From positions 1 to 57,279 of IMG/VR virus record IMGVR_UViG_3300009154_000068: a stretch of DNA of 57,279 nt; one strand, 5' to 3'. Below are positions 1 to 57,279 of the stretch, piece by piece (within the stretch, counting starts at the first letter, position 1; the number at the start of each line of letters is the position of its first letter). The DNA is from a virus. Taxonomy: Duplodnaviria; Caudoviricetes. The position numbers and the translations under genes are program-made. Under the pieces are notes generated by a model. It saw nothing but the letters and a program-made list of their open reading frames with translations, had not been told where the DNA came from and searched no databases.

Positions 1-1269
1 AATCCGGCCAAGGGATTCAAGTCATTTGACGACTATCGTGGTCCAGACATGAGTCAAGCCAGCAACCCCATGTACTTCCGAGATTTCTTGAATGCTTTTT
101 CTCGAGTGCCAGGCGCAATGGTAACTGCTTTTATGTCTGCTGTGGCACCACAGCCGGCTATGGCAGAAGCCAAGGACGACTCTAAGACTAAACTTGGTGC
201 GCTGTTTGATGAGATCGCCGGATACGACGACGAGGGTTTCGAAATGCTTGATGCATGCCCTGTATGGAGTCAAATGTTTGATCAAACTGGTGGTGATGTA
301 GATAAAATCTTGGCTACAGCGACTCCAAAAAAACTAGCAATAATGATCCAAGAACTAGAAGATGTAGTTGACGGATTGAACGGTGGTATGTTTGAGGATC
401 AAAGTGGTCCTGGTATTCAAGCCAAGTATCTGGGTGGTGAACAATTCAAAGTTATGGTCAATGGAGAAACATACCAGCTGACTGCAACAGCCCTGGAATA
501 CCAGTTACAGCCCGGGGTCAAAGATGCAACTGACGCAGTTGACTCCAAGGGCATGATAACACCTGACAAGATGCACATGTATTACTTTGTGCTGGCTGCG
601 TGGAAGATAGTCAATGTCAACACCAGAAAGAAACCAAATAGAAGCACAGAAACTGCCATAGTAAATTACATCGATCAAAATCATGAGGATGATCTGAAGC
701 AAGTGGCTCAATATCAGCAAGATTGGGGAGACAATGTCGAAGAAGGCAATGAATTCACAGGTGCTTTAGCTGATGCAAAAGCAAAACATAAAGATGAATT
801 TGAAGTCGATGGTAAAAAATATTCTGTTCAAGAATGCTATGATGGTTCAATGAGTCCAATGTCAGGTGCAACACAAGAGGAAAGCAATCTATCTGTTAGC
901 ACTAACATGGGAACTAATAGTCCATTAAACGTGTCAGTAACTGCCACTGGTGGTGCAGCTCGTGAATTGATGCAAATGTTGCGTTTGGCTGGTTTAGGCT
1001 CTTCAGAGGAAATGTCCGACACAACAGAACCAGAAGTCGTTATTGGTGCACAGGAAATGGAAGAAGACTATGCTAATGCTCCTGATGAAAAATATAGTAC
1101 AGTTAATAAACAAATGAACCCTGGTAATGATTTGAATCGTCCTAAGGGCACATACCCTAAAGTTGCAGGCGGTGACAATCCAATGGCTATGCGTGAAGCA
1201 GAGGAATTAGCTGCTTTGGAAAAACAATTGTTTGAAGAATTGTCGGCTATTAAGATTATCAAAAAATAA
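1..1269 (+). CDS. Acidic modular head-associated/internal protein (5' truncated)
   Basis: Frame is open from base 1 through the ATG at 49, so it probably starts upstream of the window; acidic; AMAE, VEEG, MEE junction-like motifs and an MLRLAGL motif. Confidence 0.6.
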   Translation, partial: NPAKGFKSFDDYRGPDMSQASNPMYFRDFLNAFSRVPGAMVTAFMSAVAPQPAMAEAKDDSKTKLGALFDEIAGYDDEGFEMLDACPVWSQMFDQTGGDVDKILATATPKKLAIMIQELEDVVDGLNGGMFEDQSGPGIQAKYLGGEQFKVMVNGETYQLTATALEYQLQPGVKDATDAVDSKGMITPDKMHMYYFVLAAWKIVNVNTRKKPNRSTETAIVNYIDQNHEDDLKQVAQYQQDWGDNVEEGNEFTGALADAKAKHKDEFEVDGKKYSVQECYDGSMSPMSGATQEESNLSVSTNMGTNSPLNVSVTATGGAARELMQMLRLAGLGSSEEMSDTTEPEVVIGAQEMEEDYANAPDEKYSTVNKQMNPGNDLNRPKGTYPKVAGGDNPMAMREAEELAALEKQLFEELSAIKIIKK

Positions 1270-1475
1270 TGAAAACTCTAATGGAGTATATTCAGGAATT
1301 GGAGCAACATGCTCCAATTTCTGTTTCTGATCAAGATGTTGAAGAAAATCTTGACATTGATTTTAACGATGATGACGAAACAGTCTTGAAAGATCTAGAA
1401 AGATTAAAAAATCAAGCCGGCATTACTTCAGCAACAAAACATGCTTCTGCTAAACTTATTGGTGATTTGAAATGA
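1269..1475 (+). CDS. Small acidic protein with capsid-targeting-like N-terminus
   Basis: TAATG coupling to upstream ORF; starts MKTLMEYIQE; contains LKNQAGI. Confidence 0.6.
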   Translation: MKTLMEYIQELEQHAPISVSDQDVEENLDIDFNDDDETVLKDLERLKNQAGITSATKHASAKLIGDLK

Positions 1476-1840
1476 AAATTAGAGAATTGTTGGAAGCAAT
1501 AGAAAAAACCGGCAAACTGGAAAAATCTGCCAAAGCAGCTATGCCAGGCGCCGAAAGCTGGCCAGATCTTAATCAAAATAATAGCGCATATCTACAATAT
1601 CGCTATGGTATTGCCTGTGCCGGCAGTCCAGATAACATTGATATGACCATGTTTACTGCAACACATCAAGACTTGGTAACAATTGGCTATACCCAGGCAG
1701 ATCACGCAATCCTAGACGCAGCAGCAAAAGCACTGGGTGTGAGTCCAAAACGTCTCACTGATCCAAGTAGTGCAGAAACTCCCGACATTAATAAAGCTAG
1801 CCCAGTTGCGGCTAAGAAAAAAAACAAGTACGGCGTTTAA
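1472..1840 (+). CDS. Hypothetical head-associated protein
   Basis: ATGA overlap; starts MKIRELLE. Confidence 0.6.
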   Translation: MKIRELLEAIEKTGKLEKSAKAAMPGAESWPDLNQNNSAYLQYRYGIACAGSPDNIDMTMFTATHQDLVTIGYTQADHAILDAAAKALGVSPKRLTDPSSAETPDINKASPVAAKKKNKYGV

Positions 1841-1847
1841 TTGACTT

Positions 1848-2174
1848 ATGAAGCAATATAAATTCATAAGTCAAGACTTCACAGGAATAAATCCAGAAAT
1901 AGATGACGCTGTATTGTCCCCAGAAGATCCCATCAATGACATTAAAAGACTTGCTGGCATCACTGCTGAAAGTTTATTAAAGCCAGTTGCAGAATCTGAT
2001 GAAATGACTGCTAATGATCACGCATTGAGTCCAGTCGGTAGTAATATTAGTATTACTGGTATGGAAAAGCAGCGTTTAGAAAAAGAACATAATATCAAAC
2101 CAGGTACAGATGCTTGGTTTAAGTTGTGGTTCTCAAAGCCATTTCTCACCGGCGAGAAGCCAATCAAGCGTTAA
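1848..2174 (+). CDS. Hypothetical protein
   Basis: 108 aa ORF in operon; IKRLAGI motif; C-terminal IKPGTDAWFKLWF. Confidence 0.65.
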   Translation: MKQYKFISQDFTGINPEIDDAVLSPEDPINDIKRLAGITAESLLKPVAESDEMTANDHALSPVGSNISITGMEKQRLEKEHNIKPGTDAWFKLWFSKPFLTGEKPIKR

Positions 2175-2697
2175 TCGCTTGTTCACTCAATCCTAAATAT
2201 TTGTACCAACCCTCATGGTGTATTCTCACAGGGGTGTTTTTCCACTGTGAAATTAAACTATAATAATCTGGCTTGAAGGGTGTACGTAAAGGCTTTTGTA
2301 ATTTGCTACCCTTTTTATAATTGCATGGTTTGCAGGCAGAAACAATGTTTTCAAAATTAGTTTTACCACCAGCACTTTTTGGTATTACATGATCCAATGT
2401 CAGATCCTTTGTATCAAATGTGTCTGAACAATATTGACATTGATATAGATCTCTGAGATAGACATTAGACTTACTAAATTTAATATTTCTTTTATAATCA
2501 AAATACTCTTTAGTTACACATACACTGGGAATTTCCAATGTAAGATGTTCACTTCTTATTACCTGTCCTGGATAAGTTTCCAATACAGTCACTCTATCTA
2601 AAAAGAATAATTTTATGGCATGTTGCCAAGTAACAACAGAAAGTGGGAGAATACTAATAGGATTATGGTCTGCGTTCAGCAATAGCGTTTGGTGCAT
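2164..2697 (-). CDS. HNH endonuclease (McrA/HNH_5-like)
   Basis: RDLYQCQYC...TLDHVIPKSAGG...NIVSACKPCNYKKG; N-terminal LLLNAD..P. Confidence 0.92.
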   Translation of the reverse strand: MHQTLLLNADHNPISILPLSVVTWQHAIKLFFLDRVTVLETYPGQVIRSEHLTLEIPSVCVTKEYFDYKRNIKFSKSNVYLRDLYQCQYCSDTFDTKDLTLDHVIPKSAGGKTNFENIVSACKPCNYKKGSKLQKPLRTPFKPDYYSLISQWKNTPVRIHHEGWYKYLGLSEQAINA

Positions 2698-2737
2698 AAA
2701 TATATTTACTCCTTAGCAATTAAATCTAAATATATAC

Positions 2738-4297
2738 ATGTCTGATGATATCCAATTTGTAAGACCGCCAAATATAACAATACCTCTGACTAGAACTCAA
2801 GTCATCGAGTATTCAAAATGTGCTGACCCAATCAATGGTTATCGATATTTCATGGAGAATTATTTCTTCATTCAACATCCCACTAAAGGACAAATAAAAT
2901 ATAAGCCATTTTCCTTTCAAGTTAAATTAATTGAAAATTATCACAATAGACGATTTTCTATTAGCATGCTCTCGAGGCAAACTGGAAAAACAACTTCAGC
3001 CGCTGGATATTTGCTTTGGTTTGCTATGTTCAATCCAGACCAAACCATATTAATTGCAGCACACCAATATAGTGGTGCTCAAGAAATTATGCTTAGAATT
3101 CGATATGCATATGAAATGTGTCCAATGTGGCTTAAGGCAGGTGCAGAGTCGTATAATCAGGGTAATATTAATTTTGATAATAAAAGTCGAATTGTTGCCC
3201 GAGCCACAACAGAAAAAACTGGTCGTGGTATGTCTATCTCTCTTTTGTATTTAGATGAGTTTGCATTTGTTCGACCCACAATTGCTCGTGAATTTTGGAC
3301 TGCTATTAGCCCAACATTAAGTACTGGTGGTAAATGTATTATTACTAGCACTCCTAACAGTGATGAAGACCAATTTTCTCAACTTTGGAAAGGTGCTAAT
3401 AAAAGAACAGATGAATTTGGAAATCCAACCACCTTAGGTGTAAATGGGTTTAGTCCATTTATAGCACATTGGAGCGAGCATCCAGATCGGGATGAACAAT
3501 GGAAAGAAGAAGAAATTGGTCGTATTGGTGAGGAAAGATTTAGACGAGAGCATGAGCTAGAGTTTCTCATCGCCGATGAGACCCTAATTAAATCTATTAC
3601 ATTGAGTGAGTTAGAATCCAAAGAACCAATAGAAAGACATGGACAAGTTCGTTGGTATAAAAAACCAACTAGGGGTAAGACATATGCAATAGCCTTAGAT
3701 CCCAGTTTGGGTACTGGTGGTGATGCGTCAGCAATTCAAGTCTTAGAGTTGCCAACAATGATGCAAGTTGCAGAATGGCAGCACAATAAGACGCCCATAC
3801 AGCAACAAGTAAGGTTATTAAAAGACATATGTCAATACATTTATGATTGTATAGGATCAGAAACCAATATCTACTATAGTGTAGAAAACAATACGTTAGG
3901 GGAAGCCGCTCTAGTTGCTATTAGTGAAGTAGGTGAAGAAAATATTAAAGGTATATTTTTAACTGAACCAAAAAGCATGGGTGGCCCAGCAAAATTTAGA
4001 AAAGGTTTTACTGTTACTCATAGATCCAAATTGGCGGCCTGTTCCAAATTAAAAAATCTAATAGAAACAAAGAGATTAAGTATTTCAAGTAGTAATTTGA
4101 TAAGTGAACTAAAGACATTTATATCAGTAGCAAATACTTATAAAGCTCGTGTTGGCGAGCGTGATGATTTGGTTATGAGTATGTTATTAGCTGTTAGAAT
4201 GATGTTAATTATTCAAACGTTTGATCAGGATCTTGACGCCAAAATGCGAGACGGAACTGATGAAGTAATCATGCCCATGCCTTTTATAATGTTTTAG
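2738..4297 (+). CDS. terL: Terminase large subunit (T4 gp17-like)
   Basis: Walker A SRQTGKTT, Walker B LLYLDEFAF, motif III ITSTPN, nuclease ALDPSLGTGGD and C-terminal DDLVM. Confidence 0.96.
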   Translation: MSDDIQFVRPPNITIPLTRTQVIEYSKCADPINGYRYFMENYFFIQHPTKGQIKYKPFSFQVKLIENYHNRRFSISMLSRQTGKTTSAAGYLLWFAMFNPDQTILIAAHQYSGAQEIMLRIRYAYEMCPMWLKAGAESYNQGNINFDNKSRIVARATTEKTGRGMSISLLYLDEFAFVRPTIAREFWTAISPTLSTGGKCIITSTPNSDEDQFSQLWKGANKRTDEFGNPTTLGVNGFSPFIAHWSEHPDRDEQWKEEEIGRIGEERFRREHELEFLIADETLIKSITLSELESKEPIERHGQVRWYKKPTRGKTYAIALDPSLGTGGDASAIQVLELPTMMQVAEWQHNKTPIQQQVRLLKDICQYIYDCIGSETNIYYSVENNTLGEAALVAISEVGEENIKGIFLTEPKSMGGPAKFRKGFTVTHRSKLAACSKLKNLIETKRLSISSSNLISELKTFISVANTYKARVGERDDLVMSMLLAVRMMLIIQTFDQDLDAKMRDGTDEVIMPMPFIMF

Positions 4298-4304
4298 TTT
4301 TTAG

Positions 4305-4312
4305 TATAAATA
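4305..4312 (+). promoter_or_regulatory. T4-type late promoter
   Basis: Exact TATAAATA 5 nt before the ATG at 4318. Confidence 0.75.
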
Positions 4313-4317
4313 TTGTT

Positions 4318-5733
4318 ATGAAAAAACCTATTGAACAGATCGCCGAAGAACTGTGTGATAAATTGACTAGATTTGAGGACATTACCTTGGGTGATGAATC
4401 AGCAGCTGACACAGATGACGAAGAAAAGGCCAGATTTTTTAATTTTACATATCAGGATACCGAATCCGAAGATAAACCAATCATAACAGTTCATCTAAGT
4501 GATTCCGGAGATGTTGAAAAAAGAGCATTGAAAGTTCATTATATCACTGATATACTTGACTTGATGAATCTTGACCAGAAAAAACGATGGGTAGATTTTT
4601 TAAAAGAATTGAGATATTTCGCCAAAGCTAATTGGTTGAATTTTGATGTTAGAAATTTAACTAAATCCAATTTAAGTTTGCGCGACATTAAAAAATTGAC
4701 TAAAAAAGATTCAGTTGCTGTTGATCAAGTAAAGGTTACAGAAAGCAAACTGTTTGGTACTAGTAAACTAAGTTATGAAAACGTGGGCCCAGTAAAATTA
4801 TTGGTACGTCATAGCCAAAATATAAATCCTGAAATTCAAGGATCTAGAACTAGAAATATCGAAAATATATTTGTTGAAACTGAGATCGGTGAAAGATTTT
4901 TGATGCCATTTACTAAATTAAGCCCAGCTAGGGCAATGGCTAGGCATATTGCTGAAGGTGGTAGAATTGGTGACGAAATTGCTAATTTCATTGAAGAATC
5001 TGCAAAAGAAATGTCATCTATGGGGGTTTTTGTGCGTAGTATGCGTCGTAGAACGTTTGAGGACACAGAAACAATTGCCATGGTTGAAGCTGCTATAGAA
5101 CGATATAATGAAGTTAAATCAAATTTGAATCGTATTAGTGGACAAAAGGGTTATGCCGATTTTAAAGAACACTATACACCAAATGATCAAGATGAATATG
5201 ATTTTGATTTAGATCAATTGAAAGAGCGATTCGTTAAAAAATTATTTGACGATAGATTGGGCGAAGCATTGCCTCATGTTTATAGGGCGTACAAAGCTAA
5301 ACAAAAATCTATGGAAAATAGTTATGTGGCTGAATTTGATCAATGGGCGGATGATGTAGTAGAAGGCACGTGGGCAGTGCCTGAAACTGATTCAGATTTA
5401 GATGCTCTTAAAGATCTAATGTCTAAGCCACTGTCTGCCGGAGTTGATGGCGCCGATGCTATACCTTCCTTATATGATCTTATTGGAGACGATGACTTGT
5501 TTGATCGTATAAGTCAATTATCTTCAGAACAAGGTCAAGATGCCGATGTTAGACCTTTGGTAATTGATTGGTTAAGTAATAACGGTTACGAGGATCTGGC
5601 TGCCGAGTTTCAAATGACATTTGATCAACCACAATCATCACCATCACCTGCGTCTGAAATCAACATAGATCAGCCACCAATGGAAGAAAGTATCAGCAGT
5701 TTGCGCAAACTCGCTGGCATTACCAAAAATTAA
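4318..5733 (+). CDS. Late acidic protein, probably head/prohead-core associated
   Basis: 471 aa; late promoter; ends LRKLAGITKN; function inferred from context only. Confidence 0.55.
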   Translation: MKKPIEQIAEELCDKLTRFEDITLGDESAADTDDEEKARFFNFTYQDTESEDKPIITVHLSDSGDVEKRALKVHYITDILDLMNLDQKKRWVDFLKELRYFAKANWLNFDVRNLTKSNLSLRDIKKLTKKDSVAVDQVKVTESKLFGTSKLSYENVGPVKLLVRHSQNINPEIQGSRTRNIENIFVETEIGERFLMPFTKLSPARAMARHIAEGGRIGDEIANFIEESAKEMSSMGVFVRSMRRRTFEDTETIAMVEAAIERYNEVKSNLNRISGQKGYADFKEHYTPNDQDEYDFDLDQLKERFVKKLFDDRLGEALPHVYRAYKAKQKSMENSYVAEFDQWADDVVEGTWAVPETDSDLDALKDLMSKPLSAGVDGADAIPSLYDLIGDDDLFDRISQLSSEQGQDADVRPLVIDWLSNNGYEDLAAEFQMTFDQPQSSPSPASEINIDQPPMEESISSLRKLAGITKN

Positions 5734-5893
5734 TTTTTTGGTTGAATAGCTCAAAATTTCAGTTGAATCTTTCAAAATAAATCTATACAATTCCTACTGT
5801 AGGGATAAATATATATGTTATTAAGTGCAATGGTGTATTTAATATCTAATCTCTCACAAAGACCATCTTTTATTTTTATTAAGGACTTATATT

Positions 5894-6904
5894 ATGGCAA
5901 CGACTTTAGCTGAAATTCGCGCACGTTTGCAGGCGCAAGAAACCCGTGGTAGCAACAATTCCCAAATGGGCGGTGATAATGCTATCTATCCACATTGGAA
6001 CATTGCAGAAGGTACTAGTGCAAAACTACGCTTCCTTCCTGACGCTGATCCCAAAAATACATTTTTCTGGATTGAACGAGCAATGATTAAATTGCCTTTC
6101 GCTGGTATTAAAGGCCAAGGCGATAGCAAACCTGTTCAAGTACAAGTGCCCTGTGTTGAAATGTGGGGAGAAGCTTGTCCAATTTTGGCAGAAGTTCGAG
6201 GCTGGTTTAAGGATCCAAATCTTGAAGATATGGGTCGTAAATATTGGAAGAAAAAATCTTATTTGTTCCAAGGTTTTGTTCGTGAAAATCCTTTGAGCGA
6301 TGACAAAACTCCTGAAAATCCAATTCGTCGTTTTATTATTAGCCCACAGATCTTTAACATTGTTAAAGCTGCTCTGATGGATCCTGAAATGGAAGAATTG
6401 CCAACTGATTACGAGCGTGGTTTGGACTTTACTGCAACTAAAACTAGCAAAGGTGGTTATAGCGACTACAACACTAGCAAATGGGCACGTAAAGAATCCG
6501 CTCTTACTACCCAAGAGTTGGAAGCTATTGAAAAATTTGGACTTTATAACTTGGCAGACTTCTTACCTAAGAAGCCCAGCGATGTTGAACTTAAAGTAAT
6601 CAAAGAAATGTTTGAAGCCAGTGTTGATGGTGAAGCTTATGATTCCGATCGTTGGGCTAACTACTACAAACCAGCTGGTGTTCAAAGTGATCGTCCCGCA
6701 ACAACCGGTTCGTCGGCAGCTTCACGTTCTGATGATATGGTTGATCCTGAGCCAGCCCCCACAAAAGTTGCTCGCCCAGTAGCACCAGCGATGGTTGATG
6801 AAGATCCAGTAGAAGCCACAGCACCAGTGGAGGCAGTAAAGCCTTCCAGTCAACGTGCTGAGGATATTTTGAAAATGATCCGTAGTCGTCAAAAGACCGC
6901 TTAA
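5894..6904 (+). CDS. Single-stranded DNA-binding protein (T4 gp32-like)
   Basis: LRFLPD, CPIL, RKYWKKKSY, GLDF..KT.KGGYSDY..SKW; low-complexity tail; AAGGA SD; adjacent to uvsX. Confidence 0.88.
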   Translation: MATTLAEIRARLQAQETRGSNNSQMGGDNAIYPHWNIAEGTSAKLRFLPDADPKNTFFWIERAMIKLPFAGIKGQGDSKPVQVQVPCVEMWGEACPILAEVRGWFKDPNLEDMGRKYWKKKSYLFQGFVRENPLSDDKTPENPIRRFIISPQIFNIVKAALMDPEMEELPTDYERGLDFTATKTSKGGYSDYNTSKWARKESALTTQELEAIEKFGLYNLADFLPKKPSDVELKVIKEMFEASVDGEAYDSDRWANYYKPAGVQSDRPATTGSSAASRSDDMVDPEPAPTKVARPVAPAMVDEDPVEATAPVEAVKPSSQRAEDILKMIRSRQKTA

Positions 6905-6914
6905 TCATTGATCA

Positions 6915-6950
6915 GGGAAGGTGGGTGTTCCATCTTCCCATTTATTATTT
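6915..6950 (+). terminator. Hairpin / probable intrinsic terminator
   Basis: GGGAAGGTGG-gtgtt-CCATCTTCCC followed by a T-rich run just after the SSB stop. Confidence 0.6.
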
Positions 6951-6962
6951 CTAGGAGAATAT

Positions 6963-8030
6963 ATGGCGCGGCCGTTTGACTTATCAAAATTTCGAAAAAC
7001 AATTACTAAAAGCATTGAAGGTGTTAGCATTGGTTTTAATGATCCAACAGATTGGGTCAGCACTGGTAATTTTGCATTGAATTATTTAATATCTGGAGAC
7101 TTTAATCGTGGTATTCCCATGGGCAAAGTTACTGTACTTGCGGGCGAGAGTGGCGCAGGTAAAAGCTTTATTGCATCAGGAAACTTGGTGCGTAATGCTC
7201 AACAACAAGGCATTTATGTTATCTTAATTGATACAGAAAATGCATTGGATGAAGCTTGGTTACATGCTTTGGAAGTAGACACCAGTGAAGAAAAATTACT
7301 CAAACTAAACATGGCTATGATCGATGATGTGGCTAAAATGATTAGTGAGTTTGTTAAGGAATATAGAGTATTACCAGAAATTGAACGTCCAAAAGTTTTG
7401 TTTGTTTTGGATAGTTTGGGTATGCTTTTGACACCAACTGATGTTAATCAATTTGAAGCTGGTGATTTAAAAGGTGATATGGGACGAAAGCCCAAGGCAC
7501 TAACTGCATTGGTTCGCAATTGTGTTAATATGTTTGGTGATTTGAATATTGGGTTAGTGGCTACTAATCATACATATGCAAGTCAAGATATGTTTGATCC
7601 AGATGACAAAATTTCGGGTGGTCAAGGCTTCATTTACGCTAGTTCAATAGTTATTGCAATGCGAAAACTTAAACTTAAAGAAGATGAAGATGGCAATAAG
7701 ATCAGCGAAGTTAAGGGTATTCGTAGTGCTTGTAAAATTATGAAAACTCGATATGCAAAGCCATTCGAAAGCGTTCAAATCAAAATCCCATATGAAACAG
7801 GTATGAATCCTCATAGTGGATTGGTTGATTTGTTTGAAGGCAAGGGTTTGCTGAAAAAAGAAGGTAATAGTCTTGTTTATACATTATCTGATGGTGAGAT
7901 TATTAAGCAATTCCGTAAAGCCTGGGAACGTAATGAAAACGAAAGTTTGACTAAAGTAATGAAAGATATTACCGATAATCCTAGGTCGGCCATAAGTAAT
8001 CAAGAGCAAGTAGTTGAGGAGAATGAATAA
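6963..8030 (+). CDS. uvsX: RecA-like recombinase
   Basis: AGESGAGKS Walker A, IDTENALD, VLDSLG, NHTY, SGGQG; start moved to the ATG at 6963 after AGGAG. Confidence 0.93.
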   Translation: MARPFDLSKFRKTITKSIEGVSIGFNDPTDWVSTGNFALNYLISGDFNRGIPMGKVTVLAGESGAGKSFIASGNLVRNAQQQGIYVILIDTENALDEAWLHALEVDTSEEKLLKLNMAMIDDVAKMISEFVKEYRVLPEIERPKVLFVLDSLGMLLTPTDVNQFEAGDLKGDMGRKPKALTALVRNCVNMFGDLNIGLVATNHTYASQDMFDPDDKISGGQGFIYASSIVIAMRKLKLKEDEDGNKISEVKGIRSACKIMKTRYAKPFESVQIKIPYETGMNPHSGLVDLFEGKGLLKKEGNSLVYTLSDGEIIKQFRKAWERNENESLTKVMKDITDNPRSAISNQEQVVEENE

Positions 8031-8263
8031 TGAGTATTGAAATTGATACATTAGTTGAAACTTATATGGCTCTCAAAGAGTATATTCCAAGCAAAGAGCG
8101 TCAAGGTGCTGCTGACACATTGATGAGCTTAATGGTTGATGTCTTAAGTGATATCGATGTTAAGGAATTCGCTGCCGCTGATAGTTATCTAAGACGCAGT
8201 TTTGAGGAATACAAAACTGAAATAGATGATGAGGACGAATACACAGAGGATTACGAAGATTAA
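8030..8263 (+). CDS. Small acidic hypothetical protein
   Basis: TAATG coupling between uvsX and uvsY. Confidence 0.7.
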   Translation: MSIEIDTLVETYMALKEYIPSKERQGAADTLMSLMVDVLSDIDVKEFAAADSYLRRSFEEYKTEIDDEDEYTEDYED

Positions 8264-8265
8264 TC

Positions 8266-8718
8266 ATGTGGTATAATCGTGTAGTTGGTGATCTTGGCCA
8301 ATTACCTAATTTTATTTCATATTATGAAGCAGAGTTGGGCACGGCCCGGGTCGAGTGTAAAATACTTGGCAAGGTTGAAAAAAGCCTTGCCCAACTTCCC
8401 GGCATAACTGAGCATAGATTTAACCAGCTTCAAGAAATTGAGGCTGTGTTAAATTTTCTAAATATACAGCTTCGTAAAATACGAAAACAGCATTTTCAAA
8501 AATATCTAGAAAATTACAATCGTGCTTTAACCAGTCGAGATGCTGAAAAGTATGTGGACGGTGAGGATGATGTTATCGATATGGAAACATTGATTAATTC
8601 AGTAGCACTATTGAGAAATAATTATCTAGGATTGATGAAAGGTCTAGAGTCTAAGAACTTCATGATGGGTCATTTGGTTCGATTAAAAACCGCCGGAATG
8701 GAAGATTACTCAGTCTGA
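8266..8718 (+). CDS. uvsY: Recombination mediator UvsY-like
   Basis: 150 aa helical protein, YLENYNRALTSRDAEKYVDGE, downstream of uvsX. Confidence 0.72.
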   Translation: MWYNRVVGDLGQLPNFISYYEAELGTARVECKILGKVEKSLAQLPGITEHRFNQLQEIEAVLNFLNIQLRKIRKQHFQKYLENYNRALTSRDAEKYVDGEDDVIDMETLINSVALLRNNYLGLMKGLESKNFMMGHLVRLKTAGMEDYSV

Positions 8719-8721
8719 TTT

Positions 8722-8979
8722 ATGTTAGATCCAGTCACAAAAGCCGGATTGTTACTTGATGAGTGGCATATATGTAGGAATGCTAGGCCTAGACAGCATG
8801 TTCTAGACATTCAAGTTGATAAAGATGAAGTCAGCAAATGGGCCGATCATCTTTATAAAACTATGATGTGGTCATCCGATCCGAATGAAATAGCAGAGTG
8901 CTGTTATCAATTTGAAAGTAGATTTAATGCTTTCAAAGATAAAATTCTAATAGAATTGTTGACTAACGGGTCAGCTTAA
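8722..8979 (+). CDS. Hypothetical protein
   Basis: 85 aa ORF closing the operon. Confidence 0.6.
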   Translation: MLDPVTKAGLLLDEWHICRNARPRQHVLDIQVDKDEVSKWADHLYKTMMWSSDPNEIAECCYQFESRFNAFKDKILIELLTNGSA

Positions 8980-9074
8980 TACCAGCGACCGTAGAGATTT
9001 TGCTCTCTATAGTTTTTGATAGTGAAGACGAAATCTACTAGTGTTTGTGTTAATTGTTCTATAATTTTTTTCAT
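8976..9074 (-). CDS. 32 aa peptide (not in ORF track)
   Basis: MKKIIEQLTQTLVDFVFTIKNYREQNLYGRWY; ATGA overlap with the upstream minus-strand ORF. Confidence 0.5.
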   Translation of the reverse strand: MKKIIEQLTQTLVDFVFTIKNYREQNLYGRWY

Positions 9075-9196
9075 TTTTGATCCTGATACATTTGTTGTGC
9101 GGTGCGCCAGTCGCCCATACGTGTGAGGCGTGTTGCTGCTCTAGCTTTAGCCATGCAGTTCAAAAAATCTAAAAATTCTTTGAATATACGTTTCAT
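9071..9196 (-). CDS. 41 aa peptide (not in ORF track)
   Basis: MKRIFKEFLDFLNCMAKARAATRLTRMGDWRTAQQMYQDQK; AGGAG SD; abuts the upstream stop. Confidence 0.6.
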   Translation of the reverse strand: MKRIFKEFLDFLNCMAKARAATRLTRMGDWRTAQQMYQDQK

Positions 9197-9376
9197 TTAA
9201 AAACTCCTTTGTGTGGATTTGTATTGGAATTGTTTGATGTAACTTTCCAACTGTGCGGCATCGGTAATGCCTTTGTCGCTTAGATACGCATCTAAACGGC
9301 TTTGATAGCTAGATCTAGGAAACATTTCGGATAAACGTTCTAGTATGCCTAGCATTTTTTCTGATATATATTTCAT
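9197..9376 (-). CDS. 59 aa protein, DUF3563-like (not in ORF track)
   Basis: MKYISEKMLGILERLSEMFPRSSYQSRLDAYLSDKGITDAAQLESYIKQF...; AAGGA SD. Confidence 0.6.
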   Translation of the reverse strand: MKYISEKMLGILERLSEMFPRSSYQSRLDAYLSDKGITDAAQLESYIKQFQYKSTQRSF

Positions 9377-9496
9377 TTTGTTTTCCTTTGATTATCAGAA
9401 TTAACTCATGGTTTCTACTGATATACTTATTTATGCGGCGGCGCAACAAATTCATCTTTTCATTTTAATATTGGGTATAGTTGTTGTCCAAGATGA

Positions 9497-9504
9497 TATA
9501 AATA
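9497..9504 (+). promoter_or_regulatory. T4-type late promoter
   Basis: TATAAATA 7 nt before the ATG at 9512. Confidence 0.75.
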
Positions 9505-9511
9505 TTACACT

Positions 9512-11329
9512 ATGCGAATAAATGACATTATCAAACCTTTGCTAACTGAAGCAAAAAACATGAGTGTGAGTGAATGGATGAATTCCTCGTCAGTTCCTCA
9601 GTTTATATCTCGTATGTTGGCAGGCGGCGCCAAAAATCTCAAGGAACCAGTTACAACTGTACTTACATTTAGGATTGGGACTGTTGAATACGAAGGACAA
9701 ATTGAAATAAACGGCCCAACTGATCCCAATTATCGTGCTGCTAAAAGATTGCAGTCTGCTGTTACTAACAAAGATAAAAATATATTAAACAATGTTGATT
9801 TTACTGTTAGGATGCTTGATGATAACGGCAATCTGACTAAGAACGTTGAAAAAATAAATGTAACTAAGATTGTCAAAGATGAATTGTTTAGTGGAAAATT
9901 GCGCGTCAATAAGGGAAACATTGCGGAAATCGTTTTAGGTTGTGCAGTGACTGCCAAATATGAAAATCCACTTGAACATATTGATGCCAGTCATGTAATT
10001 GATGTTGCTAGACGTGTAATAAAAGGCAATGGCACTGCTAGCGGGCGGGCCGGAAAAGATGCATTATCATTCACTGTTTCGGTTCCTGATGCTGATAAAA
10101 AAGGGTTCGCATCATTTATAGGAATGGATCCAGATGGAAAAACTCCTGAAGATTATGGCATGGGCAAGGATTTATTAAAAGCAATCACCGCTCATATTGA
10201 TAATGCTGTTAGATATGTTAACACTTCGCCGAGGGTTTCGGCAGCAATTGAAAAAGCCAGTAAAGATCCTAGAAAAAATGAAATTGAAATAAAAAGTGAT
10301 GGCGGAAATGCTGAAGAACAAAAAACCACTAAAGCAGATTTAAAGATTTTAATTGACGGTTCTAGCATAAACTTATTGAGCATTAAAGCGGGTGATGTTG
10401 GTCAATTTGGTCAAGTTAGTGGATATCAATTTGAAAGATTAAACGATTTCTTTTTGTCATCAGTAAACATACCATTGAGCAATGGGGTTAAAGAAAAGTT
10501 TGTAGCAATGGATGAAAAACTATCTAGTAAAGAAGAAATGGATGCTAATAGAGAACTTGTTCGAACAACCAATTATAAAACAGGGTTTAAAATAGCTTAC
10601 GATGAAATCTTTAATCAACTAAATCGACTTACAGGTAGTATAGATGGACAGGCAGATTTGATAAAACGTGTTTATAAAGGTCTGCTATACCACGCTACAC
10701 GCAATGACTCCAATGTTGAAATGATTATTTTAAGCCCCAATGCTAAAAAAGCATTTCATGAATTGACATTTGGTCCGGAATTAGAAAAAGCATTGGATGA
10801 TTACCAACTTACAGTTCGTCGTGGCACTACTTCTGCTATGTATGAGATATATATTTACGGTTACCCAAAAACTTCAGAAGTTAAAAAAGAACAGGGTACT
10901 AGTAAAGAGCTATTAATCAAATTGCGTTCTTATGCCCAGAAAAAAGCTGTACGTAATATAATCGAGATGGGAGATTTGCTCAAAGATATTGCAGACTGGG
11001 AAAAAATTGAAGAACGTAAGGCTAAAAAAGCTGCTGGAGCACCAAAAGCCGATGATCATTTGAAGAATGCTCGACCCCAAGTGCCACCCGCGAGCCCATC
11101 TACTAAAACACATCAACCATCTGCACAAACAACCAATTTACAAGGTACTGAATTTAGTTCACAACCTCTTCAGAAACCAATGGTTCCAAAATTTGGGACA
11201 ATGAACAAAACCGATCAAGAAAAAGAATATTTTGCTGAAACTAGTAAAAGTACTGATCAGACTGATGCTCCTGCCAACAGTAGAAAATCTAGAGATATTG
11301 AACCAAAATCTCCAAGACAAAAACGTTAA
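9512..11329 (+). CDS. Late protein with possible PD-(D/E)xK-like nuclease core
   Basis: N-terminus MRINDIIKPLLTEA; GNIAE...KADL...LSIK motif order; disordered C-terminal tail. Confidence 0.5.
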   Translation: MRINDIIKPLLTEAKNMSVSEWMNSSSVPQFISRMLAGGAKNLKEPVTTVLTFRIGTVEYEGQIEINGPTDPNYRAAKRLQSAVTNKDKNILNNVDFTVRMLDDNGNLTKNVEKINVTKIVKDELFSGKLRVNKGNIAEIVLGCAVTAKYENPLEHIDASHVIDVARRVIKGNGTASGRAGKDALSFTVSVPDADKKGFASFIGMDPDGKTPEDYGMGKDLLKAITAHIDNAVRYVNTSPRVSAAIEKASKDPRKNEIEIKSDGGNAEEQKTTKADLKILIDGSSINLLSIKAGDVGQFGQVSGYQFERLNDFFLSSVNIPLSNGVKEKFVAMDEKLSSKEEMDANRELVRTTNYKTGFKIAYDEIFNQLNRLTGSIDGQADLIKRVYKGLLYHATRNDSNVEMIILSPNAKKAFHELTFGPELEKALDDYQLTVRRGTTSAMYEIYIYGYPKTSEVKKEQGTSKELLIKLRSYAQKKAVRNIIEMGDLLKDIADWEKIEERKAKKAAGAPKADDHLKNARPQVPPASPSTKTHQPSAQTTNLQGTEFSSQPLQKPMVPKFGTMNKTDQEKEYFAETSKSTDQTDAPANSRKSRDIEPKSPRQKR

Positions 11330-11355
11330 TTTTATTAAATTATTCTAAAAATCTC

Positions 11356-11385
11356 TTGACTTTTCCTTAATTTAGAGCTTATACT
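11356..11385 (+). promoter_or_regulatory. Sigma70-like promoter
   Basis: TTGACT-18-TATACT. Confidence 0.55.
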
Positions 11386-11419
11386 AGTTAAGTCAGTAAA
11401 TTAACATCAAGGAAATATT

Positions 11420-11569
11420 ATGTTTGAATCAATTGAAATTAAACGTGCGGCTAACGGCTTTATTGTCGTCTTAACTACCGAAGACGATTCTAAGGAATAT
11501 GTTTACGATACAAGTCGTAAAGCTCTGCGCTTCGTTAAAGAATATTTGGAAGCAAAAAATCCACAGTAA
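11420..11569 (+). CDS. 49 aa protein (not in ORF track)
   Basis: MFESIEIKRAANGFIVVLTTEDDSKEYVYDTSRKALRFVKEYLEAKNPQ; AAGGA SD. Confidence 0.7.
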   Translation: MFESIEIKRAANGFIVVLTTEDDSKEYVYDTSRKALRFVKEYLEAKNPQ

Positions 11570-11572
11570 GTA

Positions 11573-12301
11573 ATGTATATGTCAAAATATACATTCTTAA
11601 TTACCAGTGCGATTAATACAAAATTTGGTGTTTTTGATGCAGAAACTCGTCTAAATCAAACAGTTTCTACTATTCAAAGCATTAAACGACGTGTACCTGA
11701 TGCTGACTTATTTCTATTGGAAATGTCAGCAATCGCTTTAACTCAAGATCAATCTAATACTTTAGAACCATTGGTTAAAAGTATTGTAAATTTTAATTCA
11801 GATCCGTCAGTAGTTGGGCTTTATAATAGTACAGATAATTGGGATATAGTTAAAAACGTCACCGAGGTTATGTGCTTTGGTAAAGCTCTTAAAAATCTAC
11901 ATAGAAGCTTGAATCAATTTTCCAATACACAGCGAATTTTTAAAATCAGCGGAAGATATGGTCTGAATAATAATTTTGATATTGGCTATTATGACCAATA
12001 TAATATACAAAATCATATTGTGATTAGTAATCAAAAAAATAGTCAATTTGACTATAATTTGACATTGATATCACAACAATTTATGAGCAGATTGTGGAGT
12101 TGGCCGGTTAGCTTGATGGAAGAAATTATTACAGTATATGATAATAGTTTAGCTTACATGGGCGAAAGAATATCTGCTGGTGGATATGCCGATATTGAAC
12201 ATTGTTTATATAAATTTTTAGATAAAGAAAAAGTAATTCAAAAAGCACCATTGGGGATTTTTGGTAATATAGGCCCTAATGGTATGCCTGTTCAGGAATA
12301 A
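11573..12301 (+). CDS. Hypothetical, glycosyltransferase-like protein
   Basis: FLITSAI...RL.QT..TI.SI...RIFKISGRY...DIEH motif set; adjacent to a GT4 gene. Confidence 0.5.
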   Translation: MYMSKYTFLITSAINTKFGVFDAETRLNQTVSTIQSIKRRVPDADLFLLEMSAIALTQDQSNTLEPLVKSIVNFNSDPSVVGLYNSTDNWDIVKNVTEVMCFGKALKNLHRSLNQFSNTQRIFKISGRYGLNNNFDIGYYDQYNIQNHIVISNQKNSQFDYNLTLISQQFMSRLWSWPVSLMEEIITVYDNSLAYMGERISAGGYADIEHCLYKFLDKEKVIQKAPLGIFGNIGPNGMPVQE

Positions 12302-12359
12302 TTTAAATAGAAATTAGATATGATTCGTTTTCACTAATTCAATTAAGAAGTAAAATTAT

Positions 12360-13520
12360 ATGCATTTTAGATTTCATGTATTAGGTGTCCCACACACTAT
12401 TTCTAACAAAGATTATGTAGCCTGTGCTTTTACACAAAAAGTAGTAAAATTTTGTGCTATGATGAAGGCTCGAGGGCACACTATCATCCATTATGGTCAT
12501 GAACATAGTGATGTTGAATGTGATGAAAACGTTGGAGTAACCAATGATGCCATTTTAAATGAAGCATACGGTGATCACGATTGGCATGCCAATACATTCA
12601 AATATGATTTAAATGACGTTGCTTATAAATTTTTCTATGCCAATGCTATTAGAGAAATTGGTTTGCGTAAACAAAAAAATGATTTTCTATTGTGCTTTTG
12701 GGGTTGGGGACATAAAGCCATCGCCGATGCACATCCTGATATGTTGGTGGTAGAACCGGGTATTGGATATCCTGGTGGCGTATTTGCACCATATCGTGTG
12801 TTTGAAAGTCAAAGCATAATGGCTGCTTGGTTTAATATGACTGCGGTGTCTGGACCAGGACACTTTAGTTGGTATGACGCTGTTATCCCTAATTATTTTG
12901 ATCTCAACGATTTTGACTATAACGAAGATAAAGAAGATTATTTTTTATTCTTGGGTAGAATTGGTGAACATAAAGGTGTGCATGTAGCTATTCAAACAAC
13001 TGAAGCAATTGGGGCAAAGCTAAAAATTGCTGGTCAAGGTAGTTTGGCTAGTATGGGATTGTATACCACCCCATCACATGTTGAAATGGTGGGATATGCT
13101 GATGTCGAATTGCGCAGAAAGTTAATGAGTAAAGCAAAAGGTCAATTTGTGGCTACAATGTATGGTGAACCATTTGGTGGTGTTCAAATTGAGGCAATGT
13201 TGAGCGGCACTCCGGTGATTAGTACTGATTGGGCATGTTTTGGTGAACTCAACTTGCATGGTGTTACTGGATATCGTTGTAGGACTTTTGAACATTTTAC
13301 TTGGGCCGCTAAAAACATTGGTCGTATCAATCCCAAAAACTGTCGAGATTGGGCCGCCAAAAACTTTAACTTTGATAAAATTAGTCAAATGTATGAGGAA
13401 TTCTTCTACAGTATTACTAACATTTATGGAAAAAAGGGATGGTATGAACCCAATCCTGAACGCATGCAATTAGATTGGTTGCGTAGAGAATACCCAACTC
13501 ATCCCAATAGAGAAATTTAA
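12360..13520 (+). CDS. Glycosyltransferase family 4 (GT-B)
   Basis: FLFLGRIGEHKG and EPFGGVQIEAMLSGTPVI (E-x7-E motif). Confidence 0.92.
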   Translation: MHFRFHVLGVPHTISNKDYVACAFTQKVVKFCAMMKARGHTIIHYGHEHSDVECDENVGVTNDAILNEAYGDHDWHANTFKYDLNDVAYKFFYANAIREIGLRKQKNDFLLCFWGWGHKAIADAHPDMLVVEPGIGYPGGVFAPYRVFESQSIMAAWFNMTAVSGPGHFSWYDAVIPNYFDLNDFDYNEDKEDYFLFLGRIGEHKGVHVAIQTTEAIGAKLKIAGQGSLASMGLYTTPSHVEMVGYADVELRRKLMSKAKGQFVATMYGEPFGGVQIEAMLSGTPVISTDWACFGELNLHGVTGYRCRTFEHFTWAAKNIGRINPKNCRDWAAKNFNFDKISQMYEEFFYSITNIYGKKGWYEPNPERMQLDWLRREYPTHPNREI

Positions 13521-13521
13521 C

Positions 13522-13578
13522 TTGTTGTGATTTTACAACAAGAATTCTATTGACTTATTAATCAAATAGCGTTAAAAT
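13522..13578 (+). promoter_or_regulatory. Palindrome plus sigma70-like promoter
   Basis: TTGTTGT-N6-ACAACAA (13522-13541), then TTGACT-17-TAAAAT (13550-13578). Confidence 0.65.
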
Positions 13579-13608
13579 AGAAGCTAATTTACAGCACAGG
13601 AGACTGTT

Positions 13609-13809
13609 TTGGCTTCAAAAATCTTCAAAACTGACAGTAAATATGGCCCAAGAAAAGGCTTGGAAGGTCCGTTCACATATCCTAACGGTCAAACACTTTA
13701 TTATGATCCAAAAGAGGGAGAATATTACGACCCTTCAACGGATTTCTATGTGCCATCAGAAGATGTTGCATATTTACAACAACAAATTTTTGACCGTATT
13801 TCAGGTTAA
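13609..13809 (+). CDS. Small early protein
   Basis: TTG start after AGGAG; GLEGPF...LYYDPKEGEYYDPSTDFY. Confidence 0.75.
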   Translation: MASKIFKTDSKYGPRKGLEGPFTYPNGQTLYYDPKEGEYYDPSTDFYVPSEDVAYLQQQIFDRISG

Positions 13810-13869
13810 TTTTGGTTGCTCATAACCAATTTTGGTTGTATAATACATGTATTGTAACGCAAATAGGAG
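13808..13869 (+). promoter_or_regulatory. Early promoter/leader repeat copy 1
   Basis: TTGCTC-17-TATAAT-acatgtattgtaacgcaaataGGAG; near-identical to copies at 37561 and 38341. Confidence 0.8.
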
Positions 13870-13876
13870 TAACACA

Positions 13877-14911
13877 ATGTCAGCAACTTTTGTTCGTTTT
13901 ATCAAAGGTACTTATCGTAATCATAATGTTTCTGGCATGAGTTTTGAACTGGTGGATCAATATCGCAAAACTGCAAAAAACGGTTTTGTAACTGTTAAAA
14001 ATAACAATACTTTCCCTGGCTACCCTGATGACATTCGAATTAATGTTGATGGCGTGGCTGATTATGAATTTGTAACTGGAATTAATCAAGGAGTGAATAC
14101 TGTGCAAATGGAACAGACTACTGAGAAAACTGTTGAAACTGACGAACAGGCGATTGAGCGTATTCGTGAGCGTTTTGACATTTTGACAGAAATGACTAAA
14201 GCCGCTACTAACGGCGATATTAGAGCAATGATTGTTAGTGGCCCACCAGGCGTTGGTAAGAGTTTTGGCGTTGAACAAGAAATTGAAAAGGCTTGCTTGT
14301 TTGACCACATTGCAGGTAAACGTCTTCGTGCTGAAGTGGTTAAAGGTTCTGCAACCGCATTGGGTCTGTATTCAACATTGTACAAATATTCAGACCCCAA
14401 TTGCGTTCTAGTGTTTGATGACTGTGATTCAATCTTACTAGACGACGTTGCTTTGAATCTTTTGAAAGGCGCATTGGACTCAGGCAAGAAGCGTAAAATT
14501 TCTTGGTTGAGCGATAGCAATATGCTTCGTCGAGATGGTATTCCAGATAGTTTTGAATTTAAAGGTTCGGTGATCTTCATCACTAATTTGAAGTTCGACC
14601 AAATGAAGAGTCAAAAACTTCGTGACCACTTGGATGCTTTGCAAAGTCGTTGTCATTATTTGGATTTGACTTTGGACACTATGCGTGACAAAGTATTACG
14701 AATTAAACAAATTGCCAAAGATGGCGTATTGTTTGCTGATTATGATTTTGATCAAATTGTTCAAGATGAAATCATTGATTTCATGGGCACCAATCAAAAT
14801 CGTTTGCGTGAAATGAGTCTGCGTATGGCTTTGAAGATTGCAGACTTACGTAAGAGTTTCCCATTGAATTGGAAACGTATGACAGAAACAACCTGCATGA
14901 AGGCAGCATAA
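13877..14911 (+). CDS. AAA+ family ATPase
   Basis: SGPPGVGKS, VLVFDDCD, IFITN, SR; start moved to 13877 after GGAG. Confidence 0.85.
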   Translation: MSATFVRFIKGTYRNHNVSGMSFELVDQYRKTAKNGFVTVKNNNTFPGYPDDIRINVDGVADYEFVTGINQGVNTVQMEQTTEKTVETDEQAIERIRERFDILTEMTKAATNGDIRAMIVSGPPGVGKSFGVEQEIEKACLFDHIAGKRLRAEVVKGSATALGLYSTLYKYSDPNCVLVFDDCDSILLDDVALNLLKGALDSGKKRKISWLSDSNMLRRDGIPDSFEFKGSVIFITNLKFDQMKSQKLRDHLDALQSRCHYLDLTLDTMRDKVLRIKQIAKDGVLFADYDFDQIVQDEIIDFMGTNQNRLREMSLRMALKIADLRKSFPLNWKRMTETTCMKAA

Positions 14912-14986
14912 GATTTCCCCTGCGGTGTGCGTAACGGGCAATGTCAATAAGTCCCGTTTCGATAATTTTTTTTTTAGGAGTATGAA

Positions 14987-15199
14987 ATGGCAACAGCAAA
15001 AACAGTAACCAAACTCGGTGATAAATTAATTAAAGTAAATGAATCATTTACCATTAATATGTATGATAATGGATATATGATTGAAGTCAGTGGCAGGAAT
15101 AAAAAAGGTGATTATGTCACTGCAAAAATTCTGACACCTTCAGTTGACGAATTGGTCACGTTGGTTCGTGAAGCTTCTGAAATGGAACGGGATTCCTAA
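14987..15199 (+). CDS. Hypothetical protein
   Basis: AGGAG SD; 70 aa. Confidence 0.75.
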   Translation: MATAKTVTKLGDKLIKVNESFTINMYDNGYMIEVSGRNKKGDYVTAKILTPSVDELVTLVREASEMERDS

Positions 15200-15201
15200 T
15201 T

Positions 15202-15594
15202 ATGGCTGTTTATCGAGTAAGTACACTGGACAAAAAGAGTGTAGAAGAGCGAGAAATTTGGAACAAGGGCAGTGATGTCATTGTTCGCATCACTGGATTC
15301 CGTTGGGGCACAGTAAACCTCACCACCGAAGACGATGAGGAATTAGATATTGATGCCGATAATGCTGAAGGTGTTAATGTATATGACTGCGGCTATGACT
15401 GCGATCTAGATAGTTTGGATGATGGGTGGCTGAGTGATACTGAGTGGCCCAAAGATATGAGCCAAGAAGAGCGTGATCGTTTGGAACAGCTCTGGGAAGA
15501 AGATGACTATTCAGCATGGGAAAGCGAAGGTTGGAACAACAGCGAAACTGAGTGTTGGTTTCACAACAGTTTAGAAATTGAACGAGTGGAGTGA
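15202..15594 (+). CDS. Acidic Trp-rich hypothetical protein
   Basis: 130 aa ORF in operon. Confidence 0.7.
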   Translation: MAVYRVSTLDKKSVEEREIWNKGSDVIVRITGFRWGTVNLTTEDDEELDIDADNAEGVNVYDCGYDCDLDSLDDGWLSDTEWPKDMSQEERDRLEQLWEEDDYSAWESEGWNNSETECWFHNSLEIERVE

Positions 15595-15974
15595 TTATGT
15601 CAGGCTATAATTTGGTTCGTGAAATTCATCAACTAGAAGAAAAAGTAGAAGCTTTAGGTTTCATGCTTTGCTCTCCAAAACTTCATACCTCATCGTATTC
15701 AGATGACCTGGTAGCATTAAAACCTCGTGATGAATCAAATGTGCCAGTTTATGCCCGAGACGCCGAAGTGTTTGTTGGAACCTTGACCCAACTGCGGCAG
15801 TGGTTACTGGGTGTGACCTGGGCCAGAGACTATGATCGAATGTTGAATGTTAGCAATGACCAAAAACGTGCTCAAGGTGAGGATCGGTATCGAGCAAGTG
15901 TGGAGAAACAACGCATTGAACAGGAAAAGAAGCAGATGTGGAAAATTCTCAAAGAAGAAAAATCTGTAACCTAA
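15591..15974 (+). CDS. Hypothetical protein
   Basis: GTGA overlap; 127 aa. Confidence 0.7.
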   Translation: MIMSGYNLVREIHQLEEKVEALGFMLCSPKLHTSSYSDDLVALKPRDESNVPVYARDAEVFVGTLTQLRQWLLGVTWARDYDRMLNVSNDQKRAQGEDRYRASVEKQRIEQEKKQMWKILKEEKSVT

Positions 15975-16010
15975 TAACATAGTATAAGTATTTTATTACT
16001 TGTCAATTTT

Positions 16011-16040
16011 TAACCTGTCTTTTATGGCAGGTTATTTTTT
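16011..16040 (+). terminator. Intrinsic terminator
   Basis: TAACCTGTC-loop-GGCAGGTTA followed by TTTTTT. Confidence 0.75.
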
Positions 16041-16074
16041 GACTTTTGTGTAGATTAAATGTTACAATAGTCTT

Positions 16075-17262
16075 ATGCAACTAACATCTTTCAAACATAT
16101 AGAAGATTATTTAGAAATCTTGGGCGGCCAAAGAGATTGTTCGGGTGTTGTGGTTAACAATTTTTTCTTTTCAAAATCTTCAGATGTTAGGTTGGCCAGA
16201 TATGATATGTCTGTAGTAGATAATCTATCTCAGCAAACTATACAAGGTCAAGCCCTAACAGATAGGCAAGCGCAATTAGTTCATAAAATTGTCTGTAAAT
16301 ATAAAAGGCAATTTTCAAGTCTTGGTGTAGAAATTGGGTTACATTCAACAGAACCAAAGTTTAGATATCAACCAAAGATTATAGAGAGGCAACAAAAGAT
16401 ATCAGTTGTTGACGGCGAAATAATTCTAACATTTCCTTATAATAAAGGTCTAATAGACAAGTTAGCAGAACATAGAAATATCAGTCACGGTTTTGTCAAA
16501 TTTGATAGAGATGCCAAATCTTGGCATATGGCATTAACTGAATATAATGTTAGTTGGGCAAGGGCTTTTGCTGAACAGAATGAATTTGACGCTGATTTAG
16601 AATTTTTAAAATATTGGCAATTGTTGGAAGGGTGTGAGAAAACACCATTTGCAATAGAGTTAAGAGATAATGGAACTGATTTGGTTATTGATAATGCAGA
16701 ATCATCTTTGATTGATTATATCAATAACAATTTAGGTGGGTTTTCTAAAGAAAATATATTGAGGTTGGTGGACAATTCCAGTTTGTTGGGATTTACTGTT
16801 AGTAAAGATATTAAAGATTTGATATCAACAATATATGGAATTCAAGTTGCCAATTTATCCACTTCCAGACATATACATGCCACAAGATCTAGTGAAAATT
16901 ATGACGGCGAGGATCTAATAGATTGTTTGGTTAGATATGCAACATTAAATAATAGGTGGCCTATATATGTTTATGATCCCATCGTTGATGATAATCTTAA
17001 AGAAAATGTCCTTAAGCAATTTGACAAAGATCAAATATTAGATCTTGTAAATAAAAAATCAACTAAGATAGACTTAACAAACATCAAATGTGTTTATTTG
17101 AACAAACTTAAAAGATCCTGGCCAAAAACAATTCTTTTAATGGTCAGTACCAATGCAATGATTCATGGTTTGGAAAAACAACATATGATGATGATGTCAG
17201 AAAAAATAGTGTACTTTACACAAACAGTTTACGATAATGGGATGACAAAAATTGCAGGCTAA
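16075..17262 (+). CDS. Helicase-associated protein with HARP-like segment
   Basis: LTFPYNKGLI...KFDRDAKSWHM; overlaps the helicase gene; TTGACT-18-TACAAT upstream. Confidence 0.55.
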   Translation: MQLTSFKHIEDYLEILGGQRDCSGVVVNNFFFSKSSDVRLARYDMSVVDNLSQQTIQGQALTDRQAQLVHKIVCKYKRQFSSLGVEIGLHSTEPKFRYQPKIIERQQKISVVDGEIILTFPYNKGLIDKLAEHRNISHGFVKFDRDAKSWHMALTEYNVSWARAFAEQNEFDADLEFLKYWQLLEGCEKTPFAIELRDNGTDLVIDNAESSLIDYINNNLGGFSKENILRLVDNSSLLGFTVSKDIKDLISTIYGIQVANLSTSRHIHATRSSENYDGEDLIDCLVRYATLNNRWPIYVYDPIVDDNLKENVLKQFDKDQILDLVNKKSTKIDLTNIKCVYLNKLKRSWPKTILLMVSTNAMIHGLEKQHMMMMSEKIVYFTQTVYDNGMTKIAG

Positions 17263-18736
17263 ATTAGTAATTCGAGATGAGATCAATGTAAAACTAGAAG
17301 GTGTCGACGCATCTACTAGAAAAAAGATTGCTGATCGTTTCAAGTTTGATGTGCCGGGTGCCAGATATCTTCCAGCAGTTAGACTGGGTAGATGGGATGG
17401 AAAAGTCAGCTTGGCTCAGCTTGGTGGCAGTACCTATGTTAATTTATTACCTGACATTATTCCCATATTAGAATCTGCTGGTTATGATATTGATCTCGAT
17501 GATCTTAGAGACTATAGAACTTTTTATGAGTTTGAAGAAATAACTGAAGAACTATTTGCTGATCGTGTTTGGCCTGAAGGGCACCCTGCAGCCGGTAAAC
17601 CCATTATGATGCGAGATTATCAAGTTGAGGCTATTAATGGATTTTTGAAAAATACTCAATGTATGCGAATACTTCCTACTGGGGCCGGTAAAACTATTCT
17701 CACAGCGGCATTGAGCTATTGCACTGAAATCTATGGAAGAAGTGTGATCATTGTTCCAAATAAAAGTTTGGTTGGGCAAACAGAAGCAGACTATGTTAAT
17801 CTAGGATTGGATGTTGGTGTTTATTATGGTGATAGAAAAGATATTGGAAAAAAGCACACAATCTGTACTTGGCAAAGTCTGAACAACTTATTAAAAAATA
17901 CAAAGAATGGTACAGATGATATCACCATTGGGGAATTCCTTGAGGATGTTGTTTGTGTAATGGTTGATGAAGCTCACACATGCAAATCTGAAGTATTGCG
18001 CACATTGCTTTCTGGACCATTTTGTCGTATCCCAATTCGTTGGGCATTCACTGGCACTTTGCCAAAAGAGGAATATGCTAGAGCCGTGTTAAGGTCTATG
18101 TTGGGTGAAGTTGATGGTCAATTACAAGCTAGCGATTTGCAAGAACAGGGAGTATTGTCAAATTGTCATATCAACATTGTGCAATTGGTTGATAATGTTG
18201 TATATAAAGATTATCAAAGCGAGTTGAAATACTTAACTGAGACTCCTGAAAGGTTGGCATTTATTGCCAAGCTGCTTGATCGTATTAAAGAAGATGGCAA
18301 TACATTAATATTAGTAGATCGTATTGCTACTGGAAAATTGCTTCAAGCTGAGTTAAGTACTTTGTTTAGCTTATTAAGTGACAAACCCGATGTTAGTTTA
18401 GTTACAGGATCTACTAAGGCCAAAGAGCGTAAAGCCGAATATGATGAGGTTGCTACCAGTACCAATAAGATTTTGATTTGTACATATGGTGTGGCTGCTG
18501 TAGGTATTAATATTGTTTTATTAAATAATGTAGTTTTATTTGAGCCAGGTAAGAGTTTTGTGCGTGTGATACAAAGTATTGGTCGTGGCTTGCGTAAAGG
18601 GTTTGGTAAAGATTTTGTCAACATTTATGATATTACCAGTACCTGCAAATTTTCCAAAAGGCATCTAACTCAGCGCAAGGCCTATTACACAGAATCAAAT
18701 TATCAATTTAGTTTGGAAAAGATAACATGGCAGTAG
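17252..18736 (+). CDS. uvsW: SF2 helicase (UvsW-like)
   Basis: RDYQ, PTGAGKT, DEAH, TGT, QSIGRGLR; N-terminal WDGK. Confidence 0.92.
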   Translation: MQAKLVIRDEINVKLEGVDASTRKKIADRFKFDVPGARYLPAVRLGRWDGKVSLAQLGGSTYVNLLPDIIPILESAGYDIDLDDLRDYRTFYEFEEITEELFADRVWPEGHPAAGKPIMMRDYQVEAINGFLKNTQCMRILPTGAGKTILTAALSYCTEIYGRSVIIVPNKSLVGQTEADYVNLGLDVGVYYGDRKDIGKKHTICTWQSLNNLLKNTKNGTDDITIGEFLEDVVCVMVDEAHTCKSEVLRTLLSGPFCRIPIRWAFTGTLPKEEYARAVLRSMLGEVDGQLQASDLQEQGVLSNCHINIVQLVDNVVYKDYQSELKYLTETPERLAFIAKLLDRIKEDGNTLILVDRIATGKLLQAELSTLFSLLSDKPDVSLVTGSTKAKERKAEYDEVATSTNKILICTYGVAAVGINIVLLNNVVLFEPGKSFVRVIQSIGRGLRKGFGKDFVNIYDITSTCKFSKRHLTQRKAYYTESNYQFSLEKITWQ

Positions 18737-18795
18737 TTAAGTCTTGACTTTATAGTAGACAATGCTGTATCATATACAATAACTGGAGAAATAAA

Positions 18796-19302
18796 ATTAG
18801 AATACTTACACTTGATAACAATATGTCCTATGAAATGACGGACATTCCTGACGAAGTTGACGACATGCAATTCTGTGTGTTAGATAATAGCAACTCAAAA
18901 GATCCTGATTATTTTTACATTCCTTTAATCTTTTTGGAAAGCTTCAATAGCCCAGCATTAGTTTTAAAAATTGGCGAACATGTGATCAAAATGCCAGTAG
19001 ATTGGCAAATATTAATCGGTGAAAAAGATTCTGGTGATTTGGAAGTAGTTCCTTTGACCAGTATCAATGATCGTGGATTTAGTGCATTTTGTTTCAATCC
19101 TCGCAGTAGTTTTAGACCTGAATTTCATCCAATTGAGATTGAGGATGTTTATCAAGATGTTAAATGGTATTTTCCAAAATTAAAACCTGGTCAATTGTTG
19201 GCTATTCCATTAGAGGCAGGGGTTTCTGGAAGTCTTTGTGTATATTGTGTTAAAGAGATTTCAAGACAAAGTGAAGTGGTAGATTTTTCTAAATGTTGGT
19301 GA
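18796..19302 (+). CDS. Hypothetical protein, possible ATT start
   Basis: Track start is 18823; GGAG at 18785-18788 lies 7 nt before an in-frame ATT at 18796. Confidence 0.65.
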   Translation: MRILTLDNNMSYEMTDIPDEVDDMQFCVLDNSNSKDPDYFYIPLIFLESFNSPALVLKIGEHVIKMPVDWQILIGEKDSGDLEVVPLTSINDRGFSAFCFNPRSSFRPEFHPIEIEDVYQDVKWYFPKLKPGQLLAIPLEAGVSGSLCVYCVKEISRQSEVVDFSKCW

Positions 19303-19305
19303 TAT

Positions 19306-19539
19306 ATGCCTAAAATATATGAAAGTCCAGATGATGGCGAAACAGTTTTCATTCGTGAGTTTGGTGCTGTTGCTAGGGAAATATACACCGAGTCTGAATC
19401 AAAAACTCAACTACTTGAGTCTTTAAAAGAGGATCAACTATGGGGCGAGATTCGACGTGCTGCCGAAACCAATCCCACTTTACAAGATGCAATGGATGCT
19501 GTTAAAATTATATATCAATTGATTAAAAAAAATGAGTGA
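19306..19539 (+). CDS. Hypothetical protein
   Basis: IYESPDDGETVF.R motif; in operon. Confidence 0.7.
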   Translation: MPKIYESPDDGETVFIREFGAVAREIYTESESKTQLLESLKEDQLWGEIRRAAETNPTLQDAMDAVKIIYQLIKKNE

Positions 19540-19999
19540 TAAATTAACAGTCAAAAGCGAAACTGCGGCATTGGATCGTAAAGACCGAGCATTTTATGAC
19601 GACCTAACTGAAGAAGAAAGAAAAAAATTCAGTCCCTATCTAATGTTAAGGTATAGTGCAAGTGTGGATGGGCCCAGTGATCTTCAAGAGTGGTACTTGC
19701 GTGCCACAAATGAAAGAGTGAATGTTAACTTTTTTGATATAAGTACAAGTCAACATAAAAAGTTACAGTGGTTAATGTGTACTACAGTAAGTCCAGACAT
19801 GGGCAATCAACGTCATTATTGGATCACCACAAAAAAGAAAAACAGTGACAATAAGACTATTAAGTTTTTATCTTCCATTTTTCCAGAGTTGCGCAATGAT
19901 GAGCTTGAGCTTTTATCAAAAATAAACTCCAAAGAAGAAATCAAACAATTAGCAAAACAGCATGGATACGACGATAAACGAATCAAAACAGATCTCTGA
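19532..19999 (+). CDS. Hypothetical, possibly clamp-loader small subunit (gp62-like)
   Basis: KKFSPY..R, N, H.KLQW, HYW pattern; replication context. Confidence 0.4.
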   Translation: MSDKLTVKSETAALDRKDRAFYDDLTEEERKKFSPYLMLRYSASVDGPSDLQEWYLRATNERVNVNFFDISTSQHKKLQWLMCTTVSPDMGNQRHYWITTKKKNSDNKTIKFLSSIFPELRNDELELLSKINSKEEIKQLAKQHGYDDKRIKTDL

Positions 20000-20693
20000 T
20001 ACTGTCAAATTATCACATACCTGCAAGTACTGTGCGAAAACGTATAGCCGCGAAAGTGTATTGGCAGCACATCTTTGTGAGAAGAAACGCAGATGGCAGC
20101 AGGAGAATGAAGTTGGTGTCCGATTAGGACTGACCAGTTATTTAAGATTTTATGAATTGACTCAGGGTAGCGCAAAATTAAAAACCTATGAGGATTTTGT
20201 CAATAGTCCTTATTATAATGCCTTTGTTAAGTTTGGTAGGCATTTAGTTTCTATTAGAGCAATCAATATCAGCAGTTTTACTGATTGGTTATTGAGTAAC
20301 AATAAAAAGTTAGATCATTGGTGCAAGGATAGTTTATATTCTGAATGGTTATCAGGGTATATCAAAAGAGAGTCAGTGCAAGATGCTATGGAGAGGGCCT
20401 TAAGGGAAATGCAGGATTATGCAGAACTTCATCCAGAACTTAAGAATGGTTTTAACGATTATTTTAGGTACGGTAATAGCAATCGTATTTGTCAACATAT
20501 ATCAACAGGGCGTATTAGCCCTTGGGTCGTGTATAATTGTGATACTGGAATTGCGTTTCTTGATAGCCTCACTGAGGATCAAATTGAAATAATTATGCCT
20601 TGGTTAGAACCTGATATTTGGCAGCGCAAGTTTAAAGACTATATGGGCGATACAGAGTGGGCCAAACACATTCTTAACCAAGCTGGATTATGA
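19962..20693 (+). CDS. Zinc-finger-containing protein
   Basis: CKYC-x12-HLC near the N-terminus; GRISPW. Confidence 0.65.
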   Translation: MDTTINESKQISDTVKLSHTCKYCAKTYSRESVLAAHLCEKKRRWQQENEVGVRLGLTSYLRFYELTQGSAKLKTYEDFVNSPYYNAFVKFGRHLVSIRAINISSFTDWLLSNNKKLDHWCKDSLYSEWLSGYIKRESVQDAMERALREMQDYAELHPELKNGFNDYFRYGNSNRICQHISTGRISPWVVYNCDTGIAFLDSLTEDQIEIIMPWLEPDIWQRKFKDYMGDTEWAKHILNQAGL

Positions 20694-20947
20694 CCGATAT
20701 AGTGGAATTAAAAGTCTATGAATTTAGAGTTGGTGATGTTGATGATCCTGAAATTTATGCAGCAAGTCCACTTTGGGAATGGGAAAGAACGGAACAAGGT
20801 ATGTGGGTAATGGAGAATGCTGTAGAATCTCCTGTCTATTATAGAGATGTAGATCCCGCTTCTTTCGGTCATAAATTTTCAATCATGGCCAGGCTCAAAG
20901 CACAAGATGCTGTATTTTTTAAATTAAAGTGGGGAAAGTTTACATGA
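20690..20947 (+). CDS. Hypothetical protein
   Basis: GDVDDPEIYAA...FFKLKW; ATGA overlaps on both sides. Confidence 0.7.
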   Translation: MTDIVELKVYEFRVGDVDDPEIYAASPLWEWERTEQGMWVMENAVESPVYYRDVDPASFGHKFSIMARLKAQDAVFFKLKWGKFT

Positions 20948-21534
20948 AGTTTAACAGTGATATTGATATTGATATGGCTAATCGTGATCTAGCATTAGCG
21001 GTATTGGATCATACTCCAGCCAGCATTTTGCGTGATAGTAAATTAGTTAAACATAATACAGGTATACATGTAACTGATATACCTGTGGATCCAGAATTGG
21101 GAATATCGGCAATTGAATATAAATCGGCTCAGGACAGGGGATATATCAAATTAGATTTATTAAATGTCAGTGTTTATCAACAAATATCAAGTGAGGCAGA
21201 ATTGGATCATTTAATGACTCAAGAGCCTGAATGGGAGAGATTATATGATCCTGAATTTTGTCGACAAGTTATACACATAGGCGGACACTATGAAACGTTG
21301 ATCAAAATGCCCGAAGCAGTTAACAGTATACCTAGACTAGCCATGTTTTTAGCTGTTATTCGACCTGCCAAACGGCACTTAATTGGGTTACCTTGGAAAG
21401 AGGTTGCTAAGACTATATGGGAAAAAGATATTAACGGCGAATATGGGTATAAACAAAGTCACGGGGTGGCTTATGCACATTTAGTCGCTGTGCATATGAA
21501 TTTATTAACTAAACGACTCTACGAACCAAAGTAA
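20944..21534 (+). CDS. DnaE (Pol III alpha)-like catalytic fragment
   Basis: SDIDID, KHNTG, GYIKLDLL, LAVIRP, YGYKQSHGVAYA match DnaE PDxDxD, HAxG, KxDxL, LxRPG, FNKSHxxAY in order. Confidence 0.82.
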   Translation: MKFNSDIDIDMANRDLALAVLDHTPASILRDSKLVKHNTGIHVTDIPVDPELGISAIEYKSAQDRGYIKLDLLNVSVYQQISSEAELDHLMTQEPEWERLYDPEFCRQVIHIGGHYETLIKMPEAVNSIPRLAMFLAVIRPAKRHLIGLPWKEVAKTIWEKDINGEYGYKQSHGVAYAHLVAVHMNLLTKRLYEPK

Positions 21535-21886
21535 TACTTCTTCTTTTGCTACGTTTACTGGACATTTCTTTAAGACTAACATATGGCCCATAGACTATTT
21601 TCACATCTTTGCTATTCATTGTTCTAAGGCAAAATCTAAATTGTGCCCAGTCCTGTTTTAAAAACAAATTTATTGGGATTTGTCTATGACTTTCCCACCA
21701 CCATTGATCTCCTAATTCTAAATAAATTTGTTTTTGGGTTTTATCTTTCAATAAGCCAAAATCATAGATAGTGGTAATAACATCGTCCACATTTTGAACA
21801 ATACATATATATTCATTCCCCCCATATATTAAATATGTTAGAAACGGGTGTGCATCTAGTATTTTTTGTATTTCTAAATCGATCAT
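21509..21886 (-). CDS. Hypothetical protein
   Basis: 125 aa; WWWESHRQIPINLFL; basic C-terminus. Confidence 0.7.
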   Translation of the reverse strand: MIDLEIQKILDAHPFLTYLIYGGNEYICIVQNVDDVITTIYDFGLLKDKTQKQIYLELGDQWWWESHRQIPINLFLKQDWAQFRFCLRTMNSKDVKIVYGPYVSLKEMSSKRSKRRSITLVRRVV

Positions 21887-21927
21887 ATCGCCTAAAGATA
21901 TTTGCAGGATCTGATTGACGTTTTTGA

Positions 21928-21935
21928 TATAAATA
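21928..21935 (+). promoter_or_regulatory. T4-type late promoter
   Basis: TATAAATA at the head of the tail-gene cluster. Confidence 0.7.
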
Positions 21936-21952
21936 TACTAAAGGTGTCAACG

Positions 21953-22477
21953 ATGATCGCAGTTCAAAGTTATTTATACGATAACGTTGTGCAGGTCCAA
22001 ATTTTGGATACTGCAATTTTTAAGACTAGGAATAGAGTAGTGTATAACCGCACAATTAAAATTTATCAAGGTATAGACAATACTATTTTAGTTCAAGTAA
22101 AAAATCAGGATCAAAAATCTGCCAATCTTGTGGGAAGATCAGTTTTAGTAGATTTATTAGATCCAACAAATGATTTTTTACTTGTCAGTTATCCCTTGAC
22201 CTGGGTTGACGATTCCAAAGGAACGGGGTCTTTTATAATTAATAAGTCAGAAGTAAATATGTTGGATCAAAGATATTATAAGATTACTCTTAAATTGGTT
22301 GACAATGATTCAGGTAATGAGAGACCTTTATATTCAGATGATAATTATAGTATTGGGATAGATGTGCAAGTGCTTCCGGGTTATCAATCTAACAATTCCA
22401 GTGTTCTTTCTCTTGATGGTGGGAATGCAGGAAATACATATACAATTGCACCACCGTTTAACGGCGGGGGAGCTTAA
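21953..22477 (+). CDS. Virion structural protein (tail/baseplate-associated)
   Basis: Late promoter; beta-rich IYQGIDN...KNQDQK; C-terminal LDGGNA; start moved to the ATG at 21953. Confidence 0.55.
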   Translation: MIAVQSYLYDNVVQVQILDTAIFKTRNRVVYNRTIKIYQGIDNTILVQVKNQDQKSANLVGRSVLVDLLDPTNDFLLVSYPLTWVDDSKGTGSFIINKSEVNMLDQRYYKITLKLVDNDSGNERPLYSDDNYSIGIDVQVLPGYQSNNSSVLSLDGGNAGNTYTIAPPFNGGGA

Positions 22478-22479
22478 AA

Positions 22480-22905
22480 ATGCCACAAACAATTCAGTTA
22501 AGAAGAGATACGGTAGCCAATTGGTTATTAATTAATCCAATTTTAAATCAGGGCGAGCCAGGATTTGAGATTGATACTGGCAAAATGAAAATTGGTGATG
22601 GAATAAATAAATGGAAAAATTTAAATTATACCGGTAGTACTGGATTTACTGGTAGTCATGGGTTAACTGGGTCGCCAGGCCCACAGGGAGCGATTGGGCC
22701 AATCGGACCATCAGGGGCGTCTGGCTCATCAATCCTTGGAGCTGTTGGTCCTCGTGGTTATACTGGTAGTGCTAGTAGTGCAAATGCAACATATTCTCCA
22801 GCAAATCCCAGTCATTGGGCTGATCCAGCTCCGACTACTGTATTGGCGGCAATTGATAGAATTGCAGCACAATTATATGCAAGATCTTCACAAGCAATAC
22901 CATAA
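22480..22905 (+). CDS. Fibre protein: Mtd-N-like domain plus collagen-like repeats
   Basis: IQLRRDT.ANW...NPIL.QGEPGFE.DTGK.KIGDG; GxY repeats. Confidence 0.8.
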   Translation: MPQTIQLRRDTVANWLLINPILNQGEPGFEIDTGKMKIGDGINKWKNLNYTGSTGFTGSHGLTGSPGPQGAIGPIGPSGASGSSILGAVGPRGYTGSASSANATYSPANPSHWADPAPTTVLAAIDRIAAQLYARSSQAIP

Positions 22906-22986
22906 TCTATAAAATAACTCATTGATATTTTGGAAAACACCACATTTTAAATAATAAATAATATAATATAATTCGAGGAATATACA

Positions 22987-24828
22987 ATGCCCTACAATTT
23001 AGTATTGTCTAATGGCGACGCGTTGGTTACTTTGGCCGACGGTGTGGCTGATAACAGTTACACCAGTTTAACCTTATTTGGTAAGAATTTTGCCGGCTAC
23101 GGGCAATTTTTAAATGAAAACTTTGTTCGTCTATTAGAACATTTTTGCAGTTCTGTGCCACCATTTAACCCTGTAGTTGGTCAACTTTGGTATGATTCAC
23201 TCAATCATAATATGAAGGTATTCAATACCAATAGTGTTTGGACATCATTATCTGGAATAACTGCATCCAATGTGCCACCAGCAGGGCCCAATAATGGTGA
23301 TGGGTGGTGGGATGTAGTAAATGAACAACTTTTTGTTTGGGGCAGTTCACAATGGATACTATTAGGTCCAAAATGGAATTCGATTCAAGGAAAATCCGAA
23401 GCAGAGGCATATACGGCCATTGATGTTGACGGTGGTGGTCATACATTATTATTATTCTATATTAATAATACTGTTGTTGGTATATGGAATAATGACGGTG
23501 AATTTGTAGTACCCCCAGAGGAGGCCATAGGATCTTTTGTAACTATTCCTCATGGTCTTAGTTTTGATACTTTAAATGTTGAATCTATTTTTGTTTCTGG
23601 TGATCAGGATATTCAAGGATCTCTTGTGGTGCATGGTAATATTACTGGTGACCTTTTTGGAAATACCACCGGGATACATTATGGTAATATTATAGGAGAA
23701 ACTGGTACATTTACTTCATTAACTTCGGGTAGAATGGTATTTGCTGGAAATAATGGGCTGTTGGTAGATGATGGAGATTTGAGATACAACAATGTTAGTA
23801 ATACGGTTCTTGGTCGTTCTATTCAGTTATCTGTTGGATTAACTACTCCATCGGCCAATGTAACAACTTTGACAAAAGATAGGATTACATTTTGTGGTGA
23901 AGATGGCGCATTAATTGATAGTGCTAATTTAACATTTATATCAAGCACCGGCACATTGAATGTGTCGTCTAGAGTAAACACCATAACAGTAAAATCATCA
24001 AGTTTGACAAAAGATAGAATCACATTTGCTGGTGATAATGGTTTATTGGTTGACAGTCAAGGATTAACATTTCAGTCCGGAGTCCTTAGATCGACATCTG
24101 GTTTTGCGGGTAGTTTGACTGGTGATGTTACTGGCAATACTACTGGTACACATAATGGACCATCTAATGGTACACATACCGGACCATCTAATGGTACACA
24201 TACCGGACCAGTAACTGGGGATGTTACTGGTAATCTTACTGGTAATGTTACTGGCAATACCACTGGGCGACATACTGGCTATGTTTGCATACCAGAATCG
24301 CCGATGACGAATAACGCCAGCACAGGACTTTATTTTCAAAATCATACAAAAACTGGGTTATTATGGACGGATGCACTTTATATACGGACTGAAAATAAAG
24401 CCCTAGTGATATTTGAAGATACAGGTGTTGGCTTTGGTCAAAACGTCTATATGACAGAGTCTCTGGGTGTTAATGGAGTCATTAACTGCAAAGGGGACAT
24501 TTTTGCATTTGTGACATCAGACCGGAATCTCAAAACAAATATTCAGCCAATTGAAAATGCTTTATCAAAAGTGAAGAAAATCACAGGGGTTTGCTATGAT
24601 TGGACTGATGATGCCCTCAAAAAGTTGGGCGGTGAAACTGGAAATTTTATTCGAAGAAGAGATACTGGTGTTATTGCTCAAGAAGTTGAGTCAGTATTAC
24701 CAGAAGTTGTTACAACTCGATTAGACGGATCAAAAGCAGTCAAGTATGACAAAATGGTAGGGTTACTTATTGAGGCAATAAAGGAATTGTCAGAAGAAGT
24801 CGAGCAACTTAAAAATAATAAGCAATAA
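22987..24828 (+). CDS. Tail fibre with C-terminal intramolecular chaperone (peptidase S74-like)
   Basis: GKN.AGYG...NENF..LLE.F N-terminus; GNTTG repeats; SDRNLKTNI...GVIAQEVE...V.YD.....LIEAIKEL. Confidence 0.88.
   Translation: MPYNLVLSNGDALVTLADGVADNSYTSLTLFGKNFAGYGQFLNENFVRLLEHFCSSVPPFNPVVGQLWYDSLNHNMKVFNTNSVWTSLSGITASNVPPAGPNNGDGWWDVVNEQLFVWGSSQWILLGPKWNSIQGKSEAEAYTAIDVDGGGHTLLLFYINNTVVGIWNNDGEFVVPPEEAIGSFVTIPHGLSFDTLNVESIFVSGDQDIQGSLVVHGNITGDLFGNTTGIHYGNIIGETGTFTSLTSGRMVFAGNNGLLVDDGDLRYNNVSNTVLGRSIQLSVGLTTPSANVTTLTKDRITFCGEDGALIDSANLTFISSTGTLNVSSRVNTITVKSSSLTKDRITFAGDNGLLVDSQGLTFQSGVLRSTSGFAGSLTGDVTGNTTGTHNGPSNGTHTGPSNGTHTGPVTGDVTGNLTGNVTGNTTGRHTGYVCIPESPMTNNASTGLYFQNHTKTGLLWTDALYIRTENKALVIFEDTGVGFGQNVYMTESLGVNGVINCKGDIFAFVTSDRNLKTNIQPIENALSKVKKITGVCYDWTDDALKKLGGETGNFIRRRDTGVIAQEVESVLPEVVTTRLDGSKAVKYDKMVGLLIEAIKELSEEVEQLKNNKQ
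24145..24210 (+). repeat. 24-bp tandem repeat (GTHxGPSN), about 2.75 copies
   Basis: ggtacacat(aat/acc)ggaccatctaat repeated in frame. Confidence 0.9.
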
Positions 24829-24847
24829 ATCATCAATCAAAAATACA

Positions 24848-25696
24848 ATGTCATACTCTATACCACTATCGGATAAAAGTGTTTTAACAACAGTTCAAGA
24901 TGGCACTTTTAATAATGAATACTCTAATATAAATTTAGTTGGTAAAAATTTTGTTGGGTATGGGAAGTTAATGAATGAAAATTTTGTTCATCTCTTAGAG
25001 AATTTTTCTAATATTGATCCGCCAACAAACCCATTGGTGGGGCAACTTTGGTATGATTCTGGTAAAAAAGTTTTAAAAATATTCACTCATGACCATTCTT
25101 GGTTAGATCTTGCGTATTCCCAGGTTGGCATTAGTAAGCCAGTTAATCCAAAAATTGGTGATCAATGGTGGAATCAGAAAACTAACCAACTCAATATTTG
25201 GACTGGAAAAGATTGGCTAATTATTGGTCCTTATTGGACTTATTCCCAGGGTCTGACTGGTTCTGTGGCCGAAACTGTTCTGGATAAAGGTGGGGCGTCT
25301 CATGTAGTTATGAAATTCTACATAGGAAAAACTTTTGTTGGATTGTGGAGCAAGGATAAAACGTTTACTTTAGCTGATGAGTTTATATTTCCAGGAATGT
25401 CTGCGACTATTTCTCCAGGGCTAACTTTTGCACTCATAGGAACAACAAAACAAAATATATTTGGAGCCCAAGGTGTGGGCGGTGGTGGTGGCACTAATGA
25501 ATATATTCCTACTATCGAAAGTAACTGGATTGGAAAACCTACAATAAATACTGTACAGACAGCATTAGACGAATTATCGTCTAGATTAAAACCTTTAGAA
25601 ATTCATGAAATAGATGGTGGTAACAGTTCTTCAAATTTTGAAACTTATGAAGTAGACGGTGGAAATGCCTTTGGTGATGTGGAAATTGAAGTTTGA
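24848..25696 (+). CDS. Tail fibre-associated protein, paralog of the N-terminus of 22987..24828
   Basis: GKNFVGYGKLMNENFVHLLENF...NPLVGQLWYDS; two DGGN motifs at the C-terminus. Confidence 0.8.
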   Translation: MSYSIPLSDKSVLTTVQDGTFNNEYSNINLVGKNFVGYGKLMNENFVHLLENFSNIDPPTNPLVGQLWYDSGKKVLKIFTHDHSWLDLAYSQVGISKPVNPKIGDQWWNQKTNQLNIWTGKDWLIIGPYWTYSQGLTGSVAETVLDKGGASHVVMKFYIGKTFVGLWSKDKTFTLADEFIFPGMSATISPGLTFALIGTTKQNIFGAQGVGGGGGTNEYIPTIESNWIGKPTINTVQTALDELSSRLKPLEIHEIDGGNSSSNFETYEVDGGNAFGDVEIEV

Positions 25697-25722
25697 AGAT
25701 ACGTAAAAACGGAGAATAATAA

Positions 25723-26814
25723 GTGGCAAAAATCAAATTTAGAAGAGATGCGGCGGCAACTTGGACTGACGCCAACCCTGTATTGGCTCAAGGTGAGCCT
25801 GGTTTTGAATATAATACAGGCAAATTAAAAATTGGTGATGGGGTAAATCCTTGGAATTCGTTAAACTATGTTTCTGGCGGTGCCAGCGGCGGGTCATACA
25901 TATTACCAATGGCTACGCCTAATGCACTTGGTGGTGTTAGGGTTGATGGTACAACAATTTTAATTAATAGCAGTGGAATTATTCGAACTGCTGCTGGGTC
26001 ATACATATTACCAACAGCTTCCCCTAGTACATTAGGCGGGGTTAGAGTTGATGGTACAACAATTTTAATTAATAGCAATGGGGTTATTAGTGCTGTGGGC
26101 GGTGGCGCCGGTGGTATTGGGGTCAGTGGAAACACCACCAATTCAGTTACATTTAATAATAGTGGAAATGGGGCATTTTCTGGAACAACATTCAATGGTA
26201 GTTCTGCAATTGTAGTTTCCTATAATAGTGTTGGTGCTCCTAGCGTCACGGGTGCTGGATCCTCGGGAATCTGGCCTATTTCAGTAACTGGCACTGCTAC
26301 CAATCTACAAGGTAACCCAAATATTGTAGTTAGTAGCATAGCAGTTGGATCCACAACCAATTCAATTACCAGTGAAGGAAGCAATATCTATTTTGGCAAT
26401 AAAACTGTTGTTGTCGTTCCGTCTGTTGGTTTTTCTCCGGTAGTGGATAATGCATATGTACTTGGAGGACCAAGTCAGAGATGGGCTGGTATATATGCTG
26501 CATCAGGCTCAATTCAAACTTCTGACTCGCGACTTAAAGAACAGGGTCGATCATTAAATGATGCTGAAAAAGCTGTTGCTATTAAAATTAAAAGTTTAAT
26601 CAAAGCGTTTAAATTTAAAGATTCAGTGTCAAAAAAAGGAAACCAAGCCCGAATACATATCGGGGTATATGCTCAAGAAATAAAACAAGCATTTGAATCA
26701 GAGGGACTAGTCGCCCAAGATTATGGAATGTTTTGCTATGATGAGTATGAAAATGGTGATACTTATGGTATTAGGTATGAGGAATTGCTGGCCTTTGTAA
26801 TATCAGCAATCTAG
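25723..26814 (+). CDS. Fibre/spike: Mtd-N-like domain plus S74-like chaperone
   Basis: IKFRRDAAATW...GEPGFE...KIGDG; TSDSRLK...HIGVYAQ...GIRYEELL; GGAG SD, GTG start. Confidence 0.85.
   Translation: MAKIKFRRDAAATWTDANPVLAQGEPGFEYNTGKLKIGDGVNPWNSLNYVSGGASGGSYILPMATPNALGGVRVDGTTILINSSGIIRTAAGSYILPTASPSTLGGVRVDGTTILINSNGVISAVGGGAGGIGVSGNTTNSVTFNNSGNGAFSGTTFNGSSAIVVSYNSVGAPSVTGAGSSGIWPISVTGTATNLQGNPNIVVSSIAVGSTTNSITSEGSNIYFGNKTVVVVPSVGFSPVVDNAYVLGGPSQRWAGIYAASGSIQTSDSRLKEQGRSLNDAEKAVAIKIKSLIKAFKFKDSVSKKGNQARIHIGVYAQEIKQAFESEGLVAQDYGMFCYDEYENGDTYGIRYEELLAFVISAI
25891..26082 (+). repeat. Internal duplication with 105-bp period
   Basis: GSYILP.A.P..LGGVRVDGTTILINS twice, starting at 25891 and 25996, with long identical DNA tracts. 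Confidence 0.9.
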
Positions 26815-26856
26815 ACTAGATTAATCTCTAATAATTATATTTTTGAATTAATAAAA

Positions 26857-27582
26857 TTATTGTCCTGTTGATACTGAAGCATCGTATTCATCAATAAAAG
26901 ATTGAAACCAACCTGTTACAAATCTATATTTTTCAGGATCATTGAAATATGAAAGGGCCACGGGAACTGATGCTTCCACTCTCTTTTTCCCAGTCGACGG
27001 TGTGCCGCCAGGAAGTATAGCTAAAGGTATGTTTGTTGATATATATGCCGTCAGGCCAATGGCACCTTCTTCCAAATCAGCTAATACAGCATCATCAACG
27101 ATGTAGTGGGCAGAAAAACTAATAATTCTTGGAATATCGTTCTTTATAGAATCAGTCAATAATACTAAGTTTGGGTCCCAATCACTGACTGGAATCGGGT
27201 CTAATACATATCCCCCATGTAATACCGAAATATCCCAATCATACATAAATATCACTGTATCTTGAGGCCGATCATTGAAAAAGAAGGATGAGAGTATTAT
27301 TGAATATCCCAAAATAGTTTGTTCTGGTATTATGGTTGTTTTGAATTTTGACCAGAACTCTTTTGGCCACAAAATTTGTATAGTCTTATCTATGTTATTA
27401 AATCTCAAATCAAATTCAAAGAGAGTGGGGGTCTCCGAATATGTTCTTATGTTTGATGCTATTTGTAAAAGTTGTACATCGGTTGGATCAGAAACTGTTA
27501 CCTTGATCACTTCGGGAACTTGATTAAATACATCAAGTAATGCGTCTAATTCGGCACTTGTTTCTTTGTTTTTGATAATCAT
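26857..27582 (-). CDS. Hypothetical protein, third gene of the radical SAM operon
   Basis: TAATG-coupled to the radical SAM gene. Confidence 0.7.
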   Translation of the reverse strand: MIIKNKETSAELDALLDVFNQVPEVIKVTVSDPTDVQLLQIASNIRTYSETPTLFEFDLRFNNIDKTIQILWPKEFWSKFKTTIIPEQTILGYSIILSSFFFNDRPQDTVIFMYDWDISVLHGGYVLDPIPVSDWDPNLVLLTDSIKNDIPRIISFSAHYIVDDAVLADLEEGAIGLTAYISTNIPLAILPGGTPSTGKKRVEASVPVALSYFNDPEKYRFVTGWFQSFIDEYDASVSTGQ

Positions 27583-29060
27583 TATACTTCCTGTATTGAT
27601 ATTGATTTGCTATAAACTTCCACGTCGTTTATAACCATTTCTTTTTTGTTAATTACTTTTATTGGGATAATTTTTTTCTTTTGTCTTTCCTGGTGATCAA
27701 AAATGGTTCCCCAAATATCTTGCCTATGTAATGGTAGAGTGTCTGACTTGATCAGTGTTGGAATATATCCATTGGTGAGTTTAGCAAAAGCCAATGCAAA
27801 TAATGCTATATTATTTGAATATGCATTTTCACATGACACATCCCAATAATTACCATCTAGGAACATGCATGATCCCTTGCAAAGATGTAGTACTGGGCAT
27901 TCGCTACATTTAATCTTACTGTCTCTAGACTTCCAATGTGTGACTGACTTAAATTCCACATTACCATAATCACTTAAATTCCCACCCAAATGACTTTCGC
28001 CATTTTTACTGGTTTCTAAAGCACTTACATTTTGGCAAGTGATTACATTTCCTTTTAAATCAACAGCAATAGATCCTGGATTATCCATACCACACTTCTG
28101 TCCCAAAAATTTTGATTCTAACTTTTGTGATATTACTGAGGTTGTGAATTGATTTATCTTATCATTGATACCGGTAAACCCAATATATCCATCTGACATA
28201 TATATATCCACAAAAGATTTTTGCCTAAATTTAAAATGATCCTCTAAACTAGTTAAAGAATTATTTATACCATCATCGTCATATGCATCAACCATTTCGC
28301 CCTCACCTAAGATAACTGATTTGTCTCCAGTGAGTTCAAAAAACCATTCATAAACAGCTTTTCTGCTAATATTTTTACCATTCAACATAGCATTAAAACT
28401 AATTTTATTTTTCGGCTTCATTATTTTGTAAAAATCTAAAATTATTTTTTTTCTTTTTGGATCTAGAAATGGATCTGGTCCTCTGACAGATTGATTTGGG
28501 CCATCATGACTAATAGCAACGGAGAAATCAAATTCTATCAACCAAGAACAAATTTCCTCAGTTAATAAAGATCCATTAGTGATTATCGAAAACATTGGTT
28601 TAGTTTCCCATTGTTTAAATTTTTCTGATAATCTTTCAGCCAATGGTTTCAATGTTTTCCAATATACCAATGGCTCTCCACCCCAAAACTCAATTTTTAG
28701 TCCTTTTTGTTCAGAAAATTCTAAGACATCTAATTTGGACATGAAATCATCAATATCTTTTTTACTAGTTTCTGTTGGTCTTTCAACAAATTTTTGACTA
28801 CAATATTCACAAGAATAATTACAGCCCAAACCTAGCTGTATCTTTAATAAATCAATTGATTTTGATTTTTTTAGCGGAAAATCTTTGGAAAATGGTATGG
28901 TCTCCTCTAAATTAACTGGGATATCATCAAAATAGCTTTTTAACTGATCAGAAGGCCCTAAAATTTTATCAAATTCATCACTAATGATATTAAGCTCATT
29001 GTCGTAGTAGAATGTTTTTTTGTCAGAAAAATTTTTTTCTGCCGTGATTTGAAATTTCAT
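27582..29060 (-). CDS. Radical SAM enzyme with SPASM domain
   Basis: CNYSCEYC, FWGGEPL, ITNG, ISHDG; C-terminal KCG...G.V..C...CSEC.....C.GSC...SC. Confidence 0.93.
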   Translation of the reverse strand: MKFQITAEKNFSDKKTFYYDNELNIISDEFDKILGPSDQLKSYFDDIPVNLEETIPFSKDFPLKKSKSIDLLKIQLGLGCNYSCEYCSQKFVERPTETSKKDIDDFMSKLDVLEFSEQKGLKIEFWGGEPLVYWKTLKPLAERLSEKFKQWETKPMFSIITNGSLLTEEICSWLIEFDFSVAISHDGPNQSVRGPDPFLDPKRKKIILDFYKIMKPKNKISFNAMLNGKNISRKAVYEWFFELTGDKSVILGEGEMVDAYDDDGINNSLTSLEDHFKFRQKSFVDIYMSDGYIGFTGINDKINQFTTSVISQKLESKFLGQKCGMDNPGSIAVDLKGNVITCQNVSALETSKNGESHLGGNLSDYGNVEFKSVTHWKSRDSKIKCSECPVLHLCKGSCMFLDGNYWDVSCENAYSNNIALFALAFAKLTNGYIPTLIKSDTLPLHRQDIWGTIFDHQERQKKKIIPIKVINKKEMVINDVEVYSKSISIQEV

Positions 29061-29087
29061 AATGTTTTTTGATAGTGTTTAGTTTAA

Positions 29088-29600
29088 TTAAGCTAAGGTT
29101 GCTCCAACATTCAAAATTTTCGAAGACGTCCCCGCCTCCATGTTAATTGCTGAGTCCAAGGCGTTGGCTGTTGTTACTGGATCTAATAGTCCTCCAACAC
29201 CAGTCGAATAGGCCCAATATACGGCGGCAACGACAACTATGGCGACAAAAAAATCTACTAGCACTTCCCACCATTCTTTCTTGCAGGCGCAAGCTGAACA
29301 TTGATATTGTGGCGGAGATGGACTATTACAAGCTCGTTGTAACCATGGTCTGGCGTCACAATTTGCGCAATTCGTAGTACCAGTCGCTCCACCGCAATTA
29401 CCATTATTGCAATTACCACGCATATAATTTTGATAGTAAGTCAATCCATAAAATATGGACATTGGTGCCAGCGGTTTCCCCCATATTTCGGGAAGTATTT
29501 GGTCACGTAAAAAAGCTAAATTGGTTGCTGTGCCTGGACCTATTTCGGCAGCAATTTCACTGATGGATAAAGCACCACTTCCTCTAGTTTTAATAGTCAT
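29088..29600 (-). CDS. Cys-rich protein, candidate radical SAM substrate
   Basis: 8 Cys in NCNNGNC...NCANC...C...CSACAC; N-terminus SGALSISEIAAEIG; hydrophobic segment after the Cys block. Confidence 0.75.
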   Translation of the reverse strand: MTIKTRGSGALSISEIAAEIGPGTATNLAFLRDQILPEIWGKPLAPMSIFYGLTYYQNYMRGNCNNGNCGGATGTTNCANCDARPWLQRACNSPSPPQYQCSACACKKEWWEVLVDFFVAIVVVAAVYWAYSTGVGGLLDPVTTANALDSAINMEAGTSSKILNVGATLA

Positions 29601-29627
29601 AATATCTAAGTAATAAAAATATATAAT

Positions 29628-29671
29628 TATTTATACTTTGTTGATAAACGATATTATTTATTGTATAAATA
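29628..29671. promoter_or_regulatory. Divergent pair of late promoters
   Basis: TATAAATA on the minus strand at 29628-29635 and on the plus strand at 29664-29671. Confidence 0.75.
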
Positions 29672-29705
29672 TAAGTATATTCACGAAACTAAAAAAATAG
29701 TCATC

Positions 29706-32564
29706 ATGAGAAAATTAAAATGGATAACACCCAATAGTTTAGGAATCATCGAGGAACACGCTTACTTTGAAATTCAATTAAAAGCTAAGTCGACGGAGTC
29801 TTCTGAGGTTTTCTATTCAATGATTTCTGGAAGTATTCCAACAGGTGTAAAATTATCAGATTCGGGTTTGTTATATGGGGTTGCTAATACACTTAAATCT
29901 AACACAAAAGAATTTGATTCAATAATTGAATTTACAGTTAGAGCCTGGGATAGTTCTGGTGTCATTGCCGATAAGACATTTAATTTTATAGTTTCAACAT
30001 TGACAAATATAGGTATTGTTCCAGAAGAAGAATTTTTAGGAACTTTTATAGATGGTGAAAAGTTTTTCCATCAGATCAATTTAGACACTTTTGGGCAAAT
30101 TAGGCCAATAACATGGCGCTTAGCCAATGGAAAAATCCCAGAGGGAATAACTATCAGTTCTGATGGAAAAATTCATGGGTTTCTTGGTAATAAAATAACA
30201 GACCAAACATTAAACCAATATGGTTGGGACAAATCTGCATGGGACATGTATTTCTTAGATGCCACTAGACCACAAAATGCCAGTGTTTATCAATTCACTA
30301 TGGAGGCAGATGACGGGATCTATCAAAATAGAAAATCTTATAAAATAGAAGTACTACCCAGGAACTATACTGTGCGGGCTGATAGAACATATCCTTTATC
30401 CTATGATTTTTCTAAATTAGATGCTTCACAAAATGGTTACTTGCCCTATATCATTGAAGAATCCAAAACTTTGCCGCAAGTGAGAATGGAGTTGTCAAGG
30501 CATGATACCAACTTTGCATTTAAATTTAATGCAAGGGATCTGGATAATGATGAAATTTATTATGAAATAACTAGTCCAGACAATGGTGGATTTGATCAGG
30601 ATGGAGAAGTTGGTTTTGGTCAAGGCGGTCTTGATTCTAGTGACTACCCAATGCCAGTTGGCATAGGCCTGAACAATCAATCAGGTTGGTATACTGGGCA
30701 CTTTTTTAAGCAAAATAAAACAAATTCCAATCATACTTTTCAAATATATGCTAGAAAAAAGTTGGGTAGAGAGTACTCTGGACCAAAAACAAATTTCAAT
30801 ATGACGGTTCTTGGGGACTATAACGATGAAATTCATTGGATTACTGATAGTGATTTGGGAACTATAGATAATGGAAGCTTTAGTAGTTTAAGAGTGCAGG
30901 CAGTGACGAACACTAATTCTAAATTATATTATAGATTAAGTCCATTGAAATATAGTAGAACTCCACAAGGAGTAGTGTTGCTATCTACCGGGGAACTTTC
31001 GGGCAGGGTCAGTTTTAGGCATTTCAGCCTGGATGGTGGAAGTCTAACTTTGGATCAAGACAAAACGCTCTTTGATAGACAATATTCATTCACAGTCATT
31101 GCTCATGATCTGTATTTTAAATATTATAGTGAAAAAACATTCAACCTAAGAGTAAATGTGTCTTACAAGGAGCCTTATGATTCCCTATATCTAAGAGCAA
31201 TGCCAAATAAAGTGCAGAGAAAATTTTTAAAATCAATAATTGAAAGTGAATATTATTTTCCCAGTAATCTGATATATCGATCAGCTGTTCCTTGGTGGGG
31301 AAAAAAACACTATTTGGAATTTTTATTTTTAACAGGGTTACCCCCTGGGGATTTATCAATATATTTGCCGGCTCTTGAAAAAAATCATTATTCCAAGACA
31401 TTTACTTTTGGTGAAGTAAAAACAGCAGCCGCGATTGATGAAAACTATAATATAATTTATGAGGTCGTGTACTTGGATGTCATTGATAGTCAACTCGGTG
31501 TTGATTCAAAAACTGGGTTGAAAAAATATCCACAACAGGATATCAATTTGGGAAAACTCAGTAATTTTTATTCTGTTAATGGTGTTGATCAAACCAAGTT
31601 ATGTCCCAATGGTTTGGGGAATATGAGTAAACAAGTTATTGATCATATTCCAATCAATGAAAAATCCCCATTACCAAAATGGATGACGTCAATGCAACCA
31701 AACCCCAATTCTATTTCACTCTTTGATCCGCCTTTAGGATATATTCCGGCTGTTGTTTTGGCTTATACTGAGCCTGGCGGCAGCAAAACAATAGCATACC
31801 GACTCAAATCCAATAATGTGTTATTTAATAATATTGAATTTACTACGGATAGGTATCTATTGGACAATGTTCTGAGCAAATACTATGACATTACCAAAAA
31901 ACAATTTATTCAAGGAATCCCGTGTTATCTTGACCAAAAAGTCAGTGTTGCTGAATGTTATAGAATAAAAGGCAACGTTGATTGGGCTATTGATGCAACC
32001 TATTCACAAATATCGGGTAAATTGGTTTCTGATTTAATTGCGGGAAATATTTTTGATGGCCAAAATAGCGTTGTTGATGGTGATACTGTAATTTTAATTC
32101 AAAGTAGCGGTTATATTTCCATCAATGACTATTCAACTGGTTGGGTTGATTATGCAAATAATAGAATCATACCAGGCTATTTGAACCAATTGATAACCGG
32201 AGCAGATAATGAAAGATCGGCGGTTTATCAAATAACTATTGATAGTAACGGATATTTATTTTTGAACGTATTAGAATTGTCTGCCCCGGGCGATATTGTT
32301 ACTATAAAAAATGGAAATATATATGGGGGGAAAAATCTATGTTTGGATCATTATGCCATACATGGCTATGATATAACTTGGAGAGAATTTAAAAACACAT
32401 TGATTATAGATCCTCTTACAAACTTGCAAATCATAAAAAATAGAAAACCAACAACTTTTGATTCCGACTCAACTAGATTTGTTAGTAATAAAGATAGATT
32501 TTATCTAGATCCTAATGTCGAGGATAAATATATTAAATTCCCAAAAACTGGAGTATTCATTTAA
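29706..32564 (+). CDS. Baseplate wedge-like structural protein with Ig-like repeats
   Basis: WITP..SLG.I, SG.IP.G..L...G, FT(V/I).A repeats; YEVVY; T.FD...TRF; DKYIKFPK; start moved to the ATG at 29706. Confidence 0.7.
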   Translation: MRKLKWITPNSLGIIEEHAYFEIQLKAKSTESSEVFYSMISGSIPTGVKLSDSGLLYGVANTLKSNTKEFDSIIEFTVRAWDSSGVIADKTFNFIVSTLTNIGIVPEEEFLGTFIDGEKFFHQINLDTFGQIRPITWRLANGKIPEGITISSDGKIHGFLGNKITDQTLNQYGWDKSAWDMYFLDATRPQNASVYQFTMEADDGIYQNRKSYKIEVLPRNYTVRADRTYPLSYDFSKLDASQNGYLPYIIEESKTLPQVRMELSRHDTNFAFKFNARDLDNDEIYYEITSPDNGGFDQDGEVGFGQGGLDSSDYPMPVGIGLNNQSGWYTGHFFKQNKTNSNHTFQIYARKKLGREYSGPKTNFNMTVLGDYNDEIHWITDSDLGTIDNGSFSSLRVQAVTNTNSKLYYRLSPLKYSRTPQGVVLLSTGELSGRVSFRHFSLDGGSLTLDQDKTLFDRQYSFTVIAHDLYFKYYSEKTFNLRVNVSYKEPYDSLYLRAMPNKVQRKFLKSIIESEYYFPSNLIYRSAVPWWGKKHYLEFLFLTGLPPGDLSIYLPALEKNHYSKTFTFGEVKTAAAIDENYNIIYEVVYLDVIDSQLGVDSKTGLKKYPQQDINLGKLSNFYSVNGVDQTKLCPNGLGNMSKQVIDHIPINEKSPLPKWMTSMQPNPNSISLFDPPLGYIPAVVLAYTEPGGSKTIAYRLKSNNVLFNNIEFTTDRYLLDNVLSKYYDITKKQFIQGIPCYLDQKVSVAECYRIKGNVDWAIDATYSQISGKLVSDLIAGNIFDGQNSVVDGDTVILIQSSGYISINDYSTGWVDYANNRIIPGYLNQLITGADNERSAVYQITIDSNGYLFLNVLELSAPGDIVTIKNGNIYGGKNLCLDHYAIHGYDITWREFKNTLIIDPLTNLQIIKNRKPTTFDSDSTRFVSNKDRFYLDPNVEDKYIKFPKTGVFI

Positions 32565-32565
32565 C

Positions 32566-33138
32566 ATGCCTTGTAATATCAACCCCAATAACATCGATGG
32601 TAATTATCCTATTGCTGGTCAAGACAACGACAGTCAAGGTTTTAGAGATAATTTTTCTAATATTAAAACCAACTTAGCCTTTGCCAAGTCAGAGATAGAG
32701 GACCTGCAAAAAAATGCAATTTTGAAGTCTGCATTAGTTGGCTCGACACTGAATAATGATCTAAATGGCAATATATTATATCGAGCTCAGTTAAGATCAA
32801 ATACATATTCTTTTACAGATCTGGGGCCCAAAGCAGGTGCTGTTAGCGTAAGCTTTTTGGACTCAAATATTCAAAAAATTAGCACTCTTGGCAGAATTGA
32901 TTTGAATCTAGTTGATTTCCCTACTACTATTGGTGTTTATTCATCATTGAGACTTTGGTTATCTATTAAAAATTTAGTAGATTTGATTATATTGCCAGTA
33001 ACTGTAGTTTATGGGTTAGACAGTATCGTTGGATACAATACAGCAACCAGAGAACTATCATTTCCTGTAATAGGAGACTATATGTTTGAGTTTTCAACGG
33101 CCGATGGCGTTAATTTTTGGATTGCCAAAATTGCTTAA
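32566..33138 (+). CDS. Virion structural protein
   Basis: INPNNIDGNYPIAGQDNDSQGFRDNF N-terminus; follows the baseplate-like gene. Confidence 0.65.
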   Translation: MPCNINPNNIDGNYPIAGQDNDSQGFRDNFSNIKTNLAFAKSEIEDLQKNAILKSALVGSTLNNDLNGNILYRAQLRSNTYSFTDLGPKAGAVSVSFLDSNIQKISTLGRIDLNLVDFPTTIGVYSSLRLWLSIKNLVDLIILPVTVVYGLDSIVGYNTATRELSFPVIGDYMFEFSTADGVNFWIAKIA

Positions 33139-33181
33139 AAATAGTTGACTTTTGACAATTTGTTGCTATACTTAACAAGTG

Positions 33182-33316
33182 ATGGCAACAAATCTAATGA
33201 ATCAAAACTCAGACATTCTCCTGGTTTTAAATGAGATTCTTGATCTCATTTCGTCGGGTAGAATCGAAATGGCAAAAAAATTGCTTGAACAATTAATAGA
33301 TATTATTCCAGAATAG
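33182..33316 (+). CDS. 44 aa peptide (not in ORF track)
   Basis: MATNLMNQNSDILLVLNEILDLISSGRIEMAKKLLEQLIDIIPE, after TTGACT-16-TATACT (33145-33172). Confidence 0.45.
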   Translation: MATNLMNQNSDILLVLNEILDLISSGRIEMAKKLLEQLIDIIPE

Positions 33317-33320
33317 GTAT

Positions 33321-33554
33321 ATGCACCCACTATCACCTGATCTATCAAGTTTAACTGATGCAGATTTGCACAAAAAACATGGCGAATTAATTAAACGACT
33401 ATATCAAGCACAGAGATATGGCAGCGATGTTGCTGGACAACTCAGCATGTTGGTGGGCGATTATCAATTAGAAATTCAAAGAAGAAATGATTTGATCATG
33501 GCCGAAGCTAGAAAAAATAATCCAAATTTTGATGGAACCATTGATATCAGCTGA
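33321..33554 (+). CDS. Hypothetical protein
   Basis: MHPL..DLS.L.D..L; helical. Confidence 0.7.
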   Translation: MHPLSPDLSSLTDADLHKKHGELIKRLYQAQRYGSDVAGQLSMLVGDYQLEIQRRNDLIMAEARKNNPNFDGTIDIS

Positions 33555-34062
33555 AATTGATCAATATGGTAGAAGGTACGTTACGACCGACGCCATTTTT
33601 GAAATGTTATATCAGAACCCTAATTTGGATATGTCCAAGTTATTGGTGAAAGACGGTGGACAATATAATAAAAGTATTAATGATTTACACGCCGACTTAA
33701 CCCATTTGCAAATTTATGAATCATTGAATATTGATGTAGATCATTATGATAGGTTGCATAGAGAGTATTGGTTGATGCCTGACAAATACATAAATTTTGA
33801 CATTGCACGATGGATATTGGAACAATGTAAAGATCAAGTAGAATTGCAGAGGGTCGCAGAAGAATTGATTCTCTTTCAAGAAAGAGACTTGTTTTCTCTT
33901 TTAAAATATTTAAAATATTTTGTTGACACAATGCGTGAACATAATATTGTTTTGGGTGTAGGTCGTGGTAGTAGTGTTGCTAGTTTTGTGCTTTATTTAA
34001 TTGGAGTTCATAAAATAAATTCTATTAAATTTTCTTTAGACATTCGAGAATTTTTAAAATAG
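33529..34062 (+). CDS. DnaE (Pol III alpha)-like fragment preceding the catalytic DxD
   Basis: RVAEEL...GVGRGSSVASFVLYLIGVHKINS...LD..EFLK parallels DnaE GPGRGSxAGSLVAY...L.FERFL. Confidence 0.85.
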   Translation: MMEPLISAEIDQYGRRYVTTDAIFEMLYQNPNLDMSKLLVKDGGQYNKSINDLHADLTHLQIYESLNIDVDHYDRLHREYWLMPDKYINFDIARWILEQCKDQVELQRVAEELILFQERDLFSLLKYLKYFVDTMREHNIVLGVGRGSSVASFVLYLIGVHKINSIKFSLDIREFLK

Positions 34063-34104
34063 ACGACACTTACACTTATAAATAAATTTCAAGGAGTCTA
34101 ATAT

Positions 34105-34455
34105 ATGAAAAAAACATACACATCTGCGATGGGAAAACCTATTGATATGGATAACATCAGATTGGTTAACGAAGATACTATTGCTATTGGCAATATGAAG
34201 GTCAATGCTCGTGGAGACGAGTTGGGATTTAGTGGTCAAGTTGTGAAAACTAGAAATCAACTAATGGACGAATATTATCGTTTGAATACTCCCTCGGCTA
34301 GAGAATCGTCAGACTACTTAGAAGAGGACAATTGGGAGCCAGAATCGAAAAAAACAATTTTAACTCCTATGCCATCCGATAATCAAACACTAGAACAACT
34401 CGATCAACCAAAATCCGATGCTAAACCTTTAATCCAAAATCCGAAAAAATCATGA
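34105..34455 (+). CDS. Late hypothetical protein
   Basis: TATAAATA at 34077-34084; AGGAG SD; AIGNMKVNARGDELG. Confidence 0.7.
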   Translation: MKKTYTSAMGKPIDMDNIRLVNEDTIAIGNMKVNARGDELGFSGQVVKTRNQLMDEYYRLNTPSARESSDYLEEDNWEPESKKTILTPMPSDNQTLEQLDQPKSDAKPLIQNPKKS

Positions 34456-34802
34456 GCATTAATCCAATTAAAATTAAATCTATTACTCCAATTGGGGATC
34501 ATGTCATTGTTAGTGACATGAATTTTAAAGAACGCATTACTACTGGTGGTATTGTTCTGCTGGGTGATAATGGTAAGAGCTCAGGTATTAGACCACGGTG
34601 GGCTCAGGTATATGCAGTCGGACCAACACAAACTGATGTCCAAGTTGGAGAATGGTTATGTGTTGCTCATGGACGTTGGACTCGAGGTGTCGTTATTGAA
34701 GATAACAGCGGTGTTCATACTATTCGAAGAATTGACGTAAATGATATTCTAATGGTATCAGATTCACAACCAAACGACGATACTATCAGCAACGCAGTCT
34801 GA
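34452..34802 (+). CDS. groES: GroES-like co-chaperonin
   Basis: PIGDHVIV...TTGGIVL...VYAVGP...VQVGE. Confidence 0.82.
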   Translation: MSINPIKIKSITPIGDHVIVSDMNFKERITTGGIVLLGDNGKSSGIRPRWAQVYAVGPTQTDVQVGEWLCVAHGRWTRGVVIEDNSGVHTIRRIDVNDILMVSDSQPNDDTISNAV

Positions 34803-35032
34803 TGTATATGAACCAAAAGACCTGGGATGTTGCTGATATTGTTCGGCAGCTAAAGGCAATACATCATCAAGCAAACAATCCTTATAATGACGGTTGGGTG
34901 GCCGGCGGTTGCAAACAGGATCTATATCAGTTAAAATGCATAATTGAAGATTTGTATAACACTTGTCCTAGTTTTTTAGATGAAGACAAATGGGAACAAA
35001 AAAGATTAATCGAAATTTTAAAGAGAGACTGA
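34802..35032 (+). CDS. Hypothetical protein
   Basis: TGATG coupling; 76 aa. Confidence 0.65.
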   Translation: MYMNQKTWDVADIVRQLKAIHHQANNPYNDGWVAGGCKQDLYQLKCIIEDLYNTCPSFLDEDKWEQKRLIEILKRD

Positions 35033-35036
35033 TTAG

Positions 35037-35960
35037 ATGAAAATGCTTTGGACAGAAAAATTCAGACCAAAAGTCGTTGGGGATTATGTATTCACTGATA
35101 ATACCCAACGAAAACAAATTGAGTCCTGGATTAAAGATAAATCGATCCCACACATACTTTTGAGCGGCAGCCCTGGTACTGGTAAAACTACCTTAGCTAA
35201 AGTATTGGTCAATGAACTTGCTATTGATGAGTATGACTTTTTACAAGTTAATGCTAGTCGAGATAATGGTGTGGACTTTCTTAAAAGTAAAATTGAGGGC
35301 TTCGTTAGTACAATGCCTTTTGGCCATTTGAAAATTGTTCTGCTTGATGAGGCAGATTATCTTTCACATTCTAGTCAAGCTATTTTGCGTGGACTTATGG
35401 AAACATACCATGCTCAAGCAAGGTTTATTTTGACATGTAATAAACCGCACAAGATTATGGATGCTCTACACAGTAGATGCCAAACTTTTCACATTGACAA
35501 AACTGATGTGACTGAATTTACTGCTAGAATGGCTACTATTTTGGTGACAGAAAATATTGAGTTTGATTTAGATACGTTGGATCTTTATATCAAAGCCACT
35601 TACCCAGATTTGAGGAAGTGCTTGAATTTATTGCAAGCCAATAGTATAGATAATACTCTTGCGACACCAGGTCAGAATGATCATGCAGTGAAAGATTGGC
35701 GACTCACAGCAGTCGAACAATTTAAACAAGGTCAGATTCGACAAGCTAGATCAACAATTTGCGCACAGGCAGCAACTGAGGATATTGAAGAAATCTTCCG
35801 TTGGTGTTATGACAATTTGGAAATTTGGAGTAAGCGTCCCGAAGGACAAGACGAAGCTATTCAAATTATTAGACGTGGCCTGGTACATCATGCAGTTTGT
35901 GCGGATGCAGAAATAAACCTGAGTGCTACAGTGACCGAACTTATTCACATTGAAGGATGA
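35037..35960 (+). CDS. Sliding clamp loader large subunit (T4 gp44/RFC-like)
   Basis: LWTEKFRP, GSPGTGKTT, NAS, LLDEAD, SRC, PDLRK. Confidence 0.93.
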   Translation: MKMLWTEKFRPKVVGDYVFTDNTQRKQIESWIKDKSIPHILLSGSPGTGKTTLAKVLVNELAIDEYDFLQVNASRDNGVDFLKSKIEGFVSTMPFGHLKIVLLDEADYLSHSSQAILRGLMETYHAQARFILTCNKPHKIMDALHSRCQTFHIDKTDVTEFTARMATILVTENIEFDLDTLDLYIKATYPDLRKCLNLLQANSIDNTLATPGQNDHAVKDWRLTAVEQFKQGQIRQARSTICAQAATEDIEEIFRWCYDNLEIWSKRPEGQDEAIQIIRRGLVHHAVCADAEINLSATVTELIHIEG

Positions 35961-35961
35961 T

Positions 35962-36387
35962 ATGAAAACTAAATCAATTTACTTAATTGCCACCTATGCC
36001 GCAAAACCAAAACATAAGGGTTTGGGAAATACTGCTGGTTGGATGAAAGATGCCAATAATATTGCTTACGATGAACAAGTGACTTTTAGTCGAGGACTTA
36101 AAGCTCGAGATCTACAAACAGCCAAAATTATTTTGAATTTATCCAAAACCTGTATTGAACGCAATACTTGGCAAGCAGAAAAAACTTTTCCAGAATTGTT
36201 CAGCTATTTTTATCAAGCTTACCCAAAATACTTGGAACCCATTATGCAGGAATTGGGGTATCAGATCCAATCTTCAGACGCCCCAGTTGCTGTTGAAAAC
36301 GCAGAGATGCCCAACGATGTGCAAATGGCCGAAGTTAAGGAAATAACACCAAACTCTGGGGCTCAAGATGAACCCGTTGTTCAGTAA
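35962..36387 (+). CDS. Hypothetical protein
   Basis: ORF directly after the clamp loader. Confidence 0.65.
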   Translation: MKTKSIYLIATYAAKPKHKGLGNTAGWMKDANNIAYDEQVTFSRGLKARDLQTAKIILNLSKTCIERNTWQAEKTFPELFSYFYQAYPKYLEPIMQELGYQIQSSDAPVAVENAEMPNDVQMAEVKEITPNSGAQDEPVVQ

Positions 36388-36616
36388 ACTTTATAAACAT
36401 AAGAAAAAACGGGTGCGTGACCCAAACGCACCTCCACCACCTACCCTATTGGGCCAAGTAAAAGAACTTAAAGATACCAAGGCTCAAATTGAATTACAAT
36501 CCAGACATATCGACAGTTTAAACTCTGAATTAAACTTGTTGAAAAGTCGATATAGAAATTTAGAAATCAAAATAGAACAAATAGTTTATTTGATGAGCAG
36601 ATCCAGCAAGCGTTAA
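36368..36616 (+). CDS. Basic coiled-coil hypothetical protein
   Basis: KKKRVRDPNAPPPP then heptad repeats. Confidence 0.6.
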   Translation: MNPLFSKLYKHKKKRVRDPNAPPPPTLLGQVKELKDTKAQIELQSRHIDSLNSELNLLKSRYRNLEIKIEQIVYLMSRSSKR

Positions 36617-36661
36617 CTTTTGGTTGACGCTGACACCAAAATATATTATAATAATGGTGTT

Positions 36662-36817
36662 ATGAAGATAATAATCAAACTCCCTGCCCAAAAGCAAAGA
36701 CTCCATCAAGCTTTGTTTGACAATGATCTGCCTTTTCAACCAAGAAAACAGCCAAGTCAGAAACAATATAAGCGGCAACCCAAGCATAAAAAGTCCCAAG
36801 ATCGTGACGAATATTAG
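36662..36817 (+). CDS. Small basic protein
   Basis: After TTGACG-17-TATAAT (36624-36652); PFQP....KQYKRQPKHK loosely recalls ArfA-like basic tails. Confidence 0.55.
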   Translation: MKIIIKLPAQKQRLHQALFDNDLPFQPRKQPSQKQYKRQPKHKKSQDRDEY

Positions 36818-36826
36818 CAGAAATCG

Positions 36827-36855
36827 TTGACTTTTGGTGCGAAAACTGCTATAAT
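36827..36855 (+). promoter_or_regulatory. Sigma70-like early promoter
   Basis: TTGACT-17-TATAAT with extended -10 TG. Confidence 0.8.
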
Positions 36856-36887
36856 TTACACATAAATTGTTAATAGAAATGGCTGGT

Positions 36888-37028
36888 ATGCAATACACAT
36901 TGATCACTGCAAAAGGCAAAGTTTTTACATTTTTTCTGTTAACGGTCGCCGAAACATATCAATCAGCTTATGGTGGTGTTATCATTAGCAATTCAATTGA
37001 TCAAGAAACCACTGTAGGTGTTGTATGA
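36888..37028 (+). CDS. 46 aa protein (not in ORF track)
   Basis: MQYTLITAKGKVFTFFLLTVAETYQSAYGGVII... Confidence 0.55.
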   Translation: MQYTLITAKGKVFTFFLLTVAETYQSAYGGVIISNSIDQETTVGVV

Positions 37029-37192
37029 TGAATTTCAAAGAATGGCTCATAGACATGTGGAAGAAGAATCGTGAGGAACATGATCATTGGGGGCAACCAC
37101 AAATAAGTATTGAGCAATATTGGGCCATGTACAAATGGTGGTTGCGTAGAGAATATAGACATTATCAACAAACTCAAGGAGTGAAAAAATGA
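37025..37192 (+). CDS. 55 aa Trp-rich protein (not in ORF track)
   Basis: ATGA overlap; MMNFKEWL...YWAMYKWWLRREY. Confidence 0.65.
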   Translation: MMNFKEWLIDMWKKNREEHDHWGQPQISIEQYWAMYKWWLRREYRHYQQTQGVKK

Positions 37193-37362
37193 GTAGATTT
37201 GCACGTATCGTTGAAGATCCTGAATATCTTGACGAAGAAGTATTTCCCGAATCCGAATGGGATCAAGCATTTCCTCGTCCTACAATTAGTCCGTGGAGCG
37301 ATATTGCACTGGATAGATTGGTTCGAGATCTTGGTCTTAATCAAGTGCCAGAGCTATCCTAA
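37189..37362 (+). CDS. 57 aa acidic protein (not in ORF track)
   Basis: AGGAG SD; ATGA overlap; MSRFARIVEDPEYLDEE. Confidence 0.6.
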   Translation: MSRFARIVEDPEYLDEEVFPESEWDQAFPRPTISPWSDIALDRLVRDLGLNQVPELS

Positions 37363-37371
37363 TACTGTTAT

Positions 37372-37539
37372 ATGACTATTAATCTTTTAGCCGTTATTGC
37401 TGGTATTTTATGCATGAGCATTGGCAGTTCTGACATACGCACCAGCGTGGGGGATTGGGATTTATTTCTGGCCTGCTTGTGGATGAGTGCTGGAATTGTT
37501 CTAATTCGAATTGGAATCAACACCAATGATCCTGAGTAA
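37372..37539 (+). CDS. 55 aa membrane peptide (not in ORF track)
   Basis: Two hydrophobic stretches. Confidence 0.45.
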   Translation: MTINLLAVIAGILCMSIGSSDIRTSVGDWDLFLACLWMSAGIVLIRIGINTNDPE

Positions 37540-37544
37540 AAATC

Positions 37545-37624
37545 GTTGTGAAAAAACAACAATTTTTTGGTTGACTCTGATTCATTTTGGTTGTATAATA
37601 CTTGTATTGTAACGCAAAAAGGAG
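37545..37624 (+). promoter_or_regulatory. Palindrome plus early promoter/leader repeat copy 2
   Basis: GTTGT-N6-ACAAC, TTGACT-17-TATAAT, acttgtattgtaacgcaaaaaGGAG. Confidence 0.85.
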
Positions 37625-37629
37625 CTGTG

Positions 37630-37761
37630 ATGAAGGTCATTTACAAAGGCATTGAATATTTCCTTATTGGGGCATTTGGCGAAACGGTGGAAATTGCACC
37701 GACAAAACACGGTGCTGGTTCTTTTGAAGTTCATAAATCTTTGGTAACAGGAGTCCTGTAA
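37630..37761 (+). CDS. 43 aa early protein
   Basis: ATG after GGAG of the promoter repeat; MKVIYKGIEYFLIG. Confidence 0.6.
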   Translation: MKVIYKGIEYFLIGAFGETVEIAPTKHGAGSFEVHKSLVTGVL

Positions 37762-37762
37762 A

Positions 37763-38095
37763 ATGAAGCTGATGATCACAACTCAAAACCACGAAAACTA
37801 CGGTGCCCATGATTGGGACGGCGAGGGCGAGTGCCCGCAGTACTGGAAAGCCAAGGGCAGTAGCGAATATCGTTATGACCTGGGTCAGTACGGTCGTAGC
37901 CAGGAAGCCTTGACCGAGTTGGTGATGGCTCTGCGTGGCCAGGTTGAGGAAGACAACTACGGTTGGCGCAGTCGGGTGATTGACTGGGAAGTGGTGGCTG
38001 ATGATTACCTGACCGAGTTTGAGCGGGATCAGCTGGACTATGAGGGTGTGATTCGTCACCCTGCCAAGACTATTACTTTGGGTGCAAGGGGTTAA
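37763..38095 (+). CDS. Early hypothetical protein, GC-rich
   Basis: AGGAG SD; ENYGAHDWDGEGECPQYWKAKG. Confidence 0.8.
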   Translation: MKLMITTQNHENYGAHDWDGEGECPQYWKAKGSSEYRYDLGQYGRSQEALTELVMALRGQVEEDNYGWRSRVIDWEVVADDYLTEFERDQLDYEGVIRHPAKTITLGARG

Positions 38096-38097
38096 TT

Positions 38098-38334
38098 ATG
38101 AACGAACGAATCAATGATCTAAGACTTGAAGCAGGTATCAGCAGACTGCACGAAGTGCCATATATGGTTGCTGTAAACAAAGAGGGTGAACTCATTGAAC
38201 CATTAGAAGGACTACAAAAGTTTGCCCAGTTGATTGTGCGGGAATGTATGCAATTGAACAGTCAAGAATTGTCAATCACGGCCATTGAACGATTGCTACC
38301 CATGTATCAAGAACATTTCGGAGTTGAATCCTGA
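38098..38334 (+). CDS. Small early protein (MNERI...FAxLIVREC...HFGVE type)
   Basis: Motif visible in the translation. Confidence 0.7.
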   Translation: MNERINDLRLEAGISRLHEVPYMVAVNKEGELIEPLEGLQKFAQLIVRECMQLNSQELSITAIERLLPMYQEHFGVES

Positions 38335-38340
38335 TCAACA

Positions 38341-38403
38341 ATTTTTTGGTTGACTTTGATTTATTTTGATTGTATAATACTTGTATTGTAACGCAAATAG
38401 GAG
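38341..38403 (+). promoter_or_regulatory. Early promoter/leader repeat copy 3
   Basis: TTGACT-17-TATAAT-acttgtattgtaacgcaaataGGAG. Confidence 0.85.
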
Positions 38404-38408
38404 TTGGG

Positions 38409-38666
38409 ATGATACCAGTAGTTGATCTCGATAAATGTGAGTTCCGTGCTCATTGTGGTAAACTGACTCTTGCTAGTGAATATGTTGGCATGCCAAATGC
38501 TATACGTATTCGCAGCCATCACACTGGTCGTACAGTATTATTCCGTCCTGTAGGACCAAATGATCCTTTGTTTGATCAAGACCAATGGGATGGCGAACAA
38601 ATGGTTTACCGACCAACCGAGCCAACAAACAATGCTAAGGTGTTGGTGATTTATAATCAATATTGA
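38409..38666 (+). CDS. Early hypothetical protein
   Basis: ATG after GGAG; IRSHHTGRTV.F. Confidence 0.7.
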   Translation: MIPVVDLDKCEFRAHCGKLTLASEYVGMPNAIRIRSHHTGRTVLFRPVGPNDPLFDQDQWDGEQMVYRPTEPTNNAKVLVIYNQY

Positions 38667-38677
38667 AAGAGAATATT

Positions 38678-38791
38678 ATGAGTTTTGCAAAATCAATAGA
38701 ACTGTTATTACTGTATGCGGTATTATTTTTAATGCTATTAGTTGCGATGCTTATTGCTGGATATGGTTTGGCTCAAATGATTTTTGGTTGA
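38678..38791 (+). CDS. 37 aa membrane peptide (not in ORF track)
   Basis: MSFAKSIELLLLYAVLFLMLLVAMLIAGYGLAQMIFG. Confidence 0.5.
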   Translation: MSFAKSIELLLLYAVLFLMLLVAMLIAGYGLAQMIFG

Positions 38792-38803
38792 TGGGATCAA
38801 AAT

Positions 38804-39214
38804 ATGGGACTTGATCAATACGCATATTCGGCAGTACGAGCAGGACAGCGGGACGATTACTATGCGCAGTATAACGAGCCTGAACGCTCAGTAACTGAAC
38901 CGCGTGAGTTGGCTTATTGGCGTAAACACCCGAATCTCCATGGTTGGTTTCATGAGCTATGGATACGTAAGGGAAAACCAGGGTGGAATAGTCCAGTTGA
39001 TCCTACCTTCAATGGCATTGAGTTAGAACTAACTTGGGATGATCTAGACGAGTTGGAGCATGTAATCAATAACAAAGAATTGCCACCAACTTCAGGATTC
39101 TTTTTTGGCGACAGTCGCGATGATGAATATCGCGACAGAGATCTGGAATTTGTTCGTATAGCCCGTGCCGAGTTGTTCTTAGGACTGAAAGTGTTTTACA
39201 ATAGCAGTTGGTAG
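38804..39214 (+). CDS. Phage hypothetical protein
   Basis: MGLDQY...YWRKH..LHGW...GFFFG...YNSSW. Confidence 0.8.
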   Translation: MGLDQYAYSAVRAGQRDDYYAQYNEPERSVTEPRELAYWRKHPNLHGWFHELWIRKGKPGWNSPVDPTFNGIELELTWDDLDELEHVINNKELPPTSGFFFGDSRDDEYRDRDLEFVRIARAELFLGLKVFYNSSW

Positions 39215-39219
39215 CAAAT

Positions 39220-39684
39220 ATGAAAAAAATCTACTACGAAAAAGTTGGTCGCAGGTATGTGCCGGTTTATGAGTATGATAACGACTTTCTGGATGCATGG
39301 CCTCGTGGCACACATTTAGTGACTTGCCATCCCGGTGGGCAGAGTAGACGCTACAACATTGACCCTAACCATGCGGCCTTGATTGCAGCCGGCACTGTGG
39401 CCGAAGATGCCATCACCCGGGCCATTCATGATGCTAGTGAACTGCGACCCACTCGAACACCTGTTACACCTGCACAACAGCGAGCCTGGCGCAAACTGGC
39501 CAAAGAGTTAGGAGACGAGCTTTGTACACTACAGGGTGCCAGTTCTCGCGACATTGCCGAAGCCGGTGTAAAAGCCATGCGGGCAGAAGCCGATAAACTC
39601 ATGACGAATCCTGCTGTAAAAGCGGCCTATGATCAATTCTTATTTCTATGTGAATTAACTAAAGAATCGGAGAAAGCAAATTGA
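39220..39684 (+). CDS. Hypothetical protein
   Basis: YYEKVGRRYVPV; GC-richer codon usage. Confidence 0.75.
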   Translation: MKKIYYEKVGRRYVPVYEYDNDFLDAWPRGTHLVTCHPGGQSRRYNIDPNHAALIAAGTVAEDAITRAIHDASELRPTRTPVTPAQQRAWRKLAKELGDELCTLQGASSRDIAEAGVKAMRAEADKLMTNPAVKAAYDQFLFLCELTKESEKAN

Positions 39685-40145
39685 AAACTGCGTATATACT
39701 TGTTGGTGTGCCAGGATCAGGAAAAAGCACCTGGGTCAGAAATCAAGATTGGGCGCATGCCTGTTCCTACATTAGTACTGACGAATATGTAGAAGCATAT
39801 GCAAGAAGTGTTGGTAAATCTTATTCAGAAGTGTTTGATGAGTTCATGCCAAAGGCTATTGGCCTCATGGTTGATGAGTTACATTTAGCGATTGACGCTG
39901 AGAAAGATATTATTTGGGATCAAACGTCAACGACTGTAAAAAGCAGAAAGAAAAAATTAGATATGTTGTCAGGCTATCACACAATAGCGGTGATGTTTAA
40001 AACGCCTGATCCATTAGAACTTGTAATTCGATTAAAAAATCGACCAGGTAAAAATGTGCCACAGAATGTAATTAACGATATGATTAGTGGATTTGAACAA
40101 CCGACAATCGAAGAAGGATTTAATGAAATATGGATAGCTCAATGA
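39681..40145 (+). CDS. P-loop kinase (polynucleotide kinase / AAA_33-like)
   Basis: LVGVPGSGKSTW, ISTD, IIWDQT, R. Confidence 0.85.
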   Translation: MKTAYILVGVPGSGKSTWVRNQDWAHACSYISTDEYVEAYARSVGKSYSEVFDEFMPKAIGLMVDELHLAIDAEKDIIWDQTSTTVKSRKKKLDMLSGYHTIAVMFKTPDPLELVIRLKNRPGKNVPQNVINDMISGFEQPTIEEGFNEIWIAQ

Positions 40146-40735
40146 AGAACAAAGTAATATTAGTGGATATAGATGGGGTTGCATTGGATTGGGAATATCC
40201 CTTCAGTGTTTATATGGAAGAACATGGTTTTTCCAAAATACCCGGACATGAATATAATTATGATATTGGTGAACGGTATGACATCAGTAAAAAACAAGCT
40301 AATAAGCTGATAAAAATATTCAATGAATCGGCAGCAATTGGGTTCCTACCTCCCTTGAGGGATTCAATGCATTATGTTAAAAAGTTACATCAAGAGTATG
40401 GTTATGTTTTCCATGCCATTACCAGTCTAAGTACCAATCCCAATGCAGTCAAATTACGGGAAATGAATTTAAGAAAGCTTTTTGGCAAAACAGCTTTTGA
40501 AAAGATAACTTGTTTGGAAACTGGTGCTGACAAGGATCAAGCGTTATCCATTTATAAAAACACTGGGTGTTATTGGATCGAGGATAAAATTAAGAATGCT
40601 GAAGATGGTGCGGCATTGGGGCTCAATGCTTTGTTAATGGAACACGGTCATAACTTAAATTATTACAATGAAAAGATCACTATGGTGAAGAATTGGAAGG
40701 AAATTTTCCAAATCATCACCAAGCAATCCGAATAA
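40142..40735 (+). CDS. HAD-family 5'(3')-nucleotidase-like protein
   Basis: LVDIDGV, AITS, K, WIEDK. Confidence 0.82.
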   Translation: MKNKVILVDIDGVALDWEYPFSVYMEEHGFSKIPGHEYNYDIGERYDISKKQANKLIKIFNESAAIGFLPPLRDSMHYVKKLHQEYGYVFHAITSLSTNPNAVKLREMNLRKLFGKTAFEKITCLETGADKDQALSIYKNTGCYWIEDKIKNAEDGAALGLNALLMEHGHNLNYYNEKITMVKNWKEIFQIITKQSE

Positions 40736-40751
40736 TTGATGCTAGTTTAAG

Positions 40752-41498
40752 TTAAACTTCTTTATAGATTTTTAACACTTCAACAACAGCTGGGTGGCGG
40801 CGTATATCTTGACCACCGAATTCAACGCCGCCGATGTATTTGCATTTTTTATAGTCAGCAACTAAATTTTGAAAGTTTAGCAATCCATTGTCATTGTCAC
40901 TACGATCAGCTTGACGTGTGTCGCCAGTGACGGCCATTTTGGATCCATCGCCTAAGCGGGTAAGCAGCATCTTCATTTGGCTAGGAGTTGCATTTTGCAT
41001 TTCATCTGCAATAATAAATGCATCCTTAAATGTCCGCCCCCTCATAAATGCTAGGGGAGATATCTCAATTATTTGGTCATCTAGCATTCTAGCAATATCT
41101 TTTGGGCTATAGTATTCACTGATATAATCAATAATAGGTCTAGTCCAAGGTTCCATTTTGGCATTCAAATCACCAGGTAAAAATCCATGTTTTTCATCAT
41201 CCACACCCACGGCTGGCCTGGTTATAACGATTCTTTTGACTTCACCAGCTTTATAAGCTCTAACAGCGGCCAAAACAGCCAACATGGTTTTACCAGTACC
41301 TGCCGGGCCTGTAGCAAAAACAATTAACTTTTCTGGGTCTGTTAACAGATTAATATATTCCTCTTGCTTGAGTGTTTTGGGAATAAGATTGACTGATTTT
41401 TTGTAATGTGAGTAAGAATTAAAACTAATAGTATTATCTGGGACTGCGTTGTGTGCGGGTTGTTGCACAGCATAGTCACGGTTTCTTCTTTTTGACAA
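40752..41498 (-). CDS. phoH: PhoH-like ATPase
   Basis: GPAGTGKT, ITRPAV, GFLPG, FMRGRTF, DEMQN, GD..Q.D, RH. Confidence 0.96.
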   Translation of the reverse strand: MSKRRNRDYAVQQPAHNAVPDNTISFNSYSHYKKSVNLIPKTLKQEEYINLLTDPEKLIVFATGPAGTGKTMLAVLAAVRAYKAGEVKRIVITRPAVGVDDEKHGFLPGDLNAKMEPWTRPIIDYISEYYSPKDIARMLDDQIIEISPLAFMRGRTFKDAFIIADEMQNATPSQMKMLLTRLGDGSKMAVTGDTRQADRSDNDNGLLNFQNLVADYKKCKYIGGVEFGGQDIRRHPAVVEVLKIYKEV

Positions 41499-41655
41499 AT
41501 GAATTCTCCTAATGAGTGGCTAGTATCCCTAGTCACACAAATATTTACGAGTCGGAGTCATGGATTTCAAGTGTGCGTTAATGATGAGATCATTTGATAT
41601 AAGTATTATGCTCAGCAGAATGTTTTGGTATTGGTCTTGGGATTTATTTTTTTAC

Positions 41656-41663
41656 TATAAATA
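41656..41663 (+). promoter_or_regulatory. T4-type late promoter
   Basis: TATAAATA heading the operon that includes the lysis genes. Confidence 0.7.
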
Positions 41664-41684
41664 TAATAAATCGGAACCTAAAAA

Positions 41685-42212
41685 ATGGCCACTAATATTA
41701 AAGAAATCATCAAAAATACCAAAGATATTTTCATGACCGACAGCGCATTAGTCAGTCTGTTGGAATTTGAGCGGGTGATTGACCAGCTTGATGTGTATGT
41801 TTTCAAAAATTGGAAACAGGGTGAATTAGCCAAAGGTCCAGTTTATGAAAAATATTTTATCACTTGTACATTCATGTGGCCCTATAAAAAAATGCCTGAT
41901 CCTAGCGGTGGCCAAAGATTATTGGACTATGGATGTGAAGTAAGATATAAAAAGGCGATTTTAAAATACCCAGTGAAGGTCAAAACGCCCAATGATTTCG
42001 AGCCAGGGACAAAAATGCCTAAAATGGCAAAGACTCCAATTTGGTTTGTTGAAATTTCAATGCCTAGACAATTGATGAGTGAGATTCATAGGGGCAGTAT
42101 TGAGATAGAAAGCGAGCTCTATGATGCAGATGAAATTGCCAGTGCATATGAACAGGGCGCGAATAATGATGTGTATGACGAAAGAAAGGATCAAAATGAA
42201 CAAGCTCAATAA
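41685..42212 (+). CDS. Late hypothetical protein
   Basis: 175 aa; FERV.D..D.YVF.NW..GEL..GP. Confidence 0.75.
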   Translation: MATNIKEIIKNTKDIFMTDSALVSLLEFERVIDQLDVYVFKNWKQGELAKGPVYEKYFITCTFMWPYKKMPDPSGGQRLLDYGCEVRYKKAILKYPVKVKTPNDFEPGTKMPKMAKTPIWFVEISMPRQLMSEIHRGSIEIESELYDADEIASAYEQGANNDVYDERKDQNEQAQ

Positions 42213-42765
42213 TATTGATAATGTATTTGAAGGGCTTGAGCATGGGGATTTGAATAAAATGATTCATGAAGAAATACACATCGATGAATATAAAAGCAAA
42301 ATGGGAGACGATGAAGACATCATTGTTACCAGCTTTAAAGTTGGGTCTTTAGAAGCTGCCGAAGATCTAGTGAATTTCATTGAAAAGGGCTATGATTGGG
42401 TATTGGATGCAGATGCCAGTTCCGGAGAATTGGAAGATGGTTCATATGTGACTTTTGTTGAATCAGAAAGAAATAAAAAGTTCATCGACAATCTAATATC
42501 CTTATTGAAAGATTTGGAAAATTTAACTGATATAAAACTTGGTCAGTGGAGAATTAAGTATCACAAAGTTCCTGGCGAATATGCTGCTGATAAAGATCAA
42601 TTGATTGATATTATTCCTTTAACTATCAATGAGTATCAAAAGTTTGTTTCAGATAAAACTCGAGACTTAGACAAAATCAAAACAGCCGCAGGTGTTGAGG
42701 TCAATACCAAAGCTCCAAAGAATGAATTTACTGAAAGTATTAGAATTGCGGCAGGGATACGATAA
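42196..42765 (+). CDS. Late hypothetical protein
   Basis: AAGGA SD before 42196; IDEYKSKMG.D; ends IRIAAGIR. Confidence 0.7.
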   Translation: MNKLNNIDNVFEGLEHGDLNKMIHEEIHIDEYKSKMGDDEDIIVTSFKVGSLEAAEDLVNFIEKGYDWVLDADASSGELEDGSYVTFVESERNKKFIDNLISLLKDLENLTDIKLGQWRIKYHKVPGEYAADKDQLIDIIPLTINEYQKFVSDKTRDLDKIKTAAGVEVNTKAPKNEFTESIRIAAGIR

Positions 42766-43205
42766 TGTGGTTTTTATCATTACTACCAACTTCAATAATC
42801 AATTTTGCACTTAATGCCATTTTAATTGTTGGACTTTTTGGCTTATTATTGTCTATCATGGTAACCTATAGGTTTGCCAATCCAGGACCTGGAAAACTGG
42901 TTCAATGGTTCAGTGTTGCACTATTAGTTTTGGGTATATATTTTCGTGGTGCGTATGATTCAGAAATGTCGTGGCGTACGAAAGTTGCAGTAGCAGAAAA
43001 AAGAGTAGAAGAACTTCAAGCTATGGCGGCTAGGGAAAATACAAAAATAGTTGAAAAAGTTGTAACTAAAACTCAAGTCATAAGAGAAAAATCTAAAGAT
43101 ATAGTTCAATTTGTAGATCGAGAAGTGGTTAAATATGATAACATATGTTCTATTCCTAAAGAAGTAGTACAGGCGCATAATCAAGCAGCAGGACAACTTA
43201 AATGA
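42765..43205 (+). CDS. Inner-membrane spanin (Rz-like)
   Basis: N-terminal TM segments, coiled coil, C-terminal Cys; upstream of a lipoprotein and the endolysin. Confidence 0.7.
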   Translation: MWFLSLLPTSIINFALNAILIVGLFGLLLSIMVTYRFANPGPGKLVQWFSVALLVLGIYFRGAYDSEMSWRTKVAVAEKRVEELQAMAARENTKIVEKVVTKTQVIREKSKDIVQFVDREVVKYDNICSIPKEVVQAHNQAAGQLK

Positions 43206-43471
43206 TGAAAATTATATCTGTTATTTTTTTAGCAATTTCTCTGGCAGGATGTTCAACCGTAGTTCCAGTAACTGCTAAGTTCCCGCCAATTCCAGGATAT
43301 TTATTAGAAACTTGTCCTCAATTGAAAATGATCGAAGGTGATTCTGCCACTATGAGTCAGTTTACTAAAACTGTAGTGATTAACTATACAACTTATTATG
43401 AGTGTGCAGTCAAAAATGATGCCTGGATAGAATGGTATCAGATACAAAAAAAATTATATGAAAGTAAATAA
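43202..43471 (+). CDS. Outer-membrane spanin lipoprotein (Rz1-like)
   Basis: Lipobox LAGC; Pro-rich; two further Cys. Confidence 0.78.
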   Translation: MMKIISVIFLAISLAGCSTVVPVTAKFPPIPGYLLETCPQLKMIEGDSATMSQFTKTVVINYTTYYECAVKNDAWIEWYQIQKKLYESK

Positions 43472-43474
43472 TCA

Positions 43475-44092
43475 ATGAGCACTATGAAATTGGATCAATT
43501 AAAAGCATTTTTGCCAAAAAATACACATTTGGAAGAATGGGCGCCTGCGTTAGAAAAATTTCTAACCAAATATGAAATAAACACTAAACAAAGAATTTCG
43601 GCCTTTATGGCACAATGTGCTCACGAATCTGCAGAATTCACTGCTATTAAAGAAAACTTAAATTATGGTGCCCCTGGCTTAATGGGAGTGTTTAAAAAAT
43701 ATTTCCCAACAGAAGCTTTGGCTAAAGAATATGAGCGCAAACCAGAAAAAATTGCTAATCGAGTCTATGCAAATCGTATGGGCAATGGCGATGAGGCTAG
43801 TGGTGACGGGTTCAAATTTTGTGGCAGAGGGTTAATTCAAATCACTGGCAAAGACAATTATACTAGATTTGGTAAAAGTATAGAAATGAATGTGGATCAA
43901 GTATCTACATATATGACTACCATTGACGGTGCAGTTGAATCGGCTTGTTGGTTTTGGAAAATTAATAATTTAAATAAATGGGCCGATGCCTCTGACATTA
44001 AGCAAATAACAAAAATTATCAATGGCGGTTATAATGGTTTAGAGGATAGACAAGCTCATTATGATAAAGCATTGAAAATATTTACAGTATAG
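43475..44092 (+). CDS. Glycoside hydrolase family 19 endolysin
   Basis: FMAQCAHES, ENLNY, GRGLIQITGKDNY, SACWFW, INGG.NGL.DR. Confidence 0.95.
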   Translation: MSTMKLDQLKAFLPKNTHLEEWAPALEKFLTKYEINTKQRISAFMAQCAHESAEFTAIKENLNYGAPGLMGVFKKYFPTEALAKEYERKPEKIANRVYANRMGNGDEASGDGFKFCGRGLIQITGKDNYTRFGKSIEMNVDQVSTYMTTIDGAVESACWFWKINNLNKWADASDIKQITKIINGGYNGLEDRQAHYDKALKIFTV

Positions 44093-44101
44093 GAATCAAT
44101 T

Positions 44102-44599
44102 ATGACACAAAATATCATTTATGGTGAAGAGCCATTTAATCCAGGATCCTCGACACAGCCAGCAAATCCTGTCCCGCCAACAGAACCCACCTTGCTAGAT
44201 CAGGAGATTATCTATGGAGACCATCCTTATGATCCAGGTACCCCTAGTGCTACTGGAGCCACTGGACCAACTGCACCACAGCCAACATCTATATCTGGTT
44301 ACACTGGCAGTCGTGGAACACGTGGACTAAAGGGCGATACAGGTAATGTTGGTCCAACTGGGCCTGCTGGATATACAGGATCTAGAGGCACTGCTGGAAC
44401 GGCCGGCACTGCTGGAACACCTGGACAAACAGGTTATACTGGTAGTTTTGGTTATGCAGGCAGTAGAGGGCTTGTTGGATACACCGGCAGTGCTGGTCGA
44501 ATTGATTTGGGCAACTTAATTAATGTCAACATTGTTGACCCAAAGCCAGGTCAATTTTTAATGTTTGATGGACAAAATTGGGTTAACACTGATTTGTAA
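44102..44599 (+). CDS. Collagen-like fibre protein
   Basis: GxY and GYTGS repeats; duplicated IIYG..P..PG; C-terminal GQFLMFDGQNWVN. Confidence 0.8.
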   Translation: MTQNIIYGEEPFNPGSSTQPANPVPPTEPTLLDQEIIYGDHPYDPGTPSATGATGPTAPQPTSISGYTGSRGTRGLKGDTGNVGPTGPAGYTGSRGTAGTAGTAGTPGQTGYTGSFGYAGSRGLVGYTGSAGRIDLGNLINVNIVDPKPGQFLMFDGQNWVNTDL

Positions 44600-44642
44600 T
44601 TTTTACAATATATAAAGAATTTAAACTTTTAACAGGTATTAA

Positions 44643-47600
44643 ATGCCAACTCCAACAATATCAATAGAAACATCAATAGTTGGTGACTATCAGGCCATAA
44701 AATATACTTTCAAAACTACAGACATTCCTGATTACTCAAATATTTTCTGGACAGAAATAGGAACTGCAAAGGATGGCTCTTTTTTCTACGGTGGTTCAAC
44801 GGGCTCGACATATATTTATAATAATACTGCTATTTTGACAAGAGTTCTATTAGAAAATTTTATTACTAACGCTAGAACAGCTACTACAAAACTTGACATA
44901 GTTGTCTATCCATATCGGTCAAATAGTATATTATTAACGGCTAAGTCGGATGAGTTACAAGTCATTAACCGGTCTGCACTTTTAGGTTCAGATATTGACT
45001 ATACTACTTGGGGAGAAGCACTTTATGATGAAAATACTGCTAATATAATTAGCAGTAGCAATACTCAAATTATTTATGAATGGACTTGTCCCCCTGGCGT
45101 TACATCAGTTAGTGTAGTTTGTATAGGTAGTGGCGGTTCCACAGGATTTTGGCAATCAAAACTTGGTGGTGGCGGCGGTGGTCTGGGGTGGAAAAATAAT
45201 ATTTCAGTAAAACCAGGCGAAAAGTATAAGGTTGTTGTCGGGAGAGCTTCGATGACAATATACACTTCATATCCCGAAATTTATGGTAGAAGTGGAATTC
45301 CTGGCGGAAATACCAGCTATTTTATAGACACTAACACTGTTGCTGGGTTTGGTGGCGAATCAGCAAAATATGCTGACCAAAATATAGAAAATGTGGAAGT
45401 TAATGGCAAAACATATCAGTATATGTCTGGGGGTAAGGGTGGGGGATTTTTTGGTGATGGTGGTGGCCGGGGTGGTGATGGTGGGTCTGTTCCTTCTGGC
45501 TCACTTAGTTACACAGAATCTTCTTATGAAAATGGTTATGGTAACTTTACCATGGCCAAAAATGGATCAGCGGGTGGTGGCGGGTGTGGGTGGTACGATG
45601 GTCCTGGGGGCGATGGTGGGTATGCTGACGGTATTGCTTACGCAGTATGGGACGTATATAATGCCACGACGAATAAGTTTGTGTATACCTCCTCAATTTC
45701 AGGTATACAAAAAAGTTCAATTAGTACGTTGTTTGGGACGGATGTCAGAATTTCCAGTGGCAACCGCGAGGGCTACTTCCAGACGGTTGCGACTATGGGT
45801 GGCTATGGTACTACTCCTTATGGTGGAAGATTAATTTACGGCTATAACCTCTACGCCACCATAACAAGCCAACAGGTAGGCCGGACAATAAACATTGTTA
45901 GAGCAGGTAATTATGGTGGTGGTGCGGGTTATGGTACTCAAGACATTCTTGTTGAGGTGGGAGCTAGTAAGAATTTCAGTGGCGGCGGCTGTGTTAGAAT
46001 AATATGGCCAGGCGATGTTAGAAAATTTCCATACACATTTGCTGGTGAAACGCCAAAAGTCAAAGTCGATGTTACTCCGTCCTCAAGTGTTTCTGAGACA
46101 GGGTCGAACAAATATTTGCTTTTTATTATCACCACTATCAATTTGACTGATTCTACTAGACTATTTTGGAGAACTACTGGTGGGGATACAGATCAGAAAG
46201 ATTTTAAAGAGAATATAAATTCAGGTGAAGTTAGTGTTATGTCAAATAAGGCCTATGTTAATTTAACACTGGTGGAAGATAATAAATTTGAGGGGACAGA
46301 AAAAATACTTTTTGAAGTAATGTATGACGGGATTCTTGGAAAACCTGTTGCCAGTGTTGAAATTCCTGTCAATGACACGAGCAAACCGGCCCCTGAGATT
46401 ACTATAGCACCAGATAAAAAATCAATCAACGAGACCGATAATAATAAAGTAAAATATACTGTGTCTACAAAAAACATAGCCGATGGGTCAATTTTGAATT
46501 GGTATATTAGAGGATCAATTAAATCAAATGATCTTATTGGTGGCCAAATTTCAGGAACAGTCACTATTAACGTTCCTCCAAGATCAGACACTGGCTCTGG
46601 CACCATTCTTTTAGAATTAAAACCTGATTTGACAACCGAAGGTGTTGAAAATATAATATTGGAACTTAGATACGGAGCATTGGTGATTAATGCAGATCCG
46701 GTTCTTGTGGCCGATACCAGCATAACACCCCCAATATCCTATAATATATCTGTAGATAACGGCGCAACAAGTGTTGATGAAGATGGTGTTGTAAAATATA
46801 TCGTATCAACAGTTAGTATTCCAAATGGCACAACTCTTTATTGGACAAACAAAGGAACAACTTCGGCGGCCGATTTTTCCGACAATGTAAACTCAGGGTT
46901 TTTCACCATTTCAGTTCCTCCAGAATCATATAATGGTACTGCCACTATTGAAAGAAAACTGTCAAAAGATTTTCTTTATTTTGAAGGCGATGAAACTATA
47001 ATATTGGAACTTAGATCATCAGGAGGGCCTACAGGCAAACTTGAATCAACAGCAGGTGTGGTGCTTGTTAAAGATGTTGTTCCACAGATTACTATAGAAC
47101 CAGATAAAAAAATTATCAATGAGACTGACGACAATCAAGTAACATATAAACTTACTGCAACAAATGCGTCGACTGATCTAAATCTTACCTGGTATAATAT
47201 AGGAAAAATTAAAGCAAGTGATTTTATTGATGGCAAAAATACGGGAGAAGTTACTATTAAAGGGGGAACAAACGCTCCTCCTTCCTTCATTACTTTAAAA
47301 TTAAAACCTGATTTATCGACTGAAGGTGATGAAGATATAATATTGGAACTTAGGTATACCAATGAATTGGGAAAGGTAGTGAAAACAGCCGACGCAGTAA
47401 TAGTTCGGGATACCAGTATTCGACCAGCCCCAGTTTATTCTGTAACTGTGGATAAAAATCTTAGTAGTGTTGATGAAGGCGGCAGTGTAACCTATAATAT
47501 CACAGCTACTAATGTTGATGATGGGGCAAAATTGTTTTGGGTAAACTCGGGAACAAGCTCAGCAGATGATTTTACTGGTAATGAAAATTCGGGGGAAATT

Positions 47601-48776
47601 ATTTTCAAAGTCCCACAAGGGTCGGATACGGGGACAGCTAATAAAACTTTGGTTATAGTAAAAGATCAACGCACAGATTCCGGTGAAAATATAATATTTG
47701 AACTTAGGTCTGGTAGTACTACTGGCAAATTGGAGGCTAAAGCACCAGAGGTGAAAATCAACGATACGAGCAAAGATCCTCCATCCTATACTATATCAGT
47801 CAATAACCAAGAGATTTTTGAAGGCGATTCAATAAATTTCACAGTTACTGCGAAAAACGCTCCAATTGGTACTCAGTTATATGTAACTCTGAACGGAGTT
47901 CTTGGTCAAGACTTTTCTCAAGGTGGTAATATCATTGGACCTATAACAACAGATAGTGATCCCTATTCTTATACATTTACAAAAACCACAGTCATTGATT
48001 CCATTTACGGGGTTGACAAAAAATTCAAAGCGGAGTTAACAACTGGAATTCAAGCATCGAAAGTGGAAGCTAGTACTCCCGATATCACAATTAAAAATAA
48101 AACTCCGCCACCGCCACCAACTTTTATTCTCAATGAATATCCACTGACTGCGGTGTTTAATGATTCGAACACCGTTACGGCAAATTTAAACAATGTGGGA
48201 AATTATAAAATTACTTGGGATTTAGGTGCTACATTAGTAAACACACTTTCCGACAATAACAAATGCGTAATTGGTATAAAATGGAGCTCGCTGGTTGGTG
48301 GGCCCAAGTCTGGAACACTCACTTTTCCTATTATTGCCACTTGGACTGATAACGGTGGTGGGCGAGCTACAACTAACTTAGTACTAACATATACTACCCC
48401 ACCAACATTTAAATTTAAGATACAAAATGCAGAGAAGAATGTGACTTTAACTTCACCAAGCAATCCAAAGCCTAGAAAAAATGCAGAATCATCATGGAGT
48501 ATTAGTTTAAGCGGCGCGAACGGTCCTGGGCTAGTTACTGTTAGCGTTGGGTCTGTATCTCCAACAGGTTGGCTGGCGTATATCGGAACAGGAGCACCAT
48601 CTGTACAGACTAAAAGCATACAAATGAAAGCTTCTGGTAGTACTGACCCCGGACTAGCATCTACTACTGTTAGTCTAATTGTAAAACCAGGATCTACGGG
48701 GGCTGGAAGTGGTACATTCACAATTTCAGGTGGTCTTTCAAATTATACTGTGAGCTGGAGCATAACTGCGGTTTAA
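44643..48776 (+). CDS. Large virion adhesin-like protein: Gly-rich domain plus tandem Ig/Calx-beta-like repeats
   Basis: WTCPPGVTSVSVVCIG.GG...GGGCVRIIW; repeated S(V/I).E...V.Y...T...L.W.....DF...D..TEG.E.I..ELR. Confidence 0.8.
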   Translation: MPTPTISIETSIVGDYQAIKYTFKTTDIPDYSNIFWTEIGTAKDGSFFYGGSTGSTYIYNNTAILTRVLLENFITNARTATTKLDIVVYPYRSNSILLTAKSDELQVINRSALLGSDIDYTTWGEALYDENTANIISSSNTQIIYEWTCPPGVTSVSVVCIGSGGSTGFWQSKLGGGGGGLGWKNNISVKPGEKYKVVVGRASMTIYTSYPEIYGRSGIPGGNTSYFIDTNTVAGFGGESAKYADQNIENVEVNGKTYQYMSGGKGGGFFGDGGGRGGDGGSVPSGSLSYTESSYENGYGNFTMAKNGSAGGGGCGWYDGPGGDGGYADGIAYAVWDVYNATTNKFVYTSSISGIQKSSISTLFGTDVRISSGNREGYFQTVATMGGYGTTPYGGRLIYGYNLYATITSQQVGRTINIVRAGNYGGGAGYGTQDILVEVGASKNFSGGGCVRIIWPGDVRKFPYTFAGETPKVKVDVTPSSSVSETGSNKYLLFIITTINLTDSTRLFWRTTGGDTDQKDFKENINSGEVSVMSNKAYVNLTLVEDNKFEGTEKILFEVMYDGILGKPVASVEIPVNDTSKPAPEITIAPDKKSINETDNNKVKYTVSTKNIADGSILNWYIRGSIKSNDLIGGQISGTVTINVPPRSDTGSGTILLELKPDLTTEGVENIILELRYGALVINADPVLVADTSITPPISYNISVDNGATSVDEDGVVKYIVSTVSIPNGTTLYWTNKGTTSAADFSDNVNSGFFTISVPPESYNGTATIERKLSKDFLYFEGDETIILELRSSGGPTGKLESTAGVVLVKDVVPQITIEPDKKIINETDDNQVTYKLTATNASTDLNLTWYNIGKIKASDFIDGKNTGEVTIKGGTNAPPSFITLKLKPDLSTEGDEDIILELRYTNELGKVVKTADAVIVRDTSIRPAPVYSVTVDKNLSSVDEGGSVTYNITATNVDDGAKLFWVNSGTSSADDFTGNENSGEIIFKVPQGSDTGTANKTLVIVKDQRTDSGENIIFELRSGSTTGKLEAKAPEVKINDTSKDPPSYTISVNNQEIFEGDSINFTVTAKNAPIGTQLYVTLNGVLGQDFSQGGNIIGPITTDSDPYSYTFTKTTVIDSIYGVDKKFKAELTTGIQASKVEASTPDITIKNKTPPPPPTFILNEYPLTAVFNDSNTVTANLNNVGNYKITWDLGATLVNTLSDNNKCVIGIKWSSLVGGPKSGTLTFPIIATWTDNGGGRATTNLVLTYTTPPTFKFKIQNAEKNVTLTSPSNPKPRKNAESSWSISLSGANGPGLVTVSVGSVSPTGWLAYIGTGAPSVQTKSIQMKASGSTDPGLASTTVSLIVKPGSTGAGSGTFTISGGLSNYTVSWSITAV

Positions 48777-48832
48777 GTTTGAATAAATTTATTCAAGTTT
48801 TATAATAAATACTATTGAATTTCGGAGAAACT

Positions 48833-49150
48833 ATGGCAATGCCCCGTCAAAATAATAAAATCAATTCAGAAAAAAGAAGAGAAGATTGGATGAACTCAAA
48901 ATGGAGGCCCGCAATGGGTTGGACTTACATGGCCACATGTATTTTTGATTTTGTATTGGCTCCTATTCTTTGGAGTTTATTACAGTCTATTAGTCACGGA
49001 TCTGTGCAAACACAATGGAGTCCTTTAACTTTGCAGGGTGCTGGCTTGTATCACATTGCAATGGGTGCTGTTTTGGGTATTGCTGCTTATGGTCGCACAC
49101 AGGAAAAATTGAGCGGAACAAATAACTCCAGTGATTCTGAATCAAAATAA
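48833..49150 (+). CDS. Holin-like membrane protein (GTA 3TM holin-like)
   Basis: WRPAMGW.Y...FDF...P...GAVLG..AYGRT.EK; GGAG SD. Confidence 0.75.
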   Translation: MAMPRQNNKINSEKRREDWMNSKWRPAMGWTYMATCIFDFVLAPILWSLLQSISHGSVQTQWSPLTLQGAGLYHIAMGAVLGIAAYGRTQEKLSGTNNSSDSESK

Positions 49151-49153
49151 TCA

Positions 49154-49182
49154 TTGACCTTAGATCAAAAACTATATAGAAT
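49154..49182 (+). promoter_or_regulatory. Sigma70-like promoter
   Basis: TTGACC-17-TAGAAT before the DnaJ-like gene. Confidence 0.65.
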
Positions 49183-49208
49183 AGTAAGTTATTATTCTAG
49201 AGGTTAAC

Positions 49209-50057
49209 ATGAAAAACTATTATCAAACATTAGGTGTTAGTCCTGAAGCGACTGATGATGACATCAAAAAGGCCTATCGTGGCCTAGCAATGAAACATCA
49301 TCCAGATCGTGGCGGGGATCAAACAAAATTCCAAGAAATTCAAGAAGCATATGGGGTGCTGAGTGACCCACAAAAACGTGCGCAAATGCACCAACAACAA
49401 TTCAACCCATTTCAAAATGCCGGTGCTCCGGGAGGATTTCACTTTAGCTTTGGCGGCGGTGGTCCACAGGATATTGGTGATATTTTTAGACATTTTCAAG
49501 GTGGGAATCCATTTGATATATTTGGTCAACGTCCAAAAAATAGAGATCTAAGAGTTGTAGTTGATGTAGACTTGCCAAGCACTTTGTCCTCTCAGAAAAA
49601 AACAATCAGTGTAAAACATCTAAATGATCAAAGACAATCATTGACTGTGGATATACCAAGAGGTGTGCGTACTGGCATGCAAATGAAATATGCTGGTCAC
49701 GGTGATAATTCAGATAAAAATCTTCCGCCAGGAGATTTATTCATTGAGTTTAGAGTATTACCACATCCTAAATTTCAAATTGATGGTATTGATTTAGTTT
49801 ATACCGCACAAATTGATTGTTTGGATGCCATCACAGGAAAAAGTATTATTGTTGATGGATTGGATGGTAGACAGTTTGAATGGAGCATGCCTCCAGGAAC
49901 ACAATATGGCGCCAAATTTGTTATTCAAGGACAAGGCATTTGGGCTGTAGATCAACCCATTAAGGGCAATCTTGTAATCCAAGCCAATGTGATTATTCCA
50001 TCAGGATTAGACAGAGAAAAAATTAATTTAATCAACGAACTTAAAACAAAACTATAA
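49209..50057 (+). CDS. dnaJ: DnaJ/CbpA-type co-chaperone (no zinc finger)
   Basis: J domain with HPD, G/F linker, C-terminal GDL...HP.F...G.DL. Confidence 0.93.
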   Translation: MKNYYQTLGVSPEATDDDIKKAYRGLAMKHHPDRGGDQTKFQEIQEAYGVLSDPQKRAQMHQQQFNPFQNAGAPGGFHFSFGGGGPQDIGDIFRHFQGGNPFDIFGQRPKNRDLRVVVDVDLPSTLSSQKKTISVKHLNDQRQSLTVDIPRGVRTGMQMKYAGHGDNSDKNLPPGDLFIEFRVLPHPKFQIDGIDLVYTAQIDCLDAITGKSIIVDGLDGRQFEWSMPPGTQYGAKFVIQGQGIWAVDQPIKGNLVIQANVIIPSGLDREKINLINELKTKL

Positions 50058-50074
50058 AGAAACGATAAAAATTT

Positions 50075-52342
50075 ATGATCAATGCCAATTCAGAAATTGA
50101 GTCTATTGTAACTAGTGCGACCGATATTGCAAAAACATACAATCACGAATATGTTACTTTGGAACATTTATTCTTAAGTATGATTAAATTTGAACCATTT
50201 AAAAATATATTGATAAGTTTTGGTGTAGATTATAACGGTTTGGTTGATGAGATGGGACAATATTTAGATAGCCAAACTTATATTATTAAACATGAAAATT
50301 CCATAGCAACTGGACCAAAAAAGACTCATGCATTGGAAAGAGTATTTAATAGAGCATTGACTCAGATTCTGTTTAGTGGTCGAACACGCATACAAATCAT
50401 TGATATTTTTCTAAGTATGAGCATTGAATCTAATAGCTATGCTGGTTACTTTATAGCAAAATATGGAATCGATAAAGCAAACTTTGTACAACACTATAAC
50501 AAGAACTATAAAGAGTCTGATGGACAAAAATCAGCAATGATCCATAAAATAGATGAGATTTTAGCAGAGTACTGTACAAATCTCAATGACTTAGCCAAAG
50601 AGGGAAAAATTGATCCTGTGATTGGCAGAACTAACGAAATTGATGAAATAGTTCAAATCTTAGCTAAAAGGAATAAAAGTAATGTGCTAATGGTCGGCGA
50701 CCCAGGTGTGGGTAAGACCGCTATTGCAGAAGGACTAGCACTTAATATTGTTAATAACCATGTCCCGCACTATCTCATGTCATATATTGTTTACAATTTA
50801 GATATTGGTAGTGTGTTAGCTGGTAGCAAATATAGAGGAGAGTTTGAAGAAAAGATCAATAACATTATTTCGGCATTGACCTTAAAAGGCAATTGTATAT
50901 TGTTCATTGATGAAGCACATCAAATGCGTGGTGCGGGGTCGGGACAACAAAGCAGCGTTGACTTCAGTAATATGATTAAACCAGCACTAGCCAAAGGAAA
51001 AATTAAAGTGATCGCCAGTACTACTTGGGAAGAATATACACAGAGTTTTGAAAAGGATCGTGCGTTAATGCGTAGGTTTTATAGGCTTACCGTTGAAGAG
51101 CCTAGTCCAAGCGTAGCTAAAGATATTTTGAGGGGATTGAAAACACATTTTGAATCCTTTCATAAAGGACATATTAGTGATAGTGCAATCGAAGCAGCCG
51201 TTGATCTCAGTGTCAGATATCAAACAGATAAAAAACTGCCCGACAAAGCACTTGATCTAATAGATGCTGCATGTGCCCAACAAAAGATATTGGCAGGAGA
51301 TTTCGTAATCGATCGCAGTGATATTGTTAATATTTTAAGCAAGTATACTAAAATACCTGTGAATCAAATTGGTGAAGAAGCTGGTAATAATCTAATCGGC
51401 TTAGAGGAAAAAATTAAACAAAAACTGTATGGTCAAAATCAAGTTATCGAAACTGTTCTAGAAAAAATCTATGTAGCTAAAGCAGGGTTGAAATCATTGA
51501 ATAAGCCAATTGGCAGTTTTCTGTTCCTAGGTCCCACTGGTACTGGCAAAAGTGAATTTGCTAAATTACTAAGTGAGCACTTGGAAATGAAATTAGTTCG
51601 ATTTGATATGAGTGAATTTCAAGAAAAGCACAGTGTGGCCAAGTTGATTGGTGCTCCCCCAGGATATGTGGGCTATGATGATAGTAATTTGGCTGGTGGC
51701 GCATTAATATCGTCTTTGGAGAAAAGTCCTAATAGTATTATTTTGTTTGATGAAATTGAAAAAGCTCACCCAGATGTCAGTAACATTTTATTACAGTTGA
51801 TGGATGAGGGAACAATTACTGCTAGTAATGGGAAAAAAGCTGATGCAAGAAATACTATTATTATCTTAACAAGTAACTTGGGTGCAAGTGACAATGAGCG
51901 CAACAATATTGGCTTTGGTCGAACTTTGGAAAAATCTGGCGAAGATGACAAGGCAGTGAAGGATTTTTTCAAGCCTGAATTTAGAAATAGATTAGATGGT
52001 ATTTGTAAATTCAACAAATTAAATCAAGAAAGTATGCGTAAGATTGTTGATAAATTCATGGCAGAAACTAATGATCTTCTACATGAAAAGAAAATCAAAT
52101 TACAATTGTCACCAGCCATTGTCGATCATTTAATTGATAAGGGTTTTGATAGTAAGATGGGTGCGAGACCTCTAGCAAGGGTAATCAATGATTTAATCAA
52201 AGTTCCAGTTAGTAAGAAGATATTGTTTGGTGGTGTCACTGACGGATCAACAATTGTGGTTGATATCAATGACAGTGTTGTGGACTTTGCGATAGTTCAA
52301 GAAGTTCCATTACTTGAAACTGACGACGAGATCAAAAACTAA
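50075..52342 (+). CDS. clpA: ClpA-like double AAA+ chaperone
   Basis: Clp-N; GDPGVGKT/FIDEAH; GPTGTGKS/FDEIEKAHPDV; IGF loop; GARPL. Confidence 0.92.
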   Translation: MINANSEIESIVTSATDIAKTYNHEYVTLEHLFLSMIKFEPFKNILISFGVDYNGLVDEMGQYLDSQTYIIKHENSIATGPKKTHALERVFNRALTQILFSGRTRIQIIDIFLSMSIESNSYAGYFIAKYGIDKANFVQHYNKNYKESDGQKSAMIHKIDEILAEYCTNLNDLAKEGKIDPVIGRTNEIDEIVQILAKRNKSNVLMVGDPGVGKTAIAEGLALNIVNNHVPHYLMSYIVYNLDIGSVLAGSKYRGEFEEKINNIISALTLKGNCILFIDEAHQMRGAGSGQQSSVDFSNMIKPALAKGKIKVIASTTWEEYTQSFEKDRALMRRFYRLTVEEPSPSVAKDILRGLKTHFESFHKGHISDSAIEAAVDLSVRYQTDKKLPDKALDLIDAACAQQKILAGDFVIDRSDIVNILSKYTKIPVNQIGEEAGNNLIGLEEKIKQKLYGQNQVIETVLEKIYVAKAGLKSLNKPIGSFLFLGPTGTGKSEFAKLLSEHLEMKLVRFDMSEFQEKHSVAKLIGAPPGYVGYDDSNLAGGALISSLEKSPNSIILFDEIEKAHPDVSNILLQLMDEGTITASNGKKADARNTIIILTSNLGASDNERNNIGFGRTLEKSGEDDKAVKDFFKPEFRNRLDGICKFNKLNQESMRKIVDKFMAETNDLLHEKKIKLQLSPAIVDHLIDKGFDSKMGARPLARVINDLIKVPVSKKILFGGVTDGSTIVVDINDSVVDFAIVQEVPLLETDDEIKN

Positions 52343-52344
52343 CT

Positions 52345-53064
52345 ATGTTGAAATTCAACTGGAGAAGTTTAAACAATAAAATTATTGTTAAAGAAACTAG
52401 AAAGAGATTTTATAATAGATTTTGTTTTAGTTTGAAATATTTTTGTCCTGGTGGCAGATGTCTATCAGTGGCCAATCTTAAATCAGACATTGAAAGCATA
52501 TTAGATTATAGAAAATCTTTAAGTGTTTACAATTATGCCGGTAGTTGGCGAGCAAAAAAATCACAGATTGAATCAGTCAATGTAGATCATCTTGCTGAAA
52601 TGTTAACTATCAAATTGGAAAATCAAAAAGATATCAAATTTAGAGTTGAGGAACCATATATATCCATATATGCGGAATCGGAGGATATATTATATGGTAT
52701 CGCCAATAACTTAATTGATCAAAAAAATAATCTATTAGAATTAACTGCTCCAAAAGATAGAGAGTGTTTTGATTTATTAAAATCTGGAACAGTATTACTG
52801 ACAAAATCAAATGGTTATGAATATAAAATTATTCTTAAAGATGGTAGGTATGCCAATGACAGTAAGATCTCAATTAGAAATTATTTGATTAATTTGGGGG
52901 ATTTAGTTAAACTTTCCCCCAGTGTGTTGAGGAATTTGAGTACACCATATGACAGTGCATGGAATTTATGGTTCTATTCAAATGATAAAAATATTGTCAC
53001 CATGCTTGAATTGATTGAGCCTGGTTGTGTAACAAATATTCACTCAGTATCTGAACATCAATAA
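52345..53064 (+). CDS. Hypothetical protein
   Basis: 239 aa ORF after clpA. Confidence 0.7.
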   Translation: MLKFNWRSLNNKIIVKETRKRFYNRFCFSLKYFCPGGRCLSVANLKSDIESILDYRKSLSVYNYAGSWRAKKSQIESVNVDHLAEMLTIKLENQKDIKFRVEEPYISIYAESEDILYGIANNLIDQKNNLLELTAPKDRECFDLLKSGTVLLTKSNGYEYKIILKDGRYANDSKISIRNYLINLGDLVKLSPSVLRNLSTPYDSAWNLWFYSNDKNIVTMLELIEPGCVTNIHSVSEHQ

Positions 53065-53090
53065 ATAAATTTATTCAAGAAAGAACGAAT

Positions 53091-53267
53091 ATGGCCAAAA
53101 TAATCGAACAAATGGTAATTATTAAATTGAGCAAATTGGTTAAAGATAATGATAAATCTGCAGAATTAATTGATGCAGACACTGTACAAAGTTTAGAAGA
53201 AGTTGTACAATCACTAATATCAACTGGTACTGTGGTAGAGGTTATTGCAGATCAAGCTGAAAACTAA
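53091..53267 (+). CDS. 58 aa protein (not in ORF track)
   Basis: MAKIIEQMVIIKLSKLVKD...LEEVVQSL...VVEV. Confidence 0.7.
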   Translation: MAKIIEQMVIIKLSKLVKDNDKSAELIDADTVQSLEEVVQSLISTGTVVEVIADQAEN

Positions 53268-53284
53268 ACACTCAATTATTTAAA

Positions 53285-54148
53285 ATGACTCAAGAAAATA
53301 TCAAACCCCCTGGCATTGATGCCGATGAAGTGGCTAAAAAAATTCAAAACGTCCTATTGCAAAATAAACAATCAGGACCCGAAGCCAATCAAGCTAAACC
53401 TGAAGAAAATAATCAAGATGCTAGAGCAGCATCATATGATTTTAGTAGATATCATATTCATATTGGTATGCCTTGTTATGGTGGTATGGTTAGTGAGCCC
53501 ACAATGACCAGTTTGCTTAGATTTACACTATTAGCAGCAAAACATGGACTCAATTGGAGTTTAGACACAATGGTCAATGAAAGTCTAGTGCAGCGTGGTA
53601 GGAATAATTTGATGGCTAAAATGATGGGCAATAAGAATGCAACACATTTTATGTTTATTGATGCTGATATCAGATTTCAACCAGAATCAATTTTTCAACT
53701 AGTTAGTTGTGAAAAGGATGTTGTTGCTGGGCTTTATCCAAAGAAGTCAATCCCTTCAAAATATGTGATAAATCTATTGCCACAAACTAGAATCCAAGGT
53801 GATATTTTTACAGTTGATACTGCGGGAACAGGATTTTTGTTATTCCGCCGTGAGGTTTATGAAAAGTTAATTCAAGCTCATCCAGACAGCAAATATGTGG
53901 ATGATGTGGGGATTGGCAAAGAGCATGAGCCAAATATGTATGCAATCTTTGATTGTAAGATTGATGCTAAAGGTCACTATCTAAGCGAGGACTGGTTATT
54001 CTGCCGTCGTTGGAGAGAATTGGGTGGTGAGATTTGGGCACACAGCAAGATCCTATTAAATCACGTTGGGCATTATGAATATAAGGGCGATTTAAATGAA
54101 ATGCCTAAATTTAGTTTAGCTAAGCCTGAAGAGCAAAAACAGGCGTAA
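53285..54148 (+). CDS. GT-A fold glycosyltransferase-like protein
   Basis: IGMPCYGG, ESLV.R.RN, FIDADI (DxD), GTGF, SED..FC.RW, H.G. Confidence 0.8.
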   Translation: MTQENIKPPGIDADEVAKKIQNVLLQNKQSGPEANQAKPEENNQDARAASYDFSRYHIHIGMPCYGGMVSEPTMTSLLRFTLLAAKHGLNWSLDTMVNESLVQRGRNNLMAKMMGNKNATHFMFIDADIRFQPESIFQLVSCEKDVVAGLYPKKSIPSKYVINLLPQTRIQGDIFTVDTAGTGFLLFRREVYEKLIQAHPDSKYVDDVGIGKEHEPNMYAIFDCKIDAKGHYLSEDWLFCRRWRELGGEIWAHSKILLNHVGHYEYKGDLNEMPKFSLAKPEEQKQA

Positions 54149-54167
54149 TTTTAATTTGGCTAATATT

Positions 54168-54200
54168 AAAAGGGCATCTTGTGAAGGATTGCCCTTTTCT
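54168..54200. terminator. Intrinsic terminator
   Basis: AAAAGGGCA...TGCCCTTTT inverted repeat. Confidence 0.75.
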
Positions 54201-54211
54201 ATTGCTATCGC

Positions 54212-54219
54212 TATAAATA
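54212..54219 (+). promoter_or_regulatory. T4-type late promoter
   Basis: TATAAATA 4 nt before the ATG at 54224. Confidence 0.75.
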
Positions 54220-54223
54220 CATT

Positions 54224-54442
54224 ATGCGAGCAAAAGAATTTATCAAAACTAAAAAGCGCAAAGTTAAAGAGCAGGGTGCCGATTTAATGTATAGAGGTTA
54301 TCCATGTACCAAAGATTGCAGTGGACATCAAGCTGGTGATGCTTGGGCACAAGCCTGGGGTATTACTGATCCTAACCAATGTCCATATGGCAATAGCAAT
54401 AGTTTCTGGGAAGGCTGTAAAAGTGAAGCTGAAGGCAAGTAA
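54224..54442 (+). CDS. Small Cys-containing late protein
   Basis: MRAKEFI N-terminus; CTKDCSGH.AG..WA...C...SNSF.EGC. Confidence 0.75.
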   Translation: MRAKEFIKTKKRKVKEQGADLMYRGYPCTKDCSGHQAGDAWAQAWGITDPNQCPYGNSNSFWEGCKSEAEGK

Positions 54443-54453
54443 TTTGCATAAGC

Positions 54454-54461
54454 TATAAATA
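54454..54461 (+). promoter_or_regulatory. T4-type late promoter
   Basis: TATAAATA upstream of 54483. Confidence 0.75.
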
Positions 54462-54482
54462 TACTATTATTGAGAAAAACCT

Positions 54483-56645
54483 ATGAAGACCACCGATTTT
54501 ATTAAAGAAAGTCAAATTGCAGATGACGCGCATGTCATGCATGTTGACCACGAAATTCAAATGGCTAGAGAAGAGTGTTATCACAGTGCCGCCAATGCCA
54601 TCAAACTTCACAAACTATTAAAACAGGTTAGTGAACAAGATGGTATTGATGCCTGGGCAAGTGAAAAAATCACATTAGCCAATGATTATCTTAGAACAGT
54701 TTGTGAGTGGTTAGAATATGAATTAATGTCTAAAAATTCTGAGCCAGAGATGGCAATTCCCGCAGCATTTGATGAAGAGTCGGCAGAGCAAATGATTGCT
54801 CGAGCCTTGAGTGAAACAACAGAAGTTTCTAAAAAAAACCAACAAAATCTAGATAAAAATCCCTGGGCCGGTATTGGGTTTGATGTAAGGTCTGACTATT
54901 TGTGGCCAGCAATGATGTTTGAGTCCACCAAAGAAGGGTCTGAGTTTTCTCAGTGGATTGGTAATTACAAACAACATTTATCGTCTCCCAAGGACAATGC
55001 CAAATGCATCTTAGCAATGGCCAATAAAATGTCAGACAAGATTATAATTTTTTATGGTATTGCTGAGTATGTGGGTGAGGATAGCAACAGTTATGTTTTA
55101 AAAATAAATTCTGGGACACATGAATATTCCAAGAACAATCAACTGGTATTTGCTTCGTCTAAGGATTTTGAGCATTTTAAAACAACATTAGCTTTAAAAT
55201 TTGGTGAGATTCCAATCAAAACAAAAAAAATGCCGGTTATGGAAACCTCACGCTCAGAGCAAGGTGTGGCGGAAGGTTTTACCAACAATGTTGATAAAGT
55301 AAAGCGTGAAATTGAACTAGCGCAACAAATGTTGGATGATCCAGATTCTGATTTTGGAACGCGCAAACTAGCATCATCTATCCTAGCACAAGCTCAACGA
55401 GAGCTATTACAATACAAAGATACGGAAGCAAGATATAAAGGTGTAGCGGAAGGCTTGAAGTCTATGTATCACAATGCTGTTGCTGACTATCATGGTCGTA
55501 AAGCAGATGATGCGTTTGACAATGGCGACGAAGAAGGCTTCAAAAAGTCTATGGACAAAAATATTAGCCATAAACTAAAAGCAGGCGAAAAGATTCCTCA
55601 GGTTCGTGATGCTAAAAAGTTTCAGCAAGGTGTGGCGGAAGGCTTGTTTGGCATTGACGATAACATCAAAGGTCGGATACAAAATATTGTTAGTGATTTG
55701 AGTGACATTCCAGGTATGTGGGATCATAAGGCACAAACATTTACTGACGCCGGTATGGACAAACTAAAGACTGTATTAAAGAACAATCCCAAGTATATCA
55801 AGTATGCCCTTAACCTTGACTACAAAGATTATGAGGCGGAAGGTGTGGCGGAAGGCTTACAGAAAATAAATTGGGTTAAACCCAATTTTGACTTTGAATG
55901 GCACGAAGTTGAAGAACAATCCAAGATGAAACAAGTCCCGGTTGATGTCAGACAGTATTATCAAAAACATTTTCCTAACAAAGATGCATGGTTAAAAGCA
56001 GTTCAAAATGGTAAGGCAGTTGTAGTGCCACCCGACCATGCCTATGAGATAAGAAATGCTCCGTTTGATAAAGCAGCTTTACAAAAAGTTTTAGCACCTA
56101 CTGGTCACGAAGGTCCTATAGGTCCAGCAAAAGAAAAAAGAGTAAATGATTTGTTTGATAAAGGTCAAGTAGAAATGCCTATCATACTAAAAACAAGTCA
56201 AGGACTGTGGTTAATAGGTGGCAAAACACGATTGGGCACAGCAAATTATGTTAAAGGATTACCTGCTAAAGTTTGGCTGATAGGTGGCAAGCAAGGTGTG
56301 GCGGAAGAGTGGAGTCAAAAATACAAAAGCAGTATCAATTGCAGTCACCCCAAAGGATTCTCACAAAAGGCCCACTGTGCTGGTAAGAAGAAACACAATG
56401 AAAGTATAGAGATGGAAGTAGTTTGCCCAGACTGTGGCATGTGTGAAGCTCACGGTAATAGTAAAATCTACAACAAGTGCTGGACAGGTTTTAGAAAAGT
56501 TCCAGGCAAAAAACGCGGAGAAGAAGGTAGCTGTGAAAAGATTGGCGAAGACGCAGACGCAAGTTCTTCATCCAGTGTTAGTATAGCAGCAGCTCCACCA
56601 CAAAATTTATTTAAAAAGCCAATTAAAAGGACTACCAAAAAATGA
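54483..56645 (+). CDS. Modular polyprotein-like internal head protein with five GVAE(G/E) junctions
   Basis: Starts MKTTDFIKE; modules delimited by a 16-bp repeat; one module is ParB/Srx-like. Confidence 0.75.
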   Translation: MKTTDFIKESQIADDAHVMHVDHEIQMAREECYHSAANAIKLHKLLKQVSEQDGIDAWASEKITLANDYLRTVCEWLEYELMSKNSEPEMAIPAAFDEESAEQMIARALSETTEVSKKNQQNLDKNPWAGIGFDVRSDYLWPAMMFESTKEGSEFSQWIGNYKQHLSSPKDNAKCILAMANKMSDKIIIFYGIAEYVGEDSNSYVLKINSGTHEYSKNNQLVFASSKDFEHFKTTLALKFGEIPIKTKKMPVMETSRSEQGVAEGFTNNVDKVKREIELAQQMLDDPDSDFGTRKLASSILAQAQRELLQYKDTEARYKGVAEGLKSMYHNAVADYHGRKADDAFDNGDEEGFKKSMDKNISHKLKAGEKIPQVRDAKKFQQGVAEGLFGIDDNIKGRIQNIVSDLSDIPGMWDHKAQTFTDAGMDKLKTVLKNNPKYIKYALNLDYKDYEAEGVAEGLQKINWVKPNFDFEWHEVEEQSKMKQVPVDVRQYYQKHFPNKDAWLKAVQNGKAVVVPPDHAYEIRNAPFDKAALQKVLAPTGHEGPIGPAKEKRVNDLFDKGQVEMPIILKTSQGLWLIGGKTRLGTANYVKGLPAKVWLIGGKQGVAEEWSQKYKSSINCSHPKGFSQKAHCAGKKKHNESIEMEVVCPDCGMCEAHGNSKIYNKCWTGFRKVPGKKRGEEGSCEKIGEDADASSSSSVSIAAAPPQNLFKKPIKRTTKK

Positions 56646-57012
56646 AAACCAAATTTATTTTAGAAACTTCAACATTAGAAGATGTTTTGATGACAAAATA
56701 TCAGGACATGAAAGAGGCTTGTAATGTTTGTAAACAGACTCCATGCCAATGTAAAAAATCTGATGAAAAAGAACTGGCGGAAGGTTATTTCAATCATAGT
56801 ATCGATGATGCATTCAAAATGCTCGATGATCTAATGCGTCAAGAACGTGATTTAGACATTGAGCCAATGCTAAAAAGGTTATCACCGGAGCTTCAAAAAC
56901 AACTGGTCCAGTGGGCCCAAACAGATGGCAAAGCCGCTGTGGCTAATGACGAGTATCCAGAAGCAGATTGGGCAGCAAGGATTAACAAATATTTGCATGG
57001 TGTGGCGGAAGG
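55261..57012 (+). repeat. Dispersed in-frame direct repeat AAGGTGTGGCGGAAGG
   Basis: Copies at 55261, 55438 (1 mismatch), 55627, 55840, 56293 (1 mismatch) and 56997 (1 mismatch); partial TGGCGGAAGG at 56775. Confidence 0.95.
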
Positions 57013-57279
57013 CTCGACTGGTCTATCTATACAACAACTGGCCACCATCAGCGATGAAGCATTAGATAATGCTTATCATTATGGTCGTAGTACCCCAGGT
57101 AATACATTTGGCTGGCAAGCAAACTTGAAGTCAGCGGCTTATGCTAAACAAATGATTGACAAGGGTGTTACTAATATTGAAGCCATTAGCGATGCTATTC
57201 ATAAAGGTTGGAATACCACTGCTCAAGCATTTGTAAAAAATCCTGATCAATTCAGTGACACCGAAAAACTAAAAGCCGC
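56642..57279 (+). CDS. Second modular polyprotein-like protein (3' truncated, not in ORF track)
   Basis: ATGA overlap; MKTKFILE...CNVCKQTPCQC...ELAEG...HGVAEG...; open to the window end. Confidence 0.8.
   Translation, partial: MKTKFILETSTLEDVLMTKYQDMKEACNVCKQTPCQCKKSDEKELAEGYFNHSIDDAFKMLDDLMRQERDLDIEPMLKRLSPELQKQLVQWAQTDGKAAVANDEYPEADWAARINKYLHGVAEGSTGLSIQQLATISDEALDNAYHYGRSTPGNTFGWQANLKSAAYAKQMIDKGVTNIEAISDAIHKGWNTTAQAFVKNPDQFSDTEKLKA

Follow-up and report, generated by a model that had tools for sequence, protein, structure and literature searches.

A short coding repeat marks the crossover points between protein cassettes in putative capsid-cargo genes of a jumbo phage

In the stretch of phage DNA analysed here (the window, 57,279 bp), unrelated protein cassettes are joined in frame by a short linker, and the DNA repeat encoding this linker is the crossover point at which cassettes are present, absent or replaced in related contigs. 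The repeat is conserved at the nucleotide level, as the constraint on its synonymous positions is stronger than codon usage accounts for and stronger than in a phylogenetic control. The genes that carry it are probably cargo genes, in which the linker would double as recombination homology and as a prohead-protease site. The window is a genome fragment, estimated by CheckV as 16% complete, and contains genes for UvsX, UvsY and gp32-like and UvsW-like proteins. Its source is best explained as a jumbo phage from freshwater, uncultured and equipped with core genes of the T4 type.

The repeat, the 16-mer AAGGTGTGGCGGAAGG, is found with zero or one mismatch at positions 55261, 55438, 55627, 55840, 56293 and 56997, always on the + strand. 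These are the six copies listed in an earlier note on this DNA, and a search of the whole contig with two mismatches allowed returned the same six only. Neither the reverse strand nor any other part of the contig (57,279 bp) holds a copy of the linker core. By chance 0.01 copies are expected (100 shuffles), and none of the shuffles reached six. All six copies are in frame (6/6) and encode the peptide (Q/K/E/H)GVAE(G/E). Five of them are located in ORF A (54483..56645, + strand), a 720-aa polyprotein with cassettes A1-A6. In order, these linkers read QGVAEG (repeat 1, 55261..55276, no mismatches), KGVAEG (repeat 2, 55438..55453, one synonymous mismatch, GTA), QGVAEG (repeat 3, 55627..55642), EGVAEG (repeat 4, 55835..55855) and QGVAEE (repeat 5, 56293..56308). 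The sixth, HGVAEG (repeat 6, 56997..57012), is located in ORF B (56642..57279, + strand), which is open at its 3' end with 212 aa seen, and whose ATG overlaps the stop codon of ORF A (ATGA). The start-to-start spacings within ORF A were said to be whole codons, and indeed the 177, 189, 213 and 453 bp correspond to 59, 63, 71 and 151 codons. The half-duplication and the partial copy that had been described were found as well. Repeat 4 carries a 9-nt partial tandem duplication, GGCGGAAGG, at 55835 and reads AEGVAEG, while a further partial copy of GGCGGAAGG (56776..56784, + strand) reads LAEG within B1 of ORF B. We read the duplication at repeat 4 as the footprint of an out-of-register exchange. 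Tandem GVAEGVAE is also seen in the related loci L169, L170 and L172.

The cassettes themselves, all encoded on the + strand, differ in size and in distribution. Cassette A1 (264 aa; 54483..55274) is matched over residues 1-114 at 92% in L131, a related IMG/VR contig, and its residues from about 21 to 85 recur within other polyproteins. It is followed by A2 (59 aa; 55275..55451) and A3 (63 aa; 55452..55640), the latter with an identity of 97% in L131 and 94% in L135. A4 (71 aa; 55641..55853) is missing from L131 and from a contig of the sequencing run X4. The Cys-rich A6 (112 aa; 56307..56642), starting WSQKYK...PKGFSQKAHC, is more widespread than any other cassette, and relatives of it are found in cyanomyovirus genes. 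The claim that the intervening sequences are unrelated to each other was corroborated: the best pairwise BLASTP E-value among 8 modules is 0.054, and the weak matches between modules mostly cover the shared linker tail. In Pfam and PHROG, no family covers the whole ORF A protein. Cassette A5 (151 aa; 55854..56306) may adopt a divergent ParB/sulfiredoxin-like fold, a lead below significance thresholds. Its structure was modelled with a pLDDT of 89, and the top PDB matches of the model are all ParB/Srx/Noc/Osa, with a best E-value of only 0.08 and a TM of about 0.3. The A5 family contains an invariant L-I-G-G-x-x-R, and an Atlas search also gives a ParB/Srx-type lead; a Pfam search with A5 gave no match.

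Upstream of ORF A lies a small ORF of 72 aa (54224..54442, + strand; start MRAKEFIK), which adjoins ORF A in L131 too. Its leader resembles the MRAxEF(I/V/L)xE leaders found frequently in related loci, except that the final Glu is missing. The octamer TATAAATA, which we take to be a match to the T4 late-promoter consensus, is positioned 12 nt upstream of this ORF (54212..54219, + strand) and 29 nt upstream of the ORF A start (54454..54461, + strand). The window contains 12 copies of the octamer versus 7.3 expected, seven of which (7/12) are situated 12-29 nt upstream of a same-strand ORF start. No enrichment was observed upstream of leader-type ORFs in related loci (3/153).

The exchange of cassettes can be followed directly. 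In L131, with modules 92-97% identical to those of the window, A3 is joined straight to A6, with A4 and A5 missing and the switch inside the repeat. Repeat 3 is the left crossover point of this difference and repeat 5 the right one: L131 and the window agree at 45/45 nt on the left flank of repeat 3 and across the repeat itself, and they are near-identical right of repeat 5. In ORF B, L131 matches the window nucleotide for nucleotide as far as the end of repeat 6, after which the two are unrelated, and the L131 homologue of ORF B is 584 aa long. The same loss of A4 and A5 is found in the independent run X4, where a 2632-nt Logan contig joins 55623 to 56290, with 18 letters that fit both sides. 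The five repeats are also where joints and loose ends of contigs accumulate. The repeat had been proposed as a crossover site, with the prediction of cassette presence or absence in related contigs and of the same cassette in different host ORFs, and all three expectations were borne out. A5 aligns over residues 1-151 of 151 with 94-97% identity in L122-L127, in ORFs of 483 to 1589 aa, and has GVAE on either side in L122-L126, though not in L127. A6-like pieces occur in 57 ORFs. Among the 28 cassette families with at least three members, 14 have at least two different upstream neighbours and 18 at least two different downstream neighbours. Internal BLASTP HSPs start at -2..+1 of the motif in 1214/5320 cases versus about 89/5320 for random positions and end at 0..+2 of the motif in 659/5300, counts that are not phylogenetically independent.

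It could be argued that this shuffling is apparent only and that chimeric contigs were joined at the repeat during assembly. Many contigs do end near a repeat, and the end of the window lies 267 nt past repeat 6. However, the A3-A6 junction is present both in L131 and in the Logan contig from another run, and all junctions are in frame within long ORFs. The shared word of about 18 nt is moreover shorter than assembler k-mers, so that the word alone should not be able to join unrelated contigs. An assembly artefact is hardly credible as the explanation.

As to the mechanism of the exchange, the earlier description of the array as 'integron-like' was not supported. The window gave no match to tyrosine recombinases (PF00589) or resolvases (PF00239), and no tyrosine recombinase (PF00589) was matched in five large relatives, among them one with a completeness rating of 100%. 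A dedicated site-specific recombinase or nuclease that recognises a word of 16-20 nt, and thereby a true integron-like system, would account for a word far more uniform than the peptide requires, and the tandem duplications (at 55835 and in L169, L170 and L172) can be read as repair scars. Besides the lack of matches to these two families, the 16-mer displays neither dyad symmetry nor an attC-like fold, as judged by reading the sequence, and its flanks are unrelated. Short homologies also suffice in T4-type phages, where recombination at 'small (<50 bp) patches' is described (PMC2839356). With these two recombinase families searched, such a dedicated enzyme is very improbable, and general homologous recombination at 18-20 nt of homology is the simpler reading.

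The wobble positions of the repeat were claimed to be fixed against the codon usage of the genome, and this was substantiated. Over 50 long window ORFs, GC3 amounts to 0.286, and GTG and GCG account for 0.18 of the Val and 0.095 of the Ala codons, respectively. The chance of GGT GTG GCG GAA for one GVAE is 0.0057, and this combination is actually used by 5/6 copies. The proposed check of synonymous sites across relatives gave the same picture. In relatives ascertained by protein, with 174 scorable of 175 non-identical motifs that are not phylogenetically independent, the motif is encoded with GGT for Gly in 164/174 (background 0.46), with GTG for Val in 148/174 (background 0.21) and with GCG for Ala in 152/174 (background 0.10). 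A phylogenetic control is provided by 22 distinct junctions of GVAE with A6: four-fold sites of the motif have the top codon in 63/66 cases, compared to 73/110 for the invariant Pro, Gly and Ala of the adjoining cassette (Fisher p=2.3e-6).

The fixed synonymous sites might instead serve the mRNA or its translation, via rare codons (GTG, GCG) that cause pausing at domain borders or via a Shine-Dalgarno-like purine stretch, with recombination as a side effect. Both codons are rare in this genome, as given above, and the word is found only in frame within coding sequence: of the 179 linker copies defined by DNA with at most one mismatch, 178 lie in frame within ORFs of 150 aa or more. On the other hand, GGT and GAA are fixed as well yet common codons, the break points of the exchange lie inside the word itself, and a pause would not need the same word in all of about 500 unrelated cassette families. 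Because the flanks of the linker are unrelated, no conserved RNA structure can form either. A role in translation is therefore improbable as the source of the constraint.

The linker word is not limited to the window and forms arrays in many IMG/VR contigs. At least two copies are present in 28/120 loci, against 0/119 loci for a synonymous control word. Up to seven linker copies occur per reading frame in relatives, and therefore up to eight cassettes. In a sample of related loci, 648 segments fall into 499 cassette families. Pfam matches among 48 polyproteins comprise GNAT, deaminase, ParB_N, nucleotidyltransferase and SutA-RBD. The predicted cargo in relatives includes GNAT acetyltransferases, a deaminase, and nucleotidyltransferase-like, ParB/Srx-like and RNA-polymerase-binding domains, while most families are unassigned. 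A GVAEG-coding site was found in 0/5 cultured phages, namely PA5oct, Phosso, Atu_ph07 and GAP32, which were picked by terminase, and the cyanophage S-SM2.

For the peptide encoded by the repeat, the T4 system offers a model. The prohead protease gp21 cuts after L/I-X-E, and the 10-residue leader of IPIII targets proteins to the capsid (PMC9026906). T4 IPII and IPIII start with MKTYQEFIAE; ORF A starts with MKTTDFIKE (54483..54509, + strand), ending in I-K-E and thereby fitting L/I-X-E, and ORF B with MKTKFILE. Judged by eye and regular expression, the window leaders are about 10 residues long and end in L/I-X-E, as in T4. With a strict pattern and naive start codons, the leader-like pattern was matched by 26/133 GVAE-bearing ORFs versus 124/1686 others. 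An S77 prohead protease gene is present in 7/10 large records tried, the exceptions being G003 (99% complete, a single 14-mer match), G004 (72%) and G010 (45%), and a gp23-type capsid gene in 5/5 large relatives tried. The capsid proteins of the relatives contain LLAE, YLKE, NLLE or NLAE near residue 44, and their scaffolds VAEG, VAEA or IAEA. Finally, A5 and A6 also exist as stand-alone forms. In that of A6, MKIHELLTE is followed by TWSQKYK, and in that of A5 (P0019) MKFFDIMFE is followed by T...WTKPNFDFE. Both cassettes start directly after the leader Glu, in the same register as after GVAE. The VAE of the linker fits hydrophobic-x-E and may be the cut site of a gp21-type protease. Packaging of the cassettes into the capsid and their injection are consistent with the same data; the basis for cleavage and packaging is indirect and consists of the T4-like leaders, the S77 genes, the L-x-E capsid sites and the stand-alone cassettes.

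The linker could also be a mere spacer between domains, or the site of another host or phage protease, in cytoplasmic multi-domain proteins that are still shuffled at the DNA level. Neither ORF A nor ORF B has a match to a virion family in Pfam or PHROG, and no S77 gene was found in the window fragment (16% complete). The P3 residue of the linker is V, not the L/I of the T4 rule, while the putative capsid sites of relatives use L. The G at P4, Q at P5 and G at P1' are strictly kept, more than gp21-type enzymes reportedly need (PMC9026906). As the conservation extends beyond this need, that of the peptide could be a by-product of DNA homogenisation. Against a spacer speak the T4-like leaders on the window ORFs and many relatives, the stand-alone cassettes that start exactly after the leader Glu, the S77 and gp23-type genes in most large relatives, and the Pfam scan, in which no peptidase domain was found in 48 polyproteins or ORF A. 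A spacer or foreign protease site is, on these grounds, unlikely.

The double use of the linker, as recombination homology and as prohead-protease site, would then proceed as follows. ORF A, ORF B and one more gene just past the window would be cargo genes resembling those of the T4 internal proteins, each opening with a short leader of the capsid-targeting type, M-K-T-x-x-F-I-x-E. Behind it, unrelated small cassettes are fused in frame via (Q/E/K)-G-V-A-E-(G/E), for which the DNA is an almost unvarying word, about 18-20 nt long, CAA GGT GTG GCG GAA GGC. As DNA, and as the comparisons above show, the linker is where general recombination finds its homology, and cassettes are exchanged, deleted, inserted or duplicated with the frame kept. 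Homologues of UvsX, UvsY, gp32 and UvsW are on hand in the phage itself. Cassettes bordered by the consensus would spread most readily and thereby keep the word uniform. As peptide, V-A-E followed by G would be the site of a gp21-type (MEROPS S77) prohead protease. The leader would direct the polyprotein into the prohead core, where the protease would cut out the separate cassettes, to be delivered with the DNA. It is conceivable, at somewhat short of even chances, that the word is moreover a self-propagating recombination signal within coding DNA, kept uniform through its own mobility together with the need for a protease site. Movement, both within genomes and from one co-infecting jumbo phage to another, would be easiest for cassettes with the consensus word at their flanks. 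The result would be a community-wide combinatorial library of capsid-delivered proteins, re-dealt in frame without a dedicated recombinase.

If this holds true, one short sequence allows many different small proteins from few genes to be loaded into the capsid and then released, and the same linker allows quick protein swaps in the arms race with the host, without the reading frame ever being broken. It would also offer a concrete and testable example in which selection, or selfish spread, works on synonymous sites so that coding DNA retains a recombination substrate. The hundreds of unassigned cassette families are candidates for injected host-takeover or counter-defence proteins, and a natural design is suggested for multi-cargo packaging in T4-type capsid delivery systems. 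Cassette exchange at the linker would further explain assembly breaks at these phage loci.

In the literature, no description in print of such cassette arrays with a putative protease-site linker was found, although several known systems share some of the features. In integrons, too, exchangeable cassettes are arrayed at a short sequence that recurs. However, an integrase and attC-like structure were not found here, and the cassettes form one fused protein instead of separate genes. Polyvalent proteins (Iyer et al. 2017, PMC5512222) also combine many unrelated effector-type domains per polypeptide, including ParB-like and GNAT domains, just as ORF A comprises six unrelated cassettes. They are delivered with the invading DNA, and their processing into units has been proposed (PMC5512222). 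In their case, however, the processing is ascribed to an embedded zincin-like metallopeptidase (PMC5512222), of which there is none in ORF A or the 48 polyproteins. The word 'linker' occurs 0 times in the main text of PMC5512222, so none is described there under that word.

In giant phages of the phiKZ/SPN3US type, S80 prohead proteases cut head-internal ejection and inner-body proteins (PMC5694885, PMC9026906). Here too the cut is made after Glu, at S/A-X-E or A-X-E, and some proteins are cut at several sites. In contrast, both the protease family and the lineage are different, and the cited portions of these papers report no repeated nucleotide-conserved linker or cassette exchange. In the gp38 adhesin, glycine-rich motifs (GRMs) separate hypervariable segments (Trojet et al. 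2011, PMC3157838). These GRMs are described there as structural parts of one folded domain in a fixed order, whereas the segments in the present arrays are unrelated whole domains, free in order and number.

The closest parallel for the cargo is found in the T4 internal proteins IPI, IPII and IPIII, which are processed by gp21 and encoded at polymorphic loci, with their short N-terminal leader ending in hydrophobic-x-Glu and their diverse, fast-changing cargo behind this conserved leader; the relatives studied here possess T4-type head genes as well. Conserved sequences at the IP loci have been proposed to mediate shuffling (Repoila 1994, cited in PMC2839356; PMC3012670, PMC9026906). However, each IP has its own small gene, and the conserved parts are the leader and intergenic regulatory blocks. 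The arrays described here instead have many cassettes per frame and an internal linker in which the putative cleavage-type site recurs and whose nucleotides are fixed.

For the exchange itself, the best comparison is the PeSL, promoter/stem-loop cassettes of T4-type phages, which were reportedly also treated by Comeau et al. in 2014. In PeSL, short conserved stretches of DNA, termed 'linker sequences', flank ORFan cassettes, which are inserted, deleted or replaced by homologous recombination (PMC2839356), and a comparison with integrons was likewise made by the authors (Arbiol et al. 2010, PMC2839356). Crossovers inside a conserved short DNA that flanks the cassettes are seen for the linker word too. 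The PeSL are, however, about 100 bp long, intergenic and regulatory (promoter plus stem-loop), whereas the linker word of about 18-20 nt is coding (178/179 in frame), bound to the reading frame and encodes a peptide motif.

The 16-mer AAGGTGTGGCGGAAGG occurs six times in the window, with 0-1 mismatch and always on the + strand, between 55261 and 57012 (window scan). Shuffled sequences gave an expectation of 0.01 copies, and none of 100 shuffles yielded six. All six copies lie in frame; ORF A (54483-56645, 720 aa) contains five of them, and the sixth is in ORF B (56642-57279), which is open at its 3' end. The encoded linker peptide reads (Q/K/E/H)-G-V-A-E-(G/E), and each of the spacings (177, 189, 213 and 453 bp) is a multiple of three. 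The array had been described in this form in the earlier note, together with a half-duplication and a partial copy. Both are indeed present, at 55835 and at 56776 respectively (the latter reads LAEG). The intervening sequences had been called unrelated, and the eight modules bounded by the motif are mutually dissimilar except for the linker tail, with a best pairwise E-value of 0.054 in a database of just those eight. The wobble positions were also rightly said to run against the codon preference of the genome. Across 50 long window ORFs the GC3 is 0.286, while GTG accounts for 18% of Val and GCG for 9.5% of Ala. The probability of GGT GTG GCG GAA for a GVAE is 0.0057, and 5 of the 6 copies use exactly this set.

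The constraint on the synonymous sites extends beyond the window. To test them without ASCERTAINMENT by the word, relatives were gathered by protein similarity to the ORF A modules. Of 110 candidate stretches 109 could be confirmed, and 80 were kept. These contain 175 GVAE motifs with non-identical context, 174 of which could be scored. GGT is used in 164 of the 174 motifs (background in the same ORFs 0.46), GTG in 148 (0.21), GCG in 152 (0.10) and GAA in 149 (0.81). Because the sequences are related, an internal control was added. At 22 distinct junctions between GVAE and A6, the Cys-rich last cassette of ORF A, the top codon is found at 63 of 66 four-fold motif sites (three per motif) versus 73 of 110 at the invariant Pro/Gly/Ala of the same cassette (Fisher p 2.3e-6). 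Copies defined by their DNA (at most 1 mismatch to the 12-nt core) were in frame in long ORFs in 178 of 179 cases. These 178 comprise 113 exact copies, 41 with a synonymous and 24 with a non-synonymous change, which corresponds to about 10 changes per synonymous site vs about 3 per non-synonymous site. From the codon counts and the in-frame copies it follows that the peptide and the nucleotides are both held and that the word keeps to the coding frame, the word being uniform beyond codon usage and phylogeny, as the test proposed in the earlier note was meant to reveal. A fixed word of this kind could also, with low probability, be read as an RNA or translation signal. Its uniformity needs no group selection: the cassettes flanked by the consensus would be those copied into new contexts, and this copying would keep the word uniform.

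Searching IMG/VR for exact matches to the 14-nt core gave at least 120 loci, and 28 of those listed hold two to four exact copies. Of 160 copies among the matches listed, 135 are read in the GVAEG frame within an ORF of 150 aa or more. Amid diverse flanks the word itself is longer than the core (about 18-20 nt), the codon before it being mostly CAA and the Gly after it mostly GGC. A synonymous control word that uses GTT and GCT, the commoner codons, was scanned likewise and gave 119 loci among the matches listed, none of them with two copies. Copies preceded by Gln number 8 for the control and 89 for the real word among the matches listed. In large viral records, the copies group together at one to three places. 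The 17-mer was also found at no fewer than 120 loci in bacterial and archaeal genomes; among those listed 107 are single-copy and 13 two-copy, and none reaches three copies. The 13 two-copy loci listed are all GC-rich (0.51-0.73 GC). These matches were rejected as arrays and read as chance or unrelated. In one large viral record (G006, the record behind L164 and L170) the linker pair at 176504/176885 recurs at 524057/524438, 347,553 bp apart. This recurrence suggests that the 524,565-bp record, labelled linear and 100% complete, is a roughly 1.5x concatemer of a genome of ~348 kb.

Cassettes are exchanged in frame at the word. The near-identical relative L131 shares modules with the window at 92-97% identity and lacks A4 and A5, the cassettes between repeats 3 and 5; its ORF A runs from A1 (1-114) over other sequence to an A2-like module, A3 and A6. 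Over the 45 nt left of repeat 3 (45 of 45) and across the repeat itself its nucleotides equal those of the window, and past repeat 3 they are near-identical to what follows repeat 5 in the window. The ORF B of L131 is identical to that of the window as far as the end of repeat 6 and unrelated beyond. A 2632-nt contig from an independent public run (X4) joins 55623 to 56290, thereby skipping 666 nt, and 18 letters at the joint fit both sides. Part of A2 has been replaced in this contig, which makes it a third architecture. The repeat had been proposed as a crossover site, and both losses of A4 and A5, as well as the divergence in ORF B, switch at a copy of it. Contig joints and loose ends from four runs gather at 55265-55277, 55454, 55622-55648, 55838-55864 and 56289-56310, which are the places of the five repeats in ORF A; they come from contigs, and short-sided joints may stem from other phages of the community. 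Parts lacking coverage in those runs (e.g. around 55650-55759) were not counted as evidence. The comparative data all consist of metagenomic and Logan contigs. Misassembly is an unlikely source of the shuffling: the shared word would be shorter than the assembler k-mers, and the same junction is found in two independent assemblies.

Many contigs (L004, L037, L061, L064, L066 and L072 among them) start or end within ~100 nt of a linker copy, and the window itself ends 267 nt after repeat 6. Assemblies appear to break at points of population-variable cassette content. Another related contig (L121, 943-2386) matches the window at 100% identity over residues 402-720 of ORF A; compared with the window, its ORF B is interrupted in cassette B2 by a change of frame, which could be a real frameshift or an assembly error.

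The same cassette also recurs in different host ORFs, an occurrence that had been named beforehand as support for exchange. A5 could be aligned over its full length (1-151 of 151) with 94-97% identity in six related loci (L122-L127), within ORFs of 483 to 1589 aa and with different neighbours. It carries GVAE on both flanks in L122-L126, and the sole GVAE of L127 lies far downstream. A6-like cassettes occur in 57 ORFs. Among 237 motif-bearing ORFs, 1214 of 5320 internal BLASTP alignment starts fall at -2..+1 of the motif vs ~89 of 5320 for random positions, and 659 of 5300 alignment ends fall at 0..+2, the pairs not being independent. Single-linkage clustering at 60% coverage was dropped, as it chained 347 segments into one cluster, and a rule of 80% mutual coverage was used instead. 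This rule divides 648 segments into 499 families. In the 28 families with three or more members, at least two different upstream neighbours were found in 14 and at least two different downstream neighbours in 18; such counts are not phylogenetically independent. Out-of-register footprints were observed as well, namely AEGVAEG at 55835-55855 and GVAEGVAE in three related loci (L169, L170 and L172).

The window is one entire IMG/VR record and belongs to the linear class. Its completeness is estimated by CheckV at 16%, so it represents a fragment of a phage of roughly 350 kb. Its genes include a T4-type large terminase, a UvsW-like helicase, a radical-SAM protein (27582-29060, minus strand), a tail fibre with an S74 chaperone and gp32-, UvsX- and UvsY-like proteins. 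The exchange would proceed via the general recombination of the phage itself, for which the window encodes UvsX, UvsY, gp32 and UvsW homologues; in T4-type recombination, small (<50 bp) patches of homology are enough, according to excerpts of PMC2839356. That a dedicated site-specific enzyme acts on the word is an unlikely alternative. Neither a tyrosine recombinase nor a resolvase was found in the window, and no tyrosine recombinase was found in five large relatives. Since the defining features of an integron were looked for and are missing here, the locus is not classed as one, and the integron-like character suggested in the earlier note is not upheld.

Two further gene groups can be mentioned. 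A DnaJ (J domain and DnaJ_C) is directly followed by a 755-aa Clp-type double AAA+ ATPase (Clp_N, AAA, AAA_2 and ClpB_D2-small) at 49209-52342, which places this chaperone/unfoldase pair ~2 kb upstream of the cargo locus. Genes for two glycosyltransferase-like proteins (PHROG 3408 and 1574/34859) lie at 12360-13520 and 53285-54148, the latter just upstream of the cargo locus. By terminase, the closest cultured phage is the Pseudomonas jumbo phage PA5oct (54.8% identity), followed by Phosso, Atu_ph07 and GAP32. A degenerate pattern for a GVAEG-coding site had no match in these four genomes or in cyanophage S-SM2 (0/5). A tblastn search of cultured phages with ORF A gave nothing beyond short A6-like matches in 17 cyanophage records, and the polyprotein of L123 gave 1 weak record.

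Most cassettes match no known family. When ORF A, ORF B and the cassettes taken singly were compared with Pfam and PHROG, no family was obtained at useful thresholds. For A5 a fold was predicted with a pLDDT of 89. The best PDB neighbours of this model are all ParB/sulfiredoxin/Noc/Osa, below significance (best E-value 0.08, TM ~0.3), and the Atlas search gave the same ParB/sulfiredoxin-type lead; L-I-G-G-x-x-R is invariant in the A5 family. A wider, non-redundant set of 48 polyproteins was scanned with Pfam; it consists of ORF A and 47 others chosen by size among 92 non-redundant candidates. DUF6321 was found in 5 of them, GNAT in 4, DUF6934 in 3, dCMP deaminase and the SutA RNAP-binding domain in 2 each, and ParB_N, a cytidylyltransferase-like domain (CTP_transf_like) and LysM in 1 each. 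No peptidase domain was detected among the 48. Read by eye, three polyproteins (L123, L137 and L191) carry N-terminal HxGH-type nucleotidyltransferase-like modules.

Excerpts of PMC9026906 and PMC5694885 state that T4 gp21 cuts after L/I-X-E and that the first 10 residues of IPIII suffice for prohead targeting. In the T4 record IPII and IPIII start with MKTYQEFIAE and IPI with MKTFKEFTST. The window ORFs start with MKTTDFIKE (ORF A) and MKTKFILE (ORF B), and the gene after ORF B in L121 and L131 with MKLIDLFFE. Among the 68 multi-linker ORFs whose 5' end is complete, many start in the same style (e.g. MNLFDLFES, MRANEFIVE, MKITSLLEA). With start codons chosen naively, a strict leader pattern was found in 26 of 133 GVAE-bearing ORFs vs 124 of 1686 other ORFs of the same loci. 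Cassettes that stand alone start directly after the leader Glu, in nearly the register seen after the linker Glu. For A6 this gives MKIHELLTE|TWSQKYK alone and GVAE|EWSQKYK when linked, and for A5 MKFFDIMFE|TRMVPIKWTKPNFDFE and GVAE|GLQKINWVKPNFDFE.

A prohead protease of the S77 family is absent from the window fragment. Its gene was found in 7 of 10 large records tried, and in 6 of the 8 records with verified polyprotein relatives; completeness is 72% and 45% for the two lacking it. A capsid gene of the gp23 type was found in 5 of 5 relatives. The capsid proteins of the relatives show LLAE/YLKE/NLLE/NLAE ~44 residues in, just before the conserved core, and their scaffolds show VAEG, VAEA or IAEA at conserved places. 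Given these capsid and scaffold sites, the enzyme of this clade plausibly accepts V/L/I-x-E. Less probably, the linker is a spacer, or the site of another protease. A complex prediction for S77 (alignment of six relatives) and a 40-residue linker stretch from ORF A gave a score of 0.02 (mark 0.32), which speaks neither for nor against binding. From the leaders, the register and the sites in the head proteins, we infer that the linker peptide is a prohead-protease site in capsid cargo, with cleavage and packaging both putative.

Leader-like starts are not confined to the polyproteins. Across L001-L200, 153 distinct leader-type ORFs were counted, 68 of them starting with MRA (typically MRAxEF(I/V/L)xE) and most without a GVAE linker; the sets of leader-tagged small proteins in these phages seem to be very large. 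In the window, a 68-aa ORF (1269-1475) of the packaging/head region, immediately upstream of the terminase gene, starts with the leader-like MKTLMEYIQE, and a family search with it gave no match. SSM2_108 of cyanophage S-SM2 (L219) has 142 aa, starts with MKTLKQFLKE and ends in an A6-like WSNKYK...PKGFSQKAHC module. It lies two genes upstream of the terminase gene (gp17), with SSM2_109 in between. The cassettes of the L055 polyprotein match hypothetical proteins in 363 cyanophage records. Cyanomyoviruses may share the cargo family without the linker.

The octamer TATAAATA, which matches the T4 late-promoter consensus, lies 29 nt upstream of ORF A and again 12 nt upstream of the preceding small ORF (54224-54442, 72 aa). 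The window contains 12 such octamers vs 7.3 expected, mildly above chance. Seven of the 12 lie 12-29 nt upstream of a same-strand ORF start (4305, 9497, 29628 on the minus strand, 34077, 41656, 54212 and 54454) and are candidate T4-type late promoters. The late-promoter idea did not carry over to related loci, where the octamer precedes only 3 of the 153 leader-type ORFs. Six metatranscriptome runs contain small shares of the window.

A search for 'GVAEG' in article text gave no relevant paper by title and abstract. In the main articles on phage proteases, internal proteins and domain shuffling, no description of this linker was found. The feature for which no printed account turned up is an in-frame linker, fixed in its nucleotides, that carries a repeated protease-type site and connects unrelated domains within polyproteins resembling capsid cargo. 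In how it works, the system resembles a combination of three known kinds, namely the T4 internal proteins, the PeSL cassettes and the polyvalent proteins. The T4 internal proteins are leader-targeted and processed by gp21, and their loci are polymorphic through conserved flanking sequences. In the PeSL cassettes, short conserved DNA serves as recombination 'linker sequences', for which the authors made the integron comparison themselves (PMC2839356, in excerpt). An in-frame precedent is provided by the glycine-rich motifs of gp38, as described in part of PMC3157838. Finally, the set of Pfam domains in the cargo resembles the domain palette of the polyvalent proteins, as far as this is laid out in the excerpted sections of PMC5512222.
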